DNA of 64,000 bases, taken from Lingula anatina. Its lineage: Eukaryota; Animalia; Brachiopoda. The notes below the pieces were generated by a model that was not told the DNA's origin, made no database searches, and saw only the letters and a program-made list of their open reading frames with translations. The stretch is taken from contig CM120648.1 of assembly GCA_051362555.1 (NCBI GenBank), positions 11,032,587 to 11,096,586 on the forward strand. The letters run 5' to 3'. The translations under genes were made by a program, and so were the position numbers. Below are positions 1 through 64,000 of the stretch, piece after piece. How positions within the stretch are numbered: the stretch's first letter is position 1; every line of letters begins with the position of its first letter.

Positions 1-71
1 GTTTCAAATACAAAAAGAAATAATTCCGTAGTAATTGGAAACCTCGTTAATATAGGCAGATTATTTTTCAG

Positions 72-803
72 GTGGACGACAGCCATGGTCTTATCTATTG
101 TGAGGTCCCCAAGGTGGGTTGTACCAACATGATACGCCTAATGTACGCCCTTACGAGGAACGTAGACCCAAAATTATACCAGTCTCTAAACGGCGGTCTG
201 GTACACGCCTCCTACAGGAAGTACCTGGTGCCTTTGTGGAAATTCTCCGACTACGGGATTAGGTTTCGTCTCGAGAACTATCTGAAAGTGATGTCTGTCC
301 GGCATCCACTTGAGCGACTGGTGTCGGCATACCGGAGCAAATTAGAAAAAGGAAACAATAGATATTACTCCAGAACCGTTGGTCAAGCAATCGCACGGAA
401 TTTCAAACTTAATGAGACGGTGGATGGGAGGAAAGTTTCTTTTATTCAGTTCGTAAGATTTTTAATTTTGACGTTGAAACAAGTGGACAAGTCGGTTGAC
501 CGGCATTGGAGGACGTATGATAAATTATGTAATCCTTGTGACGTGAAATATGACGTCATTGGACATTACGAGACTCTAGATCGTGACATGAATATGGCGC
601 TCAGAATGCTTGGTGCAGGAGATACGTTTCAGTATCCTACTTCCAACATGTCTGCAGTATCGTCTGCGGATGTTTGGAAGGCATATTACACAAATTCATC
701 TTTGACTGAAATTGACACCTTATGGAAATTTTATGAAATGGATGGATTTTTGTTTAATTATACGCTGAATGAATTGACTTCAAGCCGGAAAAATACGCTA
801 TGA
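72..803 (+). CDS. Carbohydrate sulfotransferase (Sulfotransfer_2, CHST8-14-like), terminal coding exon
   Basis: Follows the acceptor ttatttttcag (AG at 70-71). Motifs YCEVPKVGCTN (5'-PSB), VRHPLERLVSAY (3'-PB), HW..Y..LCNPC...YDVIG..ETL..D and a C-terminal YEMDGFLFNY. Upstream exons lie outside the window. Confidence 0.93.
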   Translation: MDDSHGLIYCEVPKVGCTNMIRLMYALTRNVDPKLYQSLNGGLVHASYRKYLVPLWKFSDYGIRFRLENYLKVMSVRHPLERLVSAYRSKLEKGNNRYYSRTVGQAIARNFKLNETVDGRKVSFIQFVRFLILTLKQVDKSVDRHWRTYDKLCNPCDVKYDVIGHYETLDRDMNMALRMLGAGDTFQYPTSNMSAVSSADVWKAYYTNSSLTEIDTLWKFYEMDGFLFNYTLNELTSSRKNTL

Positions 804-2092
804 CGGTATTTTTAGGATTAAGAATTTTTAAGATTCTGTAATTATTTTTATTCAATTAGAACATTCTTTTTCTATTCGTTTGTCTAAAAATGCTACATGT
901 TTGCATGGAAATTGCATTTCATTCTTTTAAAGATGATTTTCAACTCAGAAACTGGATAATCCCATGTACTTTTCCATGAATCTTGTGTACTAGCTGGTGG
1001 GCCAATATTACTACAGACATTATTTTTCAGTAATACTCCATTGTTGCAATTTTGATGCAGTTGATAAGAATATAATTGCCATTCCTTAATTTTTAGACAC
1101 CGACATGAGTCGAGGTATAATTTCAACCATCACCAGCAGATTGACGCTTTTTCGAACAAAGACAAACCCCCTCCCCCCGAAAAAGAGGGGGCTGATAAAG
1201 ATTTTATAGTCATTAACCTAACAAAAGCATTCCGTATGGATATTTTGTATCTTTATCATGTTTTGTAAGTTATGTTTTTGTTTGTTTGTTTTTTATACTA
1301 TTTGTACAAATGTATTTAATGATCTGAATCTTTAAGTAAGTCAAATAGTGTTTACCTTTGCAAAATATTCACTACAAAGACAAAGGATACCTTATTACAC
1401 TAGCTACTGTTACCAGTCGGTACCTTTAGGTTTAGAGACTGGTTTTCTTTCATTTGGAGACACATATGTATGAAATAAGTAAGATAAACAAATAAATTTG
1501 AATAACTACATGATGTTTAAGTAAATTGTACAAAGTAAACGCGTTCAAATATCCATTCCTCATTGCGAGACAAGTAATTGGATGAGCAAAATTTTAAACT
1601 ATCAAATGTTTTCAGTTACCAGTCTTATAGTTTATGAAATACTAAAGATAATTAGCCGAAAGATAGGAAAAAATGCCGTTTATTTCTCAAGTTCATAAAC
1701 CTATGTGCAGAAAACCTATGTGGAAAATATTCATGCAAGAAGCCTTTATCAGTGACAAGGTAGAAAGTTTTCATTTGATCAGATGCCCACCAACGAAGCT
1801 TGTGCGGCTCCTTGGTAACTCCGCGGTCTTGGGCACACGCAGACACTAAAACGTGGTGAAGTGAAATATCCTTTATTTTACGAAGGTGTAAACGAGGGAT
1901 CCTATTTTTTTTATCACAGGGGTCGCTACCTGCTGCAGGCTCTGGAAGTGATGTTCTTCAGTTTTGTATTCTGTGCTAGAGACCACTGTTTTATTGCAGG
2001 GTCCTTCTGCAGCGTCTAAAATAAACTTGGGTATAGCGCCCCGTTCCAAACAAAGTTACCATTTTGTATTAGATTTTTATACCATACAATAA

Positions 2093-2193
2093 CACACTGG
2101 ACAATAAAAGTGTCACCCCTACTGAACCAATACTTTGGGGGAGATAAATGACTGTGGAATGATATGCTCCTGGTATCATTTTATTGACATCAA

Positions 2194-2237
<44 letters not shown>

Positions 2238-3515
2238 AAAAAAAAATATGAGAACAAAATATACATTCTAACAAGATATGCAGTTTCAAGTTCAAAATCA
2301 GTACTTAGTGGCATAACCACGTGACCTAATAATAGCTACCAGTCTACAAGGCAAGGGTTCATATAATTGTCTGATGCGTTCAGGGCTTATGTTGGCCCAA
2401 GCATGAAACACTTAATCAAACAGAGTTCGTCTGCTGGTTGATCGGGCATTTGTAAAAAGTTTTGACATATCATTCCACACATTTTCTATTATGTTTGCAT
2501 CCGAACTCTGTGCAGGCCACATCATCCTGCTAATGTCCTGTTGGTCAAAACAATCATCAACTGCTCTGGGCCTGTGACAAGGAGCATTGCCATCCTGGTG
2601 AACAAATGGATAATTCCTGTCACCAAACATGTTAATAATAGATGGTAGCAAGTCTGACTCCAAATCATCGATATATTTCTGATGATTTACGTTTCCATCA
2701 ACCACTACCAATCCACCAACGCCATGGATGCTTATGCAGCCCCACACCATGATGAATATGCTGCTCTGGGTTCGAAAATTCAGTGCATGTGGTTCAAATA
2801 CTTTACCAGCAGTTCGCCTGCATCGTACACGCCTGTCATCAGAGGTCAGACCAAAGCGACACTCGTCAGAAAATACTATATAGGACCAATTGTCATGGAC
2901 TGTCAAGTTCCAGATCCTGTTGGCCCTAGTTCACTCTACATTGCCTGTTTTGTAACGAAATAAGAGGTTTCAGTCTTGCTACCCTGCTGTACATTCTCTG
3001 CTCATGTAACCGACGCCTAGCAATTTTCACAGACACATTCTTATGTGTGAAATTTTTCCACTGTGTTGTCAACTGACAAGCAGTGTCGAACCCTGATAAC
3101 CTGGACATCAAAATCAGTCATCGGTCTTGACGGTCAGTAGTTTTTCTTGGACGACCCATCAGAGGCAATGTGTCTCTTGATCCAGTGTTTCTATACCGAG
3201 ACCAGACCCTCTGCACGGTTCTGACTTAACAATTCAACTGTATCGATATTCTGACATTGCTTATATTCCGTCTCTTCAGGTTAATAACTTGACGTCTATA
3301 ATCGTTAGATGATTGCCTGTATCTTGCCATATTGGAGGAAGACAGGATTAACATTTGCTGTAGGCCTACATGTACAAGACCAACAATAAAATTCCATGGT
3401 ATAGCGGTTTTATACTCATTAGTCACATTACAAGTAGACCAGGCATTATAACTACCCACGATCTGCCTAATTTGATTACTATGATTTAGGGGTGACACTT
3501 CTATTGTCCAGTGTG
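2093..3515 (-). mobile_element. Tc1/mariner DNA transposon with TIRs and a decayed transposase
   Basis: TIR cacactggacaataaaagtgtcacccct (2093-2120) inverts at 3488-3515 with one mismatch. Minus-strand fragments give an HTH region, FSDECRF, MVWGCIS, QDGNAPCH and WPAQSSDANIIENVW, broken by stops and frameshifts. Confidence 0.92.
2198..2232. repeat. (CA)n microsatellite inside the Tc1 element
   Basis: Direct dinucleotide run. Confidence 0.95.
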
Positions 3516-3713
3516 TGTAGCTCCAAAATTAAAAACTGAAAGTAGGTTTGGTTGAGTTTTACTTTAATCTTCAAACTGTTGTCCTTCGGGGGTACAACAA
3601 TTAAATTTTCCAAGAGTATAATTAATTATGGGATCTTAATGACACCACCTTAATGTAACTACTAAGGTGTAAAGCGCTAATTGTCATTTAACCTGGTTGC
3701 TTATGGCTTTTTG

Positions 3714-3928
3714 CAGTGGCAGATATAGGGTCCTGACTCCCCCTTCGACTTCTGAATAAATCATACCAATGGTCCCCTCTTGAAAGTAGAATTTTGACTA
3801 GTTGAATCATAGTTCGCCCTCTAAAATACCAAATTTTTTCGGGGGCCTTCAGCAGGCCCAGAACCCCACGTCAAGGAGACCGGCTTTACTCTTTACTTTA
3901 CCTTTAAATAATACTGGATCCGCCCCTG
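3714..3928 (-). mobile_element. Non-autonomous hAT-like MITE (CAGTGGC...GCCCCTG family)
   Basis: Ends cagtggc / ggatccgcccctg. Its internal sequence matches, in reverse complement, the copies at 17136-17315 and 29779-29982. Truncated copies recur in each tandem unit (~4850-5050, ~5995-6210). Confidence 0.75.
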
Positions 3929-4026
3929 CTAGGTACTCTAATTTTCTCTGAAATTATTATTCTGTACAACCACCCTCTAGTTAAGAATTTATTGGGAAGA
4001 AATAATAGGTGTCAAAAGATTTTTCT

Positions 4027-4212
4027 AAAAAGGTTTTCGCCTCCTCGCTACCATAGCGAGCCACATATCAACCCAAGCCATTTGCTGTGTTCCACCCAAG
4101 GCACCACTGTTGCTGGCACCCAGGCTAGGACCCAATGACTCACGTCCCTTCACTCAGCTATGGCAGTAGCTGAGTGAGTTGGCGAAGTCCTGGCCAGGGT
4201 CAAGACCGGCTC
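4027..4212 (-). ncRNA. Putative Pol III (type 3 promoter) structured ncRNA, copy 1, ~186 nt, family unknown
   Basis: On the minus strand, TTTATATAT (4245-4237) lies 23-24 nt upstream of AGAGCC (4213/4212), and a T5 run follows at 4031-4027. The GC-rich body folds into an 11-bp perfect hairpin, a GU-rich 12-bp hairpin and a long 5'/3' helix. Confidence 0.6.
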
Positions 4213-4236
4213 TGGTTAAAGTACTTGGAGTCTCCC

Positions 4237-4279
4237 ATATATAAAGGGATTCGAGTTCCAGTAATTACCTGCGTGGTAG
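4237..4279 (-). promoter_or_regulatory. U6-like TATA box plus candidate PSE for ncRNA copy 1 (repeated in each unit)
   Basis: TTTATATAT as in the U6 TATA box. CTACCACGCAGGTAATTAC sits at about -67 to -49, the position of the PSE in U6-type promoters. PSE identity is inferred from position only. Confidence 0.5.
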
Positions 4280-5183
4280 CTACAATCTACATGAAGGTTT
4301 TTCCTATCTAGCCAATATAAATTCTGTACAATAGGCCAAAGGAATTTGGTTCGTTCAAGTGTTTGAAACGCGTTTTTAAATCTTTTATCTTTATTCTAAA
4401 TAAATGATATTTGATTTTCTTTTAATGTTATAATAGATAATAAGTAATATGAAGAAACGTTACCTAATTTGGAAGAGCAGATAGGTTATTACCCTGTAAA
4501 CGAAACTCAAGGGGTTTCTCAATAACTAATAGCATTTACTATTGTTGCCAAATGTTTGATTTAGATATCATTCTATTTTTAGATATCGCACACTTGCCAG
4601 GTAAGCTCTATTGCTGAATATTCGATAAAAGGATTGTGGCCACTGAATTTGATAAAATGCTGGGATATTGATCAGTAAATTTTATTAAAGTTTTATAAAA
4701 ATGGGAAAATAAAAACTTTCTCATTCAGTCGCAGGTATCAATCTAAAAGCGGTCAATTCCCGGCGTTCAATTCGCAAAAGGAATGTTAAATGTTTGAAAC
4801 GGACCATGGTATTGTATTCTCTTTTGATGAAGAACCCCTCCCCCCCTCCCCCCACTCCCTTGATTTCTGAAAAACACACCAAATGTCCCTTCTTGAAATT
4901 AGAATTTTGACCAGCTGAATCATAGTAATAAACCGTACCATATGGAAGCGTTCGCCTTCTAAAATACCAAAATCTCTATGGTGCCTTCAGCGCCAAGGGG
5001 GTAACCTTTTCGTTTGCGCCCTCCTTTAAATAATCCTGGACCCTTATCTGCTAGGTACTCTGATTTTCTCTTAAATTGTTAATCGGTACAGCCACCCTCT
5101 AGTTGAAGAATTCACAAAAAAAAAAAAAATTAATGAATAAAAATTAATAGAAAGAAAAAAATAATAGGAGACAAAAAATTTTT

Positions 5184-5371
5184 AAAAAGAGGTTTTCGCC
5201 CCCTCGCTACCATAGCGAGCCACATATCAACCCAAGCCATTTGCTGTGTTCCACCCAAGGCACCACTGTTGCTGGCACCCAGGCTAGGACCCAATGACTC
5301 ACGTCCCTTCACTCAGCTATGGCAGTAGCTGAGTGAGTTGGCGAAGTCCTGGCCAGGGTCAAGACCGGCTC
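5184..5371 (-). ncRNA. Putative Pol III structured ncRNA, copy 2
   Basis: Near-identical to copy 1: one A>G change in the 3' linker and a CU inserted before the T5 run at 5188-5184. TATA at 5404-5396. Confidence 0.6.
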
Positions 5372-6310
5372 TGGTTAAAGTACTTGGAGTCTCCCATATA
5401 TAAAGGGATTCGAGTTCCAGTAATTACCTGCGTGGTAGCTACAATCTACATGAAGGTTTTTCCTATCTAGCCAATATAAATTCTGCACAATAGGCCAAAG
5501 GAATTTGGTTCGTTCAAGTGTTTGAAACGCGTTTTTAAATCTTTTATCTTTATTCTAAATAAATGATATTTGATTTTCTTTTAATGTTATAATAGATAAT
5601 AAGTAATATGAAGAAACGTTACCTAATTTGGAAGAGCAGATAGGTTATTCCCCTGTAAACGAAACTCAAGGGGTTTCTCAATAACTGATAGCATTTATTA
5701 TTGTTGCCAAATGTTTGATTTAGATATCATTCTATTTTTAGATATCGCATACTTGTCAGGTAAGCTCTGTTGCAGAATATGCGATAAAAGGATTGTGGCC
5801 ACTGAATTTGATAAAATGCTGGGATATTGATCAGTAAATTTTATTAAAGTTTATAAAAATGGGAAAATAAAAACTTTCTCATTCAGTCGCAGGTATCAAT
5901 CTTAAAGCGGTCAATTTCCGGCGTTAAATTAGCAAAAGGAATGTTTAATGTTTGAAACGGACCATGGTATTGTATTCTCTTTTGATGAAGAACCCCCCCC
6001 CCCCCCGACCCCCACTCCCTTGATTTCTGAAAAACACACCAAAGGTCCCCTCTTGAAATTAGAATTTTGACCAGCTGAATCATAGTAATAAACCGTACCA
6101 TATGGAAGCGTTCGCCTTCTAAAATACCAAAATCTTTATGGGTGCCTTCAGCGCCAAGGGGGTAGCCTTAACGTCTGCGCCCTCCTTTAAATAATCCTGG
6201 ATCCTCCCCTGCTAGGTACTCTGATTTTCTCTGAAACTATTAATCGGTACAGCCACCCTCTAGTTGGAGGATTCATGGGAGAAAAAATAATAAGAGACAA
6301 AAGATTTTTT

Positions 6311-6498
6311 AAAAAGAGGTTTTCACCTCCTCGCTACCATAGCGAGCCACATATCAACCCAAGCCATTTGCTGTGTTCCACCCAAGGCACCACTGTTGCT
6401 GGCACCCAGGCTAGGACCCAATGACTCACGTCCCTTCACTCAGCTATGGCAGTAGCTAAGTGAGTTGGCGAAGTCCTGGCCAGGGTCGAGATCGGCTC
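6311..6498 (-). ncRNA. Putative Pol III structured ncRNA, copy 3
   Basis: Four substitutions relative to copy 1, each swapping a Watson-Crick pair for G.U or back on the minus strand. TATA at 6531-6523 and T5 at 6315-6311. Confidence 0.6.
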
Positions 6499-7238
6499 TG
6501 GTTTTAGTAGTTGGAGTCTCCCATATATAAAGGGTTTCGAGTTCGAGTAATTGCCTGCGTGGTAGCTGCAATCTACATAAAGGTTTTTCCTCTCTAACCA
6601 ATATAAATTCTGTACAATAGGCCAAAGGAAATTGGTTCGTTCAAGTGTTTGAAACGAGTTTATAAATTTTTTATCTTTATTTTAAATAAATAATGTTATA
6701 TTTTCTTTAAAAGTTATAATAGATAATAAGTAATGTGAAAAAAGATTACCTAATTTGGAAGAGCAGATAGGTTATTACCCTGTTATCGAAACTGAGGGGG
6801 TTTCCCAATAACTGATAGCATTTATTGTTGATGTTGATGTCAAATGTTTGATTTCGATATCATTGTATTTTTAGATATCACATACTTGTCAGGAAACCTC
6901 TATTGCAGAATATGCGCTAAAAGGATTGTGGCCACTGAAATTGATAAAATGCTGGGATATTGATCTGTACCTAAATTGGTTAATTATTTCAGTGACAGCA
7001 TTCAATTTTATTCAAATTGGGAAAATAGAAACTTTTCCATTTACAATAAATCCAAATGTGATCCCCCTGAAACTATAAATAAATGCATATATAATCATTC
7101 ATCGTGCTGTTATATGTATGTAAAGATCTTCATTTTTTATTAACGTATGTCATTGTTGTAATATGTAATAGTTCTTTCCTGAAAAATGTGCTGAAATCAA
7201 TAAACTTTTTATTATAACATATACACCATATTTTATAG

Positions 7239-8109
7239 GACCTCGATCGACTGGACAATGTGGACCTGACAGTTGCCTATGATTCATCATTTAAGATGAC
7301 CACAGCTGGCATAGGGGTGGACATTTACGTGGTGAATACCAGCTTAAATAAAGATCACGAAGATTTTGGAGTGCGTGTGTCTTATGGATATTCCATTTCC
7401 TCTACGGCGGCCGATGATCACGGTCATGGATCCCACGTGGCCGGAATATTGGGTGGGGCAAAATACGGGGTGCCCAAAGACGCCAATATAATTGCGTTGA
7501 AATTAATTGATAAAGACGGCACTGGAACAGTTTCTGACTTTCTCAACGGGATACAGTGGATCCAAGATCAAATTAGAATAACAAAACGGAAATCTGTGGT
7601 TAATGTTTCTCTCCATTGGCCGAGCTCTCTGAATCTGCTAATTCTGCCGTCGAAGGCCTGGTAAAAGACGGTATTGTCGCCGTCGCTGCCGCTGGGAACA
7701 ATACAGGGGACACCTGTCAGTATTCGCCAGGCAGTGAACCGTTGGCAATATGCGTAGGGGCAACAGACTGGCTAGACAATGTAGTATCCAGTTCCAACAG
7801 TGGTTCTTTTGTGGAAATTTACGCTCCGGGGTTGCAACTAAAGAATGACTGGTATACCAATCACACATCAACTACAGTATGGTTCAAAGTGGAACTTCGT
7901 CTGCAACAGCGTTTGTTGCAGGGGCAGCGGCTGTGTATCTCTCTGCCCTACCAGACGAAGTCGTGCCTTCAAAAAACCTAGTGACTGAAGTCGAATCTTT
8001 TCTGTATTCAACAGCAGCCGCTGTTATGCATTTCGACTTCATAATCGCCACCTTGGCATCAGAATTCGTCAATAAAGTGGACAAAGCAGACAAGAACGGA
8101 AACTGGTGA
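7239..8109 (+). pseudogene. Subtilisin-like S8A serine protease (proteinase K/aqualysin-like), disrupted
   Basis: Starts after the acceptor ttttatag with DLDRLD. Motifs: VDIYVVNTS (catalytic D-T-G changed to N-T-S), HGHGSHVAG, VVNVSL, AAAGN, SPGSEP, IYAPG and SGTSSAT. Split over three frames (7260-7664, 7616-7981, 7879-8109). Confidence 0.85.
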
Positions 8110-9149
8110 GAGTTACCAAACTTTCGTGATTACATCGTGGTAGAATTTGCCATCCAGTCTAAACCGTGGCTGTTGACACAGTAATACTAACATCAAACAA
8201 TACAGGCTCAACAAACGGACCTGCATAGAAATTTGAAAATGAAGTCGTTGACCCCGGCGAGTTAATAATAAGCTGCATTGCTTTTGAATTGGGGACGGCC
8301 ATATTAGGCGGCGGATCAGTTAGTATACTTGGTTCGTCTATTCTGAATGTCCCCTTAGGCTGCATCTTTGAAGACTTGATTGTACTGACGGAATAATAGG
8401 AAGCAAACGCGTGTGATGATGTGAGCACTGTGCACGCCAAAAATGGCGTTCACGCAATGCACTACTCCATTGTGTTGGGTGTGTATTGTGTTAGATGTGG
8501 CTTTAATGAATTGGGGGAGGGAGCAACAGTTTTTAATCAGTAAAAGTGAAGGTTTGAGGCTGCGTGTAATCAATGGCGTGCTGGCGAGGAAAAATGCTTT
8601 GTAGACGAGGGCGATATTAATATTGCTGTATTATAGATGCATTATAGATGCACTAGATGGAAATATAATGATATTTTGTGTTTATATAGTGATATTTTAT
8701 GTAGTCAGGACCTCCAAATTTCAGATGGCAACATTGTAAGATAGAGCAAACAAGGTGTCATGAACATTCTGTCTGTAACCAGCAATACAAAAACATAACC
8801 GAATGCCTACCCGCATGGAAAGGTACTTGAACACTAGGCATTGAGCTTGCTATTGGGGATGTCTGGCATTTAACCAGACTACTGTTACATACGCTGTATG
8901 TGCAGTAGCAGTGAAAAATAAGAGATTATTTTATTTATAAACTGCGTGTATACTTTGTCCTTAAGCTGCATCGCCATCATCATTATCACCATCGCCATTA
9001 TGTGCCAGCTTCGTATAGTTTTGGCTATCAAGCTCTTTTGCCATTGGTATCTCGTGGGATGTTTGTCAACTTTGATTGTCCCGCTGTGCACAACTGCCAC
9101 CATTTCCCTCTTTGTCTTGTCTGCTTCTTTTTCCTCCCAAATCCCCTGG

Positions 9150-9540
9150 AAAAGTTTCTGATGTAGGGATTGAGCTGGCTATTGCGGATGTCTGGATGTG
9201 GTTGGCATATATAACCAGACTACTGTTACATACGCTGTATGTGGAGTAGCTGTATCATGCTGAAACATGACTGGGTGGTCATGGACCCCAAATAAATTCT
9301 GGACAGAAATTTCTTTCCACTACGTTAAGGTTGCCGTTGACCACTGCCAGTTCGCCAACATCACAGTAGACAAAACACCCCTTACTTGGGGTGCGGCCTG
9401 TCGAGCAATTGGGGATTAAATTCTAGCCAGCTGGCCTCCAATCACCTCTGACAACGCTTTACCTACTTTCTTCTGAGAACACAATCGTTGCCCAGTTGCT
9501 GGCTGGTATGCATGTTATATCAGATTCGACGTAGACTGCC
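9150..9540 (-). mobile_element. Tc1-like transposase relic
   Basis: Hand translation of the minus strand gives VGELAVVNGNLN...NLFGVHDHPVMFQHDTATPHTA, parallel to the Tc1 at 2412-2906. Part of it is duplicated at ~8850-8910. Confidence 0.7.
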
Positions 9541-10298
9541 TCCAAACACCAAAATGTATCACTCAAAAATAATTGGTATTTCAATGGTTACGCTTGGTAG
9601 GTCAATGTTCTATTACTCACACCCCAAATAACACGATCTGTTATCTAGTACTTATGTTACAGTGGAATTAAACACACGGGTACCCTTGTTGCAATGTGTA
9701 TATTGCCGGTAGGGTGGACACTGTTTTTTATGCTAGGGGACTATGCTTCTGACCTCGATATTCAGCAGATTGATAAATGAAATAACCCTTAATACGTGAG
9801 ATAACGAGACATTTTAACGCATGACCATACGTGTTATAAACGTGTTAAAAACGCCTTAGCGAATCGTCCGTTTTTAAGACAAGTCTGAATTCATTTTTTT
9901 CAGTGATAATAGAATCATTTATTAGACGTGACGTTGGTGCCAGATAGAAATATTAATTATAGGGATTATTTTAACAAAAGTATTAACTGAAAAAACACGG
10001 ATTTTAAAGGCAGTAACTTTAACAATATGTTTGGCAGTCTGTTCGCCAGTTTCAGTCTGTCTGTCTGTTTGTCTGCCTGCATGCCTGTCTGTATATTCGT
10101 CATTATGTTCGTGTATCCAGTTTACTCAAGCAGCAATTGCATTTTGCTAACGATCAAAAACTGATAAAACATGATTTTATTACATATTTAAAAATCTATT
10201 TCATTCCTGGATTGAAGATATTTTTGCTCCGATGTGTGAAAACCATACCTTTATTTGCGCTTTATGTAGCCCGTTGCAACAAAATGGTAGACGTAGAA

Positions 10299-11390
10299 TT
10301 ACCGTATTTTCCCGTAAAAATCCGCCCCCTCCCAACCGTTTTCTATCACCCAGGCTAACCCCTTTATTATCATTTCACCTTTGCTTAAAGCCCCGTCGCT
10401 GTTGGTATCTATTTCAGTAAAAAGAGCCGAGGAAAATGGGACGCGGAATATCTTCAGAAAATTGGCATGCTCTGTGTTGTTCAGATAGTCATTCCCATCT
10501 GCATCCACCAGATTAAAAAACTTGAGCAGCCATTCGACTTCCAAGCCTAGGTCTTGCATATCAACCGTTTTCACTCTGGTTATAGCCTCGGTTGAAATGA
10601 AGTCATCTACTGAAATGCTTTCTAGGTTTTCGTCATTCATGAAGCGTTTCCACCACATTTCCCAACATTCCTGCAAGAACGCTTTGATTTTCTTTTCTTT
10701 CTCGGCGGAATTCGTTATCACTCTTACTCTTGCTGCCGTCATGTTTACGAATTCGTTTCCATCCATTTTTCCGTCACCGTTTACGTCAAAATGCCCCATG
10801 AATGCTGCATATTTCATTGCCCAAATATCAAGTGACGGATTCCCATCGTTAGAAAGCTAAAATGAGAAAAAACAATGTGTCACAATTACATGCACTTGTC
10901 ATGATAATTTATTTGGTAAAATTTAACGGTAGGTTTAACAACTGGATTCACATCCTAGGAATAAATCAAAACAAATAAGATTTTCCGCTTGTGTACAAAC
11001 ACAAATTTCGTACCTTCTTTGGTCTGTTATCATTATAAAATCTATCAAATTTTAAGACGGCTTTCATGACACTGACATAACCATGTATCTTACAGCATTA
11101 ACATCATGTGATATACAGTGTATGTACACGCATTCAAACGGGACGTCTTTTTATGTCACAATAAAAATAAAATTTGTGATGATCTATACCTTTTCGCCCC
11201 GTATAGCTAGAGTGGAAACATCATGTGATATACAGTGTGTGTACACGCATTCAAACGGGACGTCTTTTTATGTCACAATAAAAATAACATTTGTGATGAT
11301 CTATACCTTTTCGCCCCGTATAGTTAGAGTGGAAACACTATCAGTCATCATCGTGGCAGAAAAACATATTGCCAATAGACTGAAGAGCAT
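10299..11390 (-). CDS. Secreted EF-hand Ca2+-binding protein (SCP/calexcitin/aequorin-fold), copy 1
   Basis: Exon 11390-11307 (MLFSLLAICFSATMMTDSVSTLTIRGEK, then donor gtatag) splices in phase 0 to exon 10856-10299 (acceptor ttttag). EF loops DVNGDGKMDGNE, DADGNDYLNNTE and DTNSDGALSKGE. A likely 5' UTR exon ends near 14631 (donor gtaaat). Confidence 0.85.
11101..11337. repeat. 117-bp tandem duplication spanning the signal-exon splice donor
   Basis: acatcatgtgatatacagtg...gtggaa repeats at 11101 and 11218. Confidence 0.9.
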
Positions 11391-14300
11391 AATGAGTGGG
11401 TGTTGTTTTCTTTCAAGCGTAATCTTTAATCGCCTGAAATAGTAATAATATTTTAAGTTACATATATATGAAGTCAAATACTTTCCGACCAAACGCCATA
11501 TACTGTAATTTCAAATAGCACAGCTAAAATATCTAAGGGTTTCGTCCCATATTTCCCAAAAAATGACATGCGAAAAAAATATTTTTCTGCTTTCCTTTTG
11601 GCTACATGCATATACCCCTTGTTTGATTCCGTCAATTCGTGTTTGAATATACATGCTATTGCGTACACATTCGACATTTGGTGGACACCTGAACAGGAGG
11701 GGCATTTAATGGGACATGTTCACTACCAGGAATGGGAAGAAAGTGCGATCTTAAAGCTTTTTTTGGTTAATCGAGGAATTAATATGGTTTATTCCTTGGT
11801 ATGTCTACTTAATTTGATTTACATAAGACGGTAGTAAAAGTTTCCTATATCCGTCTTAGGGAATGCACACTCGCTTGATATGTCACTGTACAGCCAAATA
11901 TCTGACTTGCGATGGATGCCAATCATCTCTACTGCTTAGAGTGACTGATATAAAACATGATGAATATCGTAAAAAAGCAAAAAAAAAAAAAAAAAAAAAA
12001 AAGAGTTAATGAACACAAGTTTGTTTTTCCACCATTATTAGCTTACACATGTACACTACATTTGCAAGATATGATTTCAGGGGTAACTACAGGCATCCTC
12101 ATGGCGCTCTCAGAATTCCCGTCTCTTGTTGCAGAAACATAATGGTCTGAGTGCGTGACAACCATGCATCTTTGGGTTCTCACACTAAGCTATAAAACCA
12201 ACCGGGATGTGAGCAGTGCTTGGTGCAGAGCATTACCAACCTCCTGTTTAAATTTAGTGACATTTAAGCTATCTCAACTTAAGGACATTTTCTGCCTCAA
12301 CATAATCCAATGAGGAACATCAGGTTTGAGGGGTGCTTGTGTAATGTTAGTAATTGACAGCTATGAGTATTGTTAAGTCATTAATTTATTTATACATTGC
12401 ATAGATATCTTCATCGGTATTTTGCTTTCAGGGCCGCATGTCACGTACGATATGGTGTATAAAATTAAAAAACAACAGCACGTAAAACGGTTTCATGAGG
12501 ATAGCAATTTAAGTGACATACCCCGAGCGTCAGGGCACTGTAAAGCTATACCTTGTCATGTGTTGGCTTAACAGTGCCCTTGAAGAATAGCACAAATGTT
12601 GAGTATCCGTCAATCAAAGGAACTGTTCTGCAGTGAATCTGCAGTTGAATGTCATTAGTCCAAAATGAAACGTAAAACATATTTAAGTTTGCTTTATTTA
12701 ATTTTATTTACTGTATTTAAGATGTTGATTAAAAAATAAATAACATATTTTAAAAAGAAAAAGACGTTCCATACGTTTTTGTATTTTATTACCTATCAAA
12801 AAAACACTTGCTCCTGAAGATATAAACACAATACACGTGCTTGCCGTGTGCCTAGTTTGAGACTACATTTTATGTCAATCTTTATGTTAATCATTACAGT
12901 ATATTGGTACTCAACTAAGTGGCCTTGCGCAGAATCTTCTATTAGGATAATGTGATTTGGAAGCAACTGGTCAACCTGACATAAACTGTATAATTTGTCA
13001 ATAGGAACAGAATTTTTGCATAATTCATGTCAAAATGAAAGCCGCATACACACAGAAGTACTTTTTTGATGGTTGTCCACTGAACCCATGTTGAGGCCCA
13101 CTGTACCCTAGACCGGTTATTGGCCATTCCTGAAACACACATCTACGCACTACATTGGGGGAAAAACGATGTACGTGTGGACAATGCATTGAATCTTGTA
13201 ATGAAAATGTTATGAATGGCCCAACAGAATAGATTCAGAAAGTATCAGGATGATGTTAATAATTTGAGAATTTTACTCAAACTCGTTCACAGCAAACGTT
13301 CGCATATCTGTCTTTGCACCATTAACGATATAATGTGAATTTTATACTAAGCAATAAATGATTCGAAATGATGATTCGAAAAAAAAAAATGAAAAAACTG
13401 CGTAAAAACTGAGAAAAAATTAAAAAATGAATTGAATGTGTGATTAAACAAGTCAAACCAGCATTGTTAAGTAAGCCACTGCAGATGGAGTCGACGGAAA
13501 TGTGCCTGGAGCCAGCAATACAACATAATAACCAAAAAATCACCCGCACTAAATAGCAAATGAAATGAAAATTCGAAATTAACATTGAATCCAACATAAA
13601 GAAAAATAAGATTGAATGAAACTTTTTTAGCTTGTCGACGTGTTCCCATTATATCGCTTCTGTTATGATTGCTGCGCCATGATGCGTCTGTGTGCTTTTA
13701 CATACCCCATACAATTGGTATATTGTACATAATTTTTTTCCGATTGACATCTTTTTAGGAAACATGAACATGTAATAACAGATTCCATATCTTATTCATT
13801 AATTCAAAAATTATAAAAAAAGCGAAAAAACGAAAGTTGAAGATGTCTCCAAAAATAGTGAACAGAGGTGCTTATAACCCACAAAGACATATATTTAATT
13901 TAAGACAGTGCAGTTGGCACGTGTGTTTTTTTTTTGTCCTATGCCCTCCATCTTATACACCTGTATATGTACTTTAACTGTTGTCTACTGCTTTACGATA
14001 CTATATGACTTACTAAATATTTAAAATGTGAATTATACATACAATACATATCAAACGCATGATAAAGGTGTGGATAACACAAGATAGTGAAAACACTTTT
14101 TTCCTCTGAGGCCAGTATATGGAATGATCACGTAATAAGTGGAAAAAAGTAAAAAATAAATTAAGTGATAGTAAGTACGATTAAAGCTATTTAGTAAAAT
14201 ATACGAGGATCTGACTCTTTTCTAAGCCGACCAAATTAAATCTTTTTATTTTAATTTTGAACTGAGGTTTTTGTTTATGACACATTTTACATGGCTTGGA

Positions 14301-16301
14301 AGCTTATCCCATAGTACAGTTCTGTAACATATAAAGGATGTCATTCCAAAGGGTTTGACAGTTGGTAACTGAAATGGCACAACACTGGACAATGTATTTA
14401 TGTTTTGTTAATTTCTCAATCCCTCAAATCAATCAAATATTTTCTGCCTCTTAGCAAAACTCTGGTGACAGGAGTAATTTTGTAGTGATATCACAACATG
14501 TTTCATAATGGTAAACATATGCTCTTCATTTAACTGATCGTATTAGTGAATTAATAAAATGGAGACAGTTTTGACTACACCCATCCATAATCTATAGCAA
14601 CAGGGAAATTAAAAAAAATATATTGATTTACCCTATGTTTGCGTCCTCCGGTTTTCTCCCGTCACAGCCAATGAACATAAAATAAGTGCAATGTTCTGCA
14701 ATATATGTATGGCCGTTGAAGTGGTATCGTCACATGAGAGTCATTACCATAATAAAGGCATCATAGGCGTATCAGGTGTCTGTATGTAATCGCGGTCTGA
14801 AGTCACTCGCATAAACATTAAACAACTCCTATGTCAGTGGTGTTAGATGTAGGTATTATTCATTGTTTTTAAATCTTTTTTTCCAAATTGACTTTCGCAA
14901 CACTATATGCACGTGTTAAAAGTAACATTGGCCTCAGTGAAATTGGAAGGTATGGAACCTTATTTGAAGAAAAAGTCTCTAAAAACAAAAATATTGGATT
15001 TGTTGTCGTTGTAGTTATTATTATTATTATTATTATTATTATCTTAATGTACGCGAAACTTTCTCCTATAATTATTAGTATAAACTCAACCGCAGTGTTT
15101 CCGCACACCCAATGCAATCTCGAGATGTGTATTTAAAATCTTAGACCTTAACACTGTGAGCAATGAAAATCATTTCATATAAATGCTCAAAAATGGAATC
15201 TTAGGTTTCACAACGATCTGTGACGTAATTATGTTCATTTGGATGTTGTCCTTATTTTTTTGGCATTAGAATGCGTGTGACTATTTTTGTCTGTTTCAAC
15301 ATATTTGGGGTTAATTTATTTGTACTTTTTTTTTCGATTAGGCACCTTTTAGGAATTTGACCATAAAGTCATCCGTATTTTTATTAAAACATTTAAAGAA
15401 TTTATTAGATGACACTCGTCAGTGTTAGAATTATTTTTTCAATCAATACCTGTCTCCAGGTTTAGAATACTAAGTAAAGGACGTTCGCAGGACCTAAAAT
15501 CCCAGGATATTACGCCCTAGGACATGCATTCCTAGGACAAAATGAAACCATTGTATGTTGGCTTACAACGGAAACTGTATATTTTCTTCCATTTTTCAAT
15601 AAATTTGTGTCTGGATAGTGGTCTTTTAAGATATTATATTAACATATAAGAACATTGTAACTTACAAATGCTACTAAATCATTGACAATCCTAAACCCTG
15701 CCTGAAACTATTTTATAAAATGTTTTTTCTATCGTAAAAGAGAAATCATTTTTATTAAAATGCTATTTTGGTGGATAATATGAAACGTAGAAACGTGATT
15801 GAACTAGGTCATGATGATGTATTTTAAACTTTTTGAGCATTAAGAAGTTTTAAGATTTAAAAATGTGGATGCAATTCGGGTTCAAACCCCGACATGTCCA
15901 TAGTGTCCGTTTGAAGAACACCACCTGGAATGCCGGAGGACGCGTAAACGTTTTGGTATTGCAGGTCCTCTGAAATGGCAAGGTTTTTTTTCTGTGAAAA
16001 TACAATACATAGAAATAAACCACATGAAAAGACAGACAAACGGAAATACACACTTACTTTGGACCAGGACAGAGTTCGGAGGACCAGCAGATTTCCTGAT
16101 GTAGTCAGTATTTCCAAAGTTTTCACCATGTTTTCTTTTTTAACAAAAAATCATGGAATGCTTGAAGCTGAGATACCTTTTCGAAAAAAATCTTTTGTTT
16201 TGGGGGTAAAACAAAAGACATATGTTGCACTCTGATTACATCCGTTTTATTATTTTAATTTATTGGGGACATCTTCACCTCGGAAGTATATAGTAACATG
16301 G

Positions 16302-17423
16302 TTATAAGATTTTACCGTATAAATCTACGCCCTTCAAATTGCTACCTTTCACCCAGGAGAAATGATTTGTAATCATTTCAATTTTGCTTAAAGTACCGTT
16401 ACTGTCGGTATCTATTTCAGAGAAAATATTCGAATTAAATGGAGCACGGAAAATCTTGAGAAAATGGGCATACTCTGTCTTGTTCAGAGAGTCATTTTCA
16501 TCTGCATCTACCACTCGAAAGAACGTAACAATCCACTTGAATTCAATAGCCCTGTGATCATTATCTTCCAATTTCTCTCTTGTGTCACTCTCGGTTGAGA
16601 TGAAGTCTTCTGCTGAAATGCTGTCTAAACTTTTGTCGTTCATTAAACCCTCCCACCACTTGACCCACACCTCCTGCAAGAACGCTTTGATTCTGTCCTC
16701 CTTCTCAGCTGACTTTGTTATTGCTCCTACTCTCGCTGCCGTCATATTTACGAATTCGTTTTCATCCATCTTGCCATCACCGTTTACGTCCATACGTTCA
16801 ATGTGTCCTCTCCATTTGTCTGCCCATATGTCACGTGGCCTATTGACATCACTAGAGACCTAAACGAGAAGAAAATAAATATAATATTTTTTTAATCAGG
16901 TAGCTGCTTATCATATGGTTGCAATTGGTTCACCCTATCAAATAACATATTTAACAAGACTATAAACATCAACCATCTTTTGCATTGCGTAAAGACTTAT
17001 TCCATTCTAATATATTATATTTTTATTATCGTTTGAAATAACTTTCACGACAGTTCACGTAACACAGATGTTAACATGTCTTATGACAGAAAAGGTTTGT
17101 CATAAATGCGACGCATTTTTTTACATGCCATAATGCGGGGCGGATCCAGGACCATTTGAAGGGGGGTCCAAAACACCTCGGATGCGAAGCCGACCATCGC
17201 CCCCTTGGCGTGGGTTCGGGGTCTGCTCATGGACCCCGAAAATGTTTTGGTGTTTTGGAGGGCAAACGGTGATTTTTGGCACGGTTTGGAACTATGATTC
17301 AGCTAGTCAAAATTAAATGTTACGCTGTATACCTTATTATCCCGTATAACAAGTGTGGAACCACTGTCACTCATTAGCATGGGACCAGGCAGCTAATGCG
17401 GTTGTCAATAGACTGAAGAACAT
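16302..17423 (-). CDS. EF-hand Ca2+-binding protein, copy 2 (signal-peptide exon frameshifted)
   Basis: Main exon 16859-16302 is intact (acceptor ctcgtttag; DVNGDGKMDENE, DADENDSLNKTE, DTDSNGTLSKIE). The first coding exon 17423-17333 is 91 nt and stops after 18 codons. The ATG at 17380 is in frame with the main exon. Confidence 0.8.
17136..17315 (+). mobile_element. Partial hAT-like MITE (GGGGCGGATCCAGGA family) in the EF-hand copy 2 intron
   Basis: Similar to 29779-29982. Confidence 0.65.
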
Positions 17424-18524
17424 TATTGCTGGTTCCAATCCTTTTGCGGTTATAATCTTGTCAGGTCTGAAAGAACACCGAAAGGTGAACCAAAGTCTCG
17501 CGTGGGACGGGTGGCAAATATAATTACCGCTCATGGTAATTGATGTAAAACTTGGTTGTATTCATACTTGTCAGACAGTGGGTAGAGGTAGATGTACAAA
17601 GCAAAAATTAGGAAAATTGTACATAATAGTCGGAAAAGTAAAATAACACCGAAGAAGAACATAAGACGCAGACCAGAAGATATGACAAACATATATGTCA
17701 TTTAACTTGACAATGAGGTTGGGATATTTAATGTATGCAAACTTTAGAGGTATTCCAGACATTCCTGTCACTCAGTTAAAAACATTTTGAATCACTTTGC
17801 AACCCACGATCAATTGAGTTTGAAGTATCAATGTGGTATTTGCGTTTTTTGTCGTTGGAAATAAATTGAAAAGTTTTTAGGGTAATAAGCAGATCAAAAT
17901 GAACACGCTTATTTAATTCATTATCTACCGCTTCTATATAAATCAACACGTGCTTCAGTAATAACGTCGCACACATATTCCGTATGGTGTGTTGAAAAAG
18001 AAAAAACTGAATTGATTGTTTGATTAGAAAAAGCCAAATCAGCATTGTTAAGTAAGCCACTGCAGATGAAGTGGAGGGAAATGTGCCAGTGAATAGCAAA
18101 TGAAATAAAAATTCGAAATTCACATTGTATCCAACACAAAGAATTATTGGATTGAATGAAACTTTTTTAGATTGTAAACGTGTACCCATCAAAGCGCTTC
18201 TGTTATGCACACATATTCCGTATAGTGTGTTGAAAAGAAAAAAACTTAATTGAATGTGTGATTAAAAAAGTCAAACCAGCATTGTTAAGTAAGCCAGGGA
18301 AATGTGCCTGGAGACATCAATGCAACATACACAACCAAAAAAATCACCCACACTAAATAGCAAATGAAATGAAAATTCGAAATTAACATTGAATCCAACC
18401 GAAGAAAAGTTGGATTGAATGAAACTTTTTTTAGCTTGTCAGCGTGTTCCCATCAATAGCTTCTGTTATGTTTGACGCGCCATGGTGTCTGTGTGCTTTT
18501 AACTACCCCATACCATTGACATAT

Positions 18525-18740
18525 TTATTACCTCCGCCAAGGATCAGGAACTGTTAGAAGTGGGCCAAGGAACAAATGATTAGTTTTTGGTGGTGATCCG
18601 GATCAATAATCAATCGATAATTAATAATCAAAAATCAAAAAACTAAATCATTATAGAATGAAAATTTAGGGGTAAAACGGCATTGGATGGAGACTTTGCT
18701 GCCTTGGCGGAGGTCTGCGCTCTCTGAGTGCTTTCTAGTT
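18525..18740 (+). mobile_element. Short non-autonomous Helentron/HINE-type element
   Basis: Subterminal inverted repeats acctccgccaagg / ccttggcggaggt, a 3' hairpin gcgctc-tct-gagtgc and a ctagtt end in a T-rich site. It is absent from the paralogous block at ~13720. Confidence 0.75.
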
Positions 18741-18957
18741 TGTATATCATTTTTTCTGATTGACATCTTTTTAGGGACCATGTAGTAAAGTGTCCATATC
18801 TTACTCAATTCTTCAAGAATTATGAAAACCGAGAAAACTGAAGTTAATTACATCTCCAAAGATAGTGAACAGAAGTGTTTTATAACCAACAAAGACATAT
18901 ATTTAATTTTACACAGTGCAGCTGGCCCGTGATGTAGTTTATTCCCATACCCTTCAT

Positions 18958-18959
<2 letters not shown>

Positions 18960-19017
<58 letters not shown>
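18960..19017. repeat. (TA)n microsatellite
   Basis: Direct run. Similar runs at 20090-20166, 36428-36496, 36635-36690, 40351-40422 and 51576-51628. Confidence 0.95.
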
Positions 19018-19018
<1 letters not shown>

Positions 19019-20085
19019 TTTCTCTGTTGTGCACTGCTTTCCGATAAGTTTATTTCTAAATAAATCATATCGGAAATATTTGAATTTATATAAATGTTTA
19101 AAATGTTATGTATACATACAAACAAATATAAAACAAAATAAAGATGTGGATAACAAAAGAAAATGAAAACAGTTATTTCCATTTAGGTTAGTATTTTGAA
19201 GATCACGTGACTAGCGGCAAAAAAAAAACCTAAGAGATTATAAATTAAAGCTATTTAGTGAAATATGAAATGATGTGACTCTTAATTTCTAAATCGACCA
19301 AATGATTTTTTTCTTATTACACATAGACTCGTCATTTCAATGATCGTCTTCGTACATGAATAAAACATACACAGTTTTGACTACACCTATCCATTATCTA
19401 TGGCAACAGGGAAATTAAAAAAAAATTGATTACCCTATGTTTGCGTCCTCCGATTTTCTCCCGACACAGCCAATGAATACAAGTGAAATGTTGTGCAATA
19501 TATGTATGGCAGTTGAAGTGGTATCGTCACATGAGGGTCATTACCATAATAAAGGCATCAGGTGTATCAGGTGTCTGTATGTAATCGCGGTCTGAAGTCA
19601 CTCGCATAAACATTAATCAACTCCTGTGTCAGTGGTATTAGATGTAGGCATTATTCATTGTTTTTTTTATCTTTTTTTCCAAATTGACTTTCGCAACACT
19701 ATATACATACAAGTGCTAAATGTAACATTGGTCTCTGTGAAATTGACAGGAAAGGAACGTTATTTGAACAAATAAATAACTCCAATGCAAAATTTTTAGG
19801 TATATTGGATTTTTCCTTTTGATATAGCAGGAACAAACAGTTTCCATGATTCTGGATTCTAATTAGAGTGGAAAATTAAAGATTTATAGAAATTAAACTG
19901 TTTCAGAAACAAGTGTATAAATGACTGTCCCTTTATAACACAATATTTTCTATTGTTCTATTATTTCTATTATTATTATTTTTATTAAAAATAAGCGCAA
20001 TCGTATCCTAAAAGAATTAATATAATATCAACATCAGCGGATATACAGGTATATATATGTTATATGATGTTTGCAAATATGTTTA

Positions 20086-20171
<86 letters not shown>

Positions 20172-20310
20172 GAGAATAAAGTTGATACATTATGGAAAAG
20201 TGCTCTACCCATGGTGACAGACCATGGGGAGCTAGTGTAGAAAGACATGGAACAAATCAGTCTTTTCTGTCCATTTAATTAAAATTTAAAAAGCCCTTTC
20301 TCTTAAAAAG

Positions 20311-20346
<36 letters not shown>

Positions 20347-20429
20347 GATTTTCGTTAAAAGAGAAAAACATTATGTTCTAGGACAGATTGAGAATCATAA
20401 GTGAGCTACTGAAAAAGTGCACTCAGTCT

Positions 20430-23400
20430 CTACCCTTCGCAGATGAAGTATCTGAGATTGCTGCAAGCCAGATCATTCCATGTTCCATCTGGAGAGAACT
20501 CCATACAGTTTTCAATATCTCCGCCATTTGGCTCAGGTAGCCTCCATGCTGAATAGTCCACCCGATCTCCATTCGCAGCGTTCCAACGCCAGTCGCCATT
20601 TTGGGCGATGTCGTCTGCTCCCAGCCAAAGTCTACAATGTGCGCATGCTAAAAAAAATTAGCCATTACCTTTTAGTAAATAATATATCTTGGTAAATGGC
20701 ATGGACCACTTATATGTATATTTTCTCACTTTAGATATACTCTGTACATAGCTTTAGCAATTACCCTTATATTATACCTTATATATTAAGCAAGTTTTAT
20801 TGAGAATATCCGTTGTTTGTCTCCTTTAAGCCGCTTAAGTTCATTGCAATTTAGCGAGAATCCCCTTGGAGATAGATGGATCCTCAGTTAGTATGATAGA
20901 GTCTGGGAATGGTCCCTTATTTTGCTCAAATCGCAGCCTAGAATATAATTGTAGATGCTTAAAATGAAAACGAAAGGAAAACTTAAATGGAATACGTAAT
21001 AATTATTTGAAATAAAAATTGTTTCTTGTCAACCATGTGAGTGCAAGAATGACCAATGATGGCCCAGATACAAATCGAGGTCAATGACATGACCTACCTC
21101 CCCCTGGAACTTGCTGCCAAAACGCGTACAAAATACTTAATTCTTTCCTAGTCTCCGCTGTTGCGAGGTGAGCCCCTCTGTCACGACAGTATGCAGTCGC
21201 TGCCCAGTACGAAAGGGCAATAGGAACGTAGATGTAGACAGAAGGAGCTAGAAAACAAGAAAAAATGGGTCAGTTTCAAGATCATTACCAATATACATAT
21301 TGGTACGCTTAAGCACAATAAAAGTCGGTGTTTGTGTCAATGAAAATCAAGGTCAGTATCAATATAGACCAGGGTCAGTCTCAGTTACACTGAAAACGAA
21401 CCTTGCAGAAGGTGTTCGAACAATCAGATGGTCAGTGGTCCTCTGTGAAAAAAAATCGTTAATACAATGTGCATATGAGCTGTTTATAGAACTGTGAAGT
21501 CAGAAATGGAACAGTGGTGACTTAATTCACGCCTCCATATTTACATGTGCATGTTACTTACAAGATTTAGAACAGGTGACTTGCTGCTCCGACATGTCCA
21601 GCTGAAAAAAATGAGCACGGAGAATTTAAAACTATATAAAAAAAAAAAAAAAAAAAAAAAAAATCATTACTGTTGTTTTGGTTATGTAACGAGTTGGTGA
21701 GACCATTCGCAAACTCTAGAATTTTATCGTACGTTTGCGTAATAAATGAAATTGACAGGTTGGGTAGTAACCGTTTTATGTCGTCTGTTAATGAATGCAA
21801 TATGGCAGCTGCGTTCCTTGTCACCCTTGCCGCCAAACGGCAACGCAGACTGTGACGTTTTCATCAGAGGTCGAATTAATTAAAATATATGAACAATGAT
21901 GAAATTTACGACATGTTCCGCCTGTCCACCGTGAGAAGAGCAGTGGCTGAAAGGGTATAGTGCAGAGCCTTTACGACGATCTCAAAGGAGTACTTTCCTG
22001 TTCGGTTCAGCAGCCAAACGAGAGAACTAGCGAAGGACTTTACGAGAGAACATAGCGATAGATGAACGATTGCTTCTCGAAACACCACTCGAAAATCGCT
22101 TAAATCTTCTCATTAGCGAGATAGTTCTCTCGTTAGTTTAACAGGTGACTGGTTTATTCTCTGAGGTCAATAACTGAGGTTGCCTTCGCAGTAACTTTCA
22201 GCTAAGCACAGCAAAAAATGATCCTGTTTTGTTTGTCCAATCAATAAAGGTAGAAGGTGAATTGATCTCATAAGTTTCTCTATTGAAAAGTGGCCTCCAA
22301 TTAGCAATGTTAAGGACATAGGCAAACAGTCCTTTCTCGCTCTTTCCAGATTTCTTCTTGTTAAAGACTTTTCGATGGCTGTACGGAGCGTTTTACCCAC
22401 TTTGAAAATAACTCAATCATCACTGGTTTTGTTTTTTGATATATCTCCTACGAGTATTACGTTGTAATAAATTATGATCTTCTTCTATATAGAGCAGTTT
22501 ATTGTTTTTGAGGACTTGAGTTTCCTTATCACTGAATAATAAATAACATGGAAAATACACCCTACCGACAGTAAGATAAGCATTTCAATTACCATATTTT
22601 CCACCTCGTGATCCAATTATTATATCAGAAATGTCAAACTATCATGGAATCATAATATATTTTCCGTCAGTAACAGAAAACGCTGTTTTCCACTGCACCA
22701 AGTACTTGAACAAAAAACTTTCTGACAATTTTCTGGGGAACATAAGGTACGTAGTATTAGCCATGACGCAAAGCCTCTTGAGTTACACTTTTTAAAGTGT
22801 TTAAAATATTTATAAAAAACCATCGTTACGTCATGTTTAATTTACCATGGCTGAATTACTACAAAATACATCGAAACGCGGTATAAAAATAAAATTAAAT
22901 GACCCGGAACTTTACTTTACCGGAACATACGTTATACCATTTAGGGCTCTTTGCGTAATGTCAAGACATGGTAAAATTAAATTAAAATTGAGACAATCGT
23001 GGATTTTTGTTCTTTCCACACATATATTTTAAAAAAATTGAATACAAATTTGAATTCATTCAATTTAATTTTGGGATACTCTTGGATTTAGGTCTTAAAC
23101 TACCTGGTTTGATTTTTCCGGTAAAGCTACGAGTGACCTGTGCGCCCTCTGAGCCACTCGTTTGCCTCCCCTATGCGTCCCCTGTGCAGAGTACGGCGTC
23201 CATTGCAATCTTTGAGCGATTATTGAGCATCCTCGTTCCATTCTACAATCTTTCTGCCTCCTGCAAGGCCGATGAGCGTTGCTTGGGCTTTCTTTAGCGA
23301 CTGTTCGGAGGCCTGGAGTGGTTGTTCATTTTCTGACTTTTTACATTTTTTTATCAGTTCTAACCCGGTCAGCCAATTAATAACATCTCCAGTAAAAAAT

Positions 23401-24515
23401 TATTAGTAAAAATTATTTTGTAAACTACAGTAATACAACGTCTGCACACACTGATAATAAGCCAGAGGTCTTTGTTTTCCTAATTATAAAATTGGACAGA
23501 CGCCGAATAAGCCATGAACCAGTTGGCCCGCCACTGACTGACACAATACAGGTTTCAGTCCGTTTACAACAGACGGACTCTGCAAAATTTAATGGTACAA
23601 CAGGAACTACGTCTTGAAAAGTGACACAAATTTTCTTTCTATTATTGTTTCCGACTAAGGGTCCATTCGAGAATTTAGGGAAATAAAATACTAATTGGGG
23701 TGGTAAGAGACCACTAGTATATGCAGCTGTTACTCTTACACGTCGCCGTTTGAGAGTTTTAAAGTGATCTTTACGTGCTGATCACTGGCCAATCCTTGGG
23801 CATTCATTCTGAACACCCAGTGGTGTTTGCGCCTTTTTTATACTGCCCTTGAATGACCTAACAGCGACCAATCTCCACTGCGTCGTTTGTGCGATGGTTT
23901 AGAATATGTTCAAAACTTTGCGGCGACCATGGCGTACACGGCGACGCGAGTACATGTATTTTAAATGCAATCTTAGTGATCACTGTGCCTCCTTTTTCTC
24001 GTCCATCGACACCTGTCCGAGGCGAAAGGGTTGCAAAAAGTACACCTTCCAATGTAAAAGGGTTTAAACGCTTAGGGGTTTTGATAATGCCATTCACGTT
24101 TGATGTATGCTTTCATGCGTGAACACGCGTTTAAATGCAAGTATTTTAAAGTTTGCTACGTACTGATTTAATTATAGATAAATAAAAACTGACACATTAC
24201 CTGTTCAAAGTACCGAGATCCATTGCTGTAAACCAAATGTTTGCTATTCTCATCGGATTTTGCGTCAACATATTCACATAAATCTTCCCCCGAATCGGCT
24301 TTAATGTAGTTGAACCCCACACAACGGGGTGCATTCGCCGTGCACTCGATGGCACACACGCTTTTTACGGACACAAATTGCTGTCCATATACGTTGATAT
24401 TTGCTACGTCTTTCCTGCAGCTTGGAGGGGTGACGTATCTGTACACATTTCTAGAACTTTTATCCCCAAATACAATCCAAACGGCCGCGAGCATGAGGTG
24501 TAAAACGCAAACCAT
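20430..24515 (-). CDS. Secreted PAN/Apple domain plus C-type lectin protein (EPN/WND), 4 exons, ~240 aa
   Basis: Exons 24515-24201, 21601-21562, 21247-21098 and 20647-20430, all GT-AG with matching phases (0,1,1) and 723 nt in total. Signal peptide, PAN motif CAIEC...CVGFNY...C, and a CTLD: YWAATAYCRDRGAHLA...LWLGADD...WRW...PEPNGGDIENC...WNDLAC...FICE. Confidence 0.9.
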
Positions 24516-26215
24516 GTTCAGAAGCATTTGATGACAGCTAGAATACAACAATTGTACAACAACAGCAATTAATCAGTCCTTTTGACAGGCTCCCTGTGAA
24601 GGGGTCATTACTGAGATTTTCATTGAACTATTAAACACAAATCAACAGATTACAAAACCGATTATTACCAGAGACAACTCCAAAACAAAACCAATACTCT
24701 TTCGAGAATCAAAATCAAATGTGTTCTGATCACAGTAGAAGAATCAGCACTAGAACATCGATTTGGACAATCTTATATAAGGTTTCCTTAATCAAATAAG
24801 ATAAATTTAAGTCATTTTGCTAATTGTGTTTCTGAACCATTAATAATCCATTGTGTGTTTTCTGTTACCAATGACACTGAAATAGAATCCTCTACCAAGG
24901 CCACATATGTTTTTTTCGCTAGATATTCACATGTGTTTCTCTAAATATTTCATGACACAATTCTCTGCTTTGACCTTGTTTTGAAGTCTCCTAGGATAAT
25001 TACAGGATTTGTAATTGTTTGCATAGGCACTGTCAGTTAACGAGTTCTTGTCATATCCTTCTGTGTGTAGTTAGGTAAGCTATTTGCTCTGACCTTAATT
25101 GCCTGACTTGCTGTTGTCGAACTCAACTGTCATCAATATATACAATCCCTTCTTTCTTGATAATGGCATTTGCTTTTCTCTATATATTGATATTAATTCA
25201 ATAGATTTATCATTGGTCACTAGGGGGTAATATAATAAATATCCCCAAACGTACTGTAACTAGAAGGTAAAACATGGGATTATAATAAAACACTCATGAA
25301 TACAATACAACCCAAACAGCCGCTGCATGTAGCCCAGGGATGTTTCGGGGTGAGGGTGGGGTCGGGGGTGGGGTGGGGTGGGGGGGGGGGGCGAACGCAC
25401 CACCTTTTTCCTGGGAAAAAGATCCTCTCAGGATACAGCTTGCAAATTGCTCTAAGTGAATTAATTTTCAGGGTTAAATGTCTACTTAGTCTAAAAACAA
25501 GCGACCCCCTTTTAAATTGCCGGCTACGCGGCCTGTCTGAGCGGTGTGTAGTTCACGGTTAGAAGCCTTCGATGACTGTCCTTTTGACCGGAACAATGTT
25601 CGCTCTTAATCAAACTGTTATTTTGGCCCTACCTTTATACCGTTAACGTAAAGGGCCCGCTCCTATCAGAAAAAAGACCTGTCATTATCAGTTAATTTAT
25701 GTTTTATTTATTATATATAAAAATCTTCAGCGTATGTGCACAAAACATGCAGTGGGGGTGGGGGGGGGGAGGGTGATAACCGTGTTAAGTATATTTAAGC
25801 CACGTAGATAATTGCTAGACATCGCATCACCTTCAAGGGACAGTGCGTGGGATAACATACAAAACAAATCTTTGAACTGTCTTCAACGCGTAGGAATTTT
25901 TACCTAAATTTTCACCAATGTATAATATATAATGACGTAATCATGCCGATGTATTCAGCCTAGAATATGCGTACATGTAATAAATGTAATGTTACTGGCC
26001 ATGGTGAGTACTTTTATCCTTGTCTGTTCCTTGTATTTGAACTATCTCTAAAATTTCTTTTTACTGCGCAATATGTGACATGTCCCCGAAACATTGGTGA
26101 AATCAACCTGAACTAAAAATAGAAAAATATCAGCTAAAATAAACGTTCTCGACCTGCCCCTTAGACGTATCGTTAAAAGGGCACGTTAGTTTGCTTTGAT
26201 GTCACGATCTAGACT

Positions 26216-26462
26216 GGGTTCCTATATACCTAGATTGATCTAACAGCATCGATCCATCTCCAAGAGGTTTCTCGCTAAATAGCTTTCAGCTTAAGTGGGT
26301 TAGATGGCACGCCTACTGAAGCTGATAAACGATGATTAATTATCCCCTAGCAACTTCAGTAGGCGTGAAAGACATCTAAGCCGGTTAAGTTGATTGCAAT
26401 TTAACGAGAATCCCCTTGGGAATAGATCGATCCACAGTGCGATAGGAACTGGGAATGGTCCC
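26216..26462. mobile_element. Foldback MITE with long imperfect TIRs (GGG...CCC ends, PIF/Harbinger-like)
   Basis: The arm atcgatccatctccaagagg...cacgcctactgaag is the reverse complement of cttcagtaggcgtg...ccttgggaatagatcgat. Single-arm copies at 20827-20916, 38543-38622 and 59925-59982. Superfamily assignment is tentative. Confidence 0.7.
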
Positions 26463-26648
26463 CAAGATAACAAGGACTGGAAATAAATCCAGCCCAGAAT
26501 TAGACCTGGCTGTCAAGTACGAGCGGGATTTAGTGAAAGAAAATTGCAGTTATTTCCAACAAAAACAAGACCGAGTTATATTTTTGTTTGATGTTTGGCG
26601 AACAGTTTAAGGGACGTGAATTTTGTCGATTTCAGTCATCTCGAAGAT

Positions 26649-29600
26649 ATGAGTCGCTTGTGGAGATTGGCTGTGCTGGGCCTAGTCTTCGTGGTGCTCG
26701 ATGAATTAGGATACGGTTTGTTCAAGTGCAAATACTTCCTACAACAGAAATTGATCTTATATGTAACTTTTTAAACGACAATTGTAATCTTCATATAATG
26801 CACCTTTGAAAGACCTGAGTACGTCATCTGATCCACTGTTTCATTATTCAACAAATTCTTCCTTCAGTTGGTTATATCTGGACAACAAAAATCTTTGATT
26901 AGGCTATGACAAAATTAAATTCACGCATATGCAAACTGAATATCTGATTCAGGGGAATGCAACGATGCCGTAGACAGAGACACTTATGCAGAAGTCGTTT
27001 GTGGGATGACAGAGAAAGGGATTGTTTGGAGGAGCTTCCAGAGTTGTGCGGCAGCAGGAATGGGCGTGACTACAGTTAGCACATATTTTAGGTAAGCTCG
27101 GATGTCTGTATTCTCTGATGTAACAGGGGTCTCTGGTAAAGCCTGTTACAAAATTGAAAAAAATCGTAAAAGACTAGTAGGTACCCCAGCGGTAAGAGAA
27201 TAGGATATCTGTGTATTTTGGCGGCAAGGGGAGGGGCGTGGCCACTGACAGCTGGGAAGGGCATGGTTTAGTTTTGTATGGCAGCTGGCATGGGCGTTCC
27301 TCTATAAGTTGTGAGTGTGAACTGACATTTTGTATTGGTGTCTGGTTTCTCGACTGTGTCACAAAAAGTCTCAGCAAATCCGCCTTGTGCTTATAAAAGC
27401 TGTTCAATGAAAACGAGGGCTTTTTGGTATGATATCAATATAGAGTATTTCAAAGTCACTTTCTTTAGTAAATGAGAAGCAATAAACGTTCGTTTTAAAC
27501 TTCAGAAATGGTTGCAAGGATTTGGTGATAAAGTCTTTACCAGACGTAGCTAAAGCTAAACACCTAGCGTGCAAAATCCTGGAGAAAATGGCCAACGAAT
27601 GTGTCAGTCTGTACGGGGCGAATGTCTCGGATTGGCGGGTTGAAACCGGATGCACTCTGACCACGCCCCCTTTAACCACGCCCAAGACAGCCACACCTAC
27701 GCTTATTAGTACTACCATAAAAGCTTTGTCTACCGCTAAACCAAGTGGTAAGTCAGACGATATTTGTATATTTTAAGATGAAAGTAAGTATTAGTCCTTT
27801 TGTCGAATGCCCTAGACCAGTAATGTAAGCATTCCTACTCAGCCTGCTTAAACTAGAACTATCAGCCATTTTTGACCTGATGGTACTCATGCGACTATTT
27901 ATTTGTTTATTTTACTTCTAAATTACCAAACATTAATTGTTCGTGCTTTTATTATTTAGTCATGTAACGCATTTCTTTCCATATTTCAAAGATAAACATC
28001 GTTTTATCTAGTAAGGAAGCCAATGTTTTACCTAAAAAGAAGTAACCTGTCGTTCATATCTTCCTAGTAAAAAATAATTATTTGTTTATGCGCTTTGTCA
28101 ATTCATTCGGGGAGTGAAAATATGTTAAGTAACACTTTTGAGTTGCTTGGCAATTAATGACAGGCGATATCTTTCTTGATGTTACCTGAAACTAATGAGC
28201 ATCTCCACATTGTATGTATACTCTGTAAACCTAGAAGGCATTTGTGTAGGGGAGAGAGCGAGAGAGTGAGTTCTAATTTGAATGTGACATAGGACCATTT
28301 CCGAAGCACATGCACAGCTTGCGCTAGCGGGCAGTTTCTTCCGGCAAATGATTCTAGTAAATAATTTCCAGAAAATAAAAGTATGTTGGTAAATATACTC
28401 TATGTAATAGATTTAATTGCCCCATTGGTTTACCGTGTTACAGTGCCTCAGTCGCCCAGGCTTCCGCCGCCCTGTGACTTTGACAGCGGTGCACAGTTAT
28501 GTGGGTGGTCGCAGGACGAGAGAGAAAGCCAGAAATGGATTCTTAACTCTGGACCCACGCCGTCAATACTCACAGGACCCTACGGAGACGCCAGTTCCAA
28601 CGGAAGTGGTACGTACGTACGTCATGGTTATCTAAAAAGTTTAAAGGCGGCATGATACCCGCTAGAAAATAAATTAATGTTTAGACAATTCAGAAAAATC
28701 TTCAAGGAACTGTATATTCACAGTCAAAAAATACATTTACATGTATGTTTACGCGCTAATACCAATATCGCAAAGTCGGTCTTACGCTGTCGACTATTCA
28801 AGTTTAGCAAGCTAAGGCTTAGCCCAAAACTTGGGGTGTTTTAGTCTAAATGATGCTTGGTGATCAATCTACCTGTGTAATTCACCTGAGCTATATATGT
28901 CTGGCGCGTAGCGTGGACTCTCAGTTGTTTTTGTTGACTGAAACAAGATTTAGACCGTAAACATACTTGTACTGTACGTGCTTTGACTTAAAACCGTCTA
29001 ACTTTACTTTTACATTGTCATTATCAAGGTAGGTACATCTACGCTGCAGCATCGTGGTTTTTACATCGAGCCAGGCTGCTTTCTCCGGAAATCACCATCC
29101 ATCGGCCATCTTTTTTCTGCCTTAGTTTTCACTACCACATGTATAATTGGAATCTTCCGGTTTCGCCGATAGGTGGCTCTGCTGGCGTTAATGGCAATGG
29201 GGTATTGATTGTTGGAAGGTATTATATTTACTTGTTCTACACGATTTTTATATGAATAATGACACTCATATAAGTGTTTAGTCACAGATAAACCTTGCAG
29301 AGATACGGAAAGATTTTTACAGACCCATGCTCCCCCAAACAGAACTATGTGTACCCTGTGAAATCACCGCATATTACGTAATGCAGGAGAGTAACAGGGA
29401 AGATACACGTACAGTGTAGTACATAGATTAAATGGTAGTGACAGACCGACTTCAGATTTCTAATATACCAGTCATTAATTTACTTATTTATTCAACGTTT
29501 ACAATTAAACCCTTCCAAATTAATTCTATCATTCAAATAAAGGACTTGAATTTCAGGATTTAATTTCCTGAACTTCATGTGCCACAACCCGTCGAGATTG

Positions 29601-31074
29601 CAACATTTTTTCATTTTTTTATGTGATGAAATTTCAACGTTGAATCTTATTTTCCAAATCAAACATGAATTGGATGTCAAGGCTACGTTAACTCAACCAT
29701 TGTGTGGTTCCTAGACATTCAGTACTGGGGATATTATGTGACCGTGGCGTTATAACTTATACACTTTAATCGGTTTAACAGGGGCGGATCCAGGATTATT
29801 TGAAGGGGAGGTCCGCGGGGTTTGGGGCCCGCTGAAGGGCCCCAAAATTTTTGAAAATTTAGAGGGCGAACGGTGCCATTTGGTACGGTTTAGAACTATG
29901 TTTCAGCTAGTCAAAATTTTAATTTCTAGAGGGGACCAGAACTCGAAGAGGGGCCCGGAAGGACCCCCTAAACCAGCCACTGGGTTTAAGGGGTGTGTTT
30001 CGTTGTAATGCGATATATTTTCTCTCGGGATTTGTGTAAGATAATATACACTGTCACCATTTAGCGATATATGCCTCCATTACCTTTCTCACTGACGCTC
30101 GAGGTGTTCTGGCCTAGATCGCTCGGAGTTAATGTGTCACAGACCCAGTGTCACACGTACGGATACTGATAACAAAGTACTCACATTTCATCGAAAAAAA
30201 AACCCTAAAGGCGTACAAAGCGTATATCGCCACAGTCACATGACACCTGTAGATATGTAACATACGTATGTACATGCATTTCCACATGCCCCCCAGGCTG
30301 TCCAGCGGCAAGTATACACCACTTGGAGCTGTGAAGGGAAACCGTAACGAATGGCTTCGGGCTCAGTTCTCGCTCGACTTCCTGTTCAGTCCCATGACAT
30401 TTCGGGTAAGGCTTTTAAGTCTAGAGAGATGTCTTAAGCTTTGAATTTGCTATTTGAGCATGTATATAATTATGCCTTGCTGTTTATCTTGTGTTTTTGT
30501 GATGAAATACTTGCAATATTGGGCGACAGTCTTATTTGGCAGTTGGCTCCTTATAATGAATCTTCTGAAAATGGCGTCTTTATAGAGAGTCACATGTACG
30601 TAACAGCCAATTAAAAGATTTTGATGCCATTATTATCCTTGGCAATAAAACGCGTAGCCCACCAAATGCAATTATATTACAACAATATTTGTTTTTATTA
30701 GTTTTTAATTAGCTCTTTATGCTCAATCTAAAATTTTCAATTACCGGTACGATGTTGTTCCAACAGCTTCCCGAGGAGAGCAATATTATCCTTTTAAGTA
30801 TTACGATATTATATGCTACCGTAAGGATAATTTGCCATGGCGGGTGACACATCTAAGTTACTAAATAAGACCGATCTTTTATGCTTATATATACTTTTAA
30901 TGTCAAACACACTTCTTCCACAGCCTATACATGTACATCAACAACAATAGTTTTGACGAACTACATTGTACTCTTTCCTGATTTCAGTTTTATGTAGAAA
31001 CAACGACCGGTGTGCTATACCCCTATAATGTAGCTGTGGATAATTTGGAGGTCCGAGAAGGAGCCTGCAAGTAA
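26649..31074 (+). CDS. Secreted protein: C8-like cysteine domain, Thr/Pro linker and MAM domain, 7 exons, ~332 aa
   Basis: Exons 26649-26715, 26953-27091, 27506-27747, 28444-28608, 29029-29218, 30297-30405 and 30988-31074, all GT-AG, 999 nt in frame. Signal peptide MSRLWRLAVLGLVFVVL. C8-like ACKILEKMANEC...WRVETGC. MAM: CDFD...CGWSQ...TGPYGD...ARLLSP...CLSFHYHMY...VAVDNLEVREGAC. Confidence 0.9.
29779..29982 (+). mobile_element. Complete hAT-like MITE in an intron of the MAM gene
   Basis: Ends caggggcgg / cagccactg, flanked on both sides by the direct repeat ggtttaa (target-site duplication). Confidence 0.8.
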
Positions 31075-31659
31075 AAATGATAACATTTAAAATGCAGAGA
31101 ACATGACGGCCTTTGGGAAAACAGCTATTACATAGATACCATGAAATTCACTGTGAATATGATCGGCTTCGGAAGGATGTTCAGCTAAATATCAGGATAT
31201 TTCTTTTTTCCTATTTTGATTGGGAAATGAAAACTTACACAGCTTGAAAAAAATTTAGTAGTATACCTAACATTTTGTTTTTTAACTAAGAAACTGTCTC
31301 GATAATCCAGGTGATTTACCAATTTATGCAAAATAAAGGCACGTTGCGTATGCTATTTTCCTAGGTCTGTGTCTTTTGTTAACATCTATAAATATATAAG
31401 TATATAAAAGAATGGTTTCAGTAGCGGTGGGAAAACCGTTAAAACAATAAAGACCGCTGGAAAAAAAGCTAAGGGTCCTTGAAACAGAATCCGCATTTCA
31501 TTAGATTCATACTGGTTAGGGTAAGCGTGACGTAAGCTCCCTGTATAAAGTAAACGTGTCTCAAACGTGTCTCAAGGGGACTCTCTTACTCGGCACAATT
31601 TCAGGTATACTGCTCTGTGGAAGGTCCTTTTTTTAACACTAGCTGGTACCAGTAACTAC

Positions 31660-31960
31660 TGTGTATTCCTATACGTCAAAATTTGTGTGTTTCCTCCTCG
31701 GTGATTTGGTCCGACAACACCAACACTTGGTGGACTGACCTTCGATAGCTCATTGATAAATGTTACGGTCCATGACTTTGTTACCATTACGATTACGATG
31801 TGTCGTCATTAATTCTGTAAAGATAGTCCATTGAGTAATTGTACGCCGCCATTATTACATACCTCTGAGCTCGCGCTGGAGCACCCTCGAATAGGCAGCG
31901 AAAAAAAACGCAGATATACAAGTATAGGCAATACTGTTTGACCATGTCAAAAAATTTACA
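31660..31960 (-). pseudogene. Decayed tandem copy of the adjacent glycosyltransferase
   Basis: Aligns by eye to ~33090-33385 (RINDDT, GVVGPNHRGGN), with indels. Confidence 0.85.
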
Positions 31961-32658
31961 GGCGAAATTGTCTCTCGAAATTTAGGGCCACAGTATCCTA
32001 CTTATCCTTCTTGTTAAACAATTAAACGATTCTATGCTGACATATATTATTACTGTTGTATTGATTGTTAGAAGTATATAATTATCCAGGCGCGAAAAAT
32101 CTAACAATGTTTTTGCTAAAAGAAATTGAAAGAGGCTAACAAAATATGCATTTTACTGTTTTCCAAATTTGGTAAATTTTGCGTATCTGTGGTGGGGAGA
32201 CTGCACTCTATTTTCAAAGGGAGTTTCCAGTCCCTTGAACATCACATTTTAGATGTTTATAATTTTCTACAGTGATACGTATAGTATGTATACATAATTC
32301 AGTAATCGACTCACTGTCTGCTGGTGGTCAACAGATGATCATTTATAATAATTTATTCAGCTTTTGTTCATGTAAAATTACCATATTGTTTGCTGTGAAT
32401 GCTTTATCTTATACCTCTGTTTGTTTTCAAAAAGTAATAAATATATAGCAAATAAATATAGCTTAATATCAAAATAGTCAAGTAAAAAGTGTGAACGATA
32501 CTTTCCCTTTGTGTTGCTAGTAAATGTAAATAATTCTTCTCACACGATGTCCACAGAATCCCGTTTATGATGATGCTCATATCAGTCATCAATACAGAAC
32601 AAATCCTTTTAAAGTGCTACTTTGTTGGACACACAAGAAGTTAATAATCCAGTATAAA

Positions 32659-32826
32659 CAGGCCCGTAGCTAGCAATTTCAAAAGGGGGGTTCTTTTTCT
32701 GAAAAAGTGGACCCTTTTCCATAAATACTTCATGAACCTTCATCAAATTTTACCCAAAGTGGACCTTTTCCCACCAAAAGGGGCGGTTCTTTCGAACCCT
32801 CCGAACCCCCCCTGGCTACGGGCCTG
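32659..32826. mobile_element. 168-bp MITE with CAGGCCCGTAGC TIRs and a 5-bp TSD (ATAAA)
   Basis: 12-bp perfect TIR; ATAAA at 32654-32658 and 32827-32831. A sister copy at 45406-45572 has a TTACT TSD. Confidence 0.85.
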
Positions 32827-32831
32827 ATAAA

Positions 32832-33779
32832 TCACAGTTGGTTTTCTTTATTTTTCTTTAACCATGAGTTCAGTGTCTTTTTGTCATGTTCCAGCTGACC
32901 TTTGAATTTTTTTATCAAATCTGCTCTCACGTTATATCGGGTGCCCGCTGCCATGGTATGTATAACCCTTATGTTGGCAATTTTCTTCGATCTATTTGGT
33001 TTATAAACCGCTGTTATCCAATTGTCGGCAAACCAGCCTGTAAAAACAGCAGGGTAATGAAACCCAAATATGTCAATATGTGTCCTGTGAACGAAGTCGT
33101 ACGTCAAAATTTGTGAGTTTCCTCCTCGATGATTTGGTCCGACAACGCCAACATTTGGTGGACTGAACTTGGAGAGTTCAGCGATAAATGTTTCGGTCCA
33201 TGACTTTGTCACCATTTTCGTATCATCATTAATTCGGTAAAAGTAGTCGATTGAGTCATTGTACGCCGCCATTATTGCGTAATTCTGAGCATGCGCAGGT
33301 GAACCCTCGAATGGACAGTGAACAAAATGCAGATATATAAGTATAGACGATGAGCAAAGCTTTCCGACCATGTCGAAAAATTTAGCTTTGAAAGTATCTC
33401 GCGAATTTTGATCTTTGAAGAAAGCATCCGTGTAATCGTAGCTAATATAGAAATGATAGGAGTAACCTTCCGAAACTGTCTCACAGAAACTTGGCATCAT
33501 CGTTGTAAAAACTGGAAGTGTGGACAAAACTGAGGATGGTTTAAATCCCTTGGTACTGATAGCACAACCTATACCAATAGATATTTGTTTTGTGTTCGTG
33601 GCATTCACACCCAGAGTGAACTTTGTTCCGTTATATCTGAATATGGAAGACACAGATACATATTTTCTCAGTCGAGCAATGTTTGTAACGTCCACGTCAT
33701 ACATGATGATCAAAGTCGACGTTGCGATCATTATACAAATCACCATGGTTACCATAATGCCTTCTTTCAATGACGCCAT
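32832..33779 (-). CDS. Type II membrane GT-A fold glycosyltransferase, uninterrupted CDS (~315 aa)
   Basis: N-terminal TM anchor, YISYD..D, the DxD-like YFYRINDDT, GVVGP, LTYDFVHRTHIDIFG and FTGWFADNWIT. First ATG at 33779. Confidence 0.8.
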   Translation of the reverse strand: MASLKEGIMVTMVICIMIATSTLIIMYDVDVTNIARLRKYVSVSSIFRYNGTKFTLGVNATNTKQISIGIGCAISTKGFKPSSVLSTLPVFTTMMPSFCETVSEGYSYHFYISYDYTDAFFKDQNSRDTFKAKFFDMVGKLCSSSILIYLHFVHCPFEGSPAHAQNYAIMAAYNDSIDYFYRINDDTKMVTKSWTETFIAELSKFSPPNVGVVGPNHRGGNSQILTYDFVHRTHIDIFGFHYPAVFTGWFADNWITAVYKPNRSKKIANIRVIHTMAAGTRYNVRADLIKKFKGQLEHDKKTLNSWLKKNKENQL

Positions 33780-35862
33780 TTTCACGAAACTCTGAATTAT
33801 TGTTAGTCGATATTATGGAATGTTCGGAAGATTTTCACAACGTCAAATTTTAGTGTGTATAATGTTTCATAGCACCTTGTAAAGAATCATCCATTATTTA
33901 CGATGAGTGAATTATCCGCCAATCACCATCTGCATAACACTTGGATTGTCCCTGTCCTTGCAATATACAAGTTAAGAGAGGGGAAGGCGGTAATGCAGGT
34001 TTTGATTAACTTGTCAATCCCCACGTGTGAACATATCTGGCTGTGTTCTTCAATATGACGCCATGGTGTTGGCAAGGTGTTACAGCGAAGAACGTACATC
34101 TGTCACACGCATAGTTTACACAAATCAATTAATGAAATAAGGTATGAAGTAACTGCTCTGGTTTATTGATTTGTTTTCTGTCTTATGATGGCTGGATTCT
34201 GCTTTCCTCTATTAACCAAGAACCATTCTCAAGGGGTGTGTTTTACTGAAATATAATTGATACTAAAATAATAACAAATGACATCAATCTTTGAGAAATT
34301 GAAAATGAAATGTAAAGCGGAATTATAAAATTCGATCTTTAAGAATGAAATCTTTTCCGAAATTTTTCATGAAGGTGCCCAGCGTAAGATTTCCTCGCAA
34401 ACAGATTCATGATTTACGAATTTTACTGGGGAAAATTGGTGCTTTTTCTCGACAAACAACCTTGGTCAACCCTTCCTGACATTTTCTGGGAAAAGGTTAA
34501 AAAAACTCCTTATCAATTTCTGTCATTACTTCGGGCAAGCACTGCGAGAGATTGAAAATTTTGTCAAGGTGTTTGACCGGCGGAGAGGTCTGTCAGGAGG
34601 TAATAGACTAGATTATTTTTTCGACATCAAGCACTGGCTTTTGTAAATTTTCAATACTACCAAGCGTGTGTTTAAAAACTAACACTTTGTCACTTTAACA
34701 TTTATTGTTCAAAAGCCCAATGCAAAACATACCATATAATCCTGTGCATGAGGGGTTCATCGGTCGATGCATAAATAACATGCAAATCAGAATTCATATG
34801 TACAGCAGTAATGCATGTACTGCATAGAGCCTTATTTTACCTTCGGGGATTCTCGCATATATAAAGATTTATAGCACAGACTTGTGTTATCTTCCGCCTT
34901 ACTTAATGATTAACAGCGACAAACGAACTGGCGGAAAACTGGTGAAAAGGTGTGGAGTCCCTTTGCGTAATCACACGGTAGAACCTCTTAAAACATATCG
35001 CGTATCGCTTAAGCCCTTTTCATATCTAGCGGTACAATCTACTTTATTCCCAGTTTGGGAGATGGACAACCTAGTATCGTGGCTGCAACGTGCGTTTTCC
35101 TTCGAAAATACAGTATATGTAAATTTTACCTTGTTCCCTGGCCACGCTAAATAAGAATGGGACTGGTAAATGAGCATATTTCTGCGTACTTACTTGTCAC
35201 AAAATAAAAATGAATATCAGAAAGCAACTATTTACCTTCAGCCACGACGTGCAGAGGTGCCTAAAACAATGTATGTTCTTTCATCCATCCTGCAGTTTTG
35301 ATTAAACCAGTAAAATCTAGAATACTGGACTCTCACAGACAGCAGATGATATGGGCTCCGACGTTTCCTCTATATCCCTTCCTCAGGAAGGTGCGCTAAA
35401 TGTAAGAAGCCTCATTCACCCTAATTCATTTTTATCATGTGACAATCAGCACAACTTAAGCCTCCCCCGCCCTAAGGCATGACAGTGCTTGAGAGTTGGC
35501 TCTTGGCGACAGGGACAATTTATCTTAGTTACCTTTACAATGTTGGACTTTGAGTGAAAAAAAATTAAATACACTTTTCACCTTTTTTCGTAACGATTTT
35601 GTTTATGCAATTTATCTTATTATACGATGCAGTGTGTACATTTTTAAATGTTATTGTTTAAAGCTAACATGTACAACTAGCACATTTTTTTAAATATTAA
35701 CCATTTTTAAGGCAATCATTTTTTCCTAGTGTGAAATAAAAGACCTTTTAAGGCCTTACTAAAAAAAAAATATCAGATACTAAAATTCGCTTTCCACAAA
35801 TGTTTAAGATTTTGGCAAGTTTTGTGTAAACTTAGTGGTCAAAGGCAGAGCGTTAAGACACG

Positions 35863-36425
35863 CTCGTGGTAGCATAAAACAATAATCGTTTATGAGGCCT
35901 GTACATTGTTGAATAAGTGACGCTACGTTTGCTAGTATCCTCTAGGGAAATAAGCAATTTGTTAAAATAGCATTCGACAATAAGCGTTTATGAGGCCTGT
36001 ACATTATTGAAAAAGTGACGATACATTTGATAATATCCTGTGGGGAAATGAGCAATTTGTTAAAAGCAATTAAAAAAATTCAGAAGCACAATATCAGGAT
36101 CATTTCTCACTTATAAATTAATGCTGGAACGAGAATCCAATAGAATGTAAGGACTGGTTTTGAGCAATGAAGTGTACTGGATGATAACAATGAAAAAAAA
36201 AAAACACGAAAAATGTTAACCCATTCTACAGTACACATACACATATGAAATACTTACATCTTATAATGCTATCAAAGTTTCACTAAAATAGCGAAGTATT
36301 TTCAGTTTTCATTTCGTCTTCTAAATCACGAATATTTGAACAACTGGGAATTTTATTATAATTAAAAATGGACTGGGGTGATATCAATTGAACTTACGCC
36401 ACTGATAAGAGAACGCCAGAAGGGA

Positions 36426-36498
<73 letters not shown>

Positions 36499-36617
36499 CA
36501 AGCGTGAGTGTAGAACAGAGTGCTCAACAGTCCGGAGCATTTGTACACAATTAAAATTAATTTTTTAAATAAACAAGAGACATGCAATAACCCCGACTCC
36601 GAGTTTCCGTGAAAAAA

Positions 36618-36694
<77 letters not shown>

Positions 36695-39600
36695 AAGAAA
36701 ACGAACAAAGTTAATCTGTTCTTTCCATTTTTATTTATATACCTGTAAGTCCCTACATTTTTATTTATATACCTGTAAGTCCCTACAGCTGATTCGGCCC
36801 GGAGGCCTCGTCAGCACGACCCACTGTGCGCAACGAAAACATCGTTATGGGTTTTATTGAACTGTAAAGTCCTTATGCACCTGAGCGCCTTTTTATATGC
36901 TTTACACTATTATATCCAATTTTAATTTTAATCCAATTAAAAAATTTCAGGTTACAAGTACAGTTACAAAGGTATTTCAGACCACGTAGGCACATGTACA
37001 TGCCCCATCCGAGGACTGTTCATTTACCGGTATTGGTTTGTTCGCGGTTATTCTTATATTGCCATGTTGTTCATTTTTCTTGTTAGAATGTTTAATTTAA
37101 TAACCAACTTAAATATTATAACCATTAATTGAAATTAAGATTTGTTCAGTTTAAATTAGTCTTCTAAGTTAAACTTTAAAAAGGTTAAAACTTTCACTTG
37201 CAAATTGTTTAGAAAAGATTAAACTACTGTCCGAACTAACATATTCACTGCATGAAACGTTCAGTATTATGTTATCAACGTGTGCTTGCTGGGAAACGTT
37301 ATGTTGTTTTAAATGGGTCCGCTTTTCATTTAAAGTAATTGATGAGCCTTAAATAGCATAATTTTCATAAGAATTTTCGATGTATGAATTATTTGTTTCT
37401 AGGATTTTACAGATTATTGCTTGCTGGAAGTTGGATAAAATATAAGACGTTTATAAGGGCAAATAACTTTCTGTAAAAATTATTTAGCCTTTGTATTTTA
37501 ATACCTTGAAAACGTAAACAAAACTAAATTTAACCTTCTTTAAAATAATGCAATTCTTCTTCATGTACGCATATACATTGTAAATTGAATATGTGACGGT
37601 TTCTACAGCTCCCCCCTCCCCGCCCATGTAAAATACTTCTTATCTGTGCCCTGCATCCTTTTATTCTCTTCAGACAGACAGAACAAGGATTAAAGTTGCC
37701 AAACCAAAAACAAAAAGAAAATGATCTTTGGCAAACAGATAACATTCAGCAGTATGAATAAAAGGAAAAACTTTAGCATTTTTTCTTCTGGGCTTTTCCT
37801 GTTTTATCGAAAAATTGATTGGTACTACGATAAATTGATTTAAATATTTTCACTTAATGTTATCGTTCAATTAACGTGATATTTAGAGTAAGTACATTGT
37901 ATTTCATGGGGTCTACTGGGATCGACGAAAATTGCTAAGGCGCGAGTGATGGATGTGAGTTATTGTACACGAAAGGATAATACATGTACAGGCAAGCACA
38001 CTTGTATAAGAAGGTCGTTATGGAGAATGTGCACAGCGAAAACCTTCAGTGTCCTGAGCGTTGCAGCGGCTCGCCTCTGCCTTGTTGGACCATCTTGCAA
38101 CACCTCACAGCTATCATACACATTCTTGAAATCTTCCTTTGTTTCCAAACTTATACGTACCAGCATTCTTCAAGAAAAGAAGTTGGAAACAATAATATCT
38201 GCAGTGCATTAAAATTCGGAAGGAAGAGAGAAGACACGATAGGTTTTTTTTCCTGTAAATATTTTATATTAAGAGTCCGCTTGTTATCTCATTTTCTCTC
38301 CCACTTTTTTCTTCATCATTGCAATCCATTTCAATGACATGTGTTATGGTAATATCTATTAAATCAGAATTAAGCAAAAATGAGTATAACATCGCATAGT
38401 TCTGTAAAGGGATCACAGTATTAGTAATATATTTTCTTACGACTGGACTGAAACCGGCTTAGGTTAAAATCCTCTGTAATAAACAAACTGATAATGGCCA
38501 TAAGAAAGGCATATAAACCAGGGCTATTAAAGTGTCATTGGATTTAAGCAGGTTAAGGTGATAGCAATTTAGTGAGGCTCTCCAGGGAGATAGATCGATC
38601 CAAACATCTGTGGGAATGGTCCCTAGGGATACTATTTATCCCTGCTAGATCCCAACGGCTTTAGTTTTAATCCCCTACAATTAACCCACCGATAATAGCC
38701 ATTAGACAGGATTATAATCCAAAGTTATTAAAGTGTATTTGGTTTTATCCCTGTGACATGTACAACATTTCACCCGGAATGGTATACTTATTTAACCAGG
38801 GACTTGCTGAATCATAAACTTTGAGTACTGTACGAATTGCAGATTATACAGTTGTTCGATGTGGTTTGCGGCAGCTGTCCTGAGTTGAAAAGAATCTGTT
38901 CATCGTTGTAGTATTTCTACGCCTTCTTGCTATCTACTTTATGACATCCATGGTCAGCTTAATGATCAATTTACTAAGAATTCAGTTTATATATGGTATC
39001 ACCCAGCTTACGTGGGGTGCATGGTTCCCAAAATCAACCAATATCATATGGCAGGATACTCCGATAGTGCTCTCAAATATCTTATTTAAATTATTCTTTT
39101 TTTTTATGAAAATTGTCCATGTCACCCTGTTAGTTTAGAGGACTAAGCTGGATCAAGTCCGTGTCAAAATTCTTTTTTGCAGGAAAAATCAAATTGTCCT
39201 GTCCTTGTTCTCTTGCTCTTTATTATCAAGTGCCCCCCGATCTACTGACGCAACGAACAGTGAGATTTTTATCTGAGATAAAAATCACCAGCACGACACT
39301 CAAGACAAAGGCTACCTGAGAGCTGAAGGGCACCTTACCCTCCAAATAAGAGATAAATGAAGTTCCAGCTTGACAGATGAATAAGACAGGACTTCTAAAG
39401 GTAACTTGAATTGTTTACCTCAGTCACGTGAAAGCAAACAAGGCTGGGTGTCAGAACAATAGTGACTATACAATTTATACAGATGACTTGCACATGCATA
39501 CAGGTGACCTTAACTTACAATTGAATGTGGTTTTCGATATTATTCTGTAGAAAATAAATTAAGTTCACAGAGAATAATATCATCGTTGGCCAAAAAGAAA

Positions 39601-40348
39601 AATGAACGCACAGTGCATCCGTGTGTATGCCTGGTTACACCCCTGCAAACTTTAAATCTCAAGCAGCACATGTGGCTTGTCAGTCAGCAGAGAGTAATTC
39701 AATCCCCCTCAATTGTACTGTATGTCCACAGCCAAGGCCCACCACTGGGGGGCTTTTCACTGTTGATTGGTCTTTTTTTTTCAAACGTTTGAAATCAATG
39801 AGTTGATAGGCCGATTTTTCAGGCACCCACATAGTAGGCAATCAATACTGGATTTGAATAAAACTGGGAAAGCTGAAAAAAGTCAACAGCAGTGTCCCTT
39901 TAGGCAATTAGATAAGACTACATCCAAATTAAAAAAAAAACTTTAAAAATTGACAATGGCCTTTCTCCATGATAACATTTCAGGAACCTCTTCACAGCAC
40001 AAAAATCTTACAAAAACAAACGAGCAAACGAGCATATCCATATGCTCAAGTAACAAAGATTGCAAAACTATATAAATAGGGCCAATATCGTTATCACGAA
40101 AATCGGATGTCGTAATGTAAGTCCCACCCCACCCCCATATTACCATAAAATAGATGCTATAAATCAGGCTTTATAAATGGATGAGGCGTTGGCAAAGTCA
40201 AACATCAGATTCGTGAGCACAAATGCCCAAATTAAAGACTCGAGCCACGAAATAAAGCAGCCGAACTTCGGAAAGCAAAATTAGCAGTGAAAAGCACAGC
40301 GTTACGACACGCGTACCGCTCTAACCCTGTATTCGTATCTTCTCATTT

Positions 40349-40425
<77 letters not shown>

Positions 40426-40900
40426 TGGTATAAGTTATTAATTTTGTAATTCGCGCTCCCAAATCTACTGCTCGTGGTAGCATACAACAATAATCATTTA
40501 AGAGGCCTGTAAATTATTGAATAAGTGACGATTCATTTAATACCCTGTGGGGAAATAAGCATAAGCACAATATCAGAAACATTTCTCACTTATAAATTAA
40601 TGCTGGGACGAGTATCCAGTAGAATGTAAGGTGGGGTTTTGAGCAGTGATGTTTACTGGATGATAATGAGAAATAAAAAAAATATATTGACCCATCCTTA
40701 AGTACACATACGCATATGATATCCTAATATATCATAATGTTATCAATGTTACACTAAAATAGCGGAGGAATTTCAGTTTTCATTTCGTCTGCCAAAGCAC
40801 GAATGTTTGAGCACCTGGGAATTTAAATCTAATTAAAAATGGACCGAGGTGATATCAACTGAACTTACTTCAATGATAAGAGAACACCAGGCTGGTCTGA
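35863..40900. repeat. ~5 kb segmental repeat unit (blocks A-B-C-D-A')
   Basis: A: 35863-36423 matches 40470-40890 and 55155-55710. B: 36975-38035 matches 57453-58383. C: 38540-39700 matches 59920-61026. D: 39648-40470 matches 54254-55155. Confidence 0.85.
36775..36824 (-). ncRNA. Degenerate minimal type I hammerhead-like motif (Penelope-type)
   Basis: Minus strand reads GUGGGUCGUG-CUGACGA-GGCC-UCCG-GGCC-GAAU-CAGCU-GUA-GGGACUUAC. The core has GAAA changed to GAAU, and stem I is imperfect. Confidence 0.5.
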
Positions 40901-41434
40901 TATATATTTTGGAATTTGGGAATTCGCGCTCCCAAACATTTTAGCTGATAACGAGATATAACCAACATAGCACTGGGCAGGAGAAGTTGATTGATATTTT
41001 TGGTCGACGTCGTACTAGAGCACTCACATACAGATGTTATTGATCTTCACAATAATGAATGTGGCAATAAAATATATGAATTATTTATGTAAAAAAAGAA
41101 CTAAACGTGATCCTTATCTTGTCGGCAAATAACAACATAAAATGATAATCTACAGTGCGTTAAATATTTTATGACTCAGTTTATTGGCATTAGTTTGAAG
41201 TAAGCTGTGACCGTTTGAAATTTTGATATGAGGACACATCTCTGCACGTCGCTGACGTTTTTTCCGCTTTCCTTTTAGAATGCAACCACACCCATGTCGA
41301 GTTCTCTATATAAAGGCACTGCAATTGGCATGTTCTTGGGCATGGTTCAGTAGGGAAGACAAAACACACGCACGTGCACACTCATGGATTATAGTTTTCG
41401 TTGAGGATAAATAGAAAAGCATTCATTCCACACG

Positions 41435-44400
41435 ATGATTGGACACACATCGTTAGCTAGAGGAGGTCAAGCAATGGGCAGATGGACACTAAACGGACAC
41501 TTTTACTTCCACATCCTCCTAGCATTTGCTATACTCGGCTACCAACCAGTATCTTGCATTAAATTTGTTGTACCACAAGAAGGGTCTACCTATCCAAATG
41601 AGGTAATTGTAACTGAAAAGATCAAGGTACCAGATTATAAGTGGGCTAATATTCGATTCACTAAATTTGACCTAGAACTTTCAGGAGGATGCGACAAAGA
41701 TTACGTAGTAATTATTTCTCGTCAAGGCTTCAGATTTTACGATGATAAAGATATGCATACGTTATGGGGAGCAGTGTGTGGCTCATACACATTTTCCGAA
41801 CCCAGTATCCTAAATGTTCAACTGTGCTTTAACTATTCAGTTGAGGTTATATTTAGTACTGACCTAGATGTCCGTGCCACAGGATTGAAGGCTGATATAG
41901 ATGTGATGGAGGATTGTGAAGATCGCAAATTGCCGTGCACACATGTTGAATATTCACGTTCAGGTTGGATCAGAATTAATCGCGGTAATTTGACGGCAGG
42001 CTGTAAGTTTTATTTGACCGCTCCTGCTGATCACATCTTGCAAATAACACTTGATAACAATCGTTATATTCCATGTGGGACGTTTACTTTTTATGACGTG
42101 ACAGAATACAATGAGGTAAAATTCCATACCCATTTCATGAATAGTTCTAAGCAATTTTCACCACTTCGTGGAAATTATGACCAAATGAGCATCGAATGGT
42201 CACCGTGTGACGGTCCACTGCAATTCGACGTGCGTGCTGAGTACAAAGCCATTCCCCGTCAAATGGTGGAACCGTTTTCATGCCACCCAGGATACAGCCT
42301 TTTTGAGGGGAACTGTTATCGGTTTAAGCAATATTACATAAAAACGTGGTCCGAAGCTGAGACCGAGTGTGAGAGAGATTCAGGACATCTAGTTAGCATA
42401 CAAACTCGGCGTGAAGCTCGCTTTGTGGGTAGAAGTCTGCATAGCGTAGAGAGTATGCACCTAAATACTAATTGTAATTGGCTCCAGCGAAAGACCGCAA
42501 TCTACATAGGACTTAAATCTACAGACCAGGCAAGTTTTTTTTTGAATTTTAATTTTTGAACACCAGTAACTTCACTGCAAATCTGCTAGTAGTTTATTCA
42601 ATTGAAATAGGTCACCAGCCCATAGCAAATACTTCTCATCTTCAATTGTATGCATATTTTCCTCTAAGCAATATTTACACAACCTACCTATTTTTTTTTT
42701 TTTTTTTTTTTGTTAATTTTCATGTCTACAAGTTTCTATTGCAAGTTTATGATCTGAAGCTCTGCATCGTGAAAGTGCTACTCTGTATTTCCTAATATTA
42801 ACATCAAATAAGTATTTTTAGGTTCTAAAAAAACTTTCAGACAATGAATAGTTTTCACAAAGCTTTGGACTATGTTGTATGTCTCTATCCAGTTTTGTCT
42901 AGCACAGCCCGTCGGCCCTAGTGAAAATTGGTTTACAAAGGCATTTATATCACCCACATCCCGTGCTATCCACGCATAGCCAAAACCATACATATTAACT
43001 ATTTGTTTCACTTAAGTTGCCCAGTTTGTTCTTCCATGTTCATCTGGTGTACGCAACATATTATAACATGCTCTGGGATACCTCTTTGGTTCCATCCTAA
43101 TCAATTTCAACCAATACTTAATACATCGTATAGTGTATATTGGATACCACGGTAATCTACCATTTTCTTCAAGGACCACGACATTTGATATCCTTGAACT
43201 CAGCCCCGGTAATTTTTTACAGACTTTATATTGGACTATTTCAATTTGTTCACATTTCACATAGCCCCAAATAAGAGCTCCATAGCACAAGGTTGGTACA
43301 ACATCATGACCAAACAAATATTGCGACTGAGTTAAAGGCAAGTCAAAATTTCTGATAAAGTATATCAGGATATTCTAGAATATGCTAGGTTAGGGTACTC
43401 TTAGCTTTACTCCAGAACAGAAAAGTTGAAAACATCAGCCCCAGGTACACAATAGCTACCTCCATATTATTAAGGAACAATCTTTCATGTTTATTTAAAT
43501 ATCCATCTCGTCTGAATACAATGATTTTTGTTCTATCTATGTTGATAACCATGCCATATTTTTGCAGAAGTTTTCTGGTTTTGCTTTAAGCTTTTGCAGG
43601 TTACCGACCGTGTCACTTATCTCTACTGCATCGTCTGCAAAGAGCAAATGCTAGATGTTAGGTGCATCTTCATTTACGAAAATGCCCTTACAGCTTTTAT
43701 CATTTCTTTTAAGAATATGTATATGTTAAAACATATATACAAATTCATTTAGAAATAGAGTAAACATAAATGGACTTAACATGCAACCTTGTTTGGTGCC
43801 TGTGGTACAATCAAAGTAATCAGTGTACCATTGTTCATCTGTATACTTGACTTCAATTGTTTATACATAGATTTATGATTTTGACTATCTTAGTATTAAC
43901 CTTGTTTTTAAGACATGTATTAATAGTGTATGGTCAACGTAATCAAAGGCTTTAGAGAAGTCGATGAAAAATACAATAACATCCTCCCCTCTGTTTAGTG
44001 ATATATTTCTGTATTAGGGATTCAATGTGAAGCACTTATGTATTGTACTATAGCCTTACATAAACCCAATCTTTTTACAAAACTTGCTTCTGTCCGTTTA
44101 ACTAACCTTTCGTTTAGGATTTTTGTAAGTATTTTGCCAGTGATGTTAAATACCTCTTCAATTATTTGGACCATTTTGTCACCTTTTTTATAGATTGGGC
44201 ATATACACGGTAATGGCCTCTCCACGATATGCCAGGAAGACCCCAGTTTGCATAACTTGGTTTTATAATGAAAATAAGCAAGGGACTAGGGTGGCACTAT
44301 TTTTAAAAATCTCGACCACTAAGCCATCAGGACCTCCTGATATTTTATTTTTCATTTTCCTCATTGCAGCAATTATTTCTTCATTTTTTCATCTTCTTAA

Positions 44401-47400
44401 TTGCCAATTTCTTCATTTTCAGCTATTTCCAAAATATTAATGAGCTGTTAGCTTCATTTTTGCACACGGGATCAATTAGGGTGTTTAGCTATTTCTAATA
44501 AAGTCCGAAAATATTGAAGCCAAGTGTCTGCTCATATGCTGTTTGCTATGTGTGAAAGAAATAGTGGACAGAGTGGACGTTGTTGATTGTATGGATCCTC
44601 GTGAAGGTTTTTACTGGGGTAGGACAAATGCAGTCAAGCGTTTTTTTTTTCAAGCAGATCAGAGACAAAAACACGTCACATTGATGTGTGTAGTCTCTAC
44701 CCCTACGTAAATAAGTAAAAACCGTATCCACTCCGTCATCCCACCAAAACTTTGGTGCATGGAGTGAATACGATGGTTTGGTAAAATGTACCGTTCTTCC
44801 TCCCCGGCGTATTTATCATCTTTATCATCCTACAGACCACAAGGGAAAGTAACGTACCCTCTTTGTCGCAAATGCGCTGATACACTGCAGCATACACAAT
44901 GTCCGCATATAGTGACGATTCACGTTGTTTGACAGGCACGTGAGTTACTGCTGAAATAAAGAAAGCCGTTTCGAAAGATTAAAAATTCCATGACATTTGG
45001 CACAATGATCGTGTGAGTGAGTACAAACCGATTACAAATACAAATACAAATACGATTACAATTAATGTCTATTCTCTGGCTATATCAATACCTTACTCAG
45101 GCCCGTAGCCAGGGGGGGTTCGGGGGGTTCGAAAGAACCCCCCTTTTTGCTGGGAAAAGGTCCCCTCTAGGTAAAATTTTATCTAGGTACAAGAAGGTTT
45201 CATGGTAAAAGGTCCACTTTTTCAGATTCACGTTGTTTGACAGGCACGTGAGTTACTGCTGAAATAAAGAAAGCCGTTTCGAAAGATTAAAAATTCCATG
45301 ACATTTGGCACAATGATCGTGTGAGTGAGTACAAACCGATTACAAATACAAATACAAATACGATTACAATTAATGTCTATTCTCTGGCTATATCAATACC
45401 TTACTCAGGCCCGTAGCCAGGGGGGTTCGGGGGGTTCGAAAGAACCCCCCTTTTTGCTGGGAAAAGGTCCCCTCTAGGTAAAATTTTATCTAGGTACAAG
45501 AAGGTTTCATGGTAAAAGGTCCACTTTTTCAGAAAAAGAACCCCCCTTTTGAAATTGCTAGCTACGGGCCTGTTACTCAAGCTCAAAAAAAAAAAAAAGG
45601 CCAACGTCTACCCCCCAGATTGCACGACACCACAGCTGAAAAGGCACTACATTGGTTCCTACTTTACCAAAGAGGTCATCCGACTAGACCAAGACCAAAT
45701 TAAGAAGAAGCCAGGTCTTAGAGCTTTATCAAAACTGATACTAAACAGTTTTTGGGATACGTATAAACAGGTAGCATTATTTTACTATATGTACTTATTC
45801 TGCGCTTCACGCAAATATATTAACATTTGTATTTATCATTCAACGCAAATGATAGTCATAATATCGTGCTTATAACGTAGGAATTCGGTGTGTTACCGTG
45901 TTTTTCTCAGTGTATAATTCGCACCAGCAAATTAAAACATCAGTGATTCGTGCATTTTCACTGTTTTCACTAATATGGTAATGTTATTTCTTTGACTATT
46001 TTAGGCAAATTCGGCCATAGAACAAATATGACACGGTCCGAATACGTCACCGAGGTGGACCAGTACTTTGCGCTCCTGCTGAACAAATCCCTGGATGTCA
46101 CCAACGTAATGTTCTTGAACGACGACAAGGTAGAAATGCACTACAAAAAACAGTCAGAGTTAGTAGAGTGCGCTGAGAAAACCAATTTTGTCATCGCCAC
46201 ATACACCACTGCCCACGCCAGCATGGTTCTCTACGACCATTGAGGTACTGGAGCGGAAAGTCCTCCTTCACCACCGATTCCATCATATTCCTCGATGATG
46301 GCAGTGCACAAACTAGTGCGTGCCTGGACAGCATCATGGACAGCTACTTCGGCGACTTCACCGATGAACTATATGAGGGGGGCCACAACACCACGTTTGT
46401 TTCGGGCGGCTCAAAGAACTATACGTACATACGTTACGGCAAAGAGAAAGACAATACGTAAAGTGACAGGTTTATCATTGAATTATGAAATCTCTCAGAT
46501 GGTTATTTATGACACTTTGTATAACATGGTGCGAAAGAGGTGTCAGTTACACACAACAAAATTGCCAGAATCACTTTAGCTAAAGACATCATCTCTAGAA
46601 GAGAAGATACAGTTTATCGTGTTGTGTCATTCAGAAAGACTCATTTGATGCGTTACCATACTGTTATTGACTTTTTGAATACTGATCATCATTATTATCT
46701 AACAGTTAAATTTGTGTTTAATAGATGCATACTTTTTTATATAAATTGTCCTGTAATTTTTAACGTATATATAATGCCTACTGAATCACTATAATCATTT
46801 TGGGCTGCCACGTTGTACTTTTGTGTATAATAAAACATGTTTTGTTTACAATACATTTGTCTGTGCCACTTTTTTCAGTGCTCTAATATCACGTCCATTC
46901 CTGTCCAGTGACGTCATACCGTTGTCATGACTCCTTCTTGACATCTTTTTTATTCAAACTTTATAGCATAAAAGTTTGAATTTTACCTGTTTGGGCATGC
47001 TTTTCCACTACGTCATATCGTTTTCATGGTAAAACGTAAACAAAAATATAGTCTTCTTTGTTTACCCATTTTTTCACCCAACAAAAGACTTGTTTTTTGT
47101 AAACATCCTCCATTGAGTTTTTCTTTGTCAAAATGATGTAATATAACAAAAGAAAAAAAAACCTACATATACTCTCAACTGTATCCCCAATGTTACTTCT
47201 GGAGATTGATGCTTTCTTCCACATTGGACAGATTTAATCATTAACGTACATATATAATGTGTGTTTGAGTGAGTGCGGTCCCTCCATGTGATGGTTGCAT
47301 GACATCGCTCCTCTTTACACTTCCCAATAAATCATATCCAATTCATCTTACAGTACTTCAACTGGACAGATGGGGGAGCTTTTGTATACAATGAATGGTA

Positions 47401-50400
47401 CGGCCCAAAAATTTATGGATTCAATTCATATAAGATTCCTTCCACACTGACAACAATTGTCACGGAAGATGTTCTACAGCCGGTCCGAGGCGACGAGCGC
47501 GACTGTGTCATTATGATGACCTTTCTACAATTTCCCACTCAAGGGAAAACACGCTGGGGGAACTGGGCCAAAGTCCCATGTCATCAACCAATCTGCTGTA
47601 TGGCTGCAATCTGTAAAAAACCTGCAGTTCCGGCATCAAATAAGAATTCAACTACAGCCGCTTCCAAATCATTGCTGGTAAATTCCACAGCATCCCAGTG
47701 GTATACGCACCATGAAACCTACTGTCCAGAGGGTTGGGTGTATATAGCAGGACGTTGCGTGCTTCTACACACCCTTGCCAAGATTGTAGCCGAACTAAGA
47801 GTTGGACACGAAACTACGTATGTGTCCCTTTACTCCCCACTATATTGGTCCTTACCGCCAGGCACCAACCTCACCAATAGCGCAGCTGTGGAGGCATGTA
47901 GGTCCCTGGGTGGAGATTTAGCCCCCTTTAACAGCACTTTACACAAGGACCGAGATATTCTTCAATACATCAGTATTTGGGGCAAAGAACTCACTTGGAT
48001 ATCTCCAACAAGTTTGGAAATACATACATCACGACCACTCTCAAATATCTTAGCTGTGTGGGTGAAGTCCCCAAAGAACATATGCAGAAGACTTAAGTAT
48101 GCTAACCATCTGTTCATAGATGACATGGAAGGACTATGCCAAGACGTTGACCGCCGTGAGTCGCTCTTGGCTCTTTGTGAGATTGCTTCGAAAAGCAACA
48201 TTTTAAACTGTTCACAGCACCAATTTAGATGTCAAGATGGCAGTTGTATCTCTACTGTTAATGTGTGTGATGGGACCTGGGAGTGCGCTGAAGGAGAAGA
48301 TGAGAAGAATTGTACATGTGGACAACACACTTTCACTTGTTCCGATGGCTCATGTATCCCAATTAGTAAAGTATGTAATCATATCAACGACTGTCCAAAT
48401 ACAACAGATGAGAATTTTTGTGTCTATCCGCCGTGTAAAGCAGGGCAGTACAGATGCCAGAATGGGGAATGTATCGACGAGAAAGACAAGTGCAACTTCT
48501 TTAAAGACTGTTCAGATGGATCTGACGAAATTCCCCAAATTTTGTGCCCATGTAAGAAGTGTTACTCTGGCAGATGCGTAGCTCCTCAAAACATGGACGA
48601 TCGCCACCCAGATTGCTTTGGGGTGTCACAAGAGGATGAGTCACTTTCAATGATTCCAGTAATTAAGCGCAGGTCCTTAAATTGCCGATATAGTGTTTGG
48701 GCATTATCTTTCTCTCTGCCTTATTGTTCGAACACTAATGAAATGAGATGCGCACCCGAACATGTCCGGTGTATTGATCGACAACTGGCATGCGTTCACG
48801 ACAAAATCAAGCACGAACGATTCCAAACATGCAGTGGGTTTGAACATTTAGAAAACTGCGCCAGCTTTCAGTGTCCACACATGTACAAGTGTCCTGGCTC
48901 GTATTGTGTCCCACTTCGACAGGTGTGTGACGGGGAGAAAGACTGTCCACGAGGAGAGGACGAAGCTGGTTGTGCTAATTACACATGTCCCAGTGGTTTC
49001 AGGTGTAAAGGAGAACGACAGTGTCTGCACCAGAGCGAGGTATGCAACGGTGTGGTCAACTGCAAATTTTCTGATGACGACGAAAGGTTCTGTGACATAA
49101 AGACATGCCCCATGAACTGTGTCTGTAGTGGGTATTATGTAGACTGCATGGGAGGAAATGCATCCAAGGTACCGAATATATCACCATTCACCAGAGTCCT
49201 TGCTTTTGGGGACAACAAACTTCATTTAACAAACGAAACGTTTGCAAGGTATCAATTCCTTGTGAAACTGAATGTCAGCTCAAACGAAATCAGAACTATT
49301 CCTATTATGACATTCATCCATTTAAATAACCTGTTAGAGTTGGACCTACGGGGTAACAAATTGCCCTCTTTGCAAGCAAATTCCTTCAATGGTTTGTTTA
49401 ATTTGAAAACCTTGTTGCTAAGTGGAAACCCATTAACTAAAATATCCCCAGGCACATTTGATGGTGTTTCAAACCTAAGTGCTTTAGACCTTAGTATGCT
49501 TCATATCAAGACCATTCATGCACATACATTTAAAGGCTTAGACTCGTTAAAAAATCTGAATATAAGTTTCAACAAAATGTCCACGATAAAGGATGGTGCT
49601 TTTCATGGTTTGTCCAAATTTGATACGGTTGACATGTCTGAGAATGAGGGAATCTTTGTCGAAACTGAAGTTTTCGTAAATTTTTCAGCTAAAACATTAA
49701 TAACAGACAGGTTTGGAATCTGTTGTCTCGCTGTAGGGAAAGTAAACGAATGTTTACCTAAACCTGACGAATTTTCCTCATGCTCTGATCTGCTGTACGA
49801 TAAGTTCTTACAAGTTTCTGTCTGGATTATGGGAATTCTTAGTTTGGTTGGGAACCTTTTTGTTTTTGTGAACAGAATATGTGAAAACAAAATGACCACT
49901 CAAATCTTTTTCATAGTTAACCTCTCAGTTTCTGATTTTCTTATGGGTGTATATTTGATCATAATCGCCACGGTTGACACTCTCTACCGTGGGGAGTATT
50001 TTGTTCATGCCGAGGTCTGGACAGATAGTGTGTTATGCAAGACTGCGGGGTTTCTTACCATGCTTTCAACATTGATGTCCATGCTGATATTAATTTTGAT
50101 TACAACAGACAGAATAATAGCCATTGTGTTCTGTATGTCGTTTCGAAAAATTGGAATGAAAAGAGCGTCTGTTTTAGTGACAGTTGGGTGGGTATTTTGC
50201 TTTATCGCAAGTATTATTCCTTGTGTCGAAAATGGATATTTTGAAAAATTTTATGGTCATAATTCTGTATGTTTACCCTTTACTATAAGCAGAGTATACT
50301 TTGGTGGTCGTGAGTACGCGTACGCCATGTTTTTATTTACCACTCTTTTTGCTTTTGTCTACGTGGCAGGGGGATATATATGGCTAATAAAAAGCGTCTT

Positions 50401-50731
50401 TGAGACTCAACAGCAATCTGGACGTGAGGGTTTTGATGAAGTTACTCTTCTGAAAAAAGTGTCTGTTATTTTACTGACAGATTTTGTATGCTGGGGGCCG
50501 GTGGTATTGTTAGGGTTTCTAAGTATGGCCAACGTGCCAATTGCACCACAAGTGTCGAGCTGGGTAGCCGTGTTCGTGATGCCGTTGAACTCCGCTATCA
50601 ACCCCTATTTGTACACGCTTGCCAACGTTAAGCTATGTGGTAAGAAAGAAGAACCATCAACACACTACACTTCTGTAACTAGACATAATAAACAAAAACA
50701 AGTACATGCAGACAAAGAAACCGAGTTATGA
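41435..50731 (+). CDS. GRL101-like (type C) LRR-containing GPCR with CUB, CUB-like, two CTLD, ~7 LDLa, LRR and 7TM domains; 2 exons, ~1490 aa
   Basis: Exon 41435-42529 (donor CAG|gcaagt) joins exon 47354-50731 (acceptor catcttacag) in phase 0, restoring the CTLD sequence IYIGLKSTDQ|YFNWTDG. LDLa repeats with DE endings, LRRs, hinge DEFSSCSDLL, NLSVSDFLMGVYL, TDFVCWGP and NSAINPYLY. Confidence 0.92.
42790..44530 (-). mobile_element. Degraded non-LTR retrotransposon (LINE) reverse transcriptase
   Basis: Minus-strand fragments ICPIYKKGD, FIDFSKAFDYVDH, QGCMLSPFMF, LFADD and YLG, followed by the typical C-terminal LCYGALIWG...GRLP...IKYW. Confidence 0.85.
44917..45532. repeat. 308-bp tandem duplication including part of a MITE
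   Basis: gattcacgttgtttgacagg starts at both 44917 and 45225. Confidence 0.9.
45406..45572. mobile_element. MITE with CAGGCCCGTAGC TIRs and a TTACT TSD
   Basis: Same family as 32659-32826, in the opposite orientation. Confidence 0.85.
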
Positions 50732-51129
50732 CCATCTTTACTCCCGCCTTTTGTTAGTTTCTGGCAGGTTTTTTGGTCAGGGGGAATGTTGAGGCAAGGT
50801 TTGGAGTATTAAGGGCAAAATTTACTTTTTGGATCCCTTTAGACACATGAAAGGTTTTTTTTTTTTTGCTAATATTTAGAATTCAACATGGATAAGTTTG
50901 TCAATTGCAGAACAGTATGACACATGATCTATGAAGTTGAAACTTATTAACTGTATATAGTTTGATTCAGGAAATATCTGTAAAATCATGCATGTAAAAT
51001 AGTTTATTAGGTTTTTTAGAAAACATCATTTTCTATTTGGGTTTGTAAATGGAAAGGTTGGTCAATTTTATATAGTTTTTCAATTTTGTCGTGGCCCTGT
51101 ATTTACAACATCTACATGTATCAGGTAGC

Positions 51130-51572
51130 AGTGTGTATTATATGTTGTATGAAACTGTATGTAAAGTTCAATGTGTATTATATGTTGTATGAAACTGTAT
51201 GCAAAGTTCAATGTGTATTATATGTTGTATGAAACTGTATGTTAATTTCATTGTGCATTATATGTTGTATGAAACTATGTAAATTTCAATGTGCATTATA
51301 TGTTGTATGGAACTGTGTGTAAAGTTCAATGTTCATTTTATGTTGTATGAAACTGTGTGTAAATTTCAGTGTGCATTATATATATTATATGGAACTGTAT
51401 GCAAAGTTCAATGCGCATTATATGTTGTATGAAACTGTATGTAAAGTTCAATGTGTATTATATGTTGTATGAAACTGTATGTTAATTTCATTGTGCATTA
51501 TATGTTGTATGAAACTATGTAAATTTCAATGTGCATTTAATTGTATGGAACTGTGTGTAAATTTCGGTGTGC

Positions 51573-51634
<62 letters not shown>

Positions 51635-51760
51635 GGAACTGTATGCAAGGTTCAATATGCATTATATGTTGTATGAAACTCTATGTGAATTTCAATGTGC
51701 ATGATATGTTGTATGGAACTGTGTGTAAAGTTTAATGTGCATTATATCTTGTATGGCTTA
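51130..51760. repeat. ~40-bp minisatellite
   Basis: The unit gtgtattatatgttgtatgaaactgtatgtaaagttcaat repeats about 14 times with variants and an embedded (TA)n. Confidence 0.92.
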
Positions 51761-54710
51761 TTGCAAGCCTACATTTATCATGGCAAGAGACTATATTTCT
51801 GATGAAATGAGACTTAATGTGAGTAAAACTGCATTGTCTGTTAACAATATATTGTCTTGGCCATATACAGCCACCCCTATTGTAAAAGTTGTAATGGTAC
51901 CTGTAAGATCACATTGATACAATTGTAAAATATTTACACTGTAATGAATTTTAAATGTAAATAAAATTTGAATGAACAAATGAACATTTTTTTCATTGAT
52001 CAACAACAACAAAAAAGTTATGATAATAAAATTGAATGATCTTATCTGCCAGTTGCAGAACTCATGCGAAAAACAAAAATCATCAAAATCAATTCTAAGT
52101 ACAGTGTGTGTTTTACCTCCATCACAATACCCAACAAACACTTATCTGGGAATGAAAAAGACCCGAAGAAAAACAGTGTTATGTATAACCAACAATACCT
52201 GGTAAAAAAAGCATTGGACTTAATCGACAATTTGATTTAAAAATACACTGAACATTTCCCAGTCATATTGTCTACATGTCCTTCAAGGCTACATATCCTT
52301 CCCAATTCAGACTTTAATATATCGAAACGGTATCTGACGTAGCTCTTTCTAAAATGTAAGGGCACATTCCAAATGGAACTATTATTCCACGTAGACCGAT
52401 TTAACTCTACGGGAATTCTTGCTGAATGCAATCAGATGAACAGATTAAAACGCCTCCTTGTGGCGAACAATATCATGTAGAAAAGCTGGTGATTATTCGA
52501 GTACGTTGGAGACAAGGGGAAGCGTGTTTAGAGAAGACACACCTTTTTTAAACTACTGGCCAGGGACATGTGTGCATGGCGTTTTTTCACCTTAAAATGC
52601 GTAAGTAACGCTGACATACAAAAATCTTTTGTTCTTGCTGTTATGACTTTCAAGTTAGATCACTGTATAAAAACAAATTTTCTTTAATACCGAGAGGTAT
52701 AATTCATTCAAAACTATTCACAGAATAACAGTCCATAATCTTCTTTTAAGTTCCGATTTTCTAGGTTTGATTCATTCTCTCAATGGAGATAAAAACTAGT
52801 GGATTTCACTCGCGAGCGTGCACATTGAAAATTATATTCAGTAAAAAGGTCAGCATATTGTAAACCTTACTGGTAAAGGGAAATGTGCTTTTTTTCTTTT
52901 TGTTATTTAAAATGTCTCGAGCGCACCACTTGCCTTTAAACGGGTGAGATTTCGCGCAAACTGTTATAGGTGAGATTGATATCTATTGTGCTGCATTTTC
53001 ACATCTATACCATCTTCACTATAGATGCATAAATTATGTTCAATTTCAAACATATAGATCTGCCAGTAATTTAGTTGTCTGAGCCCTAAAATTATGTCCT
53101 CTACACAGGTGCAATAACAAATATATAGTTTCTCCCAAAGGACATGATTTAACTTCAGCACACTGCAGTTATGGAAAAAAACTAAGGAATTAAAGTGGTC
53201 ATCAGACGATGCCAGAAAGACATTAATTAGGGTAGGTTCATATCAAACCTGAACGCACCTTTCACCAGCTCTCATTCAAACGTGATGGTCAGGAATGAAA
53301 ACGTCACTGCTGACGACAAATAAAAATACATTTTATAGAATTGGAATGGAATACATGTTATACAATTTTAAACCACAATAAATCGTAGCACAAAATGTCA
53401 TGCTAGCGCAGCAAGTATACACCAGAAGCGTCAGTAGGAGTGCTGACGCATGAATTTTATAATAAATCGCAGACGACACATTAAATTCCGTTTCCAATTC
53501 TCTTTATTAAAAAGCCTACACAGTGGCCTACAGCACTCCTCAGCTTTTAAAAACATGGCTTTGGATATTACTCTTAGAATTTCAAACACATCTCTTCCAA
53601 CTATCTCATGAAGATACATAACTTCAAAGTAGTCTCAAAAATAACGAGTTTGGACAAGAGTCAGCTTTTTTTTTCAGGTGGTGCCCACAAGGAATCGTTT
53701 TTTGTAAATATATTCAGTCCATTTGGTTGGAATCTAGTGAGTGCTAACAGTTCCCCGTTTTCTTGCTCCATCACTCAAACTAAACACAATTCTCTCATGA
53801 AAAATCTGAGAAAAATACTGCCGGAATTTTTTTTTCATCAGACAGTTTATTAACATTACTATGCACCCCTCCCCCCCCCCCCCCCAAAAAAAAAAAAAAA
53901 AAAGTATGTATTATTTTGAAGTAACATGTTCAGTTTTTATTTTAAAGAAATCCTTATTTTTGAAACGACGTTTTTTTTTCGGTATTTCCTCCTCATTGTT
54001 TACTGCAATGACTATCATCAATTAAACCGAGAAAGGAAGTGAGTGATGGCACATTGTTATGAATATAGTCGCCAGGTGCATTTGTCAAAAGAAAGAAAAT
54101 TTGTTCGTTAATAATCTATGAAGATCTTGTAAAGCACATGAATAGATGATTATTATAAATAAATAGATAAATAACTAAATAAATGACTTGCGAGCTATAA
54201 TTCAATAGATCTAACAAATGTCATCGTGTCAGTCTTTGAAAAGAGCCGAAAAAACTTTAAATCTCAAGCAGCACATGTGGCTTGTATCAGCAGAGAGAAA
54301 TTCACCCCCCTCCATTGTCTGTCCACAGCCAAGGCCCGCCACTGGGGGACTTTTCACTTAGTTGGTCGGACTTTTTTCAAATTCTTAAAAGCCAATGAGT
54401 TGATAGGTCGGTTTTTCAGTCACCCACATAGTAGCCAAGCAATACTGAATCTATATAAAACTGGACTAGCTGAAAAAGTGATGAGACTACACCCAAAAAT
54501 TAAAAAAAAAATTAATAAAAGACAATGCTCTTTCCCCATGTTAACATTTCAGGTATCTCTTCACAGCACAAAAACAAACAAACAAACTAACTATTGAACA
54601 AGCGAGCAGATCAATATTCTGATGTAACAAAGATTGCAAAATTATATGAATAGGGCCTATATCGTTATCATGAAAGTCGGATGTTATGATCTAAGTCCCA
54701 CCCTCACTCT

Positions 54711-54867
54711 ACCCTCTACCAGGGCGACTGACAGATTTTCACAGATATTAACAGATATGTCTCTAGATAGATAGATGGTCATTTTGGTTCTAAGTCACCC
54801 TGTTGAGAAATCATTGGCTTTTAAGGGTGACTTAGAACCAAAATGACCTACCGTCCCGGTAGAGGGT
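54711..54867. mobile_element. Small palindromic MITE-like insertion
   Basis: Ends accctctacc / ggtagagggt with a perfect internal 25-bp inverted repeat (54777-54801 / 54824-54848). It is absent from the paralogous block at ~40130. Confidence 0.7.
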
Positions 54868-56429
54868 CCCCTCACCCCAATATTGCTATTAAAAGGATGC
54901 TATACATGAGGCTTTATAAACGGATTAGGCGTGGGCGAAGTCAAACCTCAGATTCATGCCACAAATGCCCAAATTAACGACTCGAGCCACGAAATAGGGT
55001 ACCCGATTTTCGGAAAGTAAAATTAGTAGTCAAAAGCACAGCGTTACGACACGCGAACCGCTCTAACGCTGTATTCGTATATGCTCATTTTACGTCTATA
55101 TATTTATCGTGTCATGAGTAATTAATTTGGGAATTCGCGCTCCCAAATCTACTGCTCGTGGTAGCAAACGACGTTAATCGTTTATAAGGCCTGTGCATTA
55201 CTGAAAAAGTGACACTACTAGTACATTTGCTAATACCCTGTGGGGAAATAAGCAATTTGTTAAAATACCATACGACAATAATCGTTTATGAGGCCTGTAC
55301 ATTATTGAAAAAGTGATGCTACATTTGCAAATATCCTGTGGGAAAATAAGCAATTTGTTAAAAGCAATTTAAAAAAAAGCATAAGCACAATATCAGAAAC
55401 ATTTCTCACTTATAAATTAATGCTGGAACGATTATCCAGTAGAATGTAAGGTGGGGTTTTGAGCAGTGATGTTTACTAGATGATAATGAGAAATAAAAAA
55501 AAATATATTGACCCATCCTTAAGTACACATACACATATCATATCCTAACATCTTATAATACTATCAAAGTTTCACTAAAGTAGCGAAGTATTTTCACTTT
55601 TCATTTCGTCTCCCAAATCTCGAATATTTTAACAGCTGGGAATTTAAATCTAATTAAAATGGACTGGGGTGATATCAATTGAACGTACGGCGATGATAAG
55701 AGAACACCAGTTAGGCTTGATTTATATATATTTATATATATACACACGAAGAGCAATTTTTGTTTTCTAATGTGTATGACGTAAATGATCCCTGATATGA
55801 CAAAAAGCATGACAACACAGTTCCAAGCCAGACTGGTTTGTCTGTGTCCCATATTTAGCGCTGTTTTAGTGTCATTTGCGGCTAAGTATTAAAAAGCTTA
55901 AAATACACAACACTGTTTGAAAACACAAAATTGTCTGTTATAATAAGACCAATCTATTCCCTTTCTCTTAATAGCACCCACAATGTAATCAAACACATAG
56001 GAATATGTTGAAAGACTTTCAATGATGATAACCCATTGTTATTACCCAGTATTGCGGACGTTTATGCACTGATCTGCTCATAAGTTAAGCAACACCCAGA
56101 TTTTTTTCAAAAGTTTATTCTATCATGATCATTATTTCATTTGTTAGTGGAATAATGCATATTTCTTTCATATTTTATAAATAACCTATTCAAATTGAAA
56201 ATTTCTTTTAATGAAATACGCCACATAGCTTATTGTAATAATCAAAATAACTTTATTAACCAAACGGTACCAAAATATGCCAAACCACGTGTCTAAAAAG
56301 TATGCTCACACAGCAAAAAGTACGTGCTGATTAAAACAGCTTATCACGAAAAAGTTCAATCATCTAAGAATTAGTTTTAATAAAAGAAGACTGAAGATAA
56401 TAAGTGATAAATCGTCTATCATCCAATAA

Positions 56430-57120
56430 ATATTGGATGTGCCTTCCCTGGTTTTGAACAGCAGCTTCACAATGTCCCCTGCAATTTGCCACCAGATTCT
56501 GTAAATCTTGCATTATGAGCCGGTTCCATTCCTAAATTACTGCCTGCTGGAGCTTTCTTATCTTTCCTACTGGAGGTTGTCTCTCATTTACTGCTCTGTC
56601 AATCATATCTTTAGCATGTTCAGTTACACTAAGAATTGACGAATATGCAGGGCCATCCGAATTTGGGATACCATGCTGTTGCACATCGATTTGCACGGGC
56701 CGTGCTTTACGGATGGGAGAATTGCCCTGCACCAAAATGATATTTCTTCCTGGATTTGCTTGAATGTTTGATTGCATGCGCCCTATTGGTATTTAGTCTC
56801 TGTATCGTTGACCAATAATCTCCCTTGCATGACGTACAGTGCCAATTTTCCATCATATGAGAAAGCGCACCATACTAAGACGGATATTCCGCCACCCTGA
56901 ATACGTTGGTGAACACAATCATCCTGAAACGCTTGGTTTGGACCTCATCAGACTCCTAGCCAACCATCTGCATACATCAAAGTGAATCTGCTCTCGTTCG
57001 CCACAGGACCCTTCACCCAGTCTTGAGATTCCATTTTTCTCGGCATCTGGCTTATGCCAATCTTATCTGATTGTGTCTTTTGGTGGCTATTTACGAGGTC
57101 TTTTAGATGGAGGTTCAGCT
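56430..57120 (-). mobile_element. Tc1-like transposase relic
   Basis: Minus-strand ESRFTL, GGGISVLVWCAFSYDGK, QGNSPIRKAR and GPAYSSILSVTEHAKDMIDRAV (a decayed WPAYSPDLNPIEH). Confidence 0.75.
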
Positions 57121-58389
57121 TCTTAAAGATGCCTATATATCATAAGGCCCCAACCAAATATAATCCTATGCATAAAAAGCCCAGACCCCATTTTAATTAC
57201 ACCCTGGCTGACCCATTCTTTATAGTGTCTTTGCATAGTTTACACATAATGGGCAAGTTAATTGACCAAGTTAATTGGTCAAGGTGCCAGTTTGTTTGTA
57301 TGGCATGTGCAGGTGATGTCTTAGATCAAGGCAAATATTATGATACTTACAGGTGTGGCAAATGAGATATAGTTGTATTGCATTCACTGAGAATAAAATC
57401 GGGCTCCAAGTGACTCCAAACTTGGAGTCCAGCAGTGGTGCCTAAAATAAAATTCAGACCATGTAGGCACATGTACATGCCCCATCCGAGGACAGTGTTC
57501 AGTTATTGATTTGTTGGCGTTATTTTCATATTGCAATGTTGTTTACTATTGTTGTTAGAATGTTTAATAACCAACTTAATATTATAATCATTAATTGCAT
57601 GGAATTAACATTTGTTCGGTTTAAATTAGACTTCTTAGTTAAAAGTTTTAAAAAGTTCAAACTTTTAGCGGTAAAATGTTTACAAACGATCGAACTAATA
57701 TCCAAACTAACATATTCACTGCACGAAACGTTCAGTATTATTTTGTTATCAACATGTGCTTCCTGGTAAACGTTATGTTGTTTGAAATGGGTCTGTTTTT
57801 CATTTAAAGTAATTGATAGAACTTGAATAGCCTAGTTTTCATGAGTTTTCAATGTATGAATTATTTGTTTCTATCATTTTATAAATTATTGCTTGCTGAA
57901 AAATGGGTAAAATATAAGACGTTTTAAGGGCAAATAGCTTTCTGTAAAAATTCTTTAGCGTTTGTATTAAGGGAAACAAAACTGAATTAAACCTTCTTTA
58001 AAATAATGTAATTGCTCTTCATGTGCGCATATACATTGTAAATTGAATACGTGACGGTTTATAAAGATTCACCCGCCCTTGTAAAATACTTCTGATTTGT
58101 GCCCTGTATCCTTTTTTCTCTTCAGACAGACAGTACAAGGATTAAAGTTGCCAAACCAAAAATGATTTTGGCAAACAGATAACATTCAGCAGTATGAACA
58201 AAAGAAAACAGTTCACTATTTTTTTCATCTGGGTTTTTTCCTGTCTCAGTGAAAACTTAATTGGTCCTACGATAAATTGATTTAAATACTTGTGTGTGAT
58301 GGATGTGAGATTGTACACGAAATGATAATACATGTACAGACAAGCACACTTGTATAAGAAGGTCGTTTAAGAGAATGTACACATAATCT

Positions 58390-59167
58390 ACCATACCAAC
58401 GTACGTGTCAACAGGATTGTTTGTGTATCTGGACTTCCTAAATGACCAGTAAGTATTTTGTATAATATGACATGTTTATGTCACTGAAAATGAAGGCCAT
58501 AATATGTCGCGACAAGCCATTACTATGTGTTGAAGAAATACGACGAAGGGTTTGCTATTGCCGATAAGACACGCAGTGGACGTCCTTCAAAAGTTGACCT
58601 GCGCCACATGAACGTTATAGATGAGGAGATGACCAAGAATGATGAATCGGTGGCCTCAGAACTAAAATCACGTCTCTTTGAGCGAACAGGTAATTTTATT
58701 GAGCAACATGGTATTAATTGGTTTCGCACCCCTCCAGAAAGCCCCGAGCTTAACCCTATTGAAAACGTATGGGCTATAATCAAACATCACCTGCGTACGC
58801 GTGTTAAGCCTACCACGAGAGAACAACTTGTTGAAGGTATTAGAGAGGCATGGGGAAAAGTTTTAATATTTTAAAACGCAGAAAAGTGTAATAAATATAT
58901 TAATCACCGAAAGAAGGTGATTCCAGCGGTAATTGAGAGAGAAGGTCGTTCATCAGGCTACTAAACTAGCAACACATGTAATAAAGATAATGAGACATTG
59001 GTATTTATTTGATGCATTAGCTATTTAAAATTTTCCATTTTAACTACGCTTGTGTTGATCGTGACTTATTACCATCAAGTGAACCTCAAATAAAATTGTT
59101 ATACGTGTTTTAAAACTAAGCATGATTTGTTCTTCAGAGTTTTGTTTTCATATTCGACCTGCCTTTA
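58390..59167 (+). mobile_element. Internally deleted Tc1/IS630-family transposon
   Basis: ORF 58527-58874 fuses an N-terminal RSGRPSK region directly to TPPESPELNPIENVWAIIKHHLR. The tail VIPAVIEREGRSSGY* follows in another frame. Boundaries are approximate. Confidence 0.8.
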
Positions 59168-62054
59168 ATCTAGTCTTCTGTTGCAGTCGATACAACATAA
59201 CCCGGTATTGTTTGCTCACGTCGATAGCAATCTCTTTGCATCAGCTATAATAGAAACCTTAAGTGAGGCAATTAAGAAGGGGCGGAGCGTGTTTGTTGAA
59301 CCGACTAATTTTGGTGTCCGATAAGGATTACTTGAGGATTCCCCTACCCTGTAATTATCAAGTGTCCTCTATTGTTCGACCATACGGGGCAGGGTTGGGA
59401 GACCATGTGGCCATTTGGTAAGGGGAATTATAGGCGGCACTGTAGCAGATAGAAAAGTAAAGGAAACAATCAATGCTGTCATTAACCAAAACTATTGTCC
59501 CTGAAATAAATACAAACGATGGTTCTCTGTAACTAACTCTGGCTGAAGAGAATGAGGCGACCCTCAATAATTGTGACCATAAACTCGTTATAACCTTGAT
59601 TTGCCTTCTCCACCCAGATCTCGATGCCCTGTCTATCACGATTCAAATATTTACGTCTATGACCCGATTCTGTACACTGCAACGTATGCCAGATAATATA
59701 CACTCACTGCGAACAAAAGCATAACAAAGAGATATAAAAAGCAACTGTCACACGCATGAGATGGGCAGTGAATCGTTCAACTACTCGGGAGAAAACCATC
59801 TGACTCAACGTACTTAATGACAAAGAACTTTCAAATAAAAGAAAATAATTGGATTATTAAAACAATTCCGAAGCTTCACCCTTCCATATCATCCTCATAT
59901 ATCATTTATCAGCGTGACAGAAATTTAAGCCAGTTAAGCTGATGGGAATTTAGTGAAACTCCCCAGGGGGATAGATCGATCCAAATCCCCTACAATTAAC
60001 GCACCGATAATAGCCATTAGAGAGGCGTAAGGATTATAAACCAAAGCTATTAAAATGGCTTTGGATTTATTCCTGTAACATGTATAATATTTCACCCAGA
60101 ATGGTATTTTTATTTAACCAGGGGGTTGTTGATTCATAAACTTTGAGTACTGTACGAATTTCAGATCATGCCTGTCTGTATCAAGCTTTATTCTGAACAA
60201 CAGCGCACTACTGTTGTTCGATGTGGTTTGTGGCAGTTGTCCTGAGTTGTCAGAAAAGAATCTGTTCATCGTTGTAGTATTACAACGCTTTCTTACTATC
60301 AATATCATGGCATCCATGGTAAGCTTAATGATCAGTTTTCTAAGAAATCATTTTATATATATGGTATCATCCAGCTTATATGCAGATGCATGGCTCCAAA
60401 AATCAACCAATATCATATAGCAGGATAGAGCTCTCATATATCTAATTTTCATTAATTTTTGTGACAATTGACCATGTTTAGAGGTCTAATCTGGATTAAG
60501 TTCGTGTCAAAATTCTTTGAAGCTTTGCAGGAAAATCCGATCGTCCTGTCCTTGTTTCTCTAATGCTCCCAGGTCGACTGGAGCTGCTCTTTGAAAATAA
60601 CGAACAGTGAGAATTTTACCTGAAATGAAAATCACCAGTGAGACACTCAAGACAAAAGTTACCTGAGAGTTGAAAAGCACCTAACCCTCCAAATAAAAGA
60701 TAAAGGAAGTTCCAGCTTGACGTTTGATTAAGATAGGACTTCTAAAGGCAACTAGAATTGTTTACCTCGGTCCTGTGAAAGCAAATGAGATTGGGTACGT
60801 GTCAGAACAATAGAGCATATACAACTTATACAGAGGACTTGTACATGCAGGAGACTAACTTATAATTGAAGGGGGTTTTCAATTATATTCCGTGAAAAAT
60901 AAACTAAATTCACAGAGAATAACATCAAGATATGTACGCACAGTGCATCCGTGTGTATGCCTGGGTACGCCCCTGCAAACTTTTAATCTCGTCAGCACAT
61001 GTGGCTTGTCAGTCAGCAGAGAGTAATAGACGGTACCGGAGGAGACAGGATTGTGCCTGAAGTGTGACGTCATGTGACGTCAAGTGGTGTAAGACGTGAA
61101 TATGAGTGGTTATTTTTAGCTGGAGGTGAACGGGAGTGAAGTCGTGGGCTCAGAGAAAAAAATCAGTTTTTCCAACAACAAAGCGGGTAATATTTTTTTC
61201 TTTTGGTATTTTGGACAGAAAATTCTTGTAGAAATAAAAGGTACATGATATGAAAACGTGTTACGATACTTGAAGGTGCTTTATTTGCAGTCAATTTGTT
61301 TTGAAGTATATGCTGCAACGACCGACTGTGCGACAAATAGCATCAATTGAAAAGAATCGTTGTCATGTGGAATTTTTGCATATATGTAATCTGATGTGCC
61401 CATATCTAATTATTTTTGTGTTTATGATATGTGCTGCAATTATAACGATGTTGTAGAGTCCTTGAAGGACCTTGTAAAAACCAGGAAGTAGTTTGCAACT
61501 GACAACTGAACCGCACCGAACCACGATCGCTGTGCAATGATTTATCTTTTTTAAAGATTGTGTCGAGTTATTAGATGTTTATATGTCCAGCTGACATGAA
61601 TTTCCAAGCACATGAACTCTGCTCTACTTCAACTGACATTTCACACTATATTGCACTTCTTTAAATCCCAAAAGCATAGAAAGAAAAATGTACAAATGTA
61701 CAGTAAATGTGATGCATTCATTGGACAAATAAAACATTTCAATTGTGAAAAGTAAGCTTATTACTTATAAGATCTTCCCAAGACGACGAAAAGAGAATTT
61801 AGGTGAGCCGATCACAAAGTTGACAGGTAATTAAGACTCGGTTACCTTAATAAAAATTGACTATATTATGTAATACTCAGTTGTAAATCGCTTTGAACAG
61901 GTAGATAAGATGCAACCTGACCCGTTTCTCAAGGCTATCGATTGACGGCCTGAGGCAATTGATTGCCAGTATCCTTTGCTTGTGATTTTTTAGCTCAGAT
62001 AAGAGGCTGTCAAAATGTCATCTTCGTCATGGCATTTGTCACTGATTAGTGCTT

Positions 62055-62975
62055 ACCCCGGTGTAACGTTGAAAACAGGTTGATACGTTGATTTGCCGTT
62101 GATCTACCTAAATTCAACGTAAAATCAACGTTGATCCAGCCACGTCAAAACACCGTCATAATGTGACGTTGACTCAACGTTGTATTTTGGTCATTGACAC
62201 AACCTTGCAGACATGGATTGTAATTTAAAATATTAATAATTGAAAACGTGATACTTTGTTTATCAATATTGTAACTAACTTTATCAAAATAATAAAAAAG
62301 TGTTTTAAAGTAAAAGTGACAATTGTTTTGTGTCTTTAGTGAACTAATGAATTTTCTTAACATGTTATTCAGAAATACATTCCAATAAACTTCCTTGCAA
62401 GGTCAGCTAACATTAGGATGAATAAGTTGCTGTAAATGTGATGGAGTGAAGTCAATAAAGTTGACAGTTCTCTCTCTATATATAAGACAATGACTATATA
62501 TATTGATCTAAACCTTGGAAATTCTATCTTAAAGGCCATACATATATCATCATCATCATTCCTCTTCGTCCCGTGTGGGACATAAGGCCACCCGTACATA
62601 TATACATGTACCCTACATATATTTAGCCATCAAACATGTCCTACTGCTAAACACATCCAGGCTAAAAGGGTGTACCATGCTTAGGTGCAAAACATGCTTA
62701 AGAGCTAAATGCGTTGAAAAGATCAGACAAAGCAGGCACTTGGATGTTTTTACAGTGTACGTTATAATTGTGTACCTGTGTTTTGTACCAAAAATAAAAA
62801 CATTTCAGGTCATTTTAATGTCTTTTCATGCAAGAATGTTGTCTAACAACGGGGGTTGATACAATGTTGTTATCTGACTTTGAGTCAACCTTCAAATCCA
62901 ATGTTTATCCAACGTATTATCAACGTTATGGTTCAACGTTGTTTCAACGTTAAAACAACATAATTTGCCCGCTGT
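62055..62975. mobile_element. Non-autonomous DNA element with subterminal CAACGTTG/AACGTT repeats
   Basis: Clusters of aacgtt motifs at 62065-62185 and 62850-62960, in inverted arrangement. Confidence 0.5.
62546..62592 (-). mobile_element. RTE-type LINE 3' terminus (hairpin plus (GAT)n tail)
   Basis: Minus strand reads ggtggccttatgtccc-acac-gggacgaagaggaat(gat)n. Confidence 0.55.
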
Positions 62976-63062
62976 TAGACCGAATGTGTTTTGCAGTATA
63001 ACCCTAAAAATGTAGGGTGTGTTTGTTTAACTTTTAGGTGCTAAGGGTTTCAACTGTTTTAG

Positions 63063-63063
<1 letters not shown>

Positions 63064-63103
<40 letters not shown>
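63064..63103. repeat. (CA)n microsatellite
   Basis: Direct run. Confidence 0.95.
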
Positions 63104-63106
<3 letters not shown>

Positions 63107-64000
63107 AGTCAAGGTCACCTTTAACTGCTATATTTATCTCTTCTTAAAACAGTATACCGTGAACTGTCAACATTGTTAACTTCACAACATCACATTTACA
63201 ACTGGACTTATTCATCCTTGTGTTAGCTGACCTTGCGAGGAAGTTAAAGCAATAATAACTCTTCCTTTGAGATTCAAAAATCCGCATGAAATACATTGTA
63301 AACAACGCATGGAAATATATTCTATTGTATTTTACCACTAAAACGGCCGTTATTGTAGGAAAACTAAAATCTGTGCTTGTCAATAGGGCTTTCGATCCCT
63401 TTTTTCCGGTCGATAAGTGCATTCGTTGCTAATGACGTAATGGTGTCACGCGGATTCTCGCGTTCATTCGAGACCAAAATAACATGGCGGGAAACCCTCA
63501 GACGTAAGTTGCGAGTTTTTGTACAGTGCGTCGGATAACGAAAAGCCCAAAACGGCACACATTGTGGATATAAATGCATTTTTAACAAAAAGACGAATAT
63601 ATCTCATGAATCTTATAAAGTGTTGTTGTTGTCTGCTTTTCCCGCGGTTTTAAGTAGGTCACCAGTGACTTTGCAATGTCAGAGAAAGCTCCGTCAGTTA
63701 AAATCTCTTAAGAGATATTAACAAAAAACCGTACGTTTAGGAAAAAAACCTTGGATTAACTTTGAATGCAGGAATGGGGTCGTTGGCCGTTGGTAAGTAC
63801 GGGAAAATCGCCGTTTTTTCCAGGAAAATCCAATTTTTGGCCAAAACGAAGAGTTATTGTGACTTTAATTTAAATGTTTTTTAATTTTGTTGTAACGGTC
63901 TTCGAATCTTTCTACAAATTATAACGTTACTATAATCTTTTTTGTTAGCTGGGACATCATTTTGCATGGAGTTAAAAACACCCATAACGTTACAATTACC

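Follow-up and report, generated by a model that had tools for sequence, protein, structure and literature searches.

The window, a 64-kb stretch of DNA from a lingulid-like host analysed as a whole, harbours a tandem array of genes for an uncatalogued, folded RNA family of ~187 nt, and these genes are expressed. In many reads from three RNA-sequencing runs, sequence matching the family extends through A4049, 22 nt before the end of the RNA, and then continues into heterogeneous sequence. We tentatively favour, at slightly less than even probability, a site-specific cut followed by RtcB-type ligation to pieces of mRNA, as described for U6 chimeras. New animal type 3 Pol III RNA families are rare, and expression of this one is demonstrated.

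Gene array, promoter elements and predicted fold

The array occupies 3758..7041 and consists of about three units of 1.13–1.16 kb (repeat families D1-D3, D7, D8, D13 and D17; alignment A1), which self-align over ~1.1 kb. All three RNA genes lie on the minus strand: copy 1 at 4027..4213 (187 nt from A4213 or 186 from G4212, placed by RNA reads and fold) and, by alignment, copy 2 at 5184..5372 and copy 3 at 6311..6499, giving lengths of 187–189 nt and, in the repeat analysis of the window, start-to-start spacings of 1159 and 1127 nt. Over 4033–4213, copy 2 is 99.4% identical to copy 1; copy 3 retains 97.8% identity in the RNA and 90.4% in the promoter, the RNA element being better kept than its flanks in this comparison with copy 1. 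The RNA element has a GC content of 55–57% versus 37% for the window, so the tandem triplet and GC-rich island proposed in the initial annotation are both confirmed. Its statement that the units lack a convincing ORF holds for long reading frames; the RNA does contain three AUGs, all in the same frame.

Promoter architecture is shared by the three copies. TTTATATA begins 32 nt before A4213 and before the equivalent position in the other two copies, with a TATA box at −32 to −25 (4238..4245 in copy 1) that is identical in 3/3. Further upstream, a conserved 20-nt block at ~−67 to −48 (4261..4280) is a candidate PSE; it matches the window three times, once per unit, and in 0 of 100 shuffles. The corresponding minus-strand promoters span 5397..5439 in copy 2 (TATA box 5397–5404, PSE candidate 5420–5439) and 6524..6566 in copy 3 (6524–6531 and 6547–6566). 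A reverse CCAAT box of putative function at −103 (4312..4316, minus strand) is likewise present in 3/3 copies. Each gene ends in a T5 run (4027–4031, 5184–5188 and 6311–6315), a candidate terminator on the minus strand; in copy 1, RNA depth is zero in bin 4005–4035 and beyond. The TATA box, the upstream block placed at about −67 to −49 and the T5 ending of the initial annotation are all confirmed. Type 3 Pol III genes, as defined in PMC7279448, include a TATA box near −30, which all three copies possess. As in U6, 7SK, Y, RNase P/MRP and tRNA-Sec genes, there is also a T-run, an upstream block near −50 to −60 and a short untailed transcript (two reads in run X12, none beyond T5); unlike in those genes, family model and hallmark motif are unmatched. 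Pol III is the likely maker of the RNA, judging from these elements, and we infer its exact ends from the TATA spacing and T5. Our literature search found no lophotrochozoan PSE, and Rfam placed no U6 gene within the window.

The minus-strand fold has a predicted energy of −80.1 kcal/mol (z −3.5), reached by 0/200 shuffles; folding alone does not assign the strand, because the plus strand has an equal z (−3.5). In the predicted fold, a long 5′/3′ helix (4058..4212, minus strand; 4212–4191 with 4058–4080) closes a multiloop containing hairpins at 4177–4150, 4148–4127 and 4124–4095. Pair probabilities are 0.93–0.98 for the closing helices and two of the hairpins and near 0 in the plain fold for the middle one, 4148–4127, which is predicted only when strand 4190–4178 is kept free. 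Of the three-hairpin model proposed earlier, the long helix and two hairpins thus stand, whereas the middle hairpin is conditional and a terminal hairpin (4046–4040 with 4033–4027, pair probability 0.91) had been omitted. This terminal hairpin competes with the proposed pseudoknot or switch between 4186–4181 and 4036–4041 (4036..4186, minus strand); all three natural variants within its six pairs retain a wobble pair. The pseudoknot can be extended to 13/18 Watson–Crick pairs between 4190–4173 and 4032–4049, a register chosen after being seen and matched by 10/2000 shuffles. Across the predicted structure, pairing is kept in 14/16 natural changes at paired positions.

Expression was assessed in five of the nine listed runs, among them one poly(A) run (X12) and one oligo-dT run (X18). 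In all five, RNA reads are restricted to bins 4036–4221, with none in the other 24/30 bins; the last read starts lie at 4040–4041. With the strand convention taken as given, they lie on the expected minus strand. Read cover therefore matches the predicted bounds of a discrete minus-strand transcript. Run X12 contains two family reads in 12.4 million. The copy 3 variant at the 4172-equivalent position occurs in 31 of 195 reads from X15, some of which differ nowhere else.

Relation to known RNA families

Rfam returned 0 matches at gathering score over the 64 kb and only chance-level matches on three narrow stretches at E≤10, and ARAGORN found 0 tRNA genes. Together with motif checks, these searches agree with the initial annotation, which had recognized no hallmark of U6, U6atac, 7SK, RNase P/MRP, Y RNA or tRNA-Sec, and its claim of novelty stands. 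RNase P/MRP, U6, U6atac, tRNA-Sec, SRP and vault RNAs were rejected, covariance models or the tRNA fold being unmatched. In RNase P/MRP, the P4 pseudoknot partner lies within the closing helix; the partner here lies outside it. Telomerase RNA carries a template of 1.5 telomere repeats and, in animals, a box H/ACA; a check for templates of the TTAGGG or TTAGG type gave none, and this identity was rejected. A brachiopod telomerase RNA belongs to the H/ACA-type RNAs (PMC8480181), and Rfam is able to miss invertebrate MRP (PMC2655684). By-eye fits to HDV-like, hairpin, hammerhead, group I and group II domain V motifs failed.

We found no description of this RNA in the literature covered, most subscription papers lying outside that coverage, and no other species with this stretch among the listed sequencing runs (organism B, X11, share 0.00). 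A 19-nt motif scanned against metagenomes recovered five loci of 61–64% GC, which were rejected as chance since nothing beyond the motif matches; viral contigs gave 0 matches. DNA contigs indicate ~5–6 genomic copies of the element, a depth on which a dispersed SINE or MITE origin was rejected and which is at odds with a transposon interior. The discrete transcript, the low copy number and the absence of Rfam and literature matches together support the earlier proposal of an undescribed Pol III-type ncRNA family in tandem.

A diverged housekeeping Pol III RNA, such as a Y RNA or a 7SK-like client of LARP7 or Ro, whose joints would be decay by-products, is compatible with cutting and ligation but seems distinctly improbable. 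The type 3 layout is common to Y and 7SK genes (PMC7279448). Clustered genes, paired ends and a GUC..GA motif near the 5′ end recall Y RNAs and sbRNAs; Ro60 occurs in most metazoa, Y-like RNAs being listed for few invertebrates (PMC4726728). Within the first 20 nt, all copies carry a near-motif of the Ro60 contact GGUCCGA (PMC4201824), one insertion and 1–2 changes away and found in 121/20000 shuffles, a motif chosen after looking. Against this identity, the exact GGUCCGA, which in Y RNAs goes with one bulged C and a 3-nt bulge facing it, is absent in 3/3 copies, the Y-like bulged register is disfavoured (probability 0.05, 0.05 and 0.00) and the favoured fold has no single bulged C. The GUG-CAC upper stem and the UUAUC loop are also missing, and the 187-nt length, above the 80–130 nt of Y RNAs (PMC4201824, PMC4726728), includes a 31-nt 3′ extension with a predicted pseudoknot. 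With circular 7SK (PMC10083321), the RNA shares the 5′/3′ closing helix, 3′ hairpin and U tail, a likeness of architecture only, with sequence unmatched; the hallmark paired GAUC of the 7SK 5′ stem was not found (GAUC counts 0, 0 and 1 in the three copies), and Rfam matched neither family.

A fixed joint to heterogeneous sequence in RNA reads

The joint lies at 4048..4049 on the minus strand, dividing the RNA into a 165-nt 5′ body and a 22-nt 3′ piece; the equivalent sites follow 5208 in copy 2 and 6335 in copy 3. Loose read ends at 4049/4048/4047/4046 number 651/102/37/3 in X17 and 224/27/5 (none given for 4046) in X18, with 38/8 at the first two positions in X16 and 4 at 4049 in X15. Partly aligned reads thus converge on a single donor-side site (793/804 in X17, 256/270 in X18, 46/50 in X16 and 4/6 in X15) common to four runs from two studies and to stranded, unstranded and oligo-dT libraries. 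No pile-up of free ends at 4049 appears among the loose ends listed, and neither a motif scan nor Rfam detected a ribozyme motif in the RNA; both results count against the favoured reading. Such a fixed-site joint is beyond what the sequence available to the initial annotation could reveal.

Partner number was estimated from the agreement of loose parts, given as 30-letter consensus lines. Agreement is 0.33–0.39, which in simulation corresponds to ~50 or more evenly used partners; there are thus probably 50 or more different partner sequences. Poly(A) or mixed tails were rejected as partners (agreement 0.33, complex sequences in small groups), as was joining to intron starts, whose conserved letters are absent after the joint. 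Read on the RNA strand, the loose consensus is rich in A, and unjoined molecules are nearly missing from the oligo-dT run X18, where depth at 4047 is 3; both observations fit sense, tailed partners. Exon starts are G-rich, at about 40–50%. The first partner base is G in only 12–18% of cases (upper bounds 17–24%), significantly lower than 35% in both X17 and X18 (P<1e-5) and close to the G content of the window (18.5%) and of coding sequence (21.6%), a background level expected for blind ligation.

Joint reads amount to 0.08 per million in X12 versus 23 in X18, with a maximum of 94 across runs. Within one study, the joined share is 4% in X15, where variant G4182A stands at 5%, and 98% in X17, where it stands at 92%. 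Because joined share follows haplotype across samples, RNA sequence or locus matters, not the library alone. G4182A is absent from all three window copies, so joining tracks a paralogue outside them, the link being by sample and not by read. The true joined share may be small, since libraries of this kind under-represent short RNA that is not joined.

The joint looks post-transcriptional, because DNA contigs pass the site unbranched in two of three DNA runs (X2, 4040–4169, depth 247; X10, 4040–4180, depth 219) of an element with only ~5–6 copies. Rare somatic insertions or rearrangements that place promoter and body before varied flanks, into which Pol III would read, are accordingly very improbable: body depth is low, a search for terminal inverted repeats ending there gave no convincing one, the joined form persists through oligo-dT selection, and 0 of 18 listed DNA loose-end rows fall at 4049 (eight further rows lay outside the listing). 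In favour of a DNA-level origin, contigs omit rare variants, that of X1 ends at 4048 with a possible branch at 4047, the body ends in TA, and read-through to the first T-run would likewise appear A-rich.

It is also rather unlikely that the RNA is real but the joint was made in the tube, by a reverse transcriptase jump at a processed 4049 end or by a lysate ligase. All evidence comes through cDNA libraries, levels differ >1000-fold between two poly(A)-type runs, and three X17 reads show a junction at 4036 across a look-alike sequence of 13 nt, a mark of template switching. Yet loose ends are absent at the natural 3′ end and along the body, even in the intact-RNA-dominated X15; the oligo-dT run has almost no free form to jump onto; and neither the convergence on one site across studies and library types nor the spread of joined shares within one study favours an artefact. 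Pol II extension of a cut 3′ end and a ribosome-stall cut at the joint, where the codons that follow in frame encode Arg/Lys/Pro, are conceivable but have no support in these data.

Possible cutting and ligation, or trans-splicing

Under the favoured cut-and-ligation reading, SNAPc/TBP-driven Pol III transcription would run from A4213 to the T-run, and the 22-nt tail would switch between self-contained hairpins and docking on 4190–4173, in a helix whose end coincides with the cut. Cleavage after A4049, by a nuclease or autocatalytically, would leave a 2′,3′-cyclic phosphate, mainly in a paralogue whose pseudoknot strand is weakened, or in a single cell type. A tRNA-ligase complex would then join the cut end to 5′-OH 3′ fragments of mRNAs, irrespective of their sequence. 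Broken mRNA ends would thereby probably be captured, or turned over, behind a structured leader of 165 nt, and joining may be either the job of the RNA or a by-product of its decay.

The observed joint has the features of RtcB chimeras: one donor-side site, unselective partners and absence from the DNA contigs shown. In PMC6789731, RtcB joins U6, through its cyclic phosphate, to L1 and other 5′-OH RNAs, and most joints are non-genomic. The U6/L1 and U6/cellular RNA chimeras described there resemble the present ones in that a Pol III-type RNA supplies the constant 5′ portion, connected to many partners at a single donor-side site, and in that the joints are absent from the genome. They differ in that joining of U6 takes place at the naturally trimmed U-tail, whereas the joint here falls within the RNA, 22 nt short of its end, and in that the joined form here can make up most reads reaching the joint. 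U6/L1 alone accounts for 0.36 read pairs per million versus 94 here for all partners, figures that are not like for like. RtcB also ligates self-cleaved metazoan retrozyme RNA in vitro (PMC7229834), where non-LTR retrozymes likewise form tandem repeats giving structured RNA with RtcB-ligatable ends after cleavage. Compared with these retrozymes, the present family lacks the hammerhead core and any listed back-joined circular reads, and has ~5–6 copies, its own promoter and terminator, and a 1.15-kb unit; with Rfam matches at 0 as well, a hammerhead retrozyme was rejected.

A dedicated trans-joining system of a kind not known in animals is conceivable but improbable. In it, the Pol III RNA would lose its 22 terminal 3′ nucleotides, either catalysing the cut itself or relying on a partner nuclease. 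The remaining 165 nt, pseudoknotted and with three start codons in frame, would serve as leader to hundreds of mRNAs in one brachiopod cell type, and messages that are broken or uncapped would be re-capped or re-started with no Sm-class spliced leader involved.

Spliceosomal trans-splicing, with the 165-nt body as an unusually long spliced leader that has a GC donor and, like the leaders of flatworms, provides AUGs in frame, appears unlikely to a similar degree. The exact single joint, at G-C-G-A-G, conforms to GYRAG, the splice-donor pattern (probability about 0.005 at any one site; two sites per 187 nt), falls on the 3′ side of a hairpin stem and is in phase 0 with all three AUGs. These three properties are not predicted by ligation and count against our best reading. 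A donor in a hairpin and an AUG near the leader end also characterize flatworm SL RNAs (PMC12582326). Like flatworm, nematode, tunicate and hydrozoan spliced-leader RNAs, the family has tandem genes and a constant leader on many tailed RNAs, partners being counted by agreement, with a non-genomic joint.

Several features nevertheless set it apart from spliced leaders. The leader is followed by GC in 3/3 copies, with A at −1, and not by the GU expected of a donor (PMC7986045), a variant at 4047 being possible in X1. Within 20–60 nt downstream, an Sm-like run matches in copy 2 alone, at 28 nt, which speaks for splicing; it lies past T5, without read cover, is interrupted in copies 1 and 3, varies in DNA (4018) and may fall outside the transcript. 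Known leaders compared measure 16–46 nt, the TATA box and T-run suggest a Pol III RNA without a cap, and joined molecules make up very little of the mRNA, joint reads reaching no more than 94 per million. The first-base G share falls short of that of exon starts, and our literature search found no reports of brachiopod SL trans-splicing.

Were trans-splicing to hold, this would be the first sign of leader trans-splicing in brachiopods, with a leader >3× longer than the published leaders compared; if ligation holds, the family would exemplify an abundant natural cut-and-ligate pathway previously known just as a trace reaction of U6. Either reading bears on the origins of spliced leaders and on RtcB action on broken mRNA.

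Gene array, promoter and expression

The RNA gene family is real and expressed, and is very probably of Pol III type. A tandem array at ~3758–7041 comprises three units of 1.13–1.16 kb, each containing one minus-strand element (copy 1, 4027–4213; copy 2, 5184–5372; copy 3, 6311–6499) with a GC content of 55–57% in a window of 37% GC, in agreement with the tandem triplet of GC-rich elements proposed in the initial annotation. Every element ends in T5 and is preceded by TTTATATA at −32 and by a CCAAT box at −103, together with a 20-nt block at ~−67 to −48 that occurs three times in the window, once per unit. Directly before the TATA box, all three copies contain a stretch (4246–4259 in copy 1, minus strand) that, by eye, resembles a tRNA B box; it attracted no reads and no ARAGORN tRNA prediction, and ARAGORN reported no tRNA genes in the window. 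The combination of TATA box, upstream block and T-run, which had been anticipated for the triplet, is the type 3 layout as outlined in PMC7279448. Identity between copies 1 and 3 is 97.8% over the element, falling to 90.4% over the promoter. In line with the earlier inference of an undescribed family, Rfam returned no matches over the window at the gathering score, and a search of three narrow stretches at E up to 10 gave chance-level matches.

RNA reads from five of nine listed raw RNA runs were aligned to 3850–4750, and in all five depth was restricted to six bins (4036–4221), the remaining 24 bins being zero. First mates lie on the plus strand in X15, X16 and X17, three runs of one study (P6; X15 has a depth of 2 opposite), which by the tool's stated convention alone denotes RNA of the expected minus strand. 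Molecule ends are frequent at 4198–4205 and starts at 4040–4041, both within the predicted termini (4213 and 4027). Two reads came from the poly(A) run X12, out of 12.4 million. Of 249 reads in X15, 97 are at least 99% identical to copy 1, and the letter of copy 3 at 4172 is present in 31 of 195, so the window's own copy types are among those expressed. No homologues outside Lingula anatina were found among the listed sequencing runs, metagenome and viral contigs.

A fixed joint in family reads

Family reads align through A4049, 22 nt before the RNA end, and then continue as other sequence. Loose ends, positioned by their last matching base (as confirmed on an end at 3901 in DNA set X1 against copy 3), fell at 4049, 4048, 4047 and 4046 in 651, 102, 37 and 3 X17 reads, or 793 of 804 partly aligned (1218 aligned). 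The oligo-dT run X18, in which the joined form is almost the sole form, gave 224, 27 and 5 at 4049, 4048 and 4047 (256 of 270 partly aligned; 342 aligned), X16 gave 38 and 8 at 4049 and 4048 (46 of 50; 165 aligned), and X15 had four at the joint with a depth of 90 at 4047. The declining counts are as expected from chance extension past one site. Agreement among loose parts was 0.33 (X17), 0.35 (X18) and 0.39 (X16); simulations of 651 reads under an assumed base mix returned 0.51 with 5 partners, 0.39 with 20 and 0.34–0.35 with 50–100. Read on the RNA strand, the loose parts have an A-rich consensus.

Alignment of three of the ten DNA data sets containing the stretch, from three studies, found the joint absent from DNA within the contigs and loose ends listed. 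Unbranched contigs cross it in X2 (4040–4169, 0 differences, depth 247) and X10 (4040–4180, depth 219), although contigs would drop rare somatic variants, and the 18 loose-end rows listed for DNA include none at 4049, the listing leaving out a further 8 rows and 249 pieces. The X1 contig terminates at 4048, indicating a difference at 4047 in some copy or allele. Depths in X2 and X10, relative to single-copy depths of copy-specific contigs, correspond to ~5–6 genomic copies.

We consider it likely that the joint is covalent and made in the cell. A library artefact would have to account for the single site, the lack of joints at other ends and a joined share ranging from 4% to 98% inside one study. 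Ordinary template switching looks different: three X17 reads with a loose end at 4036, joined via a 13-nt look-alike stretch, are likely its products, and their partner, read by eye, carries sense Glu/Gly codons ending in Tyr-stop, resembling an alpha-tubulin tail.

In a sample-level comparison within study P6, the joined share tracks a haplotype: G4182A occurs in 8 of 159 reads in X15 (4% joined) versus 379 of 410 in X17 (98% joined), while X16, roughly half joined, carries marker C4107G in 50 of 142. G4182A is absent from all three copies in the window; a diverged paralogue contig in X1 and X2, with 18 differences over 4145–4303 and skipping 80 nt (4303–4384) upstream of the promoter, may be the G4182A paralogue and the source of joined reads. 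Joined reads in X18, which matches the X10 DNA type, vary at 4150 (three letters) and at 4181 (two), which means that more than one copy contributes. The evidence for joining therefore applies to the family as a whole and not individually to the three genes of the window.

Candidate mechanisms: cut and ligation or trans-splicing

If the joint is covalent and formed in the cell, cut and ligation is preferred to splicing, and ligation following a fixed cut fits best: the RNA would be cut at one site after A4049, and its 165-nt 5′ body would be ligated to other RNAs. Partners begin with G in 18% (X17), 12.5% (X18) and 17% (X16) of cases (upper bounds 19, 17 and 24%), which is the background level and, in the two large sets (X17 and X18), far under 35%; exon starts are generally G-rich. 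RtcB ligates cyclic-phosphate U6 to 5′-OH L1 and other RNAs (PMC6789731; review PMC13247085), 37 of 53 U6-type joints are missing from the genome (PMC6789731), and PMC11838501 reports further L1 chimeras, with tRNA halves, Y and 7SK. The family works like U6 chimeras, yet is not a member of them; the same holds for spliced leaders.

Spliceosomal trans-splicing of the 165-nt leader is less favoured. The joint fits GYRAG and sits in a hairpin, and upstream of it, at 33, 18 and 6 nt, are three AUGs that share its phase (chance ~1 in 27); hairpin joint and upstream AUGs recall flatworm leaders as portrayed in PMC12582326. Against splicing stand the GC donor, the apparent lack of an Sm site within the transcript, the Pol III gene layout and a leader of 165 nt, compared with 16–46 nt for the leaders in PMC7986045 and PMC11155486. 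The literature searched contained no account of this RNA and none of leader trans-splicing in brachiopods. The AUG frame (4081–4027, minus strand) runs 11 codons to the joint; in copy 1 it continues without a stop as Ala-Arg-Arg-Arg-Lys-Pro, whereas in copy 3 (6367–6311, minus strand) a change at the 4039-equivalent creates an in-frame stop.

Fold, known families and neighbouring features

The plain minus-strand fold has −80.1 kcal/mol and a z of −3.5, the opposite strand giving an identical z. Pair probability is 0.93–0.98 for the closing helices, including the 5′/3′ helix claimed from the initial reading, and for two inner hairpins, and 0.91–0.92 for two small 3′ hairpins. Scored on a hand-built pseudoknot model, 23 natural variants (18 from reads or contigs only, 5 from copies 2 and 3) kept the pair in 14 cases, broke it in 2 and were unpaired in 7 (P = 1.5e-4 for pair keeping at a fourfold transition bias, 0.018 if every change were a transition), versus 10, 4 and 9 on the plain fold. 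Because every variant is one-sided and the model was built with some variants already known, the pattern is support, not proof, for the predicted pseudoknot-containing fold. The 18 nt preceding the U-run can pair with 4190–4173 at 13 of 18 positions in one register, found after looking (10 of 2000 shuffles); this alternative helix would end at the joint.

Among known families, 7SK failed on GAUC (PMC10083321), telomerase RNA on the template (PMC8480181), and neither core nor circles of a retrozyme were found (PMC7229834). Y RNA is a weak lead from a near-motif within the first 20 nt, with the bulged register disfavoured and the upper-stem motif absent (features per PMC4201824 and PMC4726728). 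Invertebrate MRP and 7SK are difficult to detect (PMC2770079, PMC2655684), so a far-diverged housekeeping RNA keeps a residual probability; PMC7328520 provides general background only.

Each unit's spacer contains a dispersed high-copy repeat (3881–3942, 5023–5043, 6184–6204; also 17142–17162 and 29786–29806), with five motif matches in the window and a summed contig depth ~80–185 times single copy, probably a small transposon. Subtilase (Peptidase_S8) exons lie at 7239–7981 (plus strand); an acceptor-like AG near 7237 precedes them, so an intron of this gene may contain the triplet in antisense orientation. A 315-aa protein encoded in the window has Lingula anatina proteins as its top three matches (81, 75 and 51% identity), which places the host in or near the lingulid brachiopods. 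Domain matches place DDE_3 transposase fragments at 2412–2930 (minus) and 58503–58874 (plus). Two intronless 185-aa EF-hand paralogues (10299–10856 and 16302–16859, both minus) lie 6003 nt apart with DNA 74% alike, and a 1142-aa open frame (47303–50731, plus) combines LDL-receptor A repeats, leucine-rich repeats and a 7tm_1 domain.
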